In this document: in pieces, positions 1-64,000 of the stretch | How the letters are laid out: each line of letters begins with the position of its first letter | Position numbering within the stretch: the first letter of the stretch is position 1 | Origin: Myxococcota bacterium | GTDB taxonomy: Bacteria > Myxococcota_A > UBA9042 > PHBI01 > JAWLBL01 | Length of the DNA stretch: 64,000 nucleotides | Assembly: GCA_041687695.1 (NCBI GenBank) | Contig: JAWLBL010000027.1 | Coordinates: 1-64,000 of the forward strand | Direction: 5' to 3' | Notes under the pieces: generated by a model | The model's database searches: none | What the model was told of the DNA's origin: nothing | What the model saw: only the letters and a program-made list of their open reading frames with translations | Position numbers and translations under genes: made by a program

Positions 1-50
1 TAGGCACGCCGCCAGCGTTCGTTCTGAGCCAGGATCAAACTCTCCAGTTG
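1..50 (-). rRNA. rrs: 16S rRNA, 5' end only (gene continues past the window's left edge)
   Basis: Reverse complement reads CAACTGGAGAGTTTGATCCTGGCTCAGAACGAACGCTGGCGGCGTGCCTA, which contains the universal 27F site. Confidence 0.98.
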
Positions 51-158
51 AGCTTGACATGTTGGTCCGACCTCTTGGGCCGAACCGATTCGGTTTCCCG
101 ACGTCCGCGCCTTGCGGCTCGGGCGTCGGGTGGGACCCAACTTGCTTCCTGCTATCCA

Positions 159-171
159 GTTTTCAAGGAAC
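159..171 (-). promoter_or_regulatory. rrn leader boxA-like antitermination element
   Basis: Minus strand GTTCCTTGAAAAC in the 16S leader resembles the rrn boxA motif GTTCTTTGAAAAC. Confidence 0.65.
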
Positions 172-246
172 GACGATGACTTGGCCGACCGCGACCGCCC
201 CCATCGGGGCTGTTCGTTTTCGGCTCGCCGAAGCGACGAGGCCGGC

Positions 247-286
247 ATCTTAGGTGCTCAGCGGGGGATGTCAACCACTTTTTTTT
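247..286 (-). promoter_or_regulatory. rrn promoter (proximal) with A-tract UP-like element
   Basis: TTGACA (269-274), 16 nt, TAAGAT (247-252); A8 tract upstream at 279-286. Confidence 0.85.
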
Positions 287-422
287 CCATCCCCGCTCGA
301 CCCTCGCGCCCTGAGGCGGTTCCGGGTCGTGCACCTGTCCAGGCTAGGCCTGGACGGCTCCGCGCGCCCTGGGGCGGCGGGGCTCTCGCTCTGGGCCCGT
401 GGGCCATCGAGTGAGGAGCCGG

Positions 423-450
423 AGTCTATTCATTCGGCGTGTCTTGTCAA
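423..450 (-). promoter_or_regulatory. rrn promoter (middle)
   Basis: TTGACA (445-450), 16 nt, TAGACT (423-428). Confidence 0.8.
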
Positions 451-528
451 CGACTTTCTCACCGGCGCTCCGGTGAGCTGTGCCGCGTCGTGGGCCCCCT
501 GAGGGGCTCGCCGCCGCAGCGGGAGCGG

Positions 529-556
529 AATCTAGCCACGGCGGCCGAGGTGTCAA
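529..556 (-). promoter_or_regulatory. rrn promoter (distal)
   Basis: TTGACA (551-556), 16 nt, TAGATT (529-534). Confidence 0.8.
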
Positions 557-881
557 CCAAGAATTCGTCGTAGCCCTTCCCGTTTTGTCGTTCGGGCGGG
601 CTCCAGGGACGAGAGATGTGCGTTTCGGCCTGTGTTCATGCGGCTCTTCCGCGTGACCACGGGTCGCCGGCGCCGACGCGAGCCGCCGCTGGCCGGGCCT
701 GCGACGTGCGCCGCTGATCGGAGAGTGGCGATCGGAGCCGCTCGCTCGGCCGGGCCAGGGGGGGCGACGGCGACCAGGGTAGAGCACGTAGGTGAGGGTC
801 GGATCGGGCGTGGTCGCGGGGCGCGCCCAGGGAGGATCACGCGCGATCGGGAGGTGCGAAGCCACCGCCGCAACACTATTA

Positions 882-917
882 TGGGGAGGGAGGCTGGGGA
901 GGGAGGCTGGGGAGGGG
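882..917 (+). repeat. 13-nt G-rich tandem repeat (TGGGGAGGGAGGC, ~2.8 copies), G-quadruplex-capable
   Basis: GGGG-A-GGG-AGGCT-GGGG-A-GGG-AGGCT-GGGG-A-GGGG read directly. Confidence 0.7.
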
Positions 918-948
918 CGCCGCTGGCGGGTTCGCCGAGAGCGCGGCG

Positions 949-3900
949 GCGTGATCCCGCTGAGCCGTGGGCCGAGGCCTTGGCGGTTTCGGCTCGCGTG
1001 ATCCAGCCGGGGCGTTCGCCGACGCCTTGGCGAACCACCCCGCGTGATCCGGCCGAGGCGTGGGCCGAGCCCTTGGCGGTGGCGGCCCGCGTGATCCAGC
1101 CGAGCTCTTGGTGGTGGCGGTCCGCGTGATTCGGCCGAGCCGTGGGCGCAGGCCTTGGCGGTGGCGGCCCGCGTGAGCCAGCCGGGGCGTTCGCCGACGC
1201 CTTGGCGAACCATCCCGCGTGATCCGGCCGAGGCGTGGGCCGAGCCCTTGGCGGTGGCGGCCCGCGTGATCCAGCCGAGCTCTTGGTGGTGGCGGTCCGC
1301 GTGATTCGGCCGAGCCGTGGGCGCAGGCCTTGGCGGTGGCGGCCCGCGTGAGCCAGCCGGGGCGTTCGCCGACGCCTTGGCGAACCATCCCGCGTGATCC
1401 GGCCGAGGCGTGGGCCGAGCCCTTGGCGGTGGCGGCCCGCGTGATCCAGCCGAGCTGTGGGCCGAGGCCGTGGCGGTGGCGGCTCGTGTGATCCGGCCGA
1501 GCTGCGGGCCGAGGCCTTGGCGGTGGCGGCTCGTGATCCAGCCGACCCGTCGGCGGAGGCCTTGGCGGTGGCGGCCCGCGGCGGCCAACCGAGCCGTGGG
1601 CCAAGCCCTTGGTCGTGTCGCCTCGCGTGATTCAGCCGGGGCGTTCGCCGACGCCTTGGCGTACCGGCCCGCGAGGTCCGGCCGAGCTGTGGGCCGAGGC
1701 CGTGGCGGTAGTGGCCCGCGTGATCCGGCCGAGCCGTGGGCGGAGGCCTTGGCGGTGGCGGCTCGCGTGATCCAGCCGAGCTGTGGGCCGATGCCTTGGC
1801 GGTGTCGGCCCACGTGAGCCAGCCGAGCCGTCGGTCGAGCTCGTGGAGGTGTCGGCCCGCGTGGGCCAGCCGAGCCGTGGGCCAAGCCCTTGGCCGTGTC
1901 GCCTCGCGTGATCCAGCCGGGGCGTTCGCCGACGCCTTGGCGTACCGGCCCGCGAGGTCCGGCCGAGCTGTGGGCCGAGGCCGTGGCGGTGGCGGCCCCC
2001 GTGATCCGGCCGAGCCGTGGGCGGAGGCCTTGGAGGTGTCGGCTCGTGTGATCCGGCCGAGCTGTGGGCCGAGGCCGTGGCGGTGGCGGCCCGCGTGAGC
2101 CGGCCGAGCTGTGGGCCGAGGCCGTGGCGGTGGCGGCCCGCGTGAGCCAGCCGAGCTGTGGGCCGAGGCCGTGGCGGTGGCGGCCCGCGTGAGCCGGCCG
2201 AGCTGTGGGCCGAGGCCGTGGCGGTGGCGGCCCGCGTGAGCCAGCCGAGCTGTGGGCCGAGGCCGTGGCGGTGGCGGCTCGTGTGAGCCAGCCGAGCTGT
2301 GGGCCGAGGCCGTGGCGGTGGCGGCCCGCGTGAGCCAGCCGAGCTGTGGGCCGAGGCCGTGGCGGTGGCGGCTCGTGTGATCCGGCCGTGCCGTGGGCGG
2401 AGGCCTTGGAGGTGTCGGCTCGTGTGATCCAGCCGAGCTGTGGGCCGAGCCCCTGGCGGTGGCGGCTCGAGTGATCCAGCCGAGCCGTGGACGGAGCCCT
2501 TGGTGGTGGCGGTCCGCGTGATTCGGCCGAGCCGTGGGCGCAGGCCTTGGCGGTGGCGGCCCGCGTGATCCAGCCGAGCCGTGGGCGGAGGCCTTGGCGG
2601 TGGCGGCCCGCGTGATCCAGCCGAGCCGTGGGCGGAGGCCTTGGCGGTGGCGGCCCGCGTGATCCAGCCGAGGCCTTGGCGGTGGCGGCTCGTGTGATCC
2701 AGTCAAGTTGTGGGCGGAGGCCTTGGCGGTGGCGGCCCCCGTGATCCGGCCGAGCCGTGGGCGGAGGCCTTGGCGGTGGCGGCCCGCGTGATCCAGCCGA
2801 GGCCTTTGCGGTGGCGACTCGCGTGATCCGGCCGAGGTCTTGGCGGTGTCGGCTCGTGTGATCCAGCCAAGCTGTGGGCGGAGGTCTTGCCGGTGGCGGC
2901 CCGCGTGATCCAGCCCAGCCGCGGGCCAAGCCCTTGGGGTTGTCGGCTCGGGTGAGCCAGCCGAGGACCTGGCGGTGGCGGGCCGGTGATCCTGCCGAGC
3001 TGTGGGCCGAGGCCTTGGCGGTGGCGGCCCGCGTGGGCCAGCCGAGCCGTGGGCCAAGCCCTTGGCCGTGTCGCCTCGCGTGATCCGGCCGGGGCGTTCG
3101 CCGACGCCTTGGCGTACCGGCCCGCGAGGTCCGGCCGAGCTGTGGGCCGAGGCCGTGGCGGTAGTGGCCCGCGTGATCCGGCCGAGCTGTGGGTCGAACT
3201 CTTGGCGGTGTCGGCTCGCGTGATGCAGCCGAGCTGTGGGCCGATGCGTTGGCGGTGTCGGCCTGCGTGATCCAGCCGAGCCGTCGGTCGAGCTCGTGGA
3301 GGTGTCGGCCTGCGTGATCCAGCCGAGCCGTCGGTCGAACTCGTGGCGGTGTCGGCCTGCGTGATCCAGCCAAGCCGTGGGCGGAGGTCTTGGCGGGGGC
3401 CTCCCGCGTGATCCAGCCGAGGCCTTGGCGGTGGCCGCCCGCGTGAGCCAGCCGAGGCCTTGGCGGTGGCGGCCCGCGGCGGCCAACCGAGCCGTGGGCC
3501 AAGCCCTTGGCCGTGTCGCCTCGCGTGATCCAGCCGGGGCGTTCGCCGACGCCTTGGCGTACCGGCCCGCGAGGTCCGGCCGAGCTGTGGGCCGAGGCCG
3601 TGGCGGTAGTGGCCCGCGTGATCCGGCCGAGCTGTGGGTCGAACTCTTGGCGGTGGCGGCTCGCGTGATCTAGCCGAGCTGTGGGCCGAGGCCTTGGCGG
3701 CGTCGGCCCGCGTGATCCAGCCGAGCCGTGGGCGGAGGTCTTGGCGGTGGCCGCCCGCGTGGTCCAGCCGAGGCCTTGGCGGTGGCGGCTCGCGTGATCC
3801 TGCCGAGCCGTGGGCGGAGGCCTTGGCGGTGGCGGCCCGCGCGATCCAGCCGAGGCCTTGGCGGTGGCGGCTCGCGTGATCCGGCCGAGTCGTGGGCCGA

Positions 3901-4930
3901 GCCTTGGCGGTGTCGGCCCACGTGATCCAGGCGAGCCGTCGGTCGAGTTCGTGGCGGTGTCGGCCTGCGTGATCCAGCCAAGCCGTGGGCGGAAGCCTTG
4001 GCGGTGGCGGCCCGCGTGATCCAGCCGAGCCGTGGGCGGAGGCCTTGGCAGTGGCGGCTCGCGTGATCCGGCCGAGGTCTTGGCGGTGGCGGCTCGCGTG
4101 ATCCGGCCGAGGTCTTGGCGGTGTCGGCTCGTGTGATCCAGCCGAGCTGTGGGCCGAGGTCTTGGCGGTGGCGGCTCGCGTGATCCGGCCGAGGTCTTGG
4201 CGGTGTCGGCTCGTGTGATCCAGCCAAGCTGTGGGCGGAGGTCTTGCCGGTGGCGGCCCGCGTGATCCAGCCCAGCCGCGGGCCAAGCCCTTGGGGTTGT
4301 CGGCTCGGGTGAGCCAGCCGAGGACCTGGCGGTGGCGGGCCGGTGATCCTGCCGAGCTGTGGGCCGAGGCCTTGGCGGTGGCGGCCCGCGTGGGCCAGCC
4401 GAGCCGTGGGCCAAGCCCTTGGCCGTGTCGGCTCGCGGGATCCTGCCGAGCCGTGGGCCAAGGCCTTGGCCGTGTCGGCTCGCGGGATCCAGCCGCGGCC
4501 TTGGCGGTGGCGGCTCGCGTGATCCGGCCGCGCTGTGGGCCGAGGCCGTGGCGGTAATGGCCCGCGTGATCCGGCCGAGCTGTGGGTCGAACGGTTGGCA
4601 GTGGCGGCCCGGGTGATCCTGCCGAGCCGTGGGTCGAGGCCCGTGCGGTGTCGGCCCGCGTGATCCAGACGAGCCGTGGGGCGACGCTTGGCGGTGGCGG
4701 CCCGCGTGATCCAGACGAGCCGTGGGCGGAGCCCTTGGCGGTGGCGGCTCGCGTGATCCAGACGAGCCGTGGGCCGAGGCCTTGGCGGTGTCGGCTCGCG
4801 TGATCCTGCCGAGCTGTGGGCCGAGCCCTTGGCGGTGTCGGCTCGCGTGAGCCCGCCGAGGACCTGGCGGGGGCGGGCCGGTGATCCAGCCGAGCTGTAG
4901 GCCGAGCCCTTGGCGGTGGCGGCCCCCCGC
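949..4930. repeat. ~4-kb degenerate tandem satellite of 47-nt and 35-nt units
   Basis: Consensus about GCCGAGCCGTGG-GCCGAGGCCTTGGCGGTGGCGGCCCGCGTGATCCA. Exact 47-nt period at 2103/2150/2197. The 35-nt units lack the first 12 nt. Roughly 85-90 units, estimated from length. Confidence 0.97.
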
Positions 4931-4951
4931 TCGCGCGACCGGGGGGCCGCC
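4918..4951. other. 12-bp GC hairpin at the right end of the satellite
   Basis: GGCGGCCCCCCG, 10-nt loop, CGGGGGGCCGCC (perfect inverted repeat). Confidence 0.7.
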
Positions 4952-5267
4952 GATGCGAGGACCCCTCTCGCGCGTATTGGGGGAGGCGCGATCGATCGCA
5001 CGCGGATCGCGGGATCGCGGGATCGCGGGAGGGCCTCGTCGTGGCGGGGCGACCCGTGGCGACCTCGCGGCGGCAGGTCGGCGCAGCACACGAGGGAGCC
5101 GTTGGGAGATCGCGGCGTTCGACGAGGCGCTCCCCGGACGGCGCTCGACGAGCGTGTGCTGCTTTGGGTGGAGACCGCCGCAAGTCCGCTCCGTGAGGCG
5201 CGGCGCGTTGACACGGCCGCGGGGCGATCCGTAGCGTTACGAGCCGATCGGGCAAGGAGACGAGCTG

Positions 5268-6722
5268 ATGATCCTGCGGTACGTGCTTGCGGCCGGGCTG
5301 GCCCTGTTCCTGGTGGGCTGTGACGGAGCGTCGGGCGGGCCCGACGCGAAGGACGCCAGCGTGTCCACGGACACGGACGCGACGGGCGGGGACGGCAGCG
5401 ACGAGGACGGGACGACGGAGCCCGATCCGTGGGCGGCGCCGGAGGAGACGACCAGCTGGCGCGCTCTGTACAAGTACCGCGGCCGGCCCGGGTGCCCGAG
5501 CTCGGGCTCGAACGAGATCTGGCTGCACGATCCGGCGGCCGACACGACGAAGAAGCTGACGACGTTCGACGACATCGAGAACCTGGATCCGCCGGTGACC
5601 TGCAGCTACGGCTGCTTCGTCTCGGACGACGTGAAGTGGATCGCGGTCACGGTCGGGCCGCCGACCGCCGATGGGTTCAGCTTCCGGATCGGGCAGTTCA
5701 CGAACGCCAACATGGACGTGAAGCTGATCAAGGACCTGGTGCTCGAGGACAAGGTCGACTTCAAGTTCGCGGGATCGCGCCTGTACTACTCCGAGAAGGC
5801 GACCTGCGCGGGCGCCTCCTGCCAGTACGACATCTGGTATTACGATCTCGACAAGCTCACGCAGACCAAGATCCTGACCTTCCCGCCGGCGACCGAGCTC
5901 GAGCAGAGCACCTACAAGGGCCACTTCAAGGTCAGCCCGGACGGCGACAAGCTGATCCTGCTCAACACCACGATCCGGAGCGTCGGGGTGTACATGTGGA
6001 AGAGCGGGACCGGGCTGGTCGAGCTGGACTACCTGTGTAAGTTCGGGACCAAGGGCAACTGCCAGGGGACCGGATCGGAGTACGCGGACACCGACCCGGT
6101 CGCGATCTCGCACGACAGCCGACACGCCGTGTTCTTCACGTTCTCGGAGCGCTGGCAGCGGGCGCGGGTCTACCACCTGGAGGACCCCGGGGTGGTCGAG
6201 ACGGCCGTGCTGGCGAGCGTGCCGCAGGGGAGCTTCATCGAGAAGGCTTGTGAGTTCGGGGCGCTCGAGGACTGGCAGTGGCCCAGGGTCGTGGGGGACC
6301 CGATGTTCACGCCGGACGATCGGGAGGTCGTCTTCCTGACCGAACGCGACTGCGCCGGGCCCAACGGCAGCAAGCCCCAGAAGGCCCAACGGAACCTGGT
6401 GCGGGTCAAGCTGGACACCCTGCGTTCGGGCAAGACCCTGGAGGAAGCCGACATCTTCAACGTCACGCGCAGCCCGGCGGGCGACGTGACGGCCAACGTG
6501 TACGTGACGGCGTTCGATCTGACCCCCGATGGGGCGACGGTGATCTACACGGGCACGCCCAAGTACGGGCAGAGCGGCGATCTGCTGTCGGACTCGAGCA
6601 CCCGCAACCGCAACGATCGCGAGCTGTGGAGGGCGCGGCTGGACGGCACGAACGTTCAGCAGGTCACGAACGACCTATGCCTGCAGGCCGAGTCGCCCAC
6701 CGTGATCCCGCCCGGCCTCTGA
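5268..6722 (+). CDS. Lipoprotein, probable TolB-like/PD40 beta-propeller
   Basis: Lipobox LVGC, AGGAG RBS, recurring SPDG/TPDD/TPDG blade motifs, C-terminal RLDGTNVQQVT..AESP; possible TTGACA-18-TAGCGT promoter at 5208-5237. Confidence 0.75.
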   Translation: MILRYVLAAGLALFLVGCDGASGGPDAKDASVSTDTDATGGDGSDEDGTTEPDPWAAPEETTSWRALYKYRGRPGCPSSGSNEIWLHDPAADTTKKLTTFDDIENLDPPVTCSYGCFVSDDVKWIAVTVGPPTADGFSFRIGQFTNANMDVKLIKDLVLEDKVDFKFAGSRLYYSEKATCAGASCQYDIWYYDLDKLTQTKILTFPPATELEQSTYKGHFKVSPDGDKLILLNTTIRSVGVYMWKSGTGLVELDYLCKFGTKGNCQGTGSEYADTDPVAISHDSRHAVFFTFSERWQRARVYHLEDPGVVETAVLASVPQGSFIEKACEFGALEDWQWPRVVGDPMFTPDDREVVFLTERDCAGPNGSKPQKAQRNLVRVKLDTLRSGKTLEEADIFNVTRSPAGDVTANVYVTAFDLTPDGATVIYTGTPKYGQSGDLLSDSSTRNRNDRELWRARLDGTNVQQVTNDLCLQAESPTVIPPGL

Positions 6723-6880
6723 TCGGCGGGGACGGAGACGAGCGAGGGCCCGCGGTGGATGCCGCGGGCCCTTCGCGTATCTACGGCCAGGCCGGAGCGT
6801 CGACAGCCCTCGGCGAGGACGGGGCGGCGGCGGAGGCCGGTCTTGGGGGCTCGGATCGTCAGGCCGGAGGGTCGCGAGGC

Positions 6881-6921
6881 TTCGAAACGACAGAGGCCCG
6901 CGACGCGGAACGTCGCGGGCC
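6881..6921 (-). terminator. Hairpin terminator after etfA, with TTCGAA tail
   Basis: Stem GGCCCGCGACG/CGTCGCGGGCC (6895-6921) between convergent genes. Confidence 0.7.
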
Positions 6922-6947
6922 CCTGGAGAGGCTGGAGTCGGTAAGGC

Positions 6948-7919
6948 TCAGCGCAGGGCCTGCACCTTCTCGACGAGCTCGGGGACGATCTTGAAGGCGT
7001 CACCGACCAGGCCGTAGTCCGCCACCTGGAAGATGGGGGCGTCCGCGTCCTTGTTGATGGCGACGATCGTCTTGGAGTTCTTCATGCCGGCGAGGTGCTG
7101 GATGGCACCCGAGAGGGCGACGGCGATGTAGAGCTTGGGCGCGACGACCTTGCCGGTCTGGCCGATCTGGAAGTCGTTGGGGCAGAAGCCCGAGTCGACG
7201 GCGGCGCGGCTGGCGCCGATCGCGGCGCCGAAGGCGTCGGCGAGCGGCTCCATGACCTTGAAGAAGGTGTCGCCGTCCTTGAGGCCGCGGCCGCCCGAGA
7301 CGACGACGTCCGCGTCGGTGAGCTCGGGGCGCTCGGACTTGGTGCCCTCGAACTTCACGAAGCGGGCGCCAGCCTGACCCGGATCGACGGAGAAGGCCTC
7401 GAGCGGGCTGCCGGCGCCGGAGGTCTCGGCCGGGTCCAGCTCGGTGGTGCGGACGCCGATCACGGCCTTGGGCGTGTTGACGCGCACGGTCGCGATGACG
7501 TTGCCGGCGTACATCGGGCGCCGGTACAGCAGGGTCGAGCCCTCGCCGGCGAGGCTCACGCAGTCGGCGACCATGCCGGCGCCGATCGCGGCGGCCACGC
7601 GCGGCAGGAGATCCTTGCCGAAGGTGCCGGCCGAGCCGAGCACGAAGGCGGCGCCGGTCTGCGCGGCGAGGGCCTTGACGGCGTTGGTGTACGGCTGCGC
7701 CAGGTAGTTGGCGAAGGCCGGGGCGTCGATGGTGTAGACCTTCTCGGCCCCGTAGGCGGCCAGGGAGTCGGCGACGCCCTGCACGCCCGAGCCGATGACG
7801 GCGATGTCATAGGCGCCGCCGGTGCGCTGGGCGAGCTGACGGGCCAGGGTGATGACGCTGAGGGTGCTCTTCTTGAGCTCGCCGTCCTGCTGATCGGCGA
7901 TGACGAGGATGTTGGCCAT
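6948..7919 (-). CDS. etfA: Electron transfer flavoprotein alpha subunit
   Basis: [53 protein letters not shown] motifs. Confidence 0.97.
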
Positions 7920-7931
7920 GTGCGGTTCCTC

Positions 7932-8684
7932 CTAGAGCACGCGGGCTTCGTTGCGGAGCTTCTCGAGCAGCTCGTCCACCGAGCCGACCATGACGCCGGC
8001 CTTGCGCCCGGCGGGCTCCTCGAGGCTGAGGACCTCGACCTTCAGGGCGGTGTCGGTGATCTCGAGGTCGTCGAGGTCCATGTCCTCGATCGGCTTCTTC
8101 TTGGCCTTCATGATGCCGGGCAGCGAGGCGTAGCGCGGCTCGTTGAGGCGAAGGTCGGCCGTGATGACGGCCGGCAGCTGCAGGGCGATGGTCTCGAGGC
8201 CGCCGTCGACCTCGCGCGTGACCACGGCCTCGGAGCCCTCGATGGAGACCTCGGAGGCGAAGCAGGCCTGCGGCAGGCCGAGGTACTCGGCGACCAGCTG
8301 GCCGACCTGGTTGTTGTCGCCGTCGACGGCCTGCTTGCCGAGGATGAAGAGGTCGGGCTCCTCCTCCTTGAAGACGGCGGCGAAGATGCGCGCGGCGAGA
8401 TCGCTGTCGAGGGCCTTGTCCTCGACGTCGACGCGGATGCCGCGGTCGGCGCCCATCGCCAGGCCGGCGCGGATCGTCTGGGTGACGTCGTCCGGGCCGA
8501 TGCTGACGACGACCACCTCGCCCCCGTGCTCGTCGCGGAGCTTGAGGGCCTCTTCGATGGCGTTCTCGTCGAACGGGTTGACCTTGTACTCGACCGACTC
8601 GCTGTCGACGGCGCTCTTGTCCGCCTTCAGCTTGATGCGCGCGTCCGGGTCGATGACCCGCTTGGCGCTGACCAGGATCTTCAC
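7932..8684 (-). CDS. etfB: Electron transfer flavoprotein beta subunit
   Basis: GTG start with GGAGG RBS; KILVSAKRV, NPFDENAIEEAL, GKQAVDGD, LNEPRYASLPGIMKAKKK. Confidence 0.97.
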   Translation of the reverse strand: MKILVSAKRVIDPDARIKLKADKSAVDSESVEYKVNPFDENAIEEALKLRDEHGGEVVVVSIGPDDVTQTIRAGLAMGADRGIRVDVEDKALDSDLAARIFAAVFKEEEPDLFILGKQAVDGDNNQVGQLVAEYLGLPQACFASEVSIEGSEAVVTREVDGGLETIALQLPAVITADLRLNEPRYASLPGIMKAKKKPIEDMDLDDLEITDTALKVEVLSLEEPAGRKAGVMVGSVDELLEKLRNEARVL

Positions 8685-9346
8685 GCGAGGTCCTCCTTTT
8701 GGGGGGTGGCTGGGGTAGTCGTCGTGTTCGGGGACAGGGTGGGCGCCGCGTCCCGCGCAACCGAAGGACGCACGAGCAGGCCGTCGAGGAAGATGGAAGC
8801 GGTCTCGCCCCAGGCGTCCTCGAGCGCGGTGCCGCGGTCGTCCATCGCCCACTCGAGGGCGAGCTCGTCGACGGCGCCGAAGAGCATGCGGGCGACGCGG
8901 CGCGGCTGGCAGGTCGGCGAGAACAGGCCGCGGGCCTGACCGTCGCTGACGATACGAGCGATGATGCCCAGGTAGCGACCGAAAGGCTTCATGTCCGTGC
9001 CGCGCATGAACTTGCTGGACTGGCGCAGCTCGACCGTGATGACCTCGGCCAGCGCGGGGCTCTGCGAGACGCTCTCGAAGTGCACGCGGATGAAGCGGCG
9101 GAGCCGCTCGACCGGGCACTCGAGGCCGGCCAGCGCGTCTTCCTGGATGCGGAGCGCCTGCTCCATCGTGTCCATGAAGACCTGGACGAGGATGTCCTCT
9201 TTGCTCTTGAAGTAGAGGTAGATCGTGCCGTCGGCCACGCCGGCCTCGCGCGCGATCTGCGCGACCTTGCTGTTGTAGAAGCCGTTCTGCGCGAAGACCC
9301 GCACTGCGGCGTCGAGGATCTTGCGCCGTTTGTCGGGCTGGGACAT
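8681..9346 (-). CDS. TetR-family regulator, Bacillus FadR(YsiA)-like
   Basis: HTH ILDAAVRVFAQNGFYNSKVAQIAREAGVADGTIYLYFKSKEDIL; GTGA overlap with etfB. Confidence 0.9.
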   Translation of the reverse strand: MSQPDKRRKILDAAVRVFAQNGFYNSKVAQIAREAGVADGTIYLYFKSKEDILVQVFMDTMEQALRIQEDALAGLECPVERLRRFIRVHFESVSQSPALAEVITVELRQSSKFMRGTDMKPFGRYLGIIARIVSDGQARGLFSPTCQPRRVARMLFGAVDELALEWAMDDRGTALEDAWGETASIFLDGLLVRPSVARDAAPTLSPNTTTTPATPQKEDLA

Positions 9347-9360
9347 GCGGTGAACGCCTC

Positions 9361-9416
9361 CTGAATGAACCGCCATTCAGCGCGCGCAAGCTAGCACACG
9401 CCCGATCGGGGTACAA
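9361..9416 (-). promoter_or_regulatory. Promoter plus palindromic FadR-type operator
   Basis: TTGTAC-17-(TG)TAGCTT (9416-9388), followed by CTGAATG-N6-CATTCAG (9361-9380). Confidence 0.75.
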
Positions 9417-9654
9417 GCTTCATGGCGACGCGCGCGGCGACGCGCGCGGGCGGGCTCGCGACGCCACCGATGGGCAGGCCGCCGAGACGACATGACGGGC
9501 CGCCGGGACGAGCTGGGGGACGCCGCGTGGGGTGCGACGGGCGCGGGCCAAGCCTTCGCCTTGACGCGTCCCGAGGCCCACAGGGATACTTCCGGCGCCG
9601 CGGTCAGGCGCGACGGTGCCTCGGGGCGCCTGGTTGGAGCACGGAGGCGCATCG

Positions 9655-11820
9655 ATGGGAGCTTCGCGACAGCGCATACTGATCGTCCAGCGCGACCGCA
9701 CCGCGGCGGGCGCGTTCGCCTATCAGCTGCGCCAGGCCGGGCTGGCCGCCGTGGCGGTCGAGACGCTCGAGGAGGCGCTGGACGCGCTGGCGCTGGGGAC
9801 GCCGGACGCCGTGGTGGCGGACCTGGAGGCGCGCGAGGACGAGGGGACGGACGGCTTGACGTTGGCCCGGGCGATGGTCGGTGTGCCGACGCGGCTGCTG
9901 CTGGTCGCGGAGCGCGCCCCGACGCGCGAGCAGGAGCTGGCCGTGCTACGCCTCGGCGCGAGCGAGCTGGCCGTGCGGGCCCCCGGCGCCGAGGACGTCG
10001 CGCGGCTCGTCGAGCGGATGCCGGCGCGGCCGCTGGGGGCGTGCGACGAGGAAGGCCCGGCCGAGGGCGACCTGGCGGCGTGGTCCGTCGAGCGGCTGCT
10101 GGCCGTGGCCGAGCGGCATCGGCTGGACGCCCGGCTGGAGGTCGCGTCGGAGGAGTCCTCGTGGACGCTGGGGGTACGCGACGGGCGGGTGGTGCAGGCG
10201 CACGGTGGCGAGGCCCAGGGGGCCGCCGCGGCGATCGGGGCCCTGCGGGTGACGGCCGGCGCTTGGCGGCTGGAGCTGATCGACGCGGAGGCGGCGGCGC
10301 GGCTGGGGCCCGACGTGATCCGGCGGTCGCTGGAGCAGCTGGCTTCGGGGTCCGTCGAGGCCGACGACGAGCTGGCCGACGGGAGCTCGAGCCCGGGCCA
10401 GCGCCGGGGGACGGATCCGGGCGGGTTCAAGCTGGGGCCGCGGAGCGTGAGGGCGCGCGTGCAGACGGATCCGGGTGACGCGCGGCGGATTCGGCGCCAG
10501 GTCGGGATCCCCGTGCCGACCGAGTGGGCCCGCGCGGCGAGCGCCGAGGTGAAGGCGACGGGCAGCGGGCGGAAGTCACCCGAGCGGCCCGAGGCGACGG
10601 AGCAGACGTCGGGGCGCTTGGAGCCGGCCAGGGAGGGCGTGCGGGGCGTGCGAGACGAAGTCGACGCGCCGACGGTACCGGACGGGGCGCTCTGGGCCGC
10701 GTCCGAGGACGCGACGGAGACCGAGACGCCGGCTGGGCGCCGCCAGGCGATGCGGGCGACCGGGGCGTCGACGCGGCCCGGGCGGGCGCGGCTGATTCGG
10801 GTCGGAGCGCCGGGGGCGAGGCGCGAGGCGGCGGAAGCGCTCGAGGCGCAGCGGCCGGAGCCGCCGGCCGAGACACCCCGGATCGAAGCGCCGCCGGTGG
10901 CCGTCGCGCCGCGGCCGGCGGGCGTGGAGGCCGAGCCGGTCGTGGACGCGACGCCGTCGATCGATCTGACCCCGGCCGATGGGGCGCCGCGGCGGCGGCT
11001 GCTGACGCGCGCCCGGCTGAGCGCGTGGGAGACGGGCGACGGGAAGCTAGAGGTTCCTCAGGACGCGATCGCGGCGGCGGCCGACGCCGAGGGCGAGAGC
11101 CGCCGGGCGGCCGAGGCGGCGGCCGAGGCGGTGCCGGAGCCGGTCGCGGCGCTGGTCGAGGCGCCGAGCGCGCTGCCGACGGAGCCGGAGGTCGAGGCCG
11201 CGCTGCAGGCGGAGCCCGAGCCCCGGGCGGAGGTCGAGCCGAGGGAGGCGCCCGAGCGGCCGGTGCCCATGGCGGCCGTGCGACGGACGCGCGGTGGCGG
11301 GCGGGCGCCGGGCGGAGCGGGATGGAAGGTGGCGGTGGCGGCGCTGGCGGCCCTGCAGATCGGGTTGGGCGCTGCGCTGGCGTGGTGGGTGACGAGCGGG
11401 GGCGCAGGTGGTGAGGCGGCCGTGACGGGGTCGGCGGGCGAGGCGGCGGCGGAGGTCGTGACGGCGTGTCAGCGGGTGGCGCGCCACGAGGACGGCTTGG
11501 CGTGGACGGCCTGGGAGGCGCTGGCGCGGGAGTGCCTGGCGACCGAGCCGGCCAACCCGGTGGCGCTGGCGCGGCTGGGGGTGGCCCTGTACGAGCAGGA
11601 CAGGCTCGCGGAGGCCGGGGCGGCGCTGGAGGCGCTGCGGGCGGCGGCGCCGGGAGAGGCGGAGCTGGAGTTGCGCCTGGGTTTCGTGCGGCTGGCGGCG
11701 GGCGAGCGGGTGGAGGCGCGCGAGGCCTTCGAGGCGTTCGTGGCGAGGGCGCCGGCGGACGATGGGTTGCGGGCGCGACTGGCGGAGCACGCGCGGGCGG
11801 GGGCCGCGGGCGCTCGGTGA
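9655..11820 (+). CDS. Degenerate receiver domain + DUF4388-like domain + long Pro/Ala/Glu linker + TM + TPR protein
   Basis: RILIV..PDAVVADL receiver-like N-terminus, EGDLAAWSVERLL..GVRDGRVVQA, hydrophobic segment, C-terminal TPR motifs; GGAGG RBS. Confidence 0.65.
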   Translation: MGASRQRILIVQRDRTAAGAFAYQLRQAGLAAVAVETLEEALDALALGTPDAVVADLEAREDEGTDGLTLARAMVGVPTRLLLVAERAPTREQELAVLRLGASELAVRAPGAEDVARLVERMPARPLGACDEEGPAEGDLAAWSVERLLAVAERHRLDARLEVASEESSWTLGVRDGRVVQAHGGEAQGAAAAIGALRVTAGAWRLELIDAEAAARLGPDVIRRSLEQLASGSVEADDELADGSSSPGQRRGTDPGGFKLGPRSVRARVQTDPGDARRIRRQVGIPVPTEWARAASAEVKATGSGRKSPERPEATEQTSGRLEPAREGVRGVRDEVDAPTVPDGALWAASEDATETETPAGRRQAMRATGASTRPGRARLIRVGAPGARREAAEALEAQRPEPPAETPRIEAPPVAVAPRPAGVEAEPVVDATPSIDLTPADGAPRRRLLTRARLSAWETGDGKLEVPQDAIAAAADAEGESRRAAEAAAEAVPEPVAALVEAPSALPTEPEVEAALQAEPEPRAEVEPREAPERPVPMAAVRRTRGGGRAPGGAGWKVAVAALAALQIGLGAALAWWVTSGGAGGEAAVTGSAGEAAAEVVTACQRVARHEDGLAWTAWEALARECLATEPANPVALARLGVALYEQDRLAEAGAALEALRAAAPGEAELELRLGFVRLAAGERVEAREAFEAFVARAPADDGLRARLAEHARAGAAGAR

Positions 11821-12887
11821 CGGGGTCGACGCGGGGTCGGATCGTGCTGGCCGTCGAGTCGTCGTGCGACGAGACGGCGGCGGCGGTGGTCGTCGGGGCG
11901 GGCGACGGGGCGTGGGTGCGATCGAGCGTGATCGCGAGTCAGGTCCCGATCCACGCGCGCTACGGCGGGGTCGTGCCCGAGCTGGCGTCGCGTAGCCATC
12001 TGACGGCGGTGCGGCCCGTCGTCGAGCAGGCGCTGGCCGACGCGGGCGTGACGCTGCAGGGGATCGACGCGGTGGCCGTGACGGCCGGGCCGGGGCTGGC
12101 CGGGTGCCTGCTGGTGGGGCTCCAGGCGGCCAAGGCGCTGGCGTGGGCGCGGGACCTGCCGATCGTGCCGGTGGATCACATCGAGGCGCACGTCCATGCG
12201 GTCTTCTTGCGGGACGAGGGCGGCGCGGGCGAGGACCCGCCCGAGCACCCGTACATCGCGTTGGCGGTGAGCGGCGGGCACACGAGCGTCTATCGGGTCG
12301 AGGCGCCCGGGCGGTCGGTGGTGCTGGGGCAGACCATCGACGACGCGGCGGGCGAGGCCTTCGACAAGGTGGCCAAGATGATGGGCCTGCCCTACCCCGG
12401 CGGCGCGGTCATCGATCGGATGGCGCGGCGGGGGCGGGCCGAGGCGGTGGAGCTGCCCCGGCCGATGCTGGGGCGTGGCCTGGACTTCTCGTTCTCGGGG
12501 TTGAAGACGGCGGCGCGCTATTGGATGGAGCGGCATCCCGAGGCGGTCCAGGGCGAGAGCGAGGCGGCCTGCGATCTGGCGGCGGGCTTTCAGGAGGCGG
12601 TCGTCGACGTGCTGGTGGACAAGGCGCTCGCGGCGTGCCGGGCGGAGGGCGTGCCGCGGATCGTGGTGGCGGGCGGGGTGGCCTGCAACTCGAGGCTGCG
12701 CGAGCGGATGGTGGCCGAGGCCGGGCGGGTGGGCGTGCGCGCGTGGATCGCGCCGGCGCGGTACTGCACCGACAACGCGGCGATGGTCGGCGGCCTGGCG
12801 GCGGCGTTGCTGGAGCGGGGCGCCGGGGTGCGGGGCGAGGCGCGGGCGCGGCTGGACATCTATACGACGCGACGCCCGAGCACGTGA
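11817..12887 (+). CDS. tsaD: tRNA N6-threonylcarbamoyltransferase TsaD
   Basis: LAVESSCDETAAAVV, GGVVPELASRSH, HIEAH, SGGHT, DDAAGEAFDKVA, CTDNAAM. Confidence 0.97.
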   Translation: MTGSTRGRIVLAVESSCDETAAAVVVGAGDGAWVRSSVIASQVPIHARYGGVVPELASRSHLTAVRPVVEQALADAGVTLQGIDAVAVTAGPGLAGCLLVGLQAAKALAWARDLPIVPVDHIEAHVHAVFLRDEGGAGEDPPEHPYIALAVSGGHTSVYRVEAPGRSVVLGQTIDDAAGEAFDKVAKMMGLPYPGGAVIDRMARRGRAEAVELPRPMLGRGLDFSFSGLKTAARYWMERHPEAVQGESEAACDLAAGFQEAVVDVLVDKALAACRAEGVPRIVVAGGVACNSRLRERMVAEAGRVGVRAWIAPARYCTDNAAMVGGLAAALLERGAGVRGEARARLDIYTTRRPST

Positions 12888-12925
12888 GCGGCGGCGGGTG
12901 GGCGCAGGGAAGGGACGGAGGCGGG

Positions 12926-13699
12926 ATGAGGCCGGACAAGCGGCTGGGGCAGCATTTTCTGCGGGACATCGAGGTCCTACAGGACATCGCGGCGATCGCG
13001 GACGTGGCGCACTCGGCGGGGGCGCTGGAGATCGGGCCGGGCGAGGGGGCGCTGACGGCGTTCCTGGCGCAGTCGGGCAAGCCGATCGTGGCCATCGACA
13101 AGGACGCGCGGGCGGTCGAGGCCGTGGGGCGCCGGTTCGGGGACGCCGTGCGGGTCGTCGAGGGCGACGCGCTGGAGGTGGATCTGGCGGCGCTGCTACC
13201 GCCGCCGCGGGACGGCCGGCTGGCGGTGGTCGTGGGCAACCTGCCGTACAACGTGGGGAGCGCGATCTTCCGGCGGCTGCTGGGGCTGCGCGGGCAGGTC
13301 GAGCGGCTGGTGGTGATGCTGCAGCGCGAGGTGGCCGACCGGATCACGGCGGGGCCGGGGTCGCGCGCCTATGGGCTGATGAGCGTGACGACGGCCCTGA
13401 CGGCGAAGGCGTGGCTGGTGCGCGAGGTGCCGCCGGAGGCGTTCTTCCCGCCGCCCAAGGTGGACTCGGCGGTGGTGCTGGTCGAGTTCCCGGGGGAGCC
13501 CGCCGTGGCCGGCGAGGAGGCGGCCGGGTTCGAGCGGTTCGTGGGGCGGCTGTTCCAGGCGCGGCGGAAGGTGCTGGCGAACGCGCTGGGGGACAGGGCG
13601 CTGCCCGAGGAGCTGGGGCTGGATCCGCGGTGCCGCCCGGAGGAGATCGGGCCCGAGACGCTGCTGGCGCTGTATCGGGCTATCGAATCGCCCAGGTGA
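12926..13699 (+). CDS. rsmA: 16S rRNA m6,2A dimethyltransferase
   Basis: KRLGQHFL, EIGPGEGALT, VGNLPYN, MLQREVADR, FFPPPKVDSAV. Confidence 0.95.
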   Translation: MRPDKRLGQHFLRDIEVLQDIAAIADVAHSAGALEIGPGEGALTAFLAQSGKPIVAIDKDARAVEAVGRRFGDAVRVVEGDALEVDLAALLPPPRDGRLAVVVGNLPYNVGSAIFRRLLGLRGQVERLVVMLQREVADRITAGPGSRAYGLMSVTTALTAKAWLVREVPPEAFFPPPKVDSAVVLVEFPGEPAVAGEEAAGFERFVGRLFQARRKVLANALGDRALPEELGLDPRCRPEEIGPETLLALYRAIESPR

Positions 13700-14120
13700 C
13701 CAGGAGCGGCTGGCGGTCGCGGACGATGTGGACCGAGAGGTGGCTCGCGTCGCGGAGCGACTCCCAGACCTTCATGAACTGGTCGGGGCGCTCGATGGGC
13801 GAGCCGTTGACGCGCTGGACGATGTCGCCGGGCTTGAGGACGCGGTCCTCGTAGTCCGGCGCGTCGGGGAACAGGGCCAGCAGCATGTAGCCGTAGAAGG
13901 CGCCGCCCGCGACGATCGGCTTGACCGCGACCTGCTGGACGAACCAGCTCGGGCCGCGCGCGAGGGCGCGCTCGAGGCTGGCGCGCGGGATGACGAAGTC
14001 GTCGGGCGTGGCCTCGGCTTCGACGAGGCGGACCCGGCCGCGGTGGGCGTCGGAGGAGGTGCCGCAGGCGGCGAGGGCCACCACGGCGGCGAGCAGCAGC
14101 GCGAGGACGAGGCGAGACAT
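13680..14120 (-). CDS. PDZ-like domain lipoprotein (GspC C-terminal-like)
   Basis: Lipobox LAAC; LKPGDIVQRVNGSPI PDZ signature. Confidence 0.7.
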   Translation of the reverse strand: MSRLVLALLLAAVVALAACGTSSDAHRGRVRLVEAEATPDDFVIPRASLERALARGPSWFVQQVAVKPIVAGGAFYGYMLLALFPDAPDYEDRVLKPGDIVQRVNGSPIERPDQFMKVWESLRDASHLSVHIVRDRQPLLVTWAIR

Positions 14121-14192
14121 GCCGGCGATGGTGCCCCGGACCGGCGGCACGTCAACTTCTGCGAGCGATGAGGCGCAGGCGGCGCCGGAGCG

Positions 14193-14522
14193 TCACTCGG
14201 GGGCGTCCACGGCGTTGCAGAAGGGGTGGGAGCCGAAGTCACGCACGCAGACGTAGCCCTCGCGGCAGTCGCCGTTGCTGGCGCAGCTGGCCATGCAGAA
14301 GGACAGGTCCGGGCGGAACTCGATGCAGACGCTGTCGTCGGGGCAGCTCTCGAGGTCGCAGTCGCGGGTGGTGCAGTACCCGTCGGGCAGCGAGGTCTCG
14401 CAGACGAGGTTCTGCCCGCAGTCGGTCGAGTTCTCGCAGGCGTCTCCGACGACCGCGCCACAGGCAGCGGCGAGCGACGCGAGGGCGAGCACGACCAGGG
14501 CGACGAGGGGGGTGGGCTTCAT
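14193..14522 (-). CDS. Small Cys-rich lipoprotein
   Basis: Signal peptide ending AAAC; VGDAC..DC..C..GYCT..C..CP pattern typical of myxobacterial Cys-rich lipoproteins. Confidence 0.75.
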   Translation of the reverse strand: MKPTPLVALVVLALASLAAACGAVVGDACENSTDCGQNLVCETSLPDGYCTTRDCDLESCPDDSVCIEFRPDLSFCMASCASNGDCREGYVCVRDFGSHPFCNAVDAPE

Positions 14523-14595
14523 CGGGGCGGAACCTATCACGTGGGGCGGGCGGCCCCCAAGCACTCAGGCGCGCGGAGACGGCGCGTCGAGACGT

Positions 14596-15660
14596 TCAGA
14601 GCGCCTCGGGTTGGAGGAGCTCGAGGGCCTTGGGGTGCATCGCGACCTGGTGCTCCTGGAGCAGCCTCTTCATGGCGTCGAGGAACCAGGCCTGGCGCAC
14701 GCCTTCGAGGGCGTTGCGGCGGATGTCGGCGTCGACCTCGGGATCGTCGGGGCCCTTGCGGACGCGCGGCTCGTGGGCGAGCTTGACGATGAGGTGCCAG
14801 CCGAAGGTGGACTGGACCGGGGCGAGGAGGACGCCCTCTTCGCCGTCGATGACGGCGCGAGCGACGGCCTCGGCGGTCAGCTCGTAGCCGCGCTGTTCGG
14901 CGTGCGATTTTTCGGGATCGTAGAAGAAGGAGACCTCGCGCCAGAAGAGCTCGGGCATGGTGGGCTCGACCTTCGCGCGGTAGCGGGCGAGGAGCTGGGC
15001 GACGGCCTCGGGGTCACTTTCGAGGGGGCGGGCGAGGGGCTCGAGCTCCTCGTAGGCGGCGTGGAGCTTGCGGGCCGCGTCCTCGAAGCAGGCGGCGACG
15101 TGGGGGCGGTCGCAGTCGCCGACGCGCGGGTTGCAGCAGACGATGGCGAGGTGGACCATCCGCCAGGCGTGCTCGTGGTCGTAGAGCTTGCGGATCGAGG
15201 GCACCGAGTAGATGCGGCGGACCTGCTCGCGGGAGATGCGGTCGGGGCCGTGCTGGGCCTCGAAGCGCTCGTCGAGCCAGGCCTGGACCAGGGCCTGCCG
15301 CCAGGACTCGGTGACGTCGGGGCGCTGCGAGAGGCCCTGGCGCATGGCCTGCTGGGCGAGGGCCTCGCGGATGACGAGCGCGTCGAGGGCCTGGCGGGGA
15401 GAGATTTCGGGGTGCGCGGCGAGGTGGGCGTCGAGGGCGGCGCGCGTGATCGGGACGTCCCCGACGCGGGCGACCAGGGCGCCGGCCGGCGAGGGCGGGC
15501 TCCAGGTGGGGTCGGCGAAGTCGTCGAGGGACGGTGGGCGCAGCTCGGAGGCGGCGACCGACGGGGCCGAGGACGGCGGGGCGGCGGCGTCGCAGGCGGA
15601 GGCGCAGGCGAGGCCGAGGGCCAGCGGCGCGAGGGCGAGGCGGACCAGCAGGCGCGGCAT
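14596..15660 (-). CDS. PpiC/SurA-like peptidyl-prolyl isomerase (exported)
   Basis: LVARVGDVPIT N-domain, ALDALVIREALAQQA, PVQSTFGWHLIV rotamase motif. Confidence 0.75.
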   Translation of the reverse strand: MPRLLVRLALAPLALGLACASACDAAAPPSSAPSVAASELRPPSLDDFADPTWSPPSPAGALVARVGDVPITRAALDAHLAAHPEISPRQALDALVIREALAQQAMRQGLSQRPDVTESWRQALVQAWLDERFEAQHGPDRISREQVRRIYSVPSIRKLYDHEHAWRMVHLAIVCCNPRVGDCDRPHVAACFEDAARKLHAAYEELEPLARPLESDPEAVAQLLARYRAKVEPTMPELFWREVSFFYDPEKSHAEQRGYELTAEAVARAVIDGEEGVLLAPVQSTFGWHLIVKLAHEPRVRKGPDDPEVDADIRRNALEGVRQAWFLDAMKRLLQEHQVAMHPKALELLQPEAL

Positions 15661-15857
15661 CAGGGGCGGGCCTGCTGGACGACGGAGAGGCGGGCGAGCT
15701 CGACGGCCGCGCGGATGGTCGAGTAGCCGACGAAGACGTGCAGGCAGCCCGCGATGTAGTCGCGGCCGGCGAGGAGGTCGCCGCTCTGCTTGAAGAACCA
15801 GAGGCTGAAGGCGAGCAGCAGGGCGGCGAGCGCCAGCAGGAGCAGACTCTTGAGCAT
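15660..15857 (-). CDS. Small membrane protein, hypothetical
   Basis: 65 aa, two hydrophobic helices, GGAGG RBS, stop overlaps the next start. Confidence 0.6.
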   Translation of the reverse strand: MLKSLLLLALAALLLAFSLWFFKQSGDLLAGRDYIAGCLHVFVGYSTIRAAVELARLSVVQQARP

Positions 15858-15946
15858 CCGGGCGGGTCCCTCCGAGTGGATGGAGCGCGTCGCGGCGCGC
15901 GGCGGGCGCGCCGGCGGGGAGCATAACGCAAGCGGCGCGAGGTCGG

Positions 15947-16663
15947 TCAACGCAGGTACCAGATGGCGCCGACGATGGCGCCGATGAAGGCGAGGAAGAC
16001 GGCCCACCACAGGTCGGTCCAGCGGGTGCGGGGCGGGTGCTCGAGGGCGGTGGCGAGGCGGGCGCGGGTGTCGCGCTCGAGCAGGACGTCGCCCCAGGCG
16101 CCGACGATGAGGCGGCCGACGGAGAGCCAGACCATGGTGACGCCGACCAGGAGGGTGAGGCTTGCGGCGAGGGGGTCGTCGGAGGCGGCCGGGAGGGCGC
16201 TGAGGGTGAAGGCGGCGTAGATGCCGAGGGACATGAGGAGGGCCACGGCGGGCAGCAGGGGCTCGAGGCCGCGGCGGGGCGGGGCGCCGGGGGAGGCCGG
16301 GGGCGCGGGGACGGAGGCGGACCCGGGGGCCGTGGGCCAGAGGGTGACGGCGACCCAGGCGGCCGCGACGGCGACGACGGCGCTGAGGGTGGCGAGGCCG
16401 GTCGCGCCGCCGTAGACGAGGGGGCCGCTGAGGCCGGGGTCGAGGACGAGGGCGGGGAGGTGCGAGACCGGGAAGGCCCAGAGCGCGAGGGCCGGGCGGG
16501 GGCGCCAGGCGGCGGCGAGGAGGGCCAGGACCGGCAGGGCCAGGGCGGCGGCCAGCGGCGGGGTGAGGGTGCCGCCCGACCAGCGGACGAGGTGGAGCGC
16601 CGGGAGCCACAGGAGGAGGGCGGTGAGGGTGGCTCCGACGAGGAGCATGAGGAGGCTTCGCAC
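15947..16663 (-). CDS. Multi-pass membrane protein, hypothetical
   Basis: Several hydrophobic segments; co-oriented with neighbours. Confidence 0.6.
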   Translation of the reverse strand: MRSLLMLLVGATLTALLLWLPALHLVRWSGGTLTPPLAAALALPVLALLAAAWRPRPALALWAFPVSHLPALVLDPGLSGPLVYGGATGLATLSAVVAVAAAWVAVTLWPTAPGSASVPAPPASPGAPPRRGLEPLLPAVALLMSLGIYAAFTLSALPAASDDPLAASLTLLVGVTMVWLSVGRLIVGAWGDVLLERDTRARLATALEHPPRTRWTDLWWAVFLAFIGAIVGAIWYLR

Positions 16664-16874
16664 GGGCGCAGGGTAACAGAGGGAGGGCGGGGGGAGTAGG
16701 GAGGCGCCGGGTCGGGTCGGGGCGAGGGATGACGCGTGCGCGGGGGGACGGCGGCGTTGACGCGGCGCGTCTTGGACCGGGTCCTTCCGTGTGTTATGGG
16801 GGCGGCCTACCGTCGGCCTCAGCGTGCGGGGTCGTTGGGTGTAGGTGGCCCCGATCCGCGTCCGTGAACGAGCA

Positions 16875-19100
16875 ATGGAAAGCGCGATGGCGAAGATGAT
16901 GCAGATGTGGTCGGGGCTGAGCGCCGCGGACTTGCGGCAGGCCTATGAGGTCGCGCTGGCGACGCGCGCGTCCATCCTGACCGCGATGACGATGAAGTCG
17001 CGCGGCGAGGGGGTGGAGTTCTGGATCGGCGGCCCGGGCGAGGAGGTGCACGGGACGGCGACGGCGCTGGCGCTGCATCGGGTGGTGCGGCCGGACGACG
17101 GGGTGCCCGGGGACCTGGCGCTGTTCTGTCACTACCGCAGCGACGCGCTGGCGGGGATGACGGCGCGGCTGCGGGGGCGGACCGACTTCGTGCGGGGGTA
17201 CTTCCGGCAGGCGCTGTCGCGGGCGACCGACCCGCACTCGGGCGGGCGGCAGATGGTGATGCACCTGTGCTTGCCCGAGGTGGGGATCTGGCCGGTGCAG
17301 AGCCCGGTGGGCATGCAGCTGTCGAAGGCGGCGGGGTACGCGCGGGGGCTGCAGCTCAAGGGGGAGCGCGGGCTGGCGGTGGCCATCGTGGGCGACGGCA
17401 CCACCGGCGAGAGCGACTTCCACGAGCACGCGATGGCGGCGTCGCTGTGGAAGCTGCCGATGTTGACGATCATCACGGACAACCAGGTGGCGATCTCGGT
17501 GCGGCCCGAGGACGGGCGGGGCATCAAGAGCTGGAAGAAGTACGCCGAGGCGTTCGAGCTGGGGTACTTCGAGTGCGACGGGTCGGACTTCCTGGACACC
17601 TACCAGAAGACGGCGCAGGCGGCGCGGGCGGTGCTGGCCGAGGGGCGTAGCGCGTTCCTGGTGGCGCGGGTGCCGCGGCTGATGGGGCACTCGAGCTCGT
17701 CGGGTGGGCAGTTCGACTTCGACGTGCGGGATCCGCTGCTGGACTTCGGGGCGTGGCTGGGGGCCGAGAACGTGCTGCCGGCGGGCGCGGTGTTCCGGCG
17801 TGACGCGGTCGACAAGCGCAAGAGCTACTTCGAGATGCATCAGCTCGGGTCGCTGATGCAGCGATCGCTCGACGAGATCCGGGAGATCGTGGCGGAGGTG
17901 CGGCAGGAGCCGTCGCCGTCGCCCGAGGCCGGCGACGTGTGGCGCCACGCGCACCCGCCCTACCCCGAGGTGAGCGAGCCGGAGCGGCCGGAGAGCGGGA
18001 CGACCCGGGTGCAGTACAACGAGGCGCTCAACCTGGCGCTGGATCGCATCCTGGGCGAGGGCCGAGCGGCCATGTGGGGCCAGGACGTGGGCCACCGCGG
18101 GGGCATCTTCCAGGTGTCGGCGGGGCTCATCGACAAGTACCCGGACCGGGTCAAGGACGCGCCCATCAACGAGCCGATGATCCTGGGGACCGCCTGCGGG
18201 GCGGCCCTGCATCGGGATCTGGTGCTGTTGCCCGAGATCCAGTTCGGCGACTACACGCTCAACTGCCTGCACTGGATCGTCCACCTGGGCAACCTGTACT
18301 GGACGACCAACGGGCAGTCGCCGGCCAACCTGACGATGCGCACGCCGGTCGACCCCGTGCAGGGCGGCGCCGTGTACCACTCGATGAGCGTCGACGGGTT
18401 CTACGGGAACGTGCCGGGCATCGTGATGACGATGCCGTCGACGGCCTGGGACGCCTACGGCCTGCTGCGGACGGCGGCGGACTACGGCGGGCCCGTGCTG
18501 CAGCTCGAGCCCAAGCGCTTCTACCGCATGAAGCTGGGGCCACCGCTGCCGGGCGAGCCGACCGACGCGCGTGCCTTCCAGAATCTGAAGCGCAAGGGCC
18601 TGCCGCTGCCGATAGAGGACTATCGGGTCCCCTTCGGGAAGGCGGCGCAGCGGCGCGCGGGGCGAGATCTGACGGTCGTCGCGTGGGGCTGGGCCGTGTG
18701 GCAGGCGGTCGCGGCCGCCGACAAGCTGGCGAAGGATCGCGGGGTCGAGGTCGAGGTGCTCGATCTGCGCACGCTCGTGCCGTACGACCGCGAGGCCATC
18801 CTCGAGAGCGCCCGCCGGACCGGCAAGCTGCTCATCGCGCAGAACGATCGGATGTTCGCCGGCTTCGGGCGGCAGATCCAGGGCGACGTGGTCGAGAGCC
18901 TGCCCGGGGTCACGGTCCGCGTCATCGGCCAGCTCGACACCCCGGCCGTGGGCCAGGCGCGTGTCCTGGAAGACGCGATCACGCTGCAAGAGCAGGACGT
19001 GTACCGCGCCATGGACGAGATGATCGACCTGGCGCCGGCCGCGTGGCTCGAGAGCGAGCTGCACTGGCTCTCGCACGCACCGTCTCGAGCGCTCACCTGA
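16875..19100 (+). CDS. Fused alpha/beta 2-oxoacid dehydrogenase E1 (TPP-dependent; branched-chain/pyruvate type)
   Basis: GDG...TDN TPP motif, PRLMGHSSS, GQDVG..GGIF, DAPINE, PEIQFGDY, EVLDLRTLVPYD. Confidence 0.88.
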   Translation: MESAMAKMMQMWSGLSAADLRQAYEVALATRASILTAMTMKSRGEGVEFWIGGPGEEVHGTATALALHRVVRPDDGVPGDLALFCHYRSDALAGMTARLRGRTDFVRGYFRQALSRATDPHSGGRQMVMHLCLPEVGIWPVQSPVGMQLSKAAGYARGLQLKGERGLAVAIVGDGTTGESDFHEHAMAASLWKLPMLTIITDNQVAISVRPEDGRGIKSWKKYAEAFELGYFECDGSDFLDTYQKTAQAARAVLAEGRSAFLVARVPRLMGHSSSSGGQFDFDVRDPLLDFGAWLGAENVLPAGAVFRRDAVDKRKSYFEMHQLGSLMQRSLDEIREIVAEVRQEPSPSPEAGDVWRHAHPPYPEVSEPERPESGTTRVQYNEALNLALDRILGEGRAAMWGQDVGHRGGIFQVSAGLIDKYPDRVKDAPINEPMILGTACGAALHRDLVLLPEIQFGDYTLNCLHWIVHLGNLYWTTNGQSPANLTMRTPVDPVQGGAVYHSMSVDGFYGNVPGIVMTMPSTAWDAYGLLRTAADYGGPVLQLEPKRFYRMKLGPPLPGEPTDARAFQNLKRKGLPLPIEDYRVPFGKAAQRRAGRDLTVVAWGWAVWQAVAAADKLAKDRGVEVEVLDLRTLVPYDREAILESARRTGKLLIAQNDRMFAGFGRQIQGDVVESLPGVTVRVIGQLDTPAVGQARVLEDAITLQEQDVYRAMDEMIDLAPAAWLESELHWLSHAPSRALT

Positions 19101-19253
19101 GCGCAGGGGCGCTCGCGCCCCGCTGTCTCCGACGACGACGCCCGGTCGCGGGGCCCCTGAGGGGTCAGGCTGCCGGGCGTCGTCGTTCGAAGGTTGCGCT
19201 GGCGTCCGGGCTCGCCTCCCCTGCCCTCGCGCCGAACGCTACGGCGGCGGGCG

Positions 19254-19299
19254 TTCGAAACGACACGCCCCGGGCGGCGCGGCGGCGGCCCGGGGCGTG
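19254..19299 (-). terminator. Hairpin terminator with TTCGAA tail
   Basis: Stem CACGCCCCGGGC/GCCCGGGGCGTG (19264-19299). Confidence 0.65.
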
Positions 19300-19320
19300 G
19301 GTGACGAGCGGGCGGGCGGC

Positions 19321-21558
19321 TCAGAGCGTGTCGAGGACCGCGGTCGCGCGCTTTTTGATGTCGGGGTCGGACTCGTTGATGATGAACTCCTGCAGGGCCT
19401 TGCTGGCCTTGTCGGAGGCCATCTTCTCGAGCGCGTCGAGGGCCTCGAGCTTCACCTCCTTGGAGGTGTCGAAGAGGCCGCGAATGACCTGCTCGACCGC
19501 GTTCGGGTCCTTGGAGTTCGACAGCACCTGCAGGGCGTGGAGCTTGACCGCGGCCACCTGGTCGCTGACCAACCCGCCGATGGCCGGGGCCGTCCGGGGG
19601 TCCGCCGCGTAGTGGGCGATGGCGTCGATGGCCATGACGCGGATGTCGGCGTCCTCGTCGTACAGGCGCCCGGTGTAGATGTCGAACATCGCCGGGTCGG
19701 CCGGCTGCGCCAGGGCCACGATGGTGCGCATCACCTCGCGGCGGATCGGGGCGTGGCGGTACTCGATGAGCCAGCGGACCTTCTCGAAGGCGCTGGCGAT
19801 CTTGCGCTCGCGCACGGCGCGCACCGCCTGGAGCTTCACGTCGTTGTCGACGTCGTCGAGGAAGGCGACCAGGATCTTCTCGGCGTCCGCGTGCTTGGAG
19901 CCGGTCAGCGCGACGGCGACCTGGGCGCGGATGGCGGCGTCGGGATCGCCCTTGAGCTGGGCGAGCTCGGCGATGACGGACTCGTCGCTGATGCGGGCGA
20001 GCGAGAAGGCGGCGGCGCGGCGGATGACGACCTCGCTGTCTTTCAGGCGGGCCTTGAGCACCGAAACGACCTTGGGGTTGGGGCGATCCTTGGTGAAGGC
20101 CACGAGGGACTTGAGGGCCAGCTCGCGAATGGTCACGTCGGGCGACTCGGAGATCTTGATCACCTGATCGAGCGGCTGCGCCGAGATGATGGCGATGGCG
20201 GCCTGGGTGAAGGCCTCCTTCTCGGCCTCGACCGCCGTGCCGGTCACGGCCGCCGCGAGCGGCTCGAGGCCGGCGGCGTCCTTGAGCTGGCCCAAGGCCT
20301 GGGCGGCGGCGAGGCGGACGTCGGCCTCGGGACGCGCGATGGCCTTGCCGACGGCCTCGGTCGTGCCGGCCACGCGCTTGTCGCCGGCCACCTTGATCGC
20401 GTGGATCGCCCCCTGCGACGAGCCCGTCGTCGCCAGCCAGGCGATGCCGCGCGCCTGGTTGGTGCCGGACTCCTCGTCGCACAGGACGCGGGCCATCGGC
20501 TCGAGGACGTCGCGGTTGACCTGCCCCTCGGCGACGAGCGCGGCGAGACGATCGTACTGCTTGAAGGCCTGCAGGCCCGACAGTCCCGCCTGCCGCACCT
20601 CGGGGTGCGAGTGCTTGACCAGCGGCTCGAAGGCGGTGGCCAGCTTGGCGTCGCCGGCGGCGACCAGCTCGCGCGCGGCCTCGACGACCGTGGCGGCGTC
20701 GCTGGCCTTGAGCTTCTCGAGCAGCAGGTAGCGCTTGTACTGCTGCTGGCCGGCGCCGACGAGGATCTTCACGGCGGCGATCTTGGCGTCGTTGTTCGGG
20801 TCGCCGTCGACCACGGCGCCCAGCGCCTTGAGGACCGCCGGGCTCTTGCTGCCGGTCAGCAGCGCCAGCGCGGCGAGCCGGACGTCGTCGGCGCCGTCCT
20901 TGAGGCGGGCGACCAGCACGGCGTCGCGATCCTTGAGGTTCAGGGCGCCGAGGCCCTCGAGCAGCGCCAGCTTGGTGGCGGTCGAGCCACCCTCGAGCAG
21001 CGCCAGCGCCGCCTCGCGGACCGTCGCGTCTCCCGCGCCGAGCTTCTGGTAGAACTCGGCGGCGGGGACGAGGGCTTCGCCGACCTGGACGTGGCCCCAG
21101 GTCACCCGCCGCGGCGGCAGGGCGCTGGCCAGCGGGACCACCGGGCTGAGCGCGCCGCGGGTGAAGGCGGCCGCCGCGACCGGCTTCCCGTCGAGCAGGA
21201 TCTCGGTGACGCCCGAAGCGAGGAGCGTGTAGTAGACGGCGCCCAGCGCCCGGTCGCGCGTGTCGGCGTCGGCCGCGGCGGGCGTGACGACGGCGCGCGT
21301 GTCCTTGTATTCGACCTTCAGCGCCGTCGTGACCTGCGGCAGGAGGTTGCCGAGCTCCTTGAGGGCGGCGTCGGCGAGGGCGTTGCCGGCGAGCCCGTCG
21401 TGGGCCTCGAAGGCGAGCGGGACGTACAGCTCCGTCGGCTTGCCCGCGACCGCCACCGTCGCGGGTGCGTAGTAGAGGTAGGAGCCGGCGTGCGCGAGGC
21501 CCGGTCCTGCGACCGCACCCAGGAACGCCAACCATCCCAACAGCTTGGAGCTCTTCAT
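19321..21558 (-). CDS. Exported HEAT-repeat protein with possible N-terminal GerMN-like domain
   Basis: Signal peptide ending AHA; many LKD.D..VR.AA HEAT motifs. Confidence 0.8.
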   Translation of the reverse strand: MKSSKLLGWLAFLGAVAGPGLAHAGSYLYYAPATVAVAGKPTELYVPLAFEAHDGLAGNALADAALKELGNLLPQVTTALKVEYKDTRAVVTPAAADADTRDRALGAVYYTLLASGVTEILLDGKPVAAAAFTRGALSPVVPLASALPPRRVTWGHVQVGEALVPAAEFYQKLGAGDATVREAALALLEGGSTATKLALLEGLGALNLKDRDAVLVARLKDGADDVRLAALALLTGSKSPAVLKALGAVVDGDPNNDAKIAAVKILVGAGQQQYKRYLLLEKLKASDAATVVEAARELVAAGDAKLATAFEPLVKHSHPEVRQAGLSGLQAFKQYDRLAALVAEGQVNRDVLEPMARVLCDEESGTNQARGIAWLATTGSSQGAIHAIKVAGDKRVAGTTEAVGKAIARPEADVRLAAAQALGQLKDAAGLEPLAAAVTGTAVEAEKEAFTQAAIAIISAQPLDQVIKISESPDVTIRELALKSLVAFTKDRPNPKVVSVLKARLKDSEVVIRRAAAFSLARISDESVIAELAQLKGDPDAAIRAQVAVALTGSKHADAEKILVAFLDDVDNDVKLQAVRAVRERKIASAFEKVRWLIEYRHAPIRREVMRTIVALAQPADPAMFDIYTGRLYDEDADIRVMAIDAIAHYAADPRTAPAIGGLVSDQVAAVKLHALQVLSNSKDPNAVEQVIRGLFDTSKEVKLEALDALEKMASDKASKALQEFIINESDPDIKKRATAVLDTL

Positions 21559-21761
21559 CTTCACGCTCACCTCGCGGGCCCTCGAAAGTCTCGAAAGCGT
21601 AAGGGCTTCGCATGTTTCTCGCATGACCGGGCGGTGTCAAGCCTGGCGTCCAGGCCGTCCCAGGCGCCTGCGCGGCCGAGCCCCCGTGGCGCGAGACGGT
21701 CGAGCGGGCACAATCCTTCCCGCTCATGGACATGCGAACGACCCGCACTAGACTGCCGCCC

Positions 21762-22823
21762 ATGCACGCACTCGAGCGACAGCGACCGCGCGGCCTGACT
21801 CCCCGAGACTTCTACGAGCACCTGGACCGGTTCGTCATCGGCCAGGAGCGCGCCAAGCGAGCGCTCGCGATCGCCGCGTACAACCACCTCAGACGGGTCG
21901 GGCGGCCTGAAGGCAAGGCCGACGACGCAGCCGGCCTGCTGAAGAAGTCCAACGTCCTGCTCATCGGGCCGACCGGCAGCGGCAAGACCCACCTCGCGCG
22001 GCACCTGGCCTCGATGCTGGACGTGCCCTTCACGGTGGTGGACGCCACCGAATACACCGAAGCCGGCTACTACGGACGGGACGTCGAGCAGATCGTGACC
22101 GAGCTGCTCGTCGCCGCCAACCACGACGCCGACGCCTGCCGCAAGGGCGTCGTCTTCATCGACGAGGTCGACAAGATCGCCCGCCGGTCGCACGGCGTGC
22201 AGACCGGCGCCGGCGCGCGCGACATCGGCGGCGAGGGCGTGCAGCAGAGCCTGCTCAAGCTGCTCGAGGGGCGCGAGATCTTCGTCCCGCTCTCTCAGGC
22301 GCCGGGGCTCGGACGGCAGGACTTCACCGTCGTCGACACGACCGACATCCTGTTCATCTGCGCGGGCACCTTCAGCGATCTCCGCAGCGCGCGCGCCGCC
22401 GAGGTGGACCGGCAGGTCGGCTTCGGGCGCTCGGCCGCAGGCGGGGCGGCGCCCCGGTTGAGCCACCGCGACCTGTGCAGCTACGGCATGCTCGAGGAGT
22501 TCCTGGGCCGGCTGCCGGTCGTGGTCGAGCTCGAGCCCCTCGACGAAGACCAGATGCTGCGCATCCTGACCGTGCCTCCCGACAGCATCGTCAACGAGTA
22601 CCGGGCCCGACTCGCGCTCGACGAGGTGTCGGTCGACTTCGGCGAAGACGGCCTGCGCGAGATCGTCCGCTTCGCCGACAAGCGCGGCCTGGGCGCGCGC
22701 GGCCTGCGCAGCGTGCTCGAGGAGGTCATGGCGGACGTGATGTTCGATGCGCCCGATCTGCGCCAGAAGTCGCTGCGCATCGACGGCGAGTTCGTGCGCG
22801 AGCGCCTCGATCGCATCCGCTGA
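21762..22823 (+). CDS. clpX: ClpX-family AAA+ ATPase lacking the N-terminal zinc-binding domain
   Basis: VIGQERAK, KSNVLLIGPTGSGKT, DATEYTEAGY.G.DVE, FIDEVDKI, RDIGGEGVQQSLLKLLEG, VGF loop, GARGLR. Confidence 0.88.
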   Translation: MHALERQRPRGLTPRDFYEHLDRFVIGQERAKRALAIAAYNHLRRVGRPEGKADDAAGLLKKSNVLLIGPTGSGKTHLARHLASMLDVPFTVVDATEYTEAGYYGRDVEQIVTELLVAANHDADACRKGVVFIDEVDKIARRSHGVQTGAGARDIGGEGVQQSLLKLLEGREIFVPLSQAPGLGRQDFTVVDTTDILFICAGTFSDLRSARAAEVDRQVGFGRSAAGGAAPRLSHRDLCSYGMLEEFLGRLPVVVELEPLDEDQMLRILTVPPDSIVNEYRARLALDEVSVDFGEDGLREIVRFADKRGLGARGLRSVLEEVMADVMFDAPDLRQKSLRIDGEFVRERLDRIR

Positions 22824-22837
22824 CCACGGGCGCCCGC

Positions 22838-22876
22838 TTCGAAAGCAAAGAGCCCACCCGGTGACCGGGTGGGCTC
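22838..22876. terminator. Hairpin terminator between clpX and alaS
   Basis: GAGCCCACCCGG-TGA-CCGGGTGGGCTC; TTCGAA at 22838. Confidence 0.75.
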
Positions 22877-22905
22877 ACTCACAGGGTCGCGCGGGCTGAC
22901 CCGCG

Positions 22906-25551
22906 TCAGGCGCCGAGCGCCTGGCCGACCTTGTCGTAGAAGGCGGACTCGACCTGGGGGAGCGCCGACGCGTCGGTGCCTCCGGCCTGCGCCAGATCGG
23001 GGCGCCCGCCGCCCCGGCCGCCGACGATCGGGGCCAGCTCGCCGACCAGCTTGCCGGCGTGGACCTTGCCCGCGGCGTCCTTGGTGGCGGCGACGGCGAT
23101 GGCGACCTTGTCCTCGTCGGTGGCCATCACCAACAGAACACCCGAGCGCAGGCGGTCGCGCAGCGACTCGGCCAGGCCGCGCACGTCCTTGCCGGCGACC
23201 CCGTCGAGCCGCACCGCGGCGACCCGATAGCCGCCCACCTCGCGCGCGGCCTCGATGGCGGCCGCGGCGCGCGCGGAGCGGGCCTCGAGCCGCGCCTGCT
23301 CGAGCTCGCCGGTCAGCGTCTTGCGCTCGGCCAGCAGCTTGTCGATGCGCTCGACCAGCTGATCGGGCCCCGTGCGCAGCACGTCGGCGACCGCCTTGAC
23401 GAGGGCCGCCTGCTGCTGCGCCCACGCGACCGCGTTGAGGCCGGTCACCGCCTCGAGGCGGCGCACACCCGACGAGATGGCGGTCTCGCTGATCACCTTG
23501 AACAGGCCGATGTCGCCGGTGGCGCCGACGTGGGTGCCGCCGCACAGCTCGACGGACTCGCGGCCGACCTGCAGGACGCGCACCTCGTCGCCGTACTTCT
23601 CCTCGAAGAAGGCGATGGCGCCCTTGGCCATGGCGTCGTCGAAGCCGAGGGTCTCGGTGAGCACGGGCTCGTTGGCCAGGATGGCGCGGTTGACCAGCTG
23701 CTCGACCCGCGCGATCTCGTCGTCGGTCATCGGGCCCGTGTGGCTGAAGTCGAAGCGCAGCCGGTTCGGCGCGACGAGCGAGCCGCGCTGGCGGACGTGC
23801 GGCCCCAGCACGTCGCGCAGCGCGTGGTGCAGCAGGTGGGTCGCGCTGTGGTTCTTGCGCGTGGCCCACCGGGCCTCGGTGTCGACCGCCAGGGTCACGT
23901 CCTCGCCCTCGGAGACCGAGCCCGACTCGACCACGGCGAGGTGGACCACGAGATCCCCAAAGGGCCGCTGCGTGTCCAGGACGCGCAGGCGACCGCTGGC
24001 CGTCTCGAGGGTCCCGCTGTCGCCGACCTGGCCGCCGCTCTCGGCGTAAAAGGGCGTGTGCGGGGTCACGACCTCGACCCGCTGCCCGGCGGCGGCCCGC
24101 GGGACGCGTTGCCCCTCGACCAGCAAGGCCTGGATGCGCGAGTGGTCGGTCTCGCGCTCGTAGCCGACGAAGGTCGTCGTCAGGCCGGCCTCGACCAGCT
24201 CCTGGTAGGCCGACAGATCGCCGGTCCCGAAGCGGCTGGCGGCGCGGGCGCGCTCGCGCTGCTCGTCCATGGCGGCCTCGAAGCCGGCCTCGTCGACCGT
24301 GACGCCGCGCTCGCGCGTGATGAGGTCGGTGAGATCCGGCGGGAAGCCGTGCGTGTCGTACAGCTCGAAGGCGACGCGGCCGTCGAGGACGGTGCCGCCG
24401 CTCTGCGCGAGGCGGGCGAGCTCCTCGTCGAGGCGCTTGATGCCCGCGGCGATGGTGCGGCCGAAGCGCTTCTCCTCTTGCAGGACGATGCGGTGGATGG
24501 TCTCGCGCCCCTGGACCAGCTCGGGGTAGAGGTCGCCCATCATGTCGACGACCAGCGCCGTGGTCTCGACGAGGAACGGCTCCGTCAGCCCCAGCATGCG
24601 GCCGAAGCGGATGGCCCGGCGCATGACGCGGCGCAGGACGTAGCCGCGGCCCTCGTTGTCCGGGTAGATGCCGTCGGCGATGAGGAAGGCCGCCGCGCGC
24701 GTGTGGTCGGCGATGACCTGCAGGGCGACGTCGGTCTCGGCGTCGTCCTTGTAGCGGACGCCCGCCCTGGCCGCGACGTGCTCGATGATCGGCATGAAGA
24801 GGTCGGTCTCGAAGTTGTTCGCCTTGCCCTGCAGGACCGCGGCGATGCGCTCGAGGCCGGCGCCCGTGTCGATGGACGGCTTCGGCAGCGGGTGGAGCTG
24901 CCCGTCGGCCGACCGGTCGAACTGCATGAACACGAGGTTCCACAGCTCGAGGTAGCGGTTGTCGGCGCGCGGGTCGCCGAACGGCAAGTCCTCGCCGCCC
25001 GAGCGCTCCTTGCCGAGATCGATGTGGATCTCGGAGCAGGGGCCGCAGGGGCCGGTGTCGGCCATCTGCCAGAAGTTGGCCGGGTCGCGGTGCAGCCGCT
25101 CGGGGGCGATGCCCAGCTCGTCGCGCCAGATGGCGAAGGCCTCGTCGTCCTCGGGGTGGACCGTGACGTGCAGGCGCTCGATCGGCAGGGCGAGCTTGCT
25201 CGTCAGCAGCTCCCAGGCGAACTGGATGGCCTCGCGCTTGAAGTAGTCGCCGAAGCTGAAGTTGCCCAGCATCTCGAAGAACGTGTGGTGGCGCGGCGTG
25301 CGCCCGACGTTCTCGAGGTCGTTGTGCTTGCCGCTGACGCGCAGGCACTTCTGGCACGAGGCGGCGCGCGCGTAGTCGACCTGCCGGGCGCCGACGAAGA
25401 TGTCCTTGAACTGCACCATGCCCGCGTTCACGAAGTAGAGCGTCGGGTCGTCCGGCGGGACGAGGGCGTAGCTCTTGACCAGGCGGTGACCGCGCTCGGT
25501 GAAGTAGTCGAGGAAGGTCTGGCGGATCTCGCGGGCGCTTAGCGGCTTCAT
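22906..25551 (-). CDS. alaS: Alanine--tRNA ligase
   Basis: DPTLYFVNAGMVQFK, RHHTFFEMLGNFSFGDYFK, GPCGPCSEI, NHSATHLLH, ELCGGTHV, GGRPDLAQAGG. Confidence 0.99.
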   Translation of the reverse strand: MKPLSAREIRQTFLDYFTERGHRLVKSYALVPPDDPTLYFVNAGMVQFKDIFVGARQVDYARAASCQKCLRVSGKHNDLENVGRTPRHHTFFEMLGNFSFGDYFKREAIQFAWELLTSKLALPIERLHVTVHPEDDEAFAIWRDELGIAPERLHRDPANFWQMADTGPCGPCSEIHIDLGKERSGGEDLPFGDPRADNRYLELWNLVFMQFDRSADGQLHPLPKPSIDTGAGLERIAAVLQGKANNFETDLFMPIIEHVAARAGVRYKDDAETDVALQVIADHTRAAAFLIADGIYPDNEGRGYVLRRVMRRAIRFGRMLGLTEPFLVETTALVVDMMGDLYPELVQGRETIHRIVLQEEKRFGRTIAAGIKRLDEELARLAQSGGTVLDGRVAFELYDTHGFPPDLTDLITRERGVTVDEAGFEAAMDEQRERARAASRFGTGDLSAYQELVEAGLTTTFVGYERETDHSRIQALLVEGQRVPRAAAGQRVEVVTPHTPFYAESGGQVGDSGTLETASGRLRVLDTQRPFGDLVVHLAVVESGSVSEGEDVTLAVDTEARWATRKNHSATHLLHHALRDVLGPHVRQRGSLVAPNRLRFDFSHTGPMTDDEIARVEQLVNRAILANEPVLTETLGFDDAMAKGAIAFFEEKYGDEVRVLQVGRESVELCGGTHVGATGDIGLFKVISETAISSGVRRLEAVTGLNAVAWAQQQAALVKAVADVLRTGPDQLVERIDKLLAERKTLTGELEQARLEARSARAAAAIEAAREVGGYRVAAVRLDGVAGKDVRGLAESLRDRLRSGVLLVMATDEDKVAIAVAATKDAAGKVHAGKLVGELAPIVGGRGGGRPDLAQAGGTDASALPQVESAFYDKVGQALGA

Positions 25552-25784
25552 GACGGGTTCACAGCTCCGGTTCGGAGGGTGCGCGTGGCGCGAGCCCCGC
25601 CAGGGCGCGCCATGCGGCCGCCTGGGGCTCGACCCGAACGTGGGGCGGCATTGTCGCAGCGTCACCCCACAAATCAACGGAAGAGTAACGCCACGCTGGG
25701 TGGGTTATGCCGGCGCTCGAGACGACGACGGCCGGCCTGCCTCGTCGGGCAGCCGGCCGTCGGGCGCTGGCGGGCGGAGCGACG

Positions 25785-26828
<1,044 letters not shown>

Positions 26829-26883
26829 GGCAGGGGCTCCTTGGGGGCCACGGGCTGGGTTGGCGCGTAGCTTTCCCCGACTA

Positions 26884-26899
26884 CTGCACAAATGTCAAG
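26884..26899. promoter_or_regulatory. Possible LexA (SOS) box overlapping a TTGACA upstream of recA
   Basis: Imperfect palindrome CTGCAC-AAAT-GTCAAG; minus-strand TTGACA lies within it. Confidence 0.45.
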
Positions 26900-28133
26900 C
26901 GCCCGAGAGGTAGCCGCGGACGAGTTCGAGGGCGGCGAAGGCGCTGACGGTCCGGTTGCGGGCCCGGTCGAAGGGGAAGCGGCGCATGACGTGGCGCGTG
27001 CCCTCGGGGGTGGCGAGGGCCAGGTGCACCGTGCCGACCGGCTTGTCCTCCGTGCCCCCGGTCGGGCCGGCGATGCCCGTCACGGCCACCGCCAGAGTCG
27101 CGCCCGAGACGCGGCGGGCGCCCTCGGCCATCGCGCGGGCGACCGGCTCGCTGACGGCCCCGTGGGCGGCGATGAGGTCGGCGGGGACCCCCAGCTGGCT
27201 GACCTTGGCCGCGTTGGCGTAGGTCACGATGCCCTGGAGGAACCAGGCCGAGGCTCCGGACACCTCGGTCACCATGGCGCCGACGAGGCCGCCGGTGCAG
27301 CTCTCGGCGGTGGCCAGGGTGGCGCCGCGGGCGAGCAGGAGGCGCCCAATGGCGGCGGCGAAGGACTCGCCGGGATCCTCGGTGAAGACGATGGGGCCGA
27401 GCCGGTCGCGCACCTTGGCGCCCAGGTCGTCGAGCAGGGCGTCCGCCGCGCCGGCGTCGGGCTCGGTGACGTGCAGGCTGACGTGGATCTCGGGGAAGTG
27501 GGCGCGGTAGGCCACGTGGACGCGCGGATCGGCGGTGAGGCCGTCGAGCAGGGTCGCGACCTGGGACTCCGTCTTGCCGAAGGTCTTGAAGGCGCGGCTT
27601 CGGTAGGCCCGCGGGGCGCCGCTGGCGGCGAGCCACGGCACGAGGTGGTCGGCCGCGAGGCGGTCGAGCTCGTGAGGGACGCCGGGGAAGAAGAAGAGCG
27701 TGGCGCCGCCGTGGTGCATGCGGACGCCGGGGGCGGTGCCGATCGCGTTGTTCAGAGGCGTGGCGCCGGCGGGCACGAGGGCCTGCTTGGCGTTGTTGGG
27801 GGTGAAGGGGAAGCCGCGCGAGGCGAAGCGCTCGCGCAGGCGGGCCAGGATGTCCGCGTCCTCGACGAGCGGGACCCCGGCCCAGCGGGCCGCGGCTTCG
27901 ATGGTCAGGTCGTCGCCGGTTGGGCCGAGGCCTCCCGAGACCAGCACGAGGTCGGCGTGGGAGGCGGCGTCGGCGAGCGCGCCCTGAACGGCCGCGAGGG
28001 TGTCGGGGACCGCCTGCGAGCGCTGGACCGACAGGCCGTGCGCACGGAGCAGGCGCGCGAGGCGGGCCGTGTTGGAGTCCACGAGGTCGCCGTTGAGCAG
28101 CTCGTTTCCGACCGCGACGATCTCGACCCGCAT
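26895..28133 (-). CDS. cinA: CinA / nicotinamide-nucleotide amidase
   Basis: VGNELLNG..DSN, SGGLGPT.DD, ATAESCTGG, TGIAGPTGG...KPVGTV. Confidence 0.95.
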   Translation of the reverse strand: MRVEIVAVGNELLNGDLVDSNTARLARLLRAHGLSVQRSQAVPDTLAAVQGALADAASHADLVLVSGGLGPTGDDLTIEAAARWAGVPLVEDADILARLRERFASRGFPFTPNNAKQALVPAGATPLNNAIGTAPGVRMHHGGATLFFFPGVPHELDRLAADHLVPWLAASGAPRAYRSRAFKTFGKTESQVATLLDGLTADPRVHVAYRAHFPEIHVSLHVTEPDAGAADALLDDLGAKVRDRLGPIVFTEDPGESFAAAIGRLLLARGATLATAESCTGGLVGAMVTEVSGASAWFLQGIVTYANAAKVSQLGVPADLIAAHGAVSEPVARAMAEGARRVSGATLAVAVTGIAGPTGGTEDKPVGTVHLALATPEGTRHVMRRFPFDRARNRTVSAFAALELVRGYLSGA

Positions 28134-28150
28134 GGCCCCTCCCCTGGCGT

Positions 28151-28696
28151 TCACTGGGTCAGCTTCACGGTCGCGCCGACGTCTCCGGCGAGCTCGGCGC
28201 CGTCACGGTCCTCGGGCAGCGTGAGCACGCTGACGCTGACGAAGCGCCCATCTCGGACCAGAGCCACCAGCGCGACCCCCAGCTTGGCCTCGCCGGTCTC
28301 GAGCTGGCCGCTCATGCGCCGGCCCTGAAAGCCCGGCGCGCCCTCGAAGGCCTCGCCGACGGTCAACGCGAGCTTGCCCCCGGTCTCGCCGGCCGCCTCG
28401 ACGATGTTCTTGCGCACGAGCTCCCAGTCGACGGCCTCGCCCTGACCTGGCCCCTTCTCGATGGAGACCACGAGCAGCGAGACCTCGGCGGCGGTGACCT
28501 GCTCGAACACGGCCAGCTCGGCCTCCTTGCGCGTCTCCTTCCAGGCCGGGACCTTGAAGGTGACGCCCCCGTGCCCGGTGAGCGCGACCTCGTTGGTCGG
28601 CTTGGGACGATCGGCCTGGGCGCGCGCGGCCGTCCCAGCGACCAGAGCGGCGAGGGCGACGACGAGGGTCAGGGACGCGAGCGAGGGGCGCGGCAT
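28151..28696 (-). CDS. Exported hypothetical protein
   Basis: Signal peptide ending ARA; GTGA-type overlap position with the cinA region; coding-like composition. Confidence 0.6.
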   Translation of the reverse strand: MPRPSLASLTLVVALAALVAGTAARAQADRPKPTNEVALTGHGGVTFKVPAWKETRKEAELAVFEQVTAAEVSLLVVSIEKGPGQGEAVDWELVRKNIVEAAGETGGKLALTVGEAFEGAPGFQGRRMSGQLETGEAKLGVALVALVRDGRFVSVSVLTLPEDRDGAELAGDVGATVKLTQ

Positions 28697-28763
28697 GAGG
28701 TCTCCAGCGGGGGCCACCGAGCGGCGGGTCGTCCGACGGTATCCCATGCGAGCCCGGGGTCGA

Positions 28764-30161
28764 TCAAGGCCCCGCCGAGGTGGCCTCGTGCAGGGCGTCG
28801 AGCGGCCGCGCGTACAGCGCGAGATAGCGCTCGGCGGGCGGTCCCCAGTCCACGCGCTGAGCGAGCGCGCGCCGGCGGGCGGCCTGCCAGGCTTCGGGCT
28901 GCGCGTACAAGGTGCAGGCCCGCTGCATGGCCTGCGCGCAGCCGGCGACGGTGGCCGGCTCGAACACGAAACCCCAGCCGCCTTCGGCGACGTCCTTGAC
29001 CGTGTCGGCCAGGCCGCCGGTGTGGCGGACCAGTGGCAGGGCGCCGTGACGCATCGCGTGGAGCTGGACCATCCCGCAGGGCTCGAAGCGGCTGGGCACG
29101 CAGACGACGTCGGAGCCGGCGTAGACGCGCTCCGCCAGCTGGGGGTCGAAGCGCTCGAGGAAGGCGACCCGGCCGGGGTGATCGCGCTCGAGGCCGCGCA
29201 GGGCCTCGCTCAGCCAGGCCTCTCCGGTCCCCAGGACGACCGCCGCGGCGCCGCGTCCGAGCACCTCGGGGATGGCCCCGACGAAGAGGTCGACGCCCTT
29301 CTGGCCGGTCAGGCGCGTGATCATCGAGAACAGCGGGCCTCGCGGCTCCGACAGGCCGGCCTCGGCGCACAAGGCGCGACGCGACTCGGCGTGCGTCGCG
29401 GCCGGCGTGGCGACGGCGTCCACCTCGACGCCATTGACGAGGCCGACCAGGCGCTCGCGGCGCCAGCGGAAGAGTCCGGCCAGGTCCCAGCCGCCTTCCT
29501 CCTGTTGTAGCTCGCGGGCGTAGGTGGGGCTGACCGTGGTCAGGAGATCGGCGAACTGCAAGCCGGCCTTGAGCAGGCTGATCTGGCCGCGATGGAGCAC
29601 GCCGTCGATGCCCAGGGCCGACGGTTCGAGGCCGGTGACCGGGAGCGCCGAGACGGGCATCAGCCCCTGGAAGGCCAGGTTGTGGACCGTCATCACCAGC
29701 CGCGGCCGCGGGAGCCAGCCAGCGAGCAACGGGGCCACGAGGCCCGCGTGCCAGTCGTGCAGGTGGAGGACGTCCGGGAGGCCCTCGCGGGCGACGAGCT
29801 CGACCGCCGCACGGCAGAAGGCCGAAAAGCGCACGCCGTTGTCGGCGTAGGCGCCGCCGGGCGGGCCGTAGAGCTCGGGGCGGTCGAAGAGCGACGGCTC
29901 GTGGAGCATCCGGACGTGGACCCCGTGCCTGACGCGGCCGTACACGTCGAAGCGGAGACGGCCCCAGGGCAGCTCGACCTCGACGTGGCCTTCGTGGGTG
30001 CCGTCGAGCCGTCCGAGGGCGCGGGCGTACCCCGGCAGGACCACCGAGACCTGCGCGCCGGCCGCAGCCTGGGCGCGCGACAGGCCGGCGACGACCTCGC
30101 CGAGGCCGCCGGTGTGGGCGTAATCGGAGTGCTCACCCGCGACGTGGATGACCGAGCGCAT
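28764..30161 (-). CDS. glgA: Glycogen synthase
   Basis: (H)TGGLGEV, HLHDWH, TVHNLAFQG, TVSPTYA, RLTGQKG, PSRFEPCG, TGGLADTV. Confidence 0.93.
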   Translation of the reverse strand: MRSVIHVAGEHSDYAHTGGLGEVVAGLSRAQAAAGAQVSVVLPGYARALGRLDGTHEGHVEVELPWGRLRFDVYGRVRHGVHVRMLHEPSLFDRPELYGPPGGAYADNGVRFSAFCRAAVELVAREGLPDVLHLHDWHAGLVAPLLAGWLPRPRLVMTVHNLAFQGLMPVSALPVTGLEPSALGIDGVLHRGQISLLKAGLQFADLLTTVSPTYARELQQEEGGWDLAGLFRWRRERLVGLVNGVEVDAVATPAATHAESRRALCAEAGLSEPRGPLFSMITRLTGQKGVDLFVGAIPEVLGRGAAAVVLGTGEAWLSEALRGLERDHPGRVAFLERFDPQLAERVYAGSDVVCVPSRFEPCGMVQLHAMRHGALPLVRHTGGLADTVKDVAEGGWGFVFEPATVAGCAQAMQRACTLYAQPEAWQAARRRALAQRVDWGPPAERYLALYARPLDALHEATSAGP

Positions 30162-30238
30162 CGTCCCTCGTGAGGGGCCGGGCGCGCGCTCTGGCCGCCG
30201 CGTCGGGGCGCGGGCCGGCTCGGGGCGCGCGGGTCGCT

Positions 30239-31495
30239 TCAGAAGGTGTAGCCGTCGGGGACCACGGCCTGACGTCCAACGACGATGACGCCGTCGCGGA
30301 CGACGATGTGATCGTCCTCGAAGTCGGCGATGCCGCGCTCGTTCACCAGCTTGACCCCGCGGCCGATGCGCGCGTCCCGATCGATGATGACGTTGCGCAG
30401 GACGCTGCCCTCGCCGATGCCGAGCGGCAGCGGATGGCCGGCCCCGCCCGTGTGGAAGTCGAAGGCGCCCGCGCCGTTGGAGACCACGCGGTCGAGGTGG
30501 CAGCGGGGCCCGATGATGGTGCGGATGCCGACGACGGACTCGCGGACGATGGCGCCGTCACCGATGATGGCGCCGTCGCACACCAGCGCGCGCTGCACGA
30601 CCGCGTCGCCGATCTTCACGGGCGGCAGAAAGCGCGGCCGCGTGTACATCGGGAAGCGCTCGTTGAAGAGGTTGAAGTTGGGCACCGCGTTGGTCAGGTG
30701 CAGGTTGACGCGGTGGTAGCCCTCGATGGTCCCGACGTCCTCCCAGAAGCCCGAGAACGGGTAGGCGACGAGGTTCATCTTGTCGAGGGCGGACGGCAGG
30801 ATGTGCTTGCCGAAGTCGTCGCGCTGATCTTCCTCGAGCAGCCGCGTGAGCGCCCGCATCTTGAAGATGTAGATGCCCATCGAGCCGAGGTGCGTCAGGT
30901 CCCCGATGGCGTCCGGCACCACGAAGCGGTCCAGCGTCGGGTCGTCCTTGGGCTTCTCGGCGAACTCGGTGATGCGCCCGTTCTTGTCGGTGTGCATGAC
31001 GCCGAAGCGGGTGGCGTCCTGGCGGCTGACGCGGGTCGCGGCGACGGTCAGGTCCGCCTCGGTGGCGCGATGGCGGCGGACGAAGTCGTCCAGATCCATC
31101 AGGTAGACCTGATCGCCCGACAGGATGATGACGTCGCCGTCTTCGGGGACCTCGAGCCGGTGGAGCTGCTTGCGGACGGCGTCGGCCGTGCCGTGGTACC
31201 AGTCCGAGCCCTGGTTGCCTTGCTGCGTCTGCTCGGCGGCGAGGGTCGTGACGTGGCCGCGCGAGAAGGCGTCGAATCGATAGGTCTGCGCGACGTGACG
31301 GTTGAGCGACGCGGACTGATACTGGGTCAGGCAGTAGATCTGATCGATGCCGGCGTGCAGGCAGTTCGAGATGGGGATGTCGATGAGGCGATACATCCCG
31401 GCGAACGGGACGGCCGGCTTGGCGCGGTTGGTCGTGAGCGGACGAAGGCGCTCGCCGCGGCCTCCGCCCAGGATGACGGCGATGCAGTTGCGCAT
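30239..31495 (-). CDS. glgC: Glucose-1-phosphate adenylyltransferase
   Basis: ILGGGRGERLRPLT..RAKPAVPF, WYHGTADAV, FAEKP, SMGIYIF, DDFG, WEDVGT. Confidence 0.96.
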   Translation of the reverse strand: MRNCIAVILGGGRGERLRPLTTNRAKPAVPFAGMYRLIDIPISNCLHAGIDQIYCLTQYQSASLNRHVAQTYRFDAFSRGHVTTLAAEQTQQGNQGSDWYHGTADAVRKQLHRLEVPEDGDVIILSGDQVYLMDLDDFVRRHRATEADLTVAATRVSRQDATRFGVMHTDKNGRITEFAEKPKDDPTLDRFVVPDAIGDLTHLGSMGIYIFKMRALTRLLEEDQRDDFGKHILPSALDKMNLVAYPFSGFWEDVGTIEGYHRVNLHLTNAVPNFNLFNERFPMYTRPRFLPPVKIGDAVVQRALVCDGAIIGDGAIVRESVVGIRTIIGPRCHLDRVVSNGAGAFDFHTGGAGHPLPLGIGEGSVLRNVIIDRDARIGRGVKLVNERGIADFEDDHIVVRDGVIVVGRQAVVPDGYTF

Positions 31496-31681
31496 GGAAC
31501 CCCCTCGCGATGGGAGCGCAGGCGCGCTCCGGATCGCGTAGCGATGGTCGTCGAGATCGATAGGGATGGTGTCGAGCGGGACCAGACATACCGGCCGGGA
31601 CCCGGCCCGTCCATGACCGGGCTGTAAGGCTCGGCGCGTCGGCGCGCGCCCTCTGAGGAGGTGCGCCGGCCCGCGACGATC

Positions 31682-32524
31682 CTACGACTCGTCGTCCTCG
31701 TCGTCGTCGTCGCCGAGGCCGAAGCCGGCCAGGGCCGCCTCGAGATCGGCGAAGGCGTCGCTCGGCTCGCGGGGCTCGTCGGCGATCTCGGGGTCCGCGG
31801 TCCAGCCCAGGTAGGTCCCGCGCGCCTTGCCGGCCTTGCTGTCCAGGATCCAGCTGACGCGGTGGATGGAGTCGATGAGCAGCGGCGTCTCCTGCACGCC
31901 CGAGATGACGTGCCCCGTCGGCTCCTTGTCGACCGCCACGTCCTTGAGCTCGAGCTTTTCGAACAGCTTCGCGAGGGCCTCGGCGCCCTTGGCGCTGGTC
32001 GTCTCGACCCGGTGCTCGACGCGGTGGACCCGCTCGGGGTCGGCGTCGGCGTTCAGCAGCGCGTTGACGCCCTTGATGTCCTCGATCTGGCGCCACTCGC
32101 GCGGGCCGGGCAGCAGCTGCTCGTAGGCCTCCCACTTCGGGTCGGGCCGGCTGATGAACAGCGTCTCCATGCCCACCGAGGCGCGGAGGCGGTCCTCGAC
32201 GCCGCGCGGGCGCTCGGGCAGGTAGAAGATGAGGTCGCGGTTGCTGTTGCCGGTGCGGCGACCGACGTAGATGGCCTCGCGGCCGCGCAGGACCTCTCGG
32301 ATGCGGTTCTCGACGGTGTCGAGGCGCACGGCCTCGCCCTCGGTCGGCAGGCCGCTGTCCTTGCGGTCGGCCATCGGGATGCGGACCGCGAAGAACCAGG
32401 GGTGCGTCTTGAGGGGGTAGTCCTCGCCGCGCCCGAGGTCGAGGACGATGTCGTACAGGTACCCGTCCTCGGCGCGGATGCGCCACGTCTCGTACATCGG
32501 AGCGTATGCCATGGGTGCGGTCAT
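31682..32524 (-). CDS. DUF695-like protein with RraB-like C-terminus
   Basis: SGLPTEGE..RLD..E...YVGRRTGN..RDLIFY..DPKWEAY pattern; the start could be 32512. Confidence 0.6.
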   Translation of the reverse strand: MTAPMAYAPMYETWRIRAEDGYLYDIVLDLGRGEDYPLKTHPWFFAVRIPMADRKDSGLPTEGEAVRLDTVENRIREVLRGREAIYVGRRTGNSNRDLIFYLPERPRGVEDRLRASVGMETLFISRPDPKWEAYEQLLPGPREWRQIEDIKGVNALLNADADPERVHRVEHRVETTSAKGAEALAKLFEKLELKDVAVDKEPTGHVISGVQETPLLIDSIHRVSWILDSKAGKARGTYLGWTADPEIADEPREPSDAFADLEAALAGFGLGDDDDEDDES

Positions 32525-32677
32525 TCCCTACGGGGCACGGTCTGTCAAGCGAGGGATGGCGAGGCGCGCGGCGGCACCCGGGCGCGGCTCACCGCGACGC
32601 CGTGGGCGGCACCGGCGGCCCCTTGCGACGCCGTAGGTGGCGCTTGCGGCCCCTGGCGCCGTCACGGGGCGGCGCGG

Positions 32678-34090
<1,413 letters not shown>

Positions 34091-34129
34091 GGGCCTCTCC
34101 CTTGGGACGGGGTGTTCGCGTTCGCTGGG

Positions 34130-35391
<1,262 letters not shown>

Positions 35392-35392
<1 letters not shown>

Positions 35393-38214
35393 CAGGCGCC
35401 TCGCTTTCCAAACACGCGGTCGAGCAGGTCCGCCTGCTCGATACTGTGGGCGGTCGGCGAACCGGTCGCCGGGCTCGCGCTGGCCGCGCGGCTCTCCCAC
35501 CTCAGGGACGGGCCGGTCGCGCCGTACATCCGGTACAGGCGCGGGAACATGAAGTAGTACGAGCCCATGTTCTCGGGCTCCTCCTGGCACCAGACCACCT
35601 CGGTGGCGTTCGGGTGCGCGGCGACGGCCGCCCGGATGTCGGCTTCGGGGAACGGGTACAGCTCCTCGACGCGCACCAGGGCCGTCGCGGTGTCGCCGGT
35701 CGCCTCGCGGCGCTCGAGGAGATCGTAGTAGACCTTGCCCGAGCACAGGACGACGCGCTGCACGGCGGCCGCGTCCTCGAGCAGCCGCTCGGGGATGACG
35801 CGCTCGAAGCCGCCCTCGGCCAGATCCGACAGGGTCGACGTGGCGCGCTTGTGGCGCAGCAGGCTCTTGGGCGTCATGACCACCAGGGGCTTGCGCCACT
35901 TGCGCAGCACCTGACGACGCAGCAAGTGGAACATCTGTCCGGGGGTCGTGACGTTGCACACCTGGATGTTGTCCTCGGCGCACATCTGCAAAAAGCGCTC
36001 GACGCGGCCCGACGAGTGCTCGGGGCCCTGCCCCTCGTAGCCGTGCGGCAGCAGGAGCACGACGCCCGAGTTGCGACGCCACTTGTCCTCGCTGGCGACG
36101 ATGAACTGGTCGATGATGACCTGGGCGCCGTTGACGAAGTCGCCGAACTGGGCCTCCCAGATGACCAGCGCCTCGGGCGTGTCCATCGCGTAGCCGTACT
36201 CGAAGCCGAGCACGGCCGCCTCGCTGAGCGGGCTGTTGTAGATCTCGAAGCGCGCCTGATCGGGCGACAGGTTCGCCAGCGGCGTGTACTGCCGGCCGCT
36301 GGTGGGATCGGTCAGGACGGCGTGGCGGTGGCTGAAGGTGCCGCGCCGGACGTCCTGCCCGCTGATGCGCACCGGATGCCCGTCGAGGACCAGCGCGCCG
36401 TAGGCGAGCAGCTCGCCCGTGCCCCAGTCGAAGGCCTGGTTGTCGGTGACGATCTTCTCGCGCCCCCGGACGAGGCGCTCGATCTTCGGGTTGACCTGGA
36501 AGTCGTCGGGCCAGGTCGCCAGCCCCTTCAGGATGGCCTCGAGGCGCTCGCGCGGCACGGCCGTCGGCACGTCGACGGCGGTCGACAGCGGGCCGCCGTG
36601 GTAGCCGCTCCAGACGCCCTCGAAGGCCGACTCGAGCTTCTTGCCGTTCGGCCCCTTGTGCAGCTCCTCCAGCTCTTCCTCGAGCATGCGCTGCTGGGCC
36701 TCGGCGATGCCGGCCACCTCGTCGGTCGTGATGAGGCCGCTGGTCTCGAGCTGGGTCGCGTAGCTCTTGAGCACCGGCGGGTGCGCGTCGATCGCCTGGT
36801 ACATGAGCGGCTGGGTGAACGCGGGCTCGTCGCCCTCGTTGTGGCCGTACCGGCGGAAGCAGTACATGTCGATGATGACGTCGCGGTGGAACGTCTGCCG
36901 GAACTCCGCCGCGATGCGCACCACCTGGGCCACGGCCTCGGGGTCCTCGCCGTTCACGTGGAAGATCGGCACCTCGTTCATCTTCGCGATGTCGGTGCAG
37001 TAGGGCGACGAGCGCGAGTCCTCGGGCACCGTCGTGAAGCCGATCTGGTTGTTCACGATGATGTGGATGGTGCCGCCCGTCGAGTAGCCCTCGAGCCCCA
37101 TCAGGTTGAGGGTCTCGGAGACCAGCCCCTGCCCCGGGAAGGCCGCGTCGCCGTGGATGAGCACCGGCAGGCACCGCGTCCGGTCGCTGTCCGCGAAGCG
37201 ATCCTGCTTGGCGCGGACCCGCCCCTCGACGACTGGGTTGACGGCCTCGAGGTGGCTGGGGTTGCAGGTCAGCGACAGGTGCACCCGGTGACCGAAGCGC
37301 GTCACCTGGTCGCTGGAGTAGCCCAGGTGGTACTTGACGTCGCCGCGGCCCAGCTGGTCCTCGGCGCCCATGTCGTCGAACTCGCCGAAGATGGCGCGGC
37401 GGTTCTTGCCGAAGATGTTCGCCAGCACGTTCAGGCGTCCGCGGTGGGCCATGCCCATCACGACGTCGGACACGCCGCGGCGGGCCGTCTCCTCGACCAG
37501 CAGCGCCAGCATCGGGATGAGCGCCTCGGCGCCCTCGAGCGAGAAGCGCTTTTTGCCGCGGTACTTCACGTGGAGGAATTGCTCGAAGGCCTCGGCGGCC
37601 GCGAGCTGCTCGACGATGAAGATCTGGGTCGCGCGATCGAGGTCACAGTGGTTGCGCGTCCGCTCGCACCGCTCCTGGAGCCAGGCCTGCACCTCGGCGT
37701 CGTTGATGTGCATGAACTCGGCGCCGATGCTGCGCGCGTAGGTGTCCTCGAGGAAGGCGATCACCTCGCGCAGCGTCATCGACTGCGGGCCGAACAGGGC
37801 CGCGGTCGAGAACGTCTGGTCCATGTCGGCTTCGGTGAAGCCCCAGTACCAGGGGTCGAGCTCGATGGGGGCGCCGCGGCGCGACAGGCCGAGCGGGTCG
37901 AGGGCGGCCTTGAAGTGGCCGTGGGCGCGGTAGGCGTCGATGAGCTGGACGACGCGGACCTGCGCGGTCAGCAGCTCGAGGTCGACCTCCTGCACGCCGG
38001 CCTTGCCGTCACCGCCGGCGGCGAAGAGGCCCCGCGGGCGGAAGCGGGGGCCGTCGGCCGGCGCCGGGCCCTGGACGAGCTCGCGTCCCTCGCCCTCGAA
38101 GAAGGCGCGCCAGCTGGGCTCGACGCTGGTGGGGTCGAGGCGGTACTGGCGCAGGACGTCTTCGAGGTAGTGGGCGTTGATTCCGTGCAGCATGCTGCTG
38201 GTGGCGTGGACCAT
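35392..38214 (-). CDS. sucA: 2-oxoglutarate dehydrogenase E1
   Basis: [56 protein letters not shown]. Confidence 0.98.
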
Positions 38215-38654
38215 CGTTGGCTGGGTCTCCCGCCCAGGTGCGCCGAGGCACCGTATGGAGGCGAAGCGAGGGGGGCCGGGGAGGCGCGACGTGCGCCGGG
38301 CGGCCAGGAGGGGGCGCGGCGAGCACCGGCGACAGCGGCGCGCCGTGGGAGGGCGCGCGCCGACCCGCGGACGTCCGAGGGCGTCGGAGGTCGCGCCGAG
38401 CGCGTCGAGGGACCGATGAGGGGGTGTCAGCGCCCGACGGGGTCGAGCCGCGGGGGCCGCGTCCGGCCGCCGCTCAGGGTTCGAAGCGGGGGGGAGTGTA
38501 TGCGCAGGACCCCGGGACGGCAAGCGGCTCGTGCGCGGGTGACGCACGTGCGTCACGACCGACCGGGGGCCCGGCGGGCGCGGGTCTCACGAGCGCGCGC
38601 GAGGGCGCGCGGAGCTATTGGCATCGGGCACCGTTCATCCTTAAGATGCGCGCC

Positions 38655-40391
38655 ATGAAGCACCGCACACACGCCCTGGTCCCTGCCCTGCTCCTCCTGA
38701 CCGCGCCCCTCATGTCGGTCGCGCCTGCCTGCGGCGGCGACGGACAGGGCAGCGGCTCCGGCCTCGAGCTCCCCGGCCCCGACATCAAAACGGACGCCCC
38801 CAGCGACGGGCTGACGACGATCGACACGTCCAAGGACAAGGACGCCAAGCCGGATGAGGACCTCGGGCCGACGCCGGACGCGAGCAAGGTCGACACGGTC
38901 TCGTGCGACGCCATCGACGCCGAGCCCTGCGCGACGCCGGGCGCGACGCGCTGCGCGCTCGAGGGGGCGGTCGTCGAGACGTGCAAGGACGTGGGCGGGT
39001 GTCTGGGCTGGGCGGCCGACACGCCGTGCCCGACCGTGAACAAGTGCACGGGGGTCGCCGACGTCTGCGTCGACGGCGCGTGCGTCCCGCCCGACGGCCA
39101 GGACCCCAACGCGAAGTGCACGCAGCCGACGCAGCAGTGCAAGGCGTCGGTGTGCAACCCGCAGACCGGCCTGTGCGCCGTCCAGAACGCGAACGACAAC
39201 ACGCCCTGCAACGACTTCGACGTCTGCACGGACGACGACATCTGCTTCAACGGGGTCTGCCAGGGCTCCGGCTCGTGCCCCAAGGGCTGCCAGACCCAGA
39301 GCCTGTCGTGCGGCTCGGCCCTGATGTTCGACCTCAACAGCGGCGCGACGGACGTGATGAGCGCCTACGGCTGCGAGGGCGCCGAGACCGGCGGCTACGC
39401 GGGCTGGGAGCGCAGCTTCATCGCCTCGAGCCTGTTCGACTGCGACGACGCCGAGCTGTCGGTCGAGCTGACCAAGGAGACCGACGCCGGCAGCAAGTTC
39501 GTCGACCTGGTCGCGCTCGGCACCAACAACGGCATCTGCTGGCCGGCCGAGTGCGTCGATCTGGCGCAGATGGACGCCGAGGGCCGCGCCCAGATGATCT
39601 TCGACCTCATCAAGGACGAGAACCTGGTCCTGGTCGCCGACGGCCGCGACGGCTACTTCGGCAAGGTGCGCCTGAGCCTGTCCTGCTGCGGTCAGCAGGT
39701 CGAGTCCTTCTGCGGCGACGGCGTCGACAACGACGGCGACGGCCTGACCGACTGCGCCGACGACGACTGCGCGGGCTTCACCTGCAACAGCGAGTACCAC
39801 TGCTCGGACGGCGTCGACAACGACAGCAACGGCAAGACCGACTGCGACGACCCGCAGTGCGCCGCGGCCGACGAGTGCAACGTCGAAGGCGACTGCACCG
39901 ACGAGATCGACAACGACGACGACGGCGCCACCGACTGCGACGACGTCGACTGCGTCGGCACCGCGGCCTGCGCCGTGAAGTGCGAGACCGCCATCCCGCT
40001 GACCTGCGGCGACACCTTGACCGCGCAGGATGTCGAGAGTGCCAGCAATTTGATGACGACCTTCTCCTGCAGCCGCGCGAGCGGGCTGACCTACGGTGGC
40101 GGTCAGCTGGCGTACCTGGTCGAGCCCGACTGCGCCGGCCAGTACCAGATCAAGCTCACGGCCGACGCGGGCGCCGGCGCCCACGGGGCCTTCGAGGCGT
40201 TCGGCCTCAGCCCCGGCTGCTCGGGCGACAGCTGCACGGGGTCGAGCATCGCCACCCTGTTCGGCGTGGACACGATGAACCGCAGCACCGCGACGACGCC
40301 CTTCACGTGGCTGGTCGTGGCCGAGAGCCCCGAGCTGGCGAACAGCAGCGCCGGCACCTACTCGCTGTCCGTCACCTGCCAGTGCGATTGA
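38655..40391 (+). CDS. Cys-rich surface lipoprotein with three C.D..DND.[DN]G.TDC.D..C Ca-binding-like repeats
   Basis: Signal peptide ending APAC; numerous Cys; repeated DNDGDGLTDC/DNDSNGKTDC/DNDDDGATDC. Confidence 0.8.
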   Translation: MKHRTHALVPALLLLTAPLMSVAPACGGDGQGSGSGLELPGPDIKTDAPSDGLTTIDTSKDKDAKPDEDLGPTPDASKVDTVSCDAIDAEPCATPGATRCALEGAVVETCKDVGGCLGWAADTPCPTVNKCTGVADVCVDGACVPPDGQDPNAKCTQPTQQCKASVCNPQTGLCAVQNANDNTPCNDFDVCTDDDICFNGVCQGSGSCPKGCQTQSLSCGSALMFDLNSGATDVMSAYGCEGAETGGYAGWERSFIASSLFDCDDAELSVELTKETDAGSKFVDLVALGTNNGICWPAECVDLAQMDAEGRAQMIFDLIKDENLVLVADGRDGYFGKVRLSLSCCGQQVESFCGDGVDNDGDGLTDCADDDCAGFTCNSEYHCSDGVDNDSNGKTDCDDPQCAAADECNVEGDCTDEIDNDDDGATDCDDVDCVGTAACAVKCETAIPLTCGDTLTAQDVESASNLMTTFSCSRASGLTYGGGQLAYLVEPDCAGQYQIKLTADAGAGAHGAFEAFGLSPGCSGDSCTGSSIATLFGVDTMNRSTATTPFTWLVVAESPELANSSAGTYSLSVTCQCD

Positions 40392-40408
40392 TGCGCTGAG
40401 ACGACGGG

Positions 40409-40540
40409 TCGAACGACGAGGCCCCGTCGGGTAACCGGCGGGGCCTCACTGTTTGGATCGTTGCCCCGGGCCGACCGGGTCGGGGGATTCGGTGAGGGCT
40501 GAACGACGAAGGCCCCGTCGGGTGAGCGACGGGGCCTTCG
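40409..40540. terminator. Two similar hairpins between convergent genes
   Basis: GAACGACGA(A)GGCCCCGTCG...CGGGGCCT(T)C at 40411-40447 and 40501-40540. Confidence 0.7.
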
Positions 40541-40561
40541 GGGTCGGACGCGCGGGGGCCG

Positions 40562-41221
40562 TCAGAGGGTGACGGTCCGGGGGCGGAGATCGGCGTTGGG
40601 GGGCGTCGGGCCGGCGTCTTCGACCGAGACGAGGATGCGGCCGAGGCGGAGGATGTCGCCGGGGGCCAGGGGGCGGCGGCCGGCCAGGGGCTCGCCGTTC
40701 AGCTCGCTGCCGTTGGTCGAGCCCAGGTCGCGCGCCCAGCACAGGCCGGGGCCGTAGTTCTCGATCTCGAGGTGGCGGCCGGAGATGCCGCTGTCGTCGA
40801 CCAGCACGTCGCCCTCGTAGCGGCCGATGACGACGCGCGCACCCGGGACCGTGACGCTCGCGGTGGCGTCGTCGTCCTCGCGGGTGAGGGTCAGGGTGAG
40901 CTGGGTCGGCGCGGCGGCGCGGTCCTCGAGGAAGACGAGCTCGGCGTCGCCGACGCCCAGGCGGTCGCCCGGGGTGAGGACGTGCTCTTCGACCTCGGCG
41001 CCGTTGACGGTGAGCGCGCCGACCCGCGTGAGCCGGCGCGCGGTCACGCCCATCGGGCCGCGGGCGATGGCGGCGTGGACGGCCGCGGCGCCGCCGGTCG
41101 CCAGCGACACCCCGCACAGGGCGTCCGCTCCGACGGTCAGGGGACGCGCCTCGACGTCGGCGCGCTGACAAGCGCCGTCGGCGTCGGGCCAGAAGAGGAA
41201 CGAGGTCGGCGCTGCGCTCAT
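40562..41221 (-). CDS. FHA-domain protein (degenerate plus canonical FHA)
   Basis: VIGR, ISGRH, DLGSTNG, LAPGDILRLG. Confidence 0.85.
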   Translation of the reverse strand: MSAAPTSFLFWPDADGACQRADVEARPLTVGADALCGVSLATGGAAAVHAAIARGPMGVTARRLTRVGALTVNGAEVEEHVLTPGDRLGVGDAELVFLEDRAAAPTQLTLTLTREDDDATASVTVPGARVVIGRYEGDVLVDDSGISGRHLEIENYGPGLCWARDLGSTNGSELNGEPLAGRRPLAPGDILRLGRILVSVEDAGPTPPNADLRPRTVTL

Positions 41222-41231
41222 GGCGGGTCTC

Positions 41232-41885
41232 CTAGTCGTCGTCGCGGCGCAGGCTGAACTGTCGGCGCTGCTCCTCGGGGATGGACTCGTCGTGCTCGTA
41301 AGCGGTCGGCTCGGCCGAGGTCTCGAGCGCGTCGGCGTCGGCCTGGACGCCCATCATGAACCACTGCGTCTCGGAGAAGCCCTGGCGCCGCTTGCCGCCC
41401 CCGCCCTTCTTCGGGGCCGCGGCCGGGGGCTCGGAGCCGGCGCCGGGCGATGTCGCTGCCTGCTGGGCGGGGACGCGCTCGCGCTCGGGCGCGGCCTCGG
41501 TGCGGGACGGGCCGGCGATGGAGTCGATGAGCGCCGAGCCCAGGCGCTTGCGGCCGCCCTTCTGCCCGTCGACCGACGCCGCCGGCGGGGCCGTGACGGC
41601 GGTCATCTCGACCACCGTCTTCACCTCGTCCGGGGAGCGCCGGCGGTTCGGTTTGGCGGGGGCGGCCGGGGTCGGCTCGGGGGTCACCGCGGGCGCGGCG
41701 GCGACCGGGGCGGCGGCGACCGGGGCCGGCGCCGGCGCCGCGGCAGGCGCTGGGGCCCCACCCGTCATCGAGATGGGCTTGGGCGCGTTGGGGCAGGTCC
41801 AGGCTCCGCTGAGCCGGGTGCCGTCCTGGGGGCAGAAGTTGCCCCACGGCACGCCGCACGTGGGACAGAAGGCGAGCTGCGTCAT
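41232..41885 (-). CDS. Zinc-ribbon plus low-complexity hypothetical protein
   Basis: N-terminal CPTCG..FCPQDG; GGAGG RBS; Pro/Ala-rich body. Confidence 0.65.
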   Translation of the reverse strand: MTQLAFCPTCGVPWGNFCPQDGTRLSGAWTCPNAPKPISMTGGAPAPAAAPAPAPVAAAPVAAAPAVTPEPTPAAPAKPNRRRSPDEVKTVVEMTAVTAPPAASVDGQKGGRKRLGSALIDSIAGPSRTEAAPERERVPAQQAATSPGAGSEPPAAAPKKGGGGKRRQGFSETQWFMMGVQADADALETSAEPTAYEHDESIPEEQRRQFSLRRDDD

Positions 41886-42189
41886 CCGGTCCTCCGCGCC
41901 ACCTCGGGCGCCCGCGGATGATCCCGCCGCGCGGTCGCCGGTGTCAAGCGCGCGCCGGGGCGACACGTTGCGCCCGCGCCGCCGGGCGATGCCGCGGCCG
42001 CCCATTCACGGCTTGCTGGCGCCGATCGCCAGTGCTAAACGACGCCGCAACCCAGGAGCGTAGCGGTCCGTGAACGCGCAGGTCCGCGTGGCCACTCGGG
42101 ATGGGACGGCGTCGTGCCTGGGTTGTTGCCGTCCCGACGCGCGCGACCCGATCGTCTGCCGTGGTCCCACCCTCCCAGAGGAGCCCATC

Positions 42190-43278
42190 ATGCCCGGTAC
42201 GCCCGATCGCCCCTGGTTGCTCAACCCCGGCCCCTGCAACGTCAGCGACGACGTCCGCCACGCGGCCGTCACGCCCGACATCTGCCACCGCGAGCCCGAC
42301 TACCTCGAGCTCCAGACCGAGCTGCGCGCGCTGCTGCTCGACGTCTTCGATCGCGACCCCACCCAGTGGACCGTCGCCCTGGTCACCGGCAGCGGCACGG
42401 CCGCGCTCGAGATGGCGGTCGCGTCGTCCGTCAGCGCGGCCGGCGCGATGCTGGTCGTGCGCAACGGCGTCTACGGCGACCGCATCCACAAGATCTGCGA
42501 GGCCAACGGCATCCGCACCGTCAGCGTCCACGCCTCCTGGACGCAGCGCCCGGATCTCGGCGAGATCGAGCGCGCGCTCGAGGCCGACCCGACCATCGAG
42601 GTCGTGGGCATGGTCCACCACGAGACCACGACCGGCCTCATCAACCCGGTCCCCGAGGTCTCGGCCCTGTGCCGCCGCTACGGCAAGCGCCTGGTCCTCG
42701 ACACGATCAGCGGCCTCGCCGGCGACCCGCTCGACCTCGACGGGGTCGACATCGCCGTCTGCACGGCCAACAAGCTCATCCAGGGCCTCCCGGGCGTCGC
42801 CTTCTGCCTGGTCCGCCGCGACTTCGCCGAGGACATGAAGGGCTATCCGGCCCGCAGCCTGTACCTGAACCTGCCGAACTACGTCGCCAACCAGGACAAG
42901 GGCGGCACTCCGTTCACGCCGGCCGTCCAGATCTCGTTCGCGTTCCGGCAGGCGCTGGTCGAGCTGAAGGAAGAGACCGTCGCCGGGCGCATCGCGCGCA
43001 TGGCCCGCGCCTCGACGCGCCTGCGCCAGGGCTTCGAGCGGCTGGGCCTCGCCAGCTACCTGCCGGCCGAGCTGCAGTCGAACACCATCACCTCGCTCCG
43101 GTTCCCGCCGGGGCTCACCTACGAGCGTCTGCACGATCACATGCGCGAGCGCGGCTACGTGATCTACGCCGGTCAGGGGGACCTCTCGAAGGAGGTCTTC
43201 CGCATTTCCAACATGGGCCTGCTCCCCGACGAAGCGCTCGACGGCGTGATCACGGCCCTGGAGGCAGCGATTCGATGA
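42190..43278 (+). CDS. Class V PLP aminotransferase, 2-aminoethylphosphonate transaminase (PhnW/AEPT)-like
   Basis: LLNPGP, DICHRE, GSGTAALE, NGVYGDR, HHETTTG..NP, TANKLIQGLPG, GYVIYAGQG..FRISNMG. Confidence 0.85.
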   Translation: MPGTPDRPWLLNPGPCNVSDDVRHAAVTPDICHREPDYLELQTELRALLLDVFDRDPTQWTVALVTGSGTAALEMAVASSVSAAGAMLVVRNGVYGDRIHKICEANGIRTVSVHASWTQRPDLGEIERALEADPTIEVVGMVHHETTTGLINPVPEVSALCRRYGKRLVLDTISGLAGDPLDLDGVDIAVCTANKLIQGLPGVAFCLVRRDFAEDMKGYPARSLYLNLPNYVANQDKGGTPFTPAVQISFAFRQALVELKEETVAGRIARMARASTRLRQGFERLGLASYLPAELQSNTITSLRFPPGLTYERLHDHMRERGYVIYAGQGDLSKEVFRISNMGLLPDEALDGVITALEAAIR

Positions 43279-44048
43279 AGGCGATTCTCCTTGCGGCCGG
43301 CGTGGGCGATCGGCTCCGCCCGTTCACCGACGAGCACCCCAAGTGCTTGATCGACATCGGCGGACGGAGCCTGCTCCACCGGCACCTCGATCTGCTCAGC
43401 GCCATGCCCGGCCTCGACGGGCTGCTCATCGTGGTCGGCTACCGCGAGGACCAGATCCGCGACGCCGTCGCCATCTGGCACCGGCAGACGGGGCGTGACT
43501 TCCCCGTGACGTTCGAGGTGAACCCCGAGTTCCGCAAGGGATCGATCCTCAGCCTGTACGCCGCCCGCGACGTCCTCACGGCCGAGGGCGGCATCGCGAT
43601 GGACGCGGACGTCCTCTATCCGCCCGAGGTGATGCGGCGGCTCGTGCAGTCCTCGCACGCCAACTGCTTCCTCATCGACGAGCGCGCGCGCGAGACCGGC
43701 GAGGAGATGATGGTGTGCGTCAAGGACGGCCGCGCCATGCACATCGCGCGCAGCCGCGACCCGTCGACCCACCAGGGCTGGGACCTCAAGGGCGAGGGCG
43801 TCGGCTTCTTCCGCGTGGCGCAGGCCGACGCGCCGCGCCTTGTCGAGATCATGGGCGAGATGGTCGCCGCCGGCATCGATCGCGTCGAGTACGAGGAGGC
43901 CCTGGCCCGCTTCATGAAGGAGCGCCCCTGCGGCTGGGAGACCATCGGCGACCTGCCGTGGACCGAGATCGACTTCATCGAGGACGTCGAGCGGGCCGCG
44001 CGTGACATCCTGCCGCGCATCGAGGCGCGGACGGACGGCGCGTCCTGA
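43275..44048 (+). CDS. Phosphocholine/phosphonate cytidylyltransferase-like nucleotidyltransferase (LicC/PntC family)
   Basis: MKAILLAAG.G.RL...PKCL, DADVLY, WTEIDF.EDVERA; ATGA overlap with the aminotransferase. Confidence 0.8.
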   Translation: MKAILLAAGVGDRLRPFTDEHPKCLIDIGGRSLLHRHLDLLSAMPGLDGLLIVVGYREDQIRDAVAIWHRQTGRDFPVTFEVNPEFRKGSILSLYAARDVLTAEGGIAMDADVLYPPEVMRRLVQSSHANCFLIDERARETGEEMMVCVKDGRAMHIARSRDPSTHQGWDLKGEGVGFFRVAQADAPRLVEIMGEMVAAGIDRVEYEEALARFMKERPCGWETIGDLPWTEIDFIEDVERAARDILPRIEARTDGAS

Positions 44049-44761
44049 GGTACCTGGTCCCCATCGCGATCGTCGCGCTGGTCCTCGTCGGCGCGGCGAC
44101 CGCCCTGTGGGGCTGGCCGGGCTCGTGGGCGGCCCTCGGGCTCCTGCCGGCGGCGCTCGTCGGCGGCACGTACGCCCACGTGCGCGGCGCGCTCGACAAG
44201 AGGCACGACATGCGGGTGGGCGTCATCGGCATCGGCCTCGGGCTGACGCTGGTGGCCCTGCCCGGCTCGCTGCTGGTCATGTCGGCCGTGAACGATCCCA
44301 GCGAGGTGGTCGTCGAGGAGACCCTCACCATCTCTGGCTCGCCCGAGCGCGTCTGGTCCGTCGTCGGCGATCCCGCCCAACGCGCGCGCTGGAACACCTG
44401 GGTCAAGGAGATCGAGCCCATCGGCGACCTCTCCGCGCCCGGTCTCGGGCAGCGCTACCGCTCGACGCTCGAGCTGGGCGGACGCGGCCGGCTCCCCGTC
44501 GAGCACCACGTGACCGAGGTCACCGCGGGCCGCGCGCTGGTCTGGCAGGTCCAGTTCACGACCGGCGCGGCCGTCGAGGACCTGCTCGAGGGCGTCCACG
44601 TGGCCGAGGTCGACGCGGCCGCCAGTCGCGTCACCTACCGGCTGACCTACCGCGCCCCCACCGTGCTCTCGCGCGTCGCCAACCGCGTCATGCTCGAGCC
44701 CGCCCTGCGCGACCTGGCCCAGCAGAGCCTCTCCCAGCTCGCGCGGGTGCTCGGCGAGTAG
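44045..44761 (+). CDS. Membrane-anchored SRPBCC/START-like protein (probable CTG start)
   Basis: EETLTISGSPERVWSVVGD...RWN SRPBCC signature; hydrophobic in-frame extension to a CTG at 44045. Confidence 0.6.
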   Translation: MRYLVPIAIVALVLVGAATALWGWPGSWAALGLLPAALVGGTYAHVRGALDKRHDMRVGVIGIGLGLTLVALPGSLLVMSAVNDPSEVVVEETLTISGSPERVWSVVGDPAQRARWNTWVKEIEPIGDLSAPGLGQRYRSTLELGGRGRLPVEHHVTEVTAGRALVWQVQFTTGAAVEDLLEGVHVAEVDAAASRVTYRLTYRAPTVLSRVANRVMLEPALRDLAQQSLSQLARVLGE

Positions 44762-44767
44762 CCGCCC

Positions 44768-45931
44768 GTGCTCACCGCCCTCGCGCCCCTGACCGTCCGC
44801 ACGGCCCCCGGCGTCGCCGCCGTCCCGCCGGCCGACTGGGACGCGCTGACCCACGGCGACAGCCCCTTCGTCGAGCACGCCTTCCTGGCCGGGCTCGAGG
44901 CGACCGGCTCCGTCGGGCCCGAGACCGCCTGGCGGCCGACGCCGCTGCTGGCCTACTCGGGCGAGCAGCTGGTCGGGGCCGCGCCCGCCTACGTCAAGAC
45001 CGACTCGATGGGCGAGTTCGTCTACGACTGGGCCTGGGCCGACGCCGCGCGCCGGATCGGCGTCCGCTACTACCCCAAGCTGGTCATCGCCGCGCCGTTC
45101 AGCCCGGTCGGCGGCCGGCGCCTGCTGACGCACCCGAGCCTGGCCGAGCCGCTGGCCACCCAGGTGCGCGGCGCCCTGCTCGCCGCGGCGCTCGAGCTGG
45201 CCGACCAGGCCCGCCTGCACGGCGTCCACGTGCTGTTCTGCGCCGAGGACGAGGTCGCCGCCGCGACGGAGCTCGGCTTCGCCCACCGCCTGGGTGTCCA
45301 GCTCCACTGGCGCAACGAGGGCTACCGCGACTTCGACGACTTCCTCGGGCGCTTCTCGTCCAAGCGCCGCAACCAGATCCGCCGCGAGCGCCGCCGCGTC
45401 CGCGAGGCCGGCGTCGACGTGCGCTCGCTGGCCGGCGCCGAGGTCGAGGACGCGCACCTCGACCCGGCCTTTCGCTTCTACGTCTCGACGGTCGAGCAGT
45501 TCGCCTGGGGGCGCCAGTACCTGAGCCGCGACTTCTTCGAGCACCTGTGGCGCGCCCAACGCGAGCGCTTGCACCTGACCCTGGCGACCCACGAGGGCCG
45601 CCCCATCGCCGGAGCCGTCGATCTGGCGAAGGCCGGCCGGCGCTACGGCCGCTACTGGGGCGCCGACGCGACGGTCGACGCCCTGCACTTCGAGGTCTGC
45701 GCCTACGCGCCCATCGAGGACGCCATCCGCCGCGGGCTCGGCGCCTTCGAGGCGGGCGCCGGCAACTACGAGCACAAGCTCGCGCGCGGCTTCCTCCCGG
45801 CCTTCACCCACAGCGTCCACTGGCTGGCCGAGCCGCGTTTCTTCGAGGCCGTCGCCGACTTCTGCGCCCGCGAGGCCGCCCACGTCCGCGCCGACGCCGA
45901 GCAGGCCGCCCAGCGCGTGTTCGTCCGCTGA
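44768..45931 (+). CDS. FemAB-like GNAT protein (DUF482 type)
   Basis: PFVEHAFLAGLE, GEFVYDWAWADA, YYPKL, YGRYWG, LHFEVCAY, FEAGA..EHKLARGF. Confidence 0.85.
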   Translation: MLTALAPLTVRTAPGVAAVPPADWDALTHGDSPFVEHAFLAGLEATGSVGPETAWRPTPLLAYSGEQLVGAAPAYVKTDSMGEFVYDWAWADAARRIGVRYYPKLVIAAPFSPVGGRRLLTHPSLAEPLATQVRGALLAAALELADQARLHGVHVLFCAEDEVAAATELGFAHRLGVQLHWRNEGYRDFDDFLGRFSSKRRNQIRRERRRVREAGVDVRSLAGAEVEDAHLDPAFRFYVSTVEQFAWGRQYLSRDFFEHLWRAQRERLHLTLATHEGRPIAGAVDLAKAGRRYGRYWGADATVDALHFEVCAYAPIEDAIRRGLGAFEAGAGNYEHKLARGFLPAFTHSVHWLAEPRFFEAVADFCAREAAHVRADAEQAAQRVFVR

Positions 45932-45999
45932 CCGCCGCCTTGACCCTCGCCGAGGCCTGTCCGACCTTCGAGCCATCCCCGCCGCCCCTCGAGATCTCC

Positions 46000-46530
46000 A
46001 TGACGACCTCGACCTTCACCACCGACGCCCCCCCGCCCGCCGGCGCCACGATCCCCGTCGTGACCGCCGGCGTCTGGCGCCGCGGCGTCGCCCTGGCCCT
46101 CGATCTCATCCCGCTGGTCACCCTGTGGGCCTTTGGCGTCGCGGCCTTGCTGGACCTCGGCGAGCTGCCCGACACGCAGTGGAACCCCTTCGACACGCTG
46201 GTCGACGTGGTGAACCACCAGCCGGGCGCCATCGCCGCGCCGACGCTCCTGCTCGGCCTGATGCTCTTCGCCTGGCCCTTGCTGTTCCAGCGGTTCGGCC
46301 GCGGGACGCCGGGCAAGCGGATCACCGGCCTGGCCCTGGTGAACGAGCACGGCCGGCCCCTGCCCGGCGACCGCCTGGCCCTGTGGTGCGCCCTGCGCGT
46401 CCTGGGCCTGGGCCTGGTCCTGGTCGGCCCCCTCTGGGCGCTGGTCGACCCGCAGCGACGCACGCCCTACGACCGCATCGCAGGGGCGTGGGTCGTGGTC
46501 GCCGAGCGCAGCGCCCTGCCCCGCGCCTGA
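46000..46530 (+). CDS. RDD-family membrane protein
   Basis: AGVWRRGVALALD, GTPGKRITGL, RRTPYDRIAG. Confidence 0.85.
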   Translation: MTTSTFTTDAPPPAGATIPVVTAGVWRRGVALALDLIPLVTLWAFGVAALLDLGELPDTQWNPFDTLVDVVNHQPGAIAAPTLLLGLMLFAWPLLFQRFGRGTPGKRITGLALVNEHGRPLPGDRLALWCALRVLGLGLVLVGPLWALVDPQRRTPYDRIAGAWVVVAERSALPRA

Positions 46531-46678
46531 GCCCGCCGGGTCGCCCAATTTGCGGCCCGAGTGCCGCAACGCCCAGTTATTTGACCCTCTTCTTGACCGC
46601 TCATAGGTTGGCCCCGGTCCGCGGCCGAAGCGTCTCGGACCACCTCAGGCAACCTACCCCTCCTGAAAGGAACCGGTC

Positions 46679-47197
46679 ATGAAGAAGCTCGTCCTACTCG
46701 CGACGCTCCTCGGGCTCGCCATCCCCACGGCCGCCTCGGCCAAGACCCTCGAAGGTCGCTTCGGCGTTGGCGGTGAGGCTGGACTGACCCCAGGCCACGG
46801 CGGCCTGAGCCTCAAGTACTGGGCTGGCAACTTCGGCATCCAGGGCCTCATCGGGATGCAGATCGCCACCTTCGACAGCACCGCGGACGGAGTTGCGGAT
46901 CCGGACAGCATCACCAACCTGCAGCTCGATCTGCGCGCCCTTTACAACTTCGCGCGTACTGAACAGACGAACCTGTACGTCGGCGGTGGTGTCGCCCTCG
47001 GCCTCATCGACGCCGACAGCTTCGGTATCGAGCTGCTCCTCGGCGCCGAGCACTTCTTCAGCGACTGGTTCTCGGTCTCGGGCATCGTCGGCTTGCCCAT
47101 CGCGCTGGGTGTCGAGGTCGCCCCCGGCATCGAGTCGACGTCCGCCAGCCTCGGCAGCGTGATCAACTGGGGCGGCGGCTTCCACTTCTACTTCTGA
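46679..47197 (+). CDS. Small outer-membrane beta-barrel protein
   Basis: Signal peptide, alternating beta-strand pattern, C-terminal GFHFYF; AAAGGA RBS. Confidence 0.8.
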   Translation: MKKLVLLATLLGLAIPTAASAKTLEGRFGVGGEAGLTPGHGGLSLKYWAGNFGIQGLIGMQIATFDSTADGVADPDSITNLQLDLRALYNFARTEQTNLYVGGGVALGLIDADSFGIELLLGAEHFFSDWFSVSGIVGLPIALGVEVAPGIESTSASLGSVINWGGGFHFYF

Positions 47198-47339
47198 GCC
47201 CAGCCCCCTCCGCCCGCTCCTTGCGGGCGCCCGTGGCCCCGTGACGCGCTCGACGCGTCCGGGGCCGCGTCGCTTCGAAAGACGGCATCCCCCTGAAATC
47301 CAAGCCCAATTCCCGCCACCTGGCCGCCCGGGAGTGAAG

Positions 47340-47368
47340 TTGAAAAGGGGGCCGACGGGGGGTATAAC
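47340..47368 (+). promoter_or_regulatory. sigma70-type promoter for the Ser/Thr kinase
   Basis: TTGAAA-17-TATAAC. Confidence 0.6.
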
Positions 47369-47401
47369 CGGGGGCCTGCAGCCCACTGGGCGAGAGGGAC
47401 C

Positions 47402-48745
47402 TTGAAGACCTGCCCGAAATGCACCGCTTCCCTGGACGACGCCGTTCGGTTCTGCCCAGCCTGCGGCACCGACGTCCGGACCAGCGATCGGCGCGATCCG
47501 CTCATCGGGCGGGTCATCGCCAACAACTTCCGCGTCGTCGAGCCGCTCGGCTCCGGCGCGATGGGCACGATCTACAAGGCCGAGCAGCTCTCGCTGGGCA
47601 AGACGATCGTCATCAAGGTCCTCCACCGCCACCTGCTGGGGGACCCGACGCTCAGCAAGCGCTTCCACCGCGAGGCGCGCGCCGCCAGCCTGCTCAACCA
47701 TCCGAACTGCATCCAGGTCATCGACTTCGGCCAGACCGAAGACCAGATGCTCTACATCGCGATGGAGCACATCGACGGCGTCGATCTCGCCGATCTGCTG
47801 TACCAGGAGTACCCGCTCGATCCGCGGCGCATCATCCACATCGTCAAGCAGATCTGCATGGCGCTCGACGAAGCGCACGCCAACGGCGTCCTGCACCGTG
47901 ATCTCAAGCCCGAGAACATCATGGTGGAGGACCGCCGCAACGTGAAGGACTTCGTCAAGGTCCTCGACTTCGGCATCGCCAAGCTGCAGGACAACAGCCC
48001 CGGCGCGGGCGGCGCCAACACCTTCCAGACCGTCGCGGGCGTCGTCTGCGGCACCCCCGAGTACATGAGCCCCGAGCAGGCCCGCGGCGAGAAGCTCGAC
48101 GGCCGCTCCGACCTCTACTCCGTGGGCATCCTGCTCTACCAGCTGCTGACCAACCAGCTTCCCTTCGAGGCGGACAGCGCCCTGGGCGTCGTCACCAAGC
48201 ACCTGACCGAGCAGCCCCGCCCGCCGCGGCAGCTGAACCCGGGCGTGCTCCCGGCGCTCGAGGCGCTGTGCCTGTCGCTGTGCGCCAAGAACCGCGACAT
48301 GCGGCCGCCGGCGGCGCTCGACGTCATCGCCGAGCTCGACCGCATCGACCGCGAGATCGAGGCCCAGCGCCGCCAAGCCCTGCTCAACGCGACCGACTCC
48401 GATCGCACCGTCGTCGAGCTCAAGCCCATCCAGCTGCAAGAGCTCGAGAGCGCGCGCGCCGCGTACGATCAACGCGTCGCCGCCGCGGGCGGGCCCGCCG
48501 TCGACTCCATGCGCGACACCGTCCCCGGGACCGCGGCCTCGCGCGAGTACTCGAACCAGCTCAAGGCCGGCCTGCCCCACACGCCGACCGCGGTGAACGC
48601 CGCGGCCCGCGTCGGGCGCGGCGAGGCGGTCGCCAGCGTCGAGGACGGCGACCAGTCCAACGTTCGGCTGTGGCTCATCACCGCCCTGGTCGCCACGGCG
48701 GTCGCGCTGGGCGGCTGGCTCGTCTACCGCGTCATCGGCGGCTGA
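47402..48745 (+). CDS. Hanks-type Ser/Thr protein kinase with N-terminal zinc ribbon and C-terminal TM
   Basis: CPKC..FCPACG, LGSGAMG, VIK, HRDLKPEN, DFGIAK, GTPEYMSPEQ. Confidence 0.95.
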   Translation: MKTCPKCTASLDDAVRFCPACGTDVRTSDRRDPLIGRVIANNFRVVEPLGSGAMGTIYKAEQLSLGKTIVIKVLHRHLLGDPTLSKRFHREARAASLLNHPNCIQVIDFGQTEDQMLYIAMEHIDGVDLADLLYQEYPLDPRRIIHIVKQICMALDEAHANGVLHRDLKPENIMVEDRRNVKDFVKVLDFGIAKLQDNSPGAGGANTFQTVAGVVCGTPEYMSPEQARGEKLDGRSDLYSVGILLYQLLTNQLPFEADSALGVVTKHLTEQPRPPRQLNPGVLPALEALCLSLCAKNRDMRPPAALDVIAELDRIDREIEAQRRQALLNATDSDRTVVELKPIQLQELESARAAYDQRVAAAGGPAVDSMRDTVPGTAASREYSNQLKAGLPHTPTAVNAAARVGRGEAVASVEDGDQSNVRLWLITALVATAVALGGWLVYRVIGG

Positions 48746-48853
48746 CGCCAGGCGCGCGCGAGCGGGTCGGGCTCGCCGGCCGGGCTTCGAACGACCAAGG
48801 GGCGGCCCTCGAGCCGCCCCTGTTCGTCTCGCGGGCCGCGACGGCGTCCGCGA

Positions 48854-49639
48854 TCAGCCCAGCTCGACCCGCAGCAGCTGGCGCCCGATGAACAGGAAGT
48901 CGCCGTCCTTCACCGGGGTCGGCTGCTTGACCTTGACGTAGGTGCCGTTGCGGCTGTCGAGATCCTTGAGGAAGAAGCCGTCGTCCCGCTCCTCGACCCG
49001 GCAGTGATAGCGGCTGATGTAGCGGTCGTGGATGAAGCTGAGGTCGCAGTCCTCGCGCCCCAGGGTCACCGAGCGCTTGCGCGCGCAGTACACGAGGCCC
49101 GGACGTCCGCCCTGGAGCACCTGCACGAGCCGGAACCGCCACGGCGTGATGGGCGTGCCGCCGAAGGTCGCGCCGTCGGCGCCCGGGATCGGGCTCTGCG
49201 GCTCGAAGCGCTCGAAGCGCAGGATCTGCTCGCCGGCGAGGAACTCCTCGCCCGGCGTCAGCCGCGCCGGCTCGTAGATCCGGATGTAGGTCCCGTTGCG
49301 GCTGCCCTCGTCGCGCACGAACAGGCGGTTGCCTTCGTAGTAGAAGTTCGCGTGCGTGGGCGAGACGGTGGGATCGTCGGGGAAGAGGATGGGCCCCTTG
49401 ATCCGGCCGGCCGGATGCTCCTGGCCGTGCAGCTGGAACGTGAAGCCGTCGGCCCCGTCGCCCCGGATGAGCCGCAGCCGCGCCTTGCGAGCGCTCGCCG
49501 GCGTGCCGCCTCCGGACGGAGCGGCGCTGCCCGAGGGCGCGTCGACCAGCTCGGGGCCGCCGATGATGATGTGGCCGCAGTTTCCACAGAATTTGTGGCC
49601 GGTGCCGACCGGGTGGCCACACGCGGTACACTTCGTCAT
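48854..49639 (-). CDS. Zinc-ribbon plus tandem FHA protein
   Basis: CTACG..FCGNCG; two FHA motifs (AGR..VSPTHA..DEGSRNGT; LGR..ISRYH..DLDSRNGT). Confidence 0.9.
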   Translation of the reverse strand: MTKCTACGHPVGTGHKFCGNCGHIIIGGPELVDAPSGSAAPSGGGTPASARKARLRLIRGDGADGFTFQLHGQEHPAGRIKGPILFPDDPTVSPTHANFYYEGNRLFVRDEGSRNGTYIRIYEPARLTPGEEFLAGEQILRFERFEPQSPIPGADGATFGGTPITPWRFRLVQVLQGGRPGLVYCARKRSVTLGREDCDLSFIHDRYISRYHCRVEERDDGFFLKDLDSRNGTYVKVKQPTPVKDGDFLFIGRQLLRVELG

Positions 49640-49699
49640 TCGGGCCCCTCGCGCCGATCCGAAACCCGTGCGAACTATAGAAGTTGCCTCGCCAGACCG

Positions 49700-52600
49700 T
49701 CAAGGAGACCGGCCCGCCGACGGACCCGCGAGCGCCTCTCGCGCGGCGCGACGCATCCGCGGCTCGCCGGACCGGGCGATCCGCTCGAGCGCCTGACGGG
49801 CGCTGGGATCGGGCTGACGCCCCAGGGCGGCGATCGCCTCGAGCGCGACGTCCGGCACGGGATCGGCCAGCGCGTCGATCAGCGCCCCCAGCAGGGCGCC
49901 ATCGGCCCGTCCCACCGCAGCCAGGGCGGATTGCCGTACCGTCGCCACCGGATCACGCGCGAGCACGATCATCGCCCCGGCCGCGCCCGACGTCCCCACC
50001 CGTCCCAGGGCCCGCGCCAGCGCGATCCGCAGCAGCGGGTCGTCGGCCGTCTCGGGCGCCGCGCTGGCACGGGCCAAGGCCGCCGCCAGCGCGGTCGCCC
50101 CTGGCCTCCCGGCGTCCGCCGCCGCCTGCGCCGCGCCCAGCCGGACCTCGGGCGCGGTCGCCGCGAGCGCGGCGGCGATCCCACCTTCGACGGCCGCGGC
50201 GGCGAAGGGCCCCTGCTCGTCCGTGGCGAGCGCCCCGAGCGCGCGCAGGGCGGCCGCCTGCAGCGTCGGCCCATGGGATCCCGCGACGAGCCCCAGCAGC
50301 TGAGGCGCATGAGGCTCGAGCCGTCCCGCGATCCAGGCCGAGATCCGCGCGTCGGCGCAGGCCTCGGGCACGAGCGGCGCGAGGCAGGGTGCCCCGACGG
50401 CGTCGCGGCTGAGCCCGCCGAGCAGCGCTAGCATCGCCGCGCGCTCGTGAGACCCCAGGATCACCGTCAGGCGCCGGTCGACGAGCGTGGCCACGGCCTG
50501 CAGGTCCTGCAGCCGGCGCGCCCCGTCGGGGGCGTCGACCTCGCGGCTGGCCGCGACGAGGTGTGTCGGGTCGCGCGAGAGCCGGTTCGATCCGAGGTCG
50601 GCGAAGGCGCCGTAGGCCGCCGCGACCGCAGCGTCGGCCTGCTCGGACCGGGGACCGGTCGGGGCGTCCGCCCGCGCGGCGGTCAACAACGCGCGGCCCA
50701 CCTCGGCCTGGACCTCTTCGGGGCCGCGCCACAGATGGGCCGCGAGGGCCTCGCGCGCCTCGGGCGTCCCGACGCGGCCCAGGGCCCAGGCGGCGAGGCG
50801 CGCCTCCTCGGAGCTGCCGGTGGCGAGGGCCGCGGTGAAGGTCCGGACGCTGCTGGGCGCGCCGATGCGACCGAGCGCCCAGAGCGCGGCGCGGCGCACC
50901 TCGCCGCGGGACTCGGTCGTCGCCATGGGCTCGAGCGTCGGCGCCGACTCGGGCGACGCGAGGTGCCCCAGCGCCAGCGCGACCAGCTCGCGCACGCGGG
51001 CGTCCGGCAGGCGCACGAGGCCGTGGAGGGCGGTCCGCGCCTCGGCCGCCTCGACCAGGCCGAGCGCCCAGATGGCGGCGTCGCGGTTGTCGCGGTGCGG
51101 GCCGGCCGCCATGCGGGCGAGGGCCCCCGCGGCGGCGGCCCCGCCGACGTGGCCCAGGGCGACCGCCGCCTGGAACTGCATCAGGGCGTCGGCTCCGTCG
51201 GCCAGGCGGGCCAGGGCTGGCGCGGCGCCGCTGGGGCGGGCGAGCCGGAGGACGTCCAGCGCCCGCGAGCGCACCGCCACGTCGGCGTCGCCTATTGCGT
51301 CGAGCAGGACCTTGAGGCCCCGGGTGCCCAGGGCGTCGAGCTCGGCCCGGCGCTCGGCCGGCGGCGCCTGCGACCACGCGATCTGCTGGGCGAGGAGGGC
51401 GTACACGTCGACCAGCAGCTTGAGGTAGACGCCGCGATCGCGTCGCGTGGCGGCCAGCGGACGGAGCAGCTCCTCGGTCGCCTCGAGGCGCTGGGCGACC
51501 ATCGCGACCTGCAGCAGCCGTCGGCCGGCCCGCAGCGCGTCGGACGGGTCGCTCGCCTCGCGCACGATGTCGCCGAGGACCTGCTCCTCGCGCACCAGGT
51601 TGCTCAGCTCCCGGTACAGGCCGGCCAGCTTGAACCGGACGCTCTGGTTGCGGGGATCGAGCGCGAGCGCCTGACGCCAGGCCTCGGCCGCTTCGCCGAG
51701 GCGCCCCATGCGGACGTACAGCTCGCCGACCTTGAGGTGGGCGCCCGGATCGGCCGGGTGCAGCGCGACCACCTTGCGCATGAGGTCGAGCGCGCGCGGC
51801 GCGTCGCCGAGCGACAGGGCCAGCTCCGCGGCGCGGTGCATCGCGTCGGCGGCCGCCGGCGGGTTGGCGCGGGCCAGCTGCTCGAGCACCTCGATGGCCT
51901 CGTGCAGCTTGTTCTGGCGCGTGAAGACGATCTCCAGACCGCTCAGCGTCTCGGAGTCGTCCGGGTGCAGCGCGCGCAGCCGCTCGAGCACCCGCCGCGC
52001 CTCCTCGTAGCGCCGCAGCCGCAGGTACGCCGACCCGAGGAAGCGCCCCGCCTCGACGTCCGGCGGCGTCGCCCCGAACCGCGCCGTCAGCCGCTCGATC
52101 TCGGCCTCGAGCCGGCCCTCGCGCTCCCACAGGCCGACGATGTGCCGCCGGGCCTCGCGCGCCACCGGGGGATCGCCATCCGAGCCGCGATCCAGCACGC
52201 GCCGCCACAGCGCCTGCGCCTTGGTGAACTGCTTCTCGCGCTCGAGCATCAGCGCGTACGCCTTGGCGAAGCGGTCGTTGTCGGGCTCGCGCTCGAGCGC
52301 CTGCTCGAAGGCCTGCGCCGCCTCGGCCGTCATGTCGTGCTCGCCATAGACCTCGGCCAGCAGGAACCACCCCTCGCCCGGGCTCCGCCCCATGGCCGTC
52401 AGCCGCTTCCAGGTCGCCAGCGCCCGCGCCTTGTCGTTCTGCGTCCAGTAGTACTCGCCCAGGCTGACGACGTGCGCCTCCTCGTTCGGCTCGAGGCGCA
52501 TCAGGATCTTGTACTCGGCCTCGATGCGCGCCCGGTGCTCCTTGTCGCCATATCGGATCGTCAGGTCGATGACCGCCTGGTGGACGCCCGGATCGCTGGC

Positions 52601-53791
52601 GTGCCGCTTCGACAGGCGCGCCAGCAGCTCGAAGCCGTCCCGGGCGCGCCCCTGATGGAACAGCAGCTCGGCCAGGCGCAGCTCGTGCCGCGGCTCGCCC
52701 GGCATGGCTCGGATCAGGGCGCGATAGGCCTCGACGACCTGCTCGGGCTTGCCGACCCGCTCGAGCAGCGCGATGGCCTTGAGGCGCGTCGGCCCGTCGG
52801 AGGGCTGCTTGGCGATGGCCTGCTCGTACAGCGCCAGCGCGCGCGCGTCGTCGGCGACCTCCTCGTACAGGCGCGCCACCGTCAGCAGCAGCGCGCGGCT
52901 GCGGCCGATGCCGGGCTCCCACTCGGCGATGAGCTCGCGCAGCCGATCCTGCCGGCGATACAGCCCGATGAGCCCGTCGAGGAAGCCGCCGCGCGCCCAG
53001 TGCCCGTCGGGCGTCCGCTCGAGCGCCTCGCGCAGCGTCGCCTCGGCGGCGTCGAGCTGGCCCATGCGCTCCTCGACGTCCGCGATCTCCTTCCAGACGA
53101 TGACGAGGTGCTTGAGGTCCCCGCCGGCACGCTTTCGCACCTCGCGCCAGATGGCGAGCGCCGCCTCGTGCTCACCGGCGCGCCCCAGCGCCGCCGCGTG
53201 CTCCATGCGCAGGAACAGGTTGCCGGGCTCGGTCTTGACCAGCGCGTCGAAGTAGCCGTTCGCGCGCGCCACGTCCTTGGCCTCGAGCGCGGTGTCCGCC
53301 GCCGCCTGCAGCGCCTCCTGCCGGCTCGCCTTGTCGAGCGGCAGCGCGACGGCGCGGTCATAGGCGGCGAGCGCCTTGGCCCACTGCTGGCCGCGCCGAT
53401 GGAGCGCCGCCGTCGCCAGGTGCGGGCCCGCGTCCTTGGGCCTGATGGCCGCCGCGCGCTCGTAGGCGGCCAGCGCCTCGGGGACCTCGTCGCCCGCCCG
53501 GCGCAGGTGGCCCAGGACCATCCACGCGGCGAAGTCCTTGGGCTGCTTGGCGACCGCCTCCTCGTAGGCCGCGACGAGGCCGGCCAGCCCGCCCACGGCG
53601 TGGGAGACCTCGAGCAGCCGCCGCAGCGCGTACTGCTGCCCCGGGTCCTCGGCGAGCATCTTGCGGTAGGTCTCGACCAGCGCGGCGTCGCGGTCGGAGG
53701 CCTGCGCCCGCGCCTTGACGGGGGTCGCGGCGGCCCCCAGGGCGACGAGCAGGGCCAGGACCAGGGCGCGGAGCGGGCGGGGCGCGGACAT
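49700..53791 (-). CDS. Large exported TPR plus HEAT repeat protein
   Basis: Signal peptide ending ARA; many TPR motifs followed by HEAT motifs (VRRAALWALGRIG). Confidence 0.85.
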   Translation of the reverse strand: MSAPRPLRALVLALLVALGAAATPVKARAQASDRDAALVETYRKMLAEDPGQQYALRRLLEVSHAVGGLAGLVAAYEEAVAKQPKDFAAWMVLGHLRRAGDEVPEALAAYERAAAIRPKDAGPHLATAALHRRGQQWAKALAAYDRAVALPLDKASRQEALQAAADTALEAKDVARANGYFDALVKTEPGNLFLRMEHAAALGRAGEHEAALAIWREVRKRAGGDLKHLVIVWKEIADVEERMGQLDAAEATLREALERTPDGHWARGGFLDGLIGLYRRQDRLRELIAEWEPGIGRSRALLLTVARLYEEVADDARALALYEQAIAKQPSDGPTRLKAIALLERVGKPEQVVEAYRALIRAMPGEPRHELRLAELLFHQGRARDGFELLARLSKRHASDPGVHQAVIDLTIRYGDKEHRARIEAEYKILMRLEPNEEAHVVSLGEYYWTQNDKARALATWKRLTAMGRSPGEGWFLLAEVYGEHDMTAEAAQAFEQALEREPDNDRFAKAYALMLEREKQFTKAQALWRRVLDRGSDGDPPVAREARRHIVGLWEREGRLEAEIERLTARFGATPPDVEAGRFLGSAYLRLRRYEEARRVLERLRALHPDDSETLSGLEIVFTRQNKLHEAIEVLEQLARANPPAAADAMHRAAELALSLGDAPRALDLMRKVVALHPADPGAHLKVGELYVRMGRLGEAAEAWRQALALDPRNQSVRFKLAGLYRELSNLVREEQVLGDIVREASDPSDALRAGRRLLQVAMVAQRLEATEELLRPLAATRRDRGVYLKLLVDVYALLAQQIAWSQAPPAERRAELDALGTRGLKVLLDAIGDADVAVRSRALDVLRLARPSGAAPALARLADGADALMQFQAAVALGHVGGAAAAGALARMAAGPHRDNRDAAIWALGLVEAAEARTALHGLVRLPDARVRELVALALGHLASPESAPTLEPMATTESRGEVRRAALWALGRIGAPSSVRTFTAALATGSSEEARLAAWALGRVGTPEAREALAAHLWRGPEEVQAEVGRALLTAARADAPTGPRSEQADAAVAAAYGAFADLGSNRLSRDPTHLVAASREVDAPDGARRLQDLQAVATLVDRRLTVILGSHERAAMLALLGGLSRDAVGAPCLAPLVPEACADARISAWIAGRLEPHAPQLLGLVAGSHGPTLQAAALRALGALATDEQGPFAAAAVEGGIAAALAATAPEVRLGAAQAAADAGRPGATALAAALARASAAPETADDPLLRIALARALGRVGTSGAAGAMIVLARDPVATVRQSALAAVGRADGALLGALIDALADPVPDVALEAIAALGRQPDPSARQALERIARSGEPRMRRAAREALAGPSAGRSP

Positions 53792-53823
53792 GCGCGCGAT
53801 GATCCGGCCGCGGCGCCGGCCGG

Positions 53824-54441
53824 TCAAGGCACGGGCGGGCCGGACGGCAGCGGCTCGAGCCCGCCGAGCACGCGCCGGACGACCGCCAGATCCGGCCCGT
53901 CGTCCGAGCGCCCCCAGCGGGTCGTCAGCAGCACCGACAGCGTGGCCTCGCCCGCCGGCAGGAAGGCGGCGTAGGTCCTGCGATGATCCCCCAGCGGGCG
54001 GCCGTACACCCCCAGCCGCGCGGCGCCGAACCCGCGCAGCCCGGTCAGGCGCTCCAGCAGCGCTCGCTCGCAGGCCGCACCCAGATGGCTGGGCCCCAGC
54101 TCCGCGGCCTCCACGGCACGCTTGACCTCCTCGACGCGGTCGGCGCCGGCGAGCGTGCTCCGTCGCAAGACCAGCCGCGACTTGCCGCTCGACGAGACGA
54201 TCTCGACCAACGCGCCCGTGCGCTCGACCTTCCAATCGGCGGGCACCTGCACGACGGCGCCGACCGCCTCGAGCTCCAACCGCTGCCACCCGGGTCCCGG
54301 GCGGAACCCCTCCTGGGGGGCCGAGAGCGGGCAGCCGAAGAGGCGCTCGACCGGCGGGGGCTCGGCCTGGGCCGCCGCGGCGCCCCACAGGACGAGCGCC
54401 AGTGCGACCGGCAGGGCCCTCGCCGCGCGCGCTGCGGTCAC
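53824..54441 (-). CDS. Exported hypothetical protein
   Basis: Signal peptide ending AQA; GTGA overlap with gshB. Confidence 0.6.
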   Translation of the reverse strand: MTAARAARALPVALALVLWGAAAAQAEPPPVERLFGCPLSAPQEGFRPGPGWQRLELEAVGAVVQVPADWKVERTGALVEIVSSSGKSRLVLRRSTLAGADRVEEVKRAVEAAELGPSHLGAACERALLERLTGLRGFGAARLGVYGRPLGDHRRTYAAFLPAGEATLSVLLTTRWGRSDDGPDLAVVRRVLGGLEPLPSGPPVP

Positions 54442-55382
54442 CCGCGCGCCCTCAGGCGGGCCTCGGCGGCGTCGAGGACCATGGCCGCGACCGAGATCCC
54501 CTCGAACGCGTCGAGCTCGTGGATGCCGGTCGGGCTGGTCACGTTGACCTCGGTCAGCTGGTCGCCGATGACGTCGATGCCGACGAAGACCTGCCCCGCC
54601 TCGGCCAGCGCCGGGCCGATGGTCGCGCAGATGACGCGCTCGCGCTCGGTCAGCGTCGTCGGCCGGACGACGGCGCCCACGTGGATGTTGCCGCGGTGAT
54701 CCACGCCCTGCGGGACGCGCAGGATCGCCCCCACCGGCTCGCCCTCGACCAGGATGATGCGCTTGTCGCCGGCCTTGGCCTCCGGCAGGTAGCGCTGCGC
54801 CAGCACCTTGCGCGCGCCGTGCACGGTCGACATCTCGATGATGACGCCGATGTTCGGATCGTCGCGCCGGACGACGAACACGCCCTCGCCGCCGTTGCCG
54901 TCCAGCGGCTTGATGACGATGGCGCCCAGCTCCTCGGCGAAGGCCCGCAGCCGCGCCTCGGACTGGGTGATGAGCGACTCGGGCACCAGCTCGGGGAAGC
55001 GCATCGCCCAGACCTTCTCGCTCATCGCGCGCAGGCCCGCCGGCGCGTTGAGGACCAGCGCGTGCTGGTTGGCGACGTCCAGCAGGTACGTGTTGAAGAC
55101 GTACCCCATGTCGAACGGCGGGTCTTTGCGCATCCAGACGACGTCGACCTCGCCCAGATCCAGGTCGGCCGGCGCCGCGAGCGCGGCGTGCTCGCCCTGC
55201 ACCGGCTTGAGCTGCGCCCCGCGCGCGACCACGCGCGCACGCCCCGCGCGCAGATACAGATCGCCCACCAGGGCGTAGAGCACCTCGTGCCCACGCCGCT
55301 GCGCCTCGAGCATCAGCGCGAAGGTCGAGTCCTTGTCGACGCGGATCCCCTCGATGGGGTCCATCAGGAAGACGTGCCTCAC
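54438..55382 (-). CDS. gshB: Glutathione synthetase
   Basis: FLMDPI...KDSTFALMLEAQRRG, MRKDPPFD, KPLDGNGG, GDKRI, RGNIHVG, TEVNVTSPTG. Confidence 0.96.
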   Translation of the reverse strand: MRHVFLMDPIEGIRVDKDSTFALMLEAQRRGHEVLYALVGDLYLRAGRARVVARGAQLKPVQGEHAALAAPADLDLGEVDVVWMRKDPPFDMGYVFNTYLLDVANQHALVLNAPAGLRAMSEKVWAMRFPELVPESLITQSEARLRAFAEELGAIVIKPLDGNGGEGVFVVRRDDPNIGVIIEMSTVHGARKVLAQRYLPEAKAGDKRIILVEGEPVGAILRVPQGVDHRGNIHVGAVVRPTTLTERERVICATIGPALAEAGQVFVGIDVIGDQLTEVNVTSPTGIHELDAFEGISVAAMVLDAAEARLRARG

Positions 55383-56188
55383 GGGCCGACCCCCTGGTCC
55401 TCGCCGTCGCCGCCCTCGCCTTCCGGCGACGCGCCGCCTTCGCCCTGCTCGCCGTCGACCGGCTCCGCCACGCTCGGCAGATCCCAGCCCCAGCCGACCA
55501 TCATCAGCTCGCGATCGCCGCCCTTGACCCCGATGAGCCGCCCCTTGGGGCCCACCCACACGGTCAGCTGCGGCCCGAGCCCATCGATCGTCCAGGCCTG
55601 CACGGTCGCGGTCTCGCCCTTGGCGGTCCGCGCGGGCCGCGGCTCGCCCCGTGTGGCGGTCGCCGACCCGGTGGTGCCCTTGTCGACGTCCAGGAAGGGA
55701 ACGGTGACGGTCGCCTTGCTGGCGTCGAGCCGCGCGACCCAATGCCACAGGGTCGACCACACGCGCGCGTCCCACACCGCGTGCCCGGCGACGCCCGCCA
55801 GATCCGCCGGCTTGCGCGCGCTGTTGATGCCGACGATGCGCACCCCCTCGCCGCGCAGGAACGCGAACACGCCCTCGCCCTTCCGCTTGTCCTCGAGCCG
55901 CCGGTACTTCTGCAGCGTGCCCTCCGGATCGCGCTGCAGGTGGCCGATGAGCTTGACGCCGCCCTTGGCCGCCGGCTTGACGGTGAACGTCGCGAAGCGC
56001 GTCTTCGTCGGGCTCAGGACGGCCTTGAGGCTCTCGGTCGCGGCCGGCGCCCCGGCCTTGGTCACGGCCCAGCTGGCCTCGTGCTCGACCGTCTCGGCCG
56101 GCGCGTCGCCCGCGTGCGCCATCCCGGCGCCCAGGAGCGTCGCCAGGGTCAGGGCCAAAACCAGGCTCGAACGCTTCCGCAGCGCCAT
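55379..56188 (-). CDS. Exported hypothetical protein
   Basis: Signal peptide ending AHA, GGAGG RBS, GTGA overlap with gshB. Confidence 0.65.
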   Translation of the reverse strand: MALRKRSSLVLALTLATLLGAGMAHAGDAPAETVEHEASWAVTKAGAPAATESLKAVLSPTKTRFATFTVKPAAKGGVKLIGHLQRDPEGTLQKYRRLEDKRKGEGVFAFLRGEGVRIVGINSARKPADLAGVAGHAVWDARVWSTLWHWVARLDASKATVTVPFLDVDKGTTGSATATRGEPRPARTAKGETATVQAWTIDGLGPQLTVWVGPKGRLIGVKGGDRELMMVGWGWDLPSVAEPVDGEQGEGGASPEGEGGDGEDQGVGP

Positions 56189-56306
56189 CCCGTCCTCCAA
56201 GGTCGTCGCGCGGCCGCCAAGCGGCCATTGCGCGTGGGTGTGAACTCCCGTTAGTTTCCCGACCGGGAAGGTGTCAAGGGTGGCGTGTATTCCCCGGAGG
56301 CTCCCG

Positions 56307-57164
56307 GTGCGCTTCAGCAAGTATCACGGTCTCGGCAACGACTTCGTGATCCTCGACGGCGGGCTCGAGGGTGTCGCCACCCCGTCGCGGGCCGACGTCG
56401 TGGCCCTGTGCCGGCGCGGACACGGCATCGGCGCCGACGGCGTCATGCTGGCACGCCCTCCCAGCGACCCCGCGCTGGCCGACCTGCGCATGGAGCTGGT
56501 CAACAGCGACGGCTCCATCCCCGAGATGTGTGGCAACGGGCTGCGCTGCTTCGTCAAGTACGCCGTGGACGCCCTGGGCCATTCGGCCAACCCGCTGCGG
56601 GTCGAGACCAACGGCGGCGTCCTGGCCTGCGTCTGGACGGCCGACGCGGCCGGCGTGCGCACCGTGCGCGTCGACATGGGCCGACCTCGCTTCGAGCGCG
56701 CGAGCGTCCCGGTGCAGGGCGAAGGCCAGGCCGACGAGGTGCAGGTCCCATGCGAGGACCGCGTCTTCGTCGCGACCGGCGTCAACACCGGCAACCCGCA
56801 CATGGTCATCTTCGGCGACGCCACCCTGGACACGGCGCTGCGCTGGGGGCCGCTGTTGACGACGCATCCCATGTGGCCCCAGGGCGCCAACGTCGAGTTC
56901 GCCGACGTCACCGGCCCCGACCACCTGACCGTCACGGTCTGGGAGCGAGGCTGTGGCCTGACGCAGGCTTGCGGCACGGGCGCCACGGCCACCGCGGCGG
57001 CCGCCGTGCGCCGCGGGCTGATGCCGTTCGACGCGCCCATCCGGGTCAGCCTGCCGGGCGGCGATCTGGCGATCACCATCGCCGAGGGCTTCCGCACGGC
57101 CTTCATGGAAGGTCCGGCGACCCTGGTGTACCGCGGCGAGCTGGCGCCGGGCTGGCGAGGCTGA
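56307..57164 (+). CDS. dapF: Diaminopimelate epimerase
   Basis: FSKYHGLGNDF, GIGADG, NSDGS..EMCGNG.RC, GNPH, WERG.G.T.ACGTG. Confidence 0.97.
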   Translation: MRFSKYHGLGNDFVILDGGLEGVATPSRADVVALCRRGHGIGADGVMLARPPSDPALADLRMELVNSDGSIPEMCGNGLRCFVKYAVDALGHSANPLRVETNGGVLACVWTADAAGVRTVRVDMGRPRFERASVPVQGEGQADEVQVPCEDRVFVATGVNTGNPHMVIFGDATLDTALRWGPLLTTHPMWPQGANVEFADVTGPDHLTVTVWERGCGLTQACGTGATATAAAAVRRGLMPFDAPIRVSLPGGDLAITIAEGFRTAFMEGPATLVYRGELAPGWRG

Positions 57165-57300
57165 GGCGAACGCCGCGTCGGCGAGGTCGAGGCGCGGTTC
57201 CGACTGGCGAGGCTGAAGCGCGCCCCGGGCTGGCGCGGCTGAAGGCGTCGCCGCGGCGGCGAGGCTGAGGCGCGCCCCGGGCTGGCGCGGCTGAGGGTGT
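57143..57300 (+). repeat. 26-nt degenerate minisatellite, 6 copies, starting in the dapF 3' end
   Basis: GGCG(A/C)GGCTGA-like core at 57154, 57180, 57206, 57232, 57258, 57284. Confidence 0.8.
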
Positions 57301-57332
57301 CGCCGCCCCCGGGTCGCCGGGCGCCGTGGCTT

Positions 57333-57450
57333 CCGAGGCGTTCGAAACGGAAGAGGCCAGGGCGCTGCCTGGCCTCTCGTCCCGATCACCGAGGCGTTCG
57401 AAACGGAAGAGGCCAGGGCGGTGCCTGGCCTCTCGTCCCGATCACCGAGG
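57333..57450 (-). terminator. Tandemly duplicated 56-nt terminator unit downstream of rplC
   Basis: 57333-57388 and 57389-57444 differ at one base; each has a GAGGCCAGG/CCTGGCCTC stem and a TTCCGTTTCGAA tail on the minus strand. Confidence 0.85.
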
Positions 57451-57456
57451 GTCGGA

Positions 57457-58116
57457 TCAGGGCAGGAACTTCGGCTGCTTGCTGCTGACGCGGGCCGAGA
57501 TGATGGCCCCCTTCGCGCCCGGGACCGCGCCGCGGACGAGCAGCAGGTTCTGCTCCGGGAACACGGCCACCACGGTGATCGCGCGAACGGTGACGCGCTC
57601 GCTGCCGGTGTGACCCGCCATGCGGCGGCCCGGCATCACGCGGCCCGGGTAGGCCGAAGCGCCGATGGAGCCGCCGTGGCGCCGGTACTCGTGCGTACCG
57701 TGCGAGCTCTCCTTGGCGCCCTTGAAGCCGTGGCGCTTGATGACGCCCTGGAATCCCTTGCCTTTGCTGGTGCCGGTGACGTCGACCTTCTGGCCCGGCT
57801 GGAACATGCCGACCGTCAGCTCGTCACCCACCGAGTAGTCGCCGATGAAGTCGTCGGCGACGCGGAACTCCTGGACGTGGCGGCGCGGCTCGAGGTTGAG
57901 GGCGCGGAAGACGCCGGCCTCGGGGCGGGTCAGCTTGTTCGGCTTGATGTCGCCGTAGCCCACCTTGATCGCGTTGTAGCCGTCCTTGCCTTCCTTGGTC
58001 TTGACCTGCAGGACCTGGTTCGGGCCCATCTCCAGCACGGTCACGGGGACCAGGTTGCCCTCCTGGTCGAAGACCTGGGACATCCCGACCTTCTTACCCA
58101 ACAATCCACGAGCCAT
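57457..58116 (-). CDS. rplC: 50S ribosomal protein L3 (stand-alone)
   Basis: GLLGKKVGMSQVF, VPVTVL, VDVTGTSKGKGFQGVIKRHGF, PGRVMPGRRMAGH, LLLVRGAVPG. Confidence 0.98.
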   Translation of the reverse strand: MARGLLGKKVGMSQVFDQEGNLVPVTVLEMGPNQVLQVKTKEGKDGYNAIKVGYGDIKPNKLTRPEAGVFRALNLEPRRHVQEFRVADDFIGDYSVGDELTVGMFQPGQKVDVTGTSKGKGFQGVIKRHGFKGAKESSHGTHEYRRHGGSIGASAYPGRVMPGRRMAGHTGSERVTVRAITVVAVFPEQNLLLVRGAVPGAKGAIISARVSSKQPKFLP

Positions 58117-58243
58117 TGGTGCGTCCTCGGTGCTCCACGGCGCTCGCGCCGATGGTCCATTCCATTCGTCTGCTGCGGCACCGTGCGCCGCCGCGCCTCC
58201 CAGCGCGGTCCGAAGCGCGGCAGCCGGCCGAAGGGAGTGCGGG

Positions 58244-58273
58244 AAGCTAGCAGCGCCCCCGCGACGGTGTCAA
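58244..58273 (-). promoter_or_regulatory. rplC promoter
   Basis: TTGACA-18-(TG)TAGCTT, about 120 nt upstream of the ATG. Confidence 0.6.
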
Positions 58274-58379
58274 TCAAAAGTGGGCCCGGCGTCCGCCGGC
58301 CGGACCGCCCCATGGCGGCCCCCACAACGACGAAGGGGGCCATGAGGGCCCCCTTGCGCGCGCGCCCGCAGGGGGCGAG

Positions 58380-60164
58380 CTACTGCAGCCGCAGCGGGTA
58401 GTTCACCACCATCTGCGGATCCTTGAACTTCGGGAAGTTCAGGGCCTTGAGGGCCGAGACGATGCAGCCCTGCACCTCGGGGGTGGTCCCGCCGGGGTTC
58501 GACACGCGCGCCGACGACACCGAGCCGCTCGACACGATCGTGAACGACGTACCCACGGTCACGCCCCCGGCGACGGGCGGCATCTTCTTGTAGCAGGCCA
58601 GGAACTTGCCGTTGCTGCCGCGCACCGTCTTCTGCACGACCGGGGCGGCGAGGCGCTGCGGCAGCGACTCGTTCGAGCCCGTGTCGGTCTTCGTCTCCTG
58701 CTTGGCCTCCTGGAGGTTCTTGAGCAGGTTGTTGACGTCCTTGGTGTTCTGCTTGTTGTCCACCGTGGGCGTGGGGGTCGGCTTGGGAGCGTCGTCCTTC
58801 TTGGTCTCGGCCTGGGCGGCCTTGGCCTCGCGAAGACGCTTTTCGCGCTCCTTGCGCGCCTTCTCCTTGTCCGGATCCTCGTCCTTCTTGGCGGCGGCCT
58901 GGGGCTCCGCCTCCTTCGCGCCGTCCTTGGCCTCGGCCGCGGCCTCGTCCTTCTTCTCCTCGCCCTCGGCGGCCTTGGGCTCCTCGCCCTTGGGCTCCTC
59001 GGCCTTCGCCGCGGCCGTGGCGGCCTCATCTTTCTTGTCCTCGGGCTTGGGCTCCTCGGTCTTGCCCACCGTCGCCGTCGCCGGCTCGGGCGTCGGCGCG
59101 GGCGCGACCTGCTGCTGCTGCGCGACCGGCGGCTGCTCGCCCTTGTTCTGGCTCATCAGGAACCAGGCCACGCCGCCACCGCCGAGCACGAGCACGATCG
59201 CGGCGATGGCGATCCACGGCCCCGACCCGCCGCTCTTCTTCTGCACGATCGGGACGCTGACGGCCGCGACGTTGGCGCGCGACGGCTGCGACAGCCCCGC
59301 GGTGTTGAGATCGCCGAACGGGTTGTCGTTGCCGCCCTTGCGCTGCGACGAGGCGACGGCGCGGATGTCGATGAGGCCCGAGGACTCGGTGACGAGCGCC
59401 TCGTCCTTGCTCATGCCCTTCTTGTCGCCGCCGCCGAGGTCGTCGAGGCTGAAGAGCACCGAGGAGTCACGGCGCTGGTGCACGTTCGCCGGATCGTCGT
59501 TGGGCGACGGCACGTCGAAGTTGAAGAGATCGTCGTCCTCGGCGGCGGGCGCCGAGGCGGCCGGGGCCGGGGCCGCGGCGACCGGCGCGGGCTCCGCGCT
59601 GGCGGCGAGGGCCGCGAACGGATGATCGTCGGCGTCGTCGACGCTCGACGCCGGGATGGCCTCGTCGCCGAACAGCCCGCCCAGGGGCGCCGACTCGGCC
59701 GGCTCGGGCTCCGGCGCGGCGGCGGGGACCTCGGCGGCGAACGCGGCCTGCGCGGCCAGCAGATCCGCCTGTGACATGTAGGCCGTGTCGGTGTTGTCCT
59801 CGGCCGCGTCGCCCGCGTCCAGGGCCCCGCCGGCGTCGAGCAGATCCTGCAGCTCGGCGACCGACTCGAGCAGGGACCAGTTCGCCATGCCGTTCTGCCA
59901 GACGTAGGTCTGCGCCGTGACCTCGCCGGCCTGCACCAGCCCGGCCAGCGCCTCGCGCGTGATCGGCCCGCGGCGGTCGTTACCGACGGCGTAGTACCAG
60001 ACGGCGTCGTCGCTCGCGCCCGCGTCGCCGCCCTCGCCCACTCCCTTGACGGTCATCATCTCGCCGCAGCTCTTGCAGCGGATCTTGAACGTCTTCCCGG
60101 CGCCCCGGATCTTCTCGTCCGGGATCGAGTACCGGGTATTGCAGGATTCGCACGTGATCTTCAT
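58380..60164 (-). CDS. GltJ/AgmX-like protein (zinc ribbon + GYF_2 + linker + TM + TonB-C-like domain)
   Basis: MKITCESC.TRY.IPDEKI..CKSC, WYYAVG..RGP...TYVWQNGMANW, SVLFSL/SGLIDIRA linker motifs, TM, C-terminal CY....GCIV...FP..VNYP. Confidence 0.8.
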   Translation of the reverse strand: MKITCESCNTRYSIPDEKIRGAGKTFKIRCKSCGEMMTVKGVGEGGDAGASDDAVWYYAVGNDRRGPITREALAGLVQAGEVTAQTYVWQNGMANWSLLESVAELQDLLDAGGALDAGDAAEDNTDTAYMSQADLLAAQAAFAAEVPAAAPEPEPAESAPLGGLFGDEAIPASSVDDADDHPFAALAASAEPAPVAAAPAPAASAPAAEDDDLFNFDVPSPNDDPANVHQRRDSSVLFSLDDLGGGDKKGMSKDEALVTESSGLIDIRAVASSQRKGGNDNPFGDLNTAGLSQPSRANVAAVSVPIVQKKSGGSGPWIAIAAIVLVLGGGGVAWFLMSQNKGEQPPVAQQQQVAPAPTPEPATATVGKTEEPKPEDKKDEAATAAAKAEEPKGEEPKAAEGEEKKDEAAAEAKDGAKEAEPQAAAKKDEDPDKEKARKEREKRLREAKAAQAETKKDDAPKPTPTPTVDNKQNTKDVNNLLKNLQEAKQETKTDTGSNESLPQRLAAPVVQKTVRGSNGKFLACYKKMPPVAGGVTVGTSFTIVSSGSVSSARVSNPGGTTPEVQGCIVSALKALNFPKFKDPQMVVNYPLRLQ

Positions 60165-60439
60165 CGGGCCTCTTCTGCGGGAGCAGGGTCGTCGGTCGCG
60201 TCCGGCGCGCTCGGCTGACGCAAGGTCAGCGCTAATATAGGGGATTGCAACGGTTATCGGCAACCCCGGGCGAGCGCGGAGCCGGTGGCGTCTGGTGGCG
60301 GGCTCGCGGGCCTCCCAACGACGAGTTGACGGGACGGGACCGGGGGCATGGTGTCCCCAGCTTCCAAAGACGAACGGACGCCCGAAACGTCACACCGATC
60401 TATCACGGGCGCTCCCGACGGCCCACCCGTCCGGCCTCG

Positions 60440-61810
60440 TCACGACGCGGCCGAGGTGCCCGGCGGCCGCCCGCGCAGCCGGTGGATGCGCCGCCGCAAC
60501 ATGGCGCGCGCGGTGGGCTCCAGATCGCCGACCACCGTGACCTGCAGCCGCTCGGGCCGCACGAGCCGCGCGCAGGCCGCGCGCACGTCCTCGGGGCTGA
60601 GCCGCATGACGCGCTCGAAGCGCTCGGTCGCGCTCTCGTCGGGCATGTAGACGTGCTGCAGGCCCATCCAGTAGGCCATCGCCGACGCCGAGTCGACCGT
60701 GGTCTCCCAGTCGAAGGCGAAGCGGCGCCGGATGCGCTCCCACTCCTCGGCGCTGGCCTCTAACCGACCGAGATCACCGACGATCTCGACGACGGCGTCG
60801 ACGACCTGGATCACCTTGTCGTGCGACACCGAGGCCTCGACCGTCAGCAGGCTCACCCCGTGATAGGTCTCGAGATCGCTGCCCAGGTGGTAGGCCAGCC
60901 CCTCCTCGTCCACGATCCGCCGCCGCAGCCGCGAGCAGGTCCCGTCGTCGAGCAGCCGGTGCCCCAGCTGCAGCGCCGGGAAGTCCTCGTGGTGCTCGGA
61001 CGGCAGCACCCAGGCGAGCTGCAGGTTCGTCTGGCTGCCGCGCTGGATGACCGACTCGAGGGCCGGCAGATCCGAGCGGACGGACAGCGGCCCCACCTCG
61101 CGCGCCTCGCCCGCCGGCAGCGCCCCGAAGGCCGCCGCGGCCTGCGCCATCACCCGATCGTGGTCGACGGGACCGGCCACCGCCAACACCAGGTTGCGAG
61201 CGGCGTAGTGGCGCTCGTACCACCGGCGGCAGTCGGCGTCGGTGAAGCGCTTGACCAGCTCGATGCGCCCGCCGATCTTCTGGCCGAAGCTGGATCCGGC
61301 GAAAAGGGCCATCTTGGCGACGTTGTCCACGTCGACGTCGCGCCCGGTCTCGTCGATCTCGTCCTGCAGCTCCTCGACGATGACCTGCCGCTCGAGGTCG
61401 ACGTCCTGCAGCAGGTTGCGGCCCATCATCCGGCCGACGAGGTCCAGCACGTCACCGACCGCGTCGGGCCAGCAGGTCGCGTCGAAGGCGCTGTAGTCGC
61501 GCGCGGTCGCCCCGCCGAGCGCCGTCGCCCAGCGCTCGATGGCTGCGTTGAAGGCGTAGGCGGACGGGTAGCCCTCGCACCCACGGAACAGCACGTGCTC
61601 GAGCAGGTGGCTCAGCCCGCTCTCCTCGGGCGCCTCGAAGCGCGACCCGACGCGGACGAACACCGTCACGGCGGCCGCGCGCAGGTGCGGCAGCGCCGAC
61701 GTCAGGACCGTCAGCCCGTTGTCGAGCCGCCCGCGCCGCACGTCTGGCCACCCACACGGGCCCGCGCCGACCGGCCCGACCGTCCCTTGCCCATCGCGTC
61801 GACTATCCAT
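60440..61810 (-). CDS. M16 (pitrilysin-family) metallopeptidase
   Basis: LDNGLTV, VGSRFE, GLSHLLEHVLF (HxxEH). Confidence 0.9.
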   Translation of the reverse strand: MDSRRDGQGTVGPVGAGPCGWPDVRRGRLDNGLTVLTSALPHLRAAAVTVFVRVGSRFEAPEESGLSHLLEHVLFRGCEGYPSAYAFNAAIERWATALGGATARDYSAFDATCWPDAVGDVLDLVGRMMGRNLLQDVDLERQVIVEELQDEIDETGRDVDVDNVAKMALFAGSSFGQKIGGRIELVKRFTDADCRRWYERHYAARNLVLAVAGPVDHDRVMAQAAAAFGALPAGEAREVGPLSVRSDLPALESVIQRGSQTNLQLAWVLPSEHHEDFPALQLGHRLLDDGTCSRLRRRIVDEEGLAYHLGSDLETYHGVSLLTVEASVSHDKVIQVVDAVVEIVGDLGRLEASAEEWERIRRRFAFDWETTVDSASAMAYWMGLQHVYMPDESATERFERVMRLSPEDVRAACARLVRPERLQVTVVGDLEPTARAMLRRRIHRLRGRPPGTSAAS

Positions 61811-61950
61811 ACCTTGCACGTTATACCGTCCTACCGACCACTCGCGACGACTCACTTCGCTCGCCGACGCCGCGGCGCCGACCCCTGCCGGGCAGCGCCG
61901 ACGCGCGCGGCTCGAGCGGCGGACCCATGGGAAAGGGCTCGAACTAGTTC

Positions 61951-63087
61951 ATGACCGCAGAACACGTCAACTCGCGCTCGGTGCTCCCCGCCCTGCCGGA
62001 CGCCCCGGGCGCAGGCGCCGAGCCCGCTCCGCCACCCGCTGTCACCTCGCAGCCCCTGGACCTGACCGCCATGGACGCCCACTCGGTTCGTCTGCTCCTC
62101 ACCGGCGGCTCGGTCGTCGACTGGCGCAGGCTCGCCTTCGAAAGCCCCGACGAGGTCGCGCGATTCCTGGAGGTCAACGGCTACTCGCTCGGCGACCCCG
62201 ACGAGATGGCGCGCTTTTGGGCCCTGCACGCGCGCGCCGTCGGCTACGTCGGCCGCACCTTCGACGTCACCATCCCCGAGCGCGTCCGGCACCCGGCCAG
62301 CGCGCCCGACCTGTTCCTGGCCGCCTCCGGCCCCGAGGGCGTCCTTCAGCGCACGGCGTGCGTTGTCCTCAAGATCATGCACGTCCTGAACCACCTCGAG
62401 GCGCGCCGGCTCGCCTATCTGCTCAGCGTCAGCGAGCGCGAGCTCTTCGAGGCGGCCGCCCGTCGCTTCGGCGCCCACATCGCCCGCATGCGCGAAGGCG
62501 GCCTGCCGCTGCTCGGCTACGAGCAGAGCACCAAGAGCGAGCACAGCCTCATCACCAAGCTGCTGTCCAAGCCGCGGGTCACCGCCGCCCAGATCTTCGA
62601 CAAGCTGCGCTTTCGCCTCATCACCCGCGAGCGCGACGATCTGGTCCCCGTGATGGTCTGGCTCACCCGCCACCTGCTGCCCTTCAGCCAGGTCATCCCC
62701 GGCGAGTCGCACAACACCATCCTGGACGAGGCCGAGCTGACCCACGCGCTCGCGCCCCACGGCGATCTGTCCGAGGTCCTCGCCCCGCGCGCCGGACAGT
62801 CGGTCGTCGCCCCCAGCAACCCGGCGACGGCGCGCGACTTCGGCATGATCAACTTCGTCGTCGATCTGCCCATCCGCGTGCGCTCGCTGTGCCCCGCCAG
62901 CGAGCTCGAGCACCTGTCGACCCTCGGCCACCTGGTCTTCGTCACCCTCGAGCTGCAGCTGTTCGACCGCGAGACCTTCCGCCGCAACACCAAGGGCGAC
63001 GCCAACCACGACGCCTACAAGAACCGCCAGCGGCTCGTCGTGGCCCAGCGCTTGTGGGGCGAAGACGCGCCCGACCTCAAGGCCTGA
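61951..63087 (+). CDS. TIGR04552-like myxobacterial protein
   Basis: RLLLTGGSVVDW.RL, SLITKLL.K, IFDKLRFR, VIPGESHN, FVVDLP.R, H..YK.RQ; family recalled, not searched. The start may be 62071. Confidence 0.6.
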   Translation: MTAEHVNSRSVLPALPDAPGAGAEPAPPPAVTSQPLDLTAMDAHSVRLLLTGGSVVDWRRLAFESPDEVARFLEVNGYSLGDPDEMARFWALHARAVGYVGRTFDVTIPERVRHPASAPDLFLAASGPEGVLQRTACVVLKIMHVLNHLEARRLAYLLSVSERELFEAAARRFGAHIARMREGGLPLLGYEQSTKSEHSLITKLLSKPRVTAAQIFDKLRFRLITRERDDLVPVMVWLTRHLLPFSQVIPGESHNTILDEAELTHALAPHGDLSEVLAPRAGQSVVAPSNPATARDFGMINFVVDLPIRVRSLCPASELEHLSTLGHLVFVTLELQLFDRETFRRNTKGDANHDAYKNRQRLVVAQRLWGEDAPDLKA

Positions 63088-63099
63088 GGCGACGCCGGC

Positions 63100-64000
63100 T
63101 CAGCGCGCGAGCAGCGTGATGTCCGTGCGGTCGGCGCCGTCGACCGCCGGGTCGCGGCCCAGCTCGGCCGCGCGCAGGTCGGCGCGGTAGGCGTCCAGCT
63201 CGCTCGCGGCGTCGTCCGGCTCCGGCGCGTCGCCGAAGGCGCGCCGGTACAGGGCCGTGAGGACCTGCGAGGCCTGCTCGGCGGGCGCGGCATGGGGCGA
63301 CAGGCGACGCCCGAGCGCGCTGGCCGACGGCGGGCGGTCGCCGCGGCCCGACGCGAGGCACGCCTGGATGGCGTCGGCCAACCCCTTGGGCAGCTGGGGC
63401 GCCCGCTCGCTCAAGGGCGGCACGGCGGCGGCCGCGACGTTGGCCAGGGTCTCGGCGGGCGTGTCCGCCTTGAACAGGCGCGCGCCGGTGGCCAGCTCCC
63501 ACAGCACCGTCCCCAGCGCGAACAGGTCGCTGCGCGCGTCGAGCGCCTCGCCGCGGACCTGTTCGGGGCTCATGTAGGCGCGCTTGCCCTCGAGCACGCC
63601 CGCGCGCCCGGCGCCGTCGGCGTGGCGCCATGCGATGCCGAAGTCGATGAGCTTGAGCAAACCTGCGCGGCCGAGCATCAGGTTGTGGGGCGACACGTCG
63701 CGGTGCACGAGGCCCAGCGGCCGGCCGTCCGCGTCGGTCGCGTCGTGGGCGTAGGCCAGCGCCTCGGCCAGCGCGACGCCGATGGTGGCCACCTCGACGG
63801 GCGCGCACGCGGCGCCGGTCACGGCCAGGGCCGTCTGCAGCGCGGCGAGATCGCGGCCGTCGACGTACTCCCACAGCGAGCAGGGGGACCCGTGGATGAG
63901 CGCGAAGCCGAAGCCGCGCACGAGGCCTGGGTGGTCGAGCTGGCGGCCGAGGTCGGCCTCGGCGCGGAACGAGCGCAGCACGTCGGGGTCGTCGGCCAGC
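63100..64000 (-). CDS. Ser/Thr protein kinase (5' end outside the window)
   Basis: LVHRDVSPHN, KLIDFGIA, GKRAYMSPEQ, RSDLFALG. Confidence 0.93.
   Translation of the reverse strand, partial: LADDPDVLRSFRAEADLGRQLDHPGLVRGFGFALIHGSPCSLWEYVDGRDLAALQTALAVTGAACAPVEVATIGVALAEALAYAHDATDADGRPLGLVHRDVSPHNLMLGRAGLLKLIDFGIAWRHADGAGRAGVLEGKRAYMSPEQVRGEALDARSDLFALGTVLWELATGARLFKADTPAETLANVAAAAVPPLSERAPQLPKGLADAIQACLASGRGDRPPSASALGRRLSPHAAPAEQASQVLTALYRRAFGDAPEPDDAASELDAYRADLRAAELGRDPAVDGADRTDITLLAR

Follow-up and report, generated by a model that had tools for sequence, protein, structure and literature searches.

A 4-kb non-coding satellite between the rRNA promoters and a lipoprotein-like gene of a Myxococcota bacterium, probably an old local expansion of a microsatellite

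We propose that the tandem array which separates the rRNA (rrn) promoters from a lipoprotein-like gene at the left end of the window (the 64,000-nt stretch of contig C27 that was analysed) is probably an old, locally grown, microsatellite-derived non-coding satellite, a putative large VNTR that has no dedicated function and grew in a spacer able to accommodate it. Many repeat arrays in this genome appear to have grown in place, this one being apparently the largest of them. Matches to hexamer tracts, six block duplications, the 209 arrays of the genome and relatives that lack the array support this reading, as do the negative results for selected structure, codons and motif. The features of the locus are listed in Table 1.

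Table 1. Features of the array and its surroundings (window positions)
Feature	Position	Strand	Basis or remark
16S rRNA 5' end, cut by the contig end	1..50	-	Rfam RF00177 positions 1-50, E 1.1e-8
rrn promoter-like site 1 (-35 box, 16-nt spacer, -10 box)	247..274	-	promoter scan
rrn promoter-like site 2	423..450	-	promoter scan
rrn promoter-like site 3, outermost	529..556	-	promoter scan; 393 bp from array
13-nt G-rich mini-repeat, 2.7 copies	882..916	+	array left edge; fits three-tier G-quadruplex pattern
Satellite, 88 whole units and partial end units	949..4927	+	TRF and unit parsing; non-coding
Four-unit 175-bp block, ~2.5 copies	1006..1448	+	243-bp exact match at offset 175
Typical 47-nt unit	2573-2619		
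256-bp block, first copy	2818..3073	+	identical to 4175-4430
Typical 35-nt unit	3849-3883		
256-bp block, second copy	4175..4430	+	identical to 2818-3073
8-bp GC inverted repeat	4921..4948	.	array right edge
Probable lipoprotein-gene promoter, perfect -35 box, weak -10 box	5208..5237	+	read from sequence
Lipoprotein-like gene, 484 aa	5268..6722	+	lipobox LVGC, read by eye

TRF gives a period of 47 nt across 949-4925, and parsing from 959 to 4888 resolves 88 whole units with a partial unit at each end, so that the ~4-kb array of 47- and 35-nt variants named in the original prediction is real. The units measure 47 nt (62 units), 35 nt (13), 46 nt (9), 34 nt (3) and 45 nt (1), and 66 of the 88 are distinct in sequence. 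The 47-mers match their own consensus with a mean identity of 89% and differ from each other by 16.8% in pairwise comparison. As predicted, the short form is a 47-mer without 12 nt, and the missing piece lies between two GCCGAG words; except for this step the unit length is conserved. Units of 46 or 47 nt make up 71 of the 88, a regularity beyond the rule given in the accessible text of PMC8161180 (at least 60% of units at one length ±1). All units share one orientation, the junction motif having 64 forward matches and no reverse match in the whole genome, and 12-column conservation of 0.86-0.93 all round the unit leaves no hypervariable spacer; both the single orientation and the lack of unique spacers had been read correctly. 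The + strand of the array is G-rich (skew +0.15). Self-similarity at lag 12 reaches 0.51 versus 0.32 (p 0.007, one of nine lags tried), and at lag 6 the p value is 0.07.

The array carries six block duplications, each spanning 3-6 units; the list of blocks demanded equal unit lengths, and its two longest entries agree with exact repeats. Among the 47-mers, neighbours differ at 7.3 positions (Hamming distance) and distant units at 7.9, a near-equality that fits long shuffling. We suggest that a G-rich hexamer microsatellite tract of the GCCGTG/GCCGAG type may have decayed into the unit, which would then consist of roughly eight hexamers minus one base and keep a sub-period of 12 nt. Replication slippage and unequal exchange would have amplified this unit, exchange placing copies of 3-6-unit blocks beside the originals and as far as 1.9 kb from them, and slippage between the two GCCGAG words would have created the 35-nt form. 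The array could have persisted because a spacer between divergent promoters tolerates extra DNA and because tandem repeats expand easily in this genome. The growth may have been promoted by negative supercoiling behind the three strong rrn promoters, and also by the G-rich strand, which can form weak hairpins and two-tier G4 motifs.

Hexamer tracts of this kind occur elsewhere in the genome. BLAST with the array weakly matched 19 other regions, and the 14 that were read comprised 12 intergenic hexamer tracts and two stretches of coding low-complexity DNA. A scan for hexamer tracts placed 30 of 38 between genes; the words that it looked for came from the unit itself, which makes their density inside the array a circular measure. 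The orientation of the tracts gave no signal relative to local GC skew (18/30).

Tandem repeats are abundant in this genome, with ~209 non-coding arrays of at least four copies, a figure that includes a few coding arrays (e.g. C12:198990 and C50:23786) because the gene caller misses some Cys-rich genes; a gene-model-free count gives 76. Periods of 21-22, 26-28 and 41-44 nt are common, and a period of 47 nt occurs once among the 209, so the unit length is not one shared by many unrelated arrays. Both MutS and MutL domains are present, and loss of mismatch repair does not explain the array.

The array occupies this locus only, as a search of the rest of the genome confirmed: the best profile hit outside it has an E value of 0.12, and no 24-mer is shared. 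Its exact pattern had no match in metagenome contigs and three single matches, all in Actinobacteria and none an array, in GTDB genome contigs. With two mismatches allowed, the 107 genomes of the class yielded six isolated hits in five other genomes, and the four loci checked held no array. BLAST of 40 relatives returned weak short matches in 17, and the seven best loci proved to hold hexamer tracts, low-complexity coding sequence or a single short match.

The spacer itself varies among relatives. An rRNA leader lies upstream of the lipoprotein orthologue in 12 of 20 relative regions, at a distance of 0.45-0.8 kb (six), 1.5 kb (one) or 2.3-2.7 kb (five), and the other eight have no leader within the stretch compared. 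Loci that keep the rRNA-lipoprotein synteny (these 12 and three from metagenomes) carry an array at that place in 0 of 15 cases. The region around the best orthologue (G004, 58% identity) stops within a poly-G run 182 bp upstream and gives no information on the array. As all relatives compared lie outside its own family or genus, and the collections hold no genome from within, their lack of an array is compatible with a neutral array and with a lineage-specific function alike.

Several observations weigh against a neutral satellite. Of the arrays whose period is at least 20 nt and not divisible by 3, the runner-up in copy number has 16.8 copies, against 88 units here, and the second in length measures 897 bp. 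Bacterial deletion bias should shrink useless DNA, and the 16.8% divergence marks the array as old, so a useless 4-kb array should have shrunk by now. Conservation of unit length save for the 12-nt step, and the presence of MutS and MutL, point the same way.

A structural cis-element, a nucleoid-protein platform or supercoiling buffer that would insulate or position the rrn operon, is possible though unlikely. The array adjoins three rrn promoters, is an outlier in both age and size, and could be the outsized member of a lineage-specific system of ~50 arrays of 41-44 nt. The genome carries 49 non-coding arrays with a period of 41-44 nt, and of the 51 arrays of period 40-47, which form 40 sequence families, 21 carry a significant palindrome. 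Satellites of constant length have been proposed to bind nucleoid proteins in bacteria, according to the portion of PMC8161180 available. The motif GG-N-GG-N-GG-N-GG is ~40-fold denser in the array (44 hits) than genome-wide, although the presence of one motif in each unit accounts for this excess. Against such an element, the starts of the units are not phased at 10.5 bp (R 0.01; best period 11.7), 47 nt corresponding to ~4.5 helical turns and 35 nt to ~3.3; the palindrome of the unit is no better than in shuffles (p 0.50), and the unit joins no family of the other 40-47-nt arrays. The parS-core sites and dnaA sit on contig C18 and not on the array contig, and in the complete relative G006 the lipoprotein gene lies ~2.5 Mb from dnaA. 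Moreover, the same rrn locus works without an array in relatives.

A bolder version, quite unlikely in our judgement, would make the array a eukaryote-like higher-order satellite kept by selection: a predicted rrn nucleoprotein platform or topological insulator, and the centre of a lineage-specific system of satellites, to which the ~50 palindrome-bearing 41-44-nt arrays would belong as smaller members and which an undescribed DNA-binding protein would read.

The original prediction had also drawn attention to a GATC site in most units. The site is indeed present in 60 of 88, but its weak conservation does not favour a role: its T varies in 21% of distinct units, where the mean is 11%, and the genome as a whole has fewer GATC sites than expected (O/E 0.83). 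Nothing suggests that the site is under selection. The genome has two strong Dam-family genes.

It is very unlikely that the array is shorter or differently ordered in the cell, the assembler having chained strain variants or duplicated blocks. The size is an outlier, but this assembly, of short-read type, is interrupted at other arrays: tandem arrays abut 20 of the 29 N gaps and 17 of the 126 contig ends, and the array contains two exact repeats (256 and 243 bp) that are longer than a short read. Assemblers, however, usually collapse tandem repeats, and here 3498 of 3884 99-mers are distinct, which leaves at least ~3.5 kb non-redundant; three quarters of the units (66/88) likewise differ from one another. 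The array contains no N, both flanks are single-copy, and the order of rrn and lipoprotein gene is the same in relatives.

It is also highly improbable that the array gives rise to a repetitive non-coding RNA built from hairpin units, or to a precursor processed into small RNAs. Satellites of B. coagulans are reported as transcribed in the part of PMC8625621 consulted, and a 600-nt piece of the + strand folds at z -5.2 against plain dinucleotide shuffles. Such shuffling, however, destroys the periodicity and is an unmatched control; when the unit was permuted and the repeat kept, z fell between -1.0 and +0.8 in 12 of 12 tests, and the -5.2 was discarded as a sign of selected structure. The minus-strand piece gave z -1.4, and single units, folded as RNA, averaged z -0.44 (+) and +0.03 (-) (n=66). 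Two candidate hairpins lack covariation, 187 and 263 of 500 shuffles reaching the observed score, the RNAalifold consensus amounts to just -3.2 kcal/mol, no Rfam family reaches its threshold, and the promoter scan found no consensus promoter directed into the array. The complementary segments named in the original prediction exist but fold no better than matched controls, and neither a folding excess nor a conserved structure with covariation speaks for a repetitive structured RNA.

A mobile or catalogued repeat, whether REP/BIME elements moved by RAYT, a CRISPR array or plasmid or phage iterons, is exceedingly improbable. REP/BIME arrays come with a RAYT transposase, and Y1_Tnp has 11 matches in the genome, of which 10 pass the cut-off; the array is intergenic and GC-rich, and GTGG precedes an imperfect 14-nt palindrome in its unit, an arrangement that we take to be loosely REP-like. 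Yet none of the 11 matches lies on C27, the repeat is neither dispersed nor in more than one orientation, and we found neither a conserved palindrome nor a cognate RAYT flanked by the repeat. Variable spacers are absent, so the repeat does not alternate with unique spacers as in a CRISPR array, and no Rfam CRISPR family matched. Viral contigs gave no array match, nor did phages and plasmids by blastn, a search that its low-complexity filter may weaken. Confinement to one locus speaks strongly against this whole group of readings, and the selfish element suggested earlier finds no support as a mobile one. Replication iterons are iterated direct repeats with a unit length similar to that of the array. 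So is the F-plasmid sopC centromere, with 12 direct repeats of 43 bp, each containing a 16-bp inverted repeat, as described in the accessible part of PMC3177203. Unlike both, the array has no adjoining par or rep gene or origin, no significant palindrome and no helical phasing.

There is next to no chance that the array is a coding repeat, encodes a frameshifted protein or is what remains of a repeat gene (both unit lengths, 47 and 35, equal 3n-1): minus-strand frames do run open for 977-1581 codons, but all six frames score negative for codon usage (means of -0.53 to -0.60, against a median of +0.40 and a 1st percentile of +0.09 for 3100 genes of >300 aa), GC is flat across codon positions, unit variability ignores them (0.116, 0.122 and 0.101; p 0.89), and each + strand frame holds 26-30 stops, in keeping with the original view that the long frames are non-coding.

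The preferred reading, a neutral satellite, places the array in a published class. In the sections of PMC6749651 (Subirana and Messeguer 2019) at hand, a satellite is at least four tandem units of 10-200 nt, which covers these 88 non-coding units of 34-47 nt, and microsatellite-derived, species-specific satellites are described, 40.1% of bacterial satellites being unique. The likeness extends to head-to-tail order, apparent microsatellite ancestry and the lack of a known function, and the 46-nt intergenic families of Leptospira interrogans in the same excerpts come close in unit length. In Table S4 of that survey, which covers 119 species, the 32 longest bacterial satellites include just two whose period is not divisible by 3, neither of which reaches 1.8 kb (1.76 and 1.52 kb), in agreement with the expectation that multi-kb non-coding satellites are uncommon. 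The array differs in being confined to one locus rather than a dispersed family, and in its two unit lengths and higher-order blocks. At 3.98 kb and 88 units it is also longer, a claim of size set against 119 species that the longest non-coding arrays of a J Bacteriol survey, which reportedly covered 12,233 genomes, could lower. Bacterial constant-length repeats include a '22/44' class. The host genome, with its peaks of unrelated sequences at 21-22 and 41-44 nt, fits the constant-length, variable-sequence repeats (20-21 and 52 nt) of PMC8161180, as far as its available text goes, whereas the array lies off these peaks, tolerates two lengths and belongs to none of the sequence families of the 41-44-nt arrays. 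The term undescribed element was thus too strong, given ~200 other non-coding arrays in the genome and this literature, consulted in part. Judged by titles and the beginnings of abstracts, none of the papers listed described such an array at an rrn promoter, and a search for intergenic tandem-repeat satellites of Myxococcota gave no match.

If neutral, the array would be an extreme example of its class, indicating that a bacterial chromosome that has MutS and MutL can build a 4-kb higher-order satellite out of a microsatellite and retain it, and would be of use as a strain marker. Were it functional, it would offer a large single-locus test case, beside an rRNA operon, for the role of bacterial non-coding satellites. 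As the collections searched hold no close sequenced relative, direct testing would draw on metagenomic data and heterologous assays.

The neighbours of the array are rrn, lipoprotein, ETF and TetR genes. The 16S rRNA match scores below the gathering threshold because it is truncated, and three promoter-like sites were found where shuffles predict 0.1. The array does adjoin these promoters, but the gap after position 556 means that it is not directly behind them. A flank motif shared at 877 and 4975 was considered as a target-site duplication and rejected, having been picked after the fact; the flanks align no better than random intergenic pairs (207/500 as good). The pattern of the right-edge inverted repeat, derived from that site, matches the genome there only. 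The lipoprotein-like gene belongs to no Pfam family and is matched in 92 of 107 class genomes, G000 included. Its probable promoter is absent from the output of the scan that found the rrn sites, and a similar motif was seen by eye upstream of the G009 and G015 orthologues.

The array is real, confined to a single locus, old and unusually large. The assembly that carries it comprises 7.97 Mb in 63 contigs at 73% GC, with the window at the start of contig C27, and TRF reports a period of 47 nt across positions 949-4925. Parsing yielded 88 whole units, 62 of 47 nt, 13 of 35, nine of 46, three of 34 and one of 45 nt, with partial units flanking both ends; 66 of the 88 are distinct. All lie on the same strand, the junction motif giving 64 forward and no reverse matches in a pattern scan of the genome, and column conservation detected no hypervariable segment at any part of the unit, which rules out a CRISPR-like array. 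The original prediction of tandem 47/35-nt units in one orientation, without unique spacers, was accurate by TRF, parsing, strand scan and column conservation. As 3498 of 3884 99-mers in the array are distinct, its longest exact repeats are 256 and 243 bp, and its flanks are single-copy in the genome with gene order as in relatives, at least about 3.5 kb of its sequence is non-redundant; unit order and exact length are as assembled.

Since the predicted rrn promoters point left and the probable lipoprotein promoter lies on the right, the array appears to be placed between divergent promoters, beginning 393 bp from the outermost rrn promoter. A promoter scan of the surroundings found no consensus promoter directed into the array. 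The rrn leader is present once in the assembly, from which a full 16S gene is absent.

Features of the array locus and related elements of the genome (positions without a contig name are those of the window)
Feature	Position	Strand or side	Basis
5' end of 16S rRNA	1-50	minus	rRNA match
Three sigma-70-like promoters, leftward (predicted)	274, 450, 556	minus	promoter scan
Satellite array	949-4927	plus	
Probable lipoprotein-gene promoter	5208-5237	right of array	read by eye
Lipoprotein-like gene, 484 aa, without Pfam match	5268-6722	right of array	Pfam search
Recurrence of the 17-nt motif	6881-6897		
26/52/78-nt array, then 56-nt duplication	57144-57450		
Hexamer tracts (examples)	C7:70332-70796, C26:25841-26079, C34:66861-67106		word count
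41-44-nt arrays (examples)	C8:3791-4334, C19:163810-164352, C42:13775-14047		
24-31-nt family (examples)	C1:169083-169534, C4:342369-342781, C6:92567-92839		
Dam-family (D12) methyltransferase genes	C37:58876-59751, C33:66668-67552		
Three clustered parS-core palindromes	C18:98858-99112		

The array is non-coding. With a codon model trained on the genome itself, each of the six frames of the array had a negative score, -0.53 to -0.60 per codon, where 3100 long genes have a median of +0.40; GC stays at 0.75-0.76 across the codon positions, and among 48 distinct 47-mers the variation showed no relation to codon position (p 0.89). These results bear out the earlier reading of the array as non-coding despite its long minus-strand ORFs, which reflect a strand that happens to be free of stop codons.

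No 24-mer of the array occurs in the rest of the genome, where a unit profile search gave a best E of 0.12, and pattern and BLAST searches of GTDB genome, metagenome and viral contigs, phages, plasmids and 107 genomes of the class detected no second array. The BLAST comparison proposed in the original prediction thus returned a single locus and no copies in relatives. As the searched genomes lie outside the family and genus of the host, all that this absence shows is a lack of deep conservation of the array. Matches to the lipoprotein gene came from 92 of the 107 class genomes, and 12 of 20 relative regions have the rRNA leader upstream of that gene, at 0.45-0.8 kb (six), 1.5 kb (one) or 2.3-2.7 kb (five, the intervening DNA looking coding by eye); here the distance is 5.2 kb. 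A long array is absent from this spacer in all 12 regions, and three metagenome loci concur. Because relatives differ in distance and have no array, spacer length is variable within the class, and the rrn locus does not need an array to work. In six loci (L040, L042, L044, L047, L048 and L073, from genomes of family f3 and from a single metagenome contig) the place of the array, between the rrn promoters and the lipoprotein gene, is taken by ~2 kb of DNA that looks coding; it seems to comprise two genes, one of which has a repetitive tail rich in Asp, Ser and Cys. The lipoprotein-like gene is often found beside an rrn operon in class genomes, yet belongs to no Pfam family.

We consider it probable that the array is a satellite of microsatellite origin, grown in a spacer where added DNA is tolerated. 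Weak BLAST matches to the unit in the genome comprise 19 short regions only, and 12 of the 14 that were read are intergenic GCCGTG/GCCGAG-type hexamer tracts, of which we counted 30, G-rich and of one word family. The 47-nt unit is itself legible as eight such hexamers minus one base, its self-similarity at lag 12 has a p of 0.007 (one of nine lags), and the 35-mer is the 47-mer without exactly the 12 nt that separate two GCCGAG words. Blocks of 3-6 units are duplicated, both adjacently and 0.45-1.9 kb apart, pairwise unit divergence is 16.8%, and adjacent units are hardly closer in sequence than distant ones. Unit anatomy, blocks and divergence are consistent with growth that would have proceeded by slippage and unequal exchange over a long time. 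The genome encodes MutS and MutL domains. Hexamer tracts of similar type also occur in two relatives (G006 and G008).

Age and size are the main arguments that the array has a structural function for the rrn locus, as a binding platform, but we regard this as unlikely, as unit starts show no 10.5-bp phasing, the unit holds no significant palindrome, and the parS-core sites lie with dnaA on contig C18 and not on C27. The C18 sites include three clustered palindromes about 52 kb from dnaA, a likely chromosomal centromere. GATC is present in most units (60 of 88), as originally noted, but a role for the site was not supported, its conservation falling below the unit average. Two Dam-family genes are present in the genome, and inspection of their surroundings by eye revealed no obvious restriction enzyme. 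The density of a two-tier G4 motif in the array is about 40 times its genome-wide value, but 23 of 62 units carry a change at one and the same G column; the motif may contribute to instability and gives no argument for selection. The repetitive ncRNA of folding units that had been proposed found no support: single units fold to an average degree, the z of -5.2 for a 600-nt piece against plain shuffles vanishes once the control keeps periodicity (12 tests, -1.0 to +0.8), covariation is absent from two candidate hairpins across 48 distinct units, and the consensus fold is weak. A REP system was rejected, as none of the 11 Y1_Tnp matches in the genome is on C27 and no dispersed units were found.

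The probable microsatellite-derived satellite falls under the definition of a non-coding prokaryotic satellite given in PMC6749651, and in Table S4 of that survey, which covers 119 species only, the 32 longest bacterial satellites include just two whose period is not a multiple of 3, both shorter than this array, in keeping with the earlier statement that multi-kb non-coding satellites are uncommon. After merging, TRF gave 942 arrays in the genome, 409 outside gene calls and 209 of these with at least four copies (a few of them genes missed by gene calling), with period peaks at 6 (36 arrays), 21-22 (17), 26-28 (25) and 41-44 nt (49). Counted free of gene models, 76 arrays, or 9.5 per Mb, have a period of at least 20 that does not divide by 3, and the same count over an 800-kb sample of four relatives gave two. 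Our array is the largest, its 88 units comparing with no more than about 17 copies in the runner-up, but the ranking is insecure: arrays adjoin 20 of 29 N gaps and 17 of 126 contig ends, so assembly may have truncated younger arrays of greater uniformity, while this one could have assembled through its divergence.

The 49 non-coding arrays of 41-44 nt have a period of about four helical turns, and the 51 arrays of period 40-47 fall into 40 sequence families, with a significant palindrome in 21. In the 800 kb from the four relatives no 41-44-nt array was found, against about 5.5 expected at the rate of this genome. As the constant-length class is outlined in PMC8161180, these arrays resemble one, whereas the rrn-linked array itself is no member; the period-locked set may hold more interest than the latter. 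Arrays of 24-31 nt form a dispersed family with one common palindromic core, often at contig ends, and are possibly REP-derived in view of the Y1_Tnp matches. Within the window, a 26/52/78-nt array and, after it, a 56-nt duplication lie between convergent genes; the duplication contains a 17-nt motif that is found again at 6881, and the genome has three matches to it in all.
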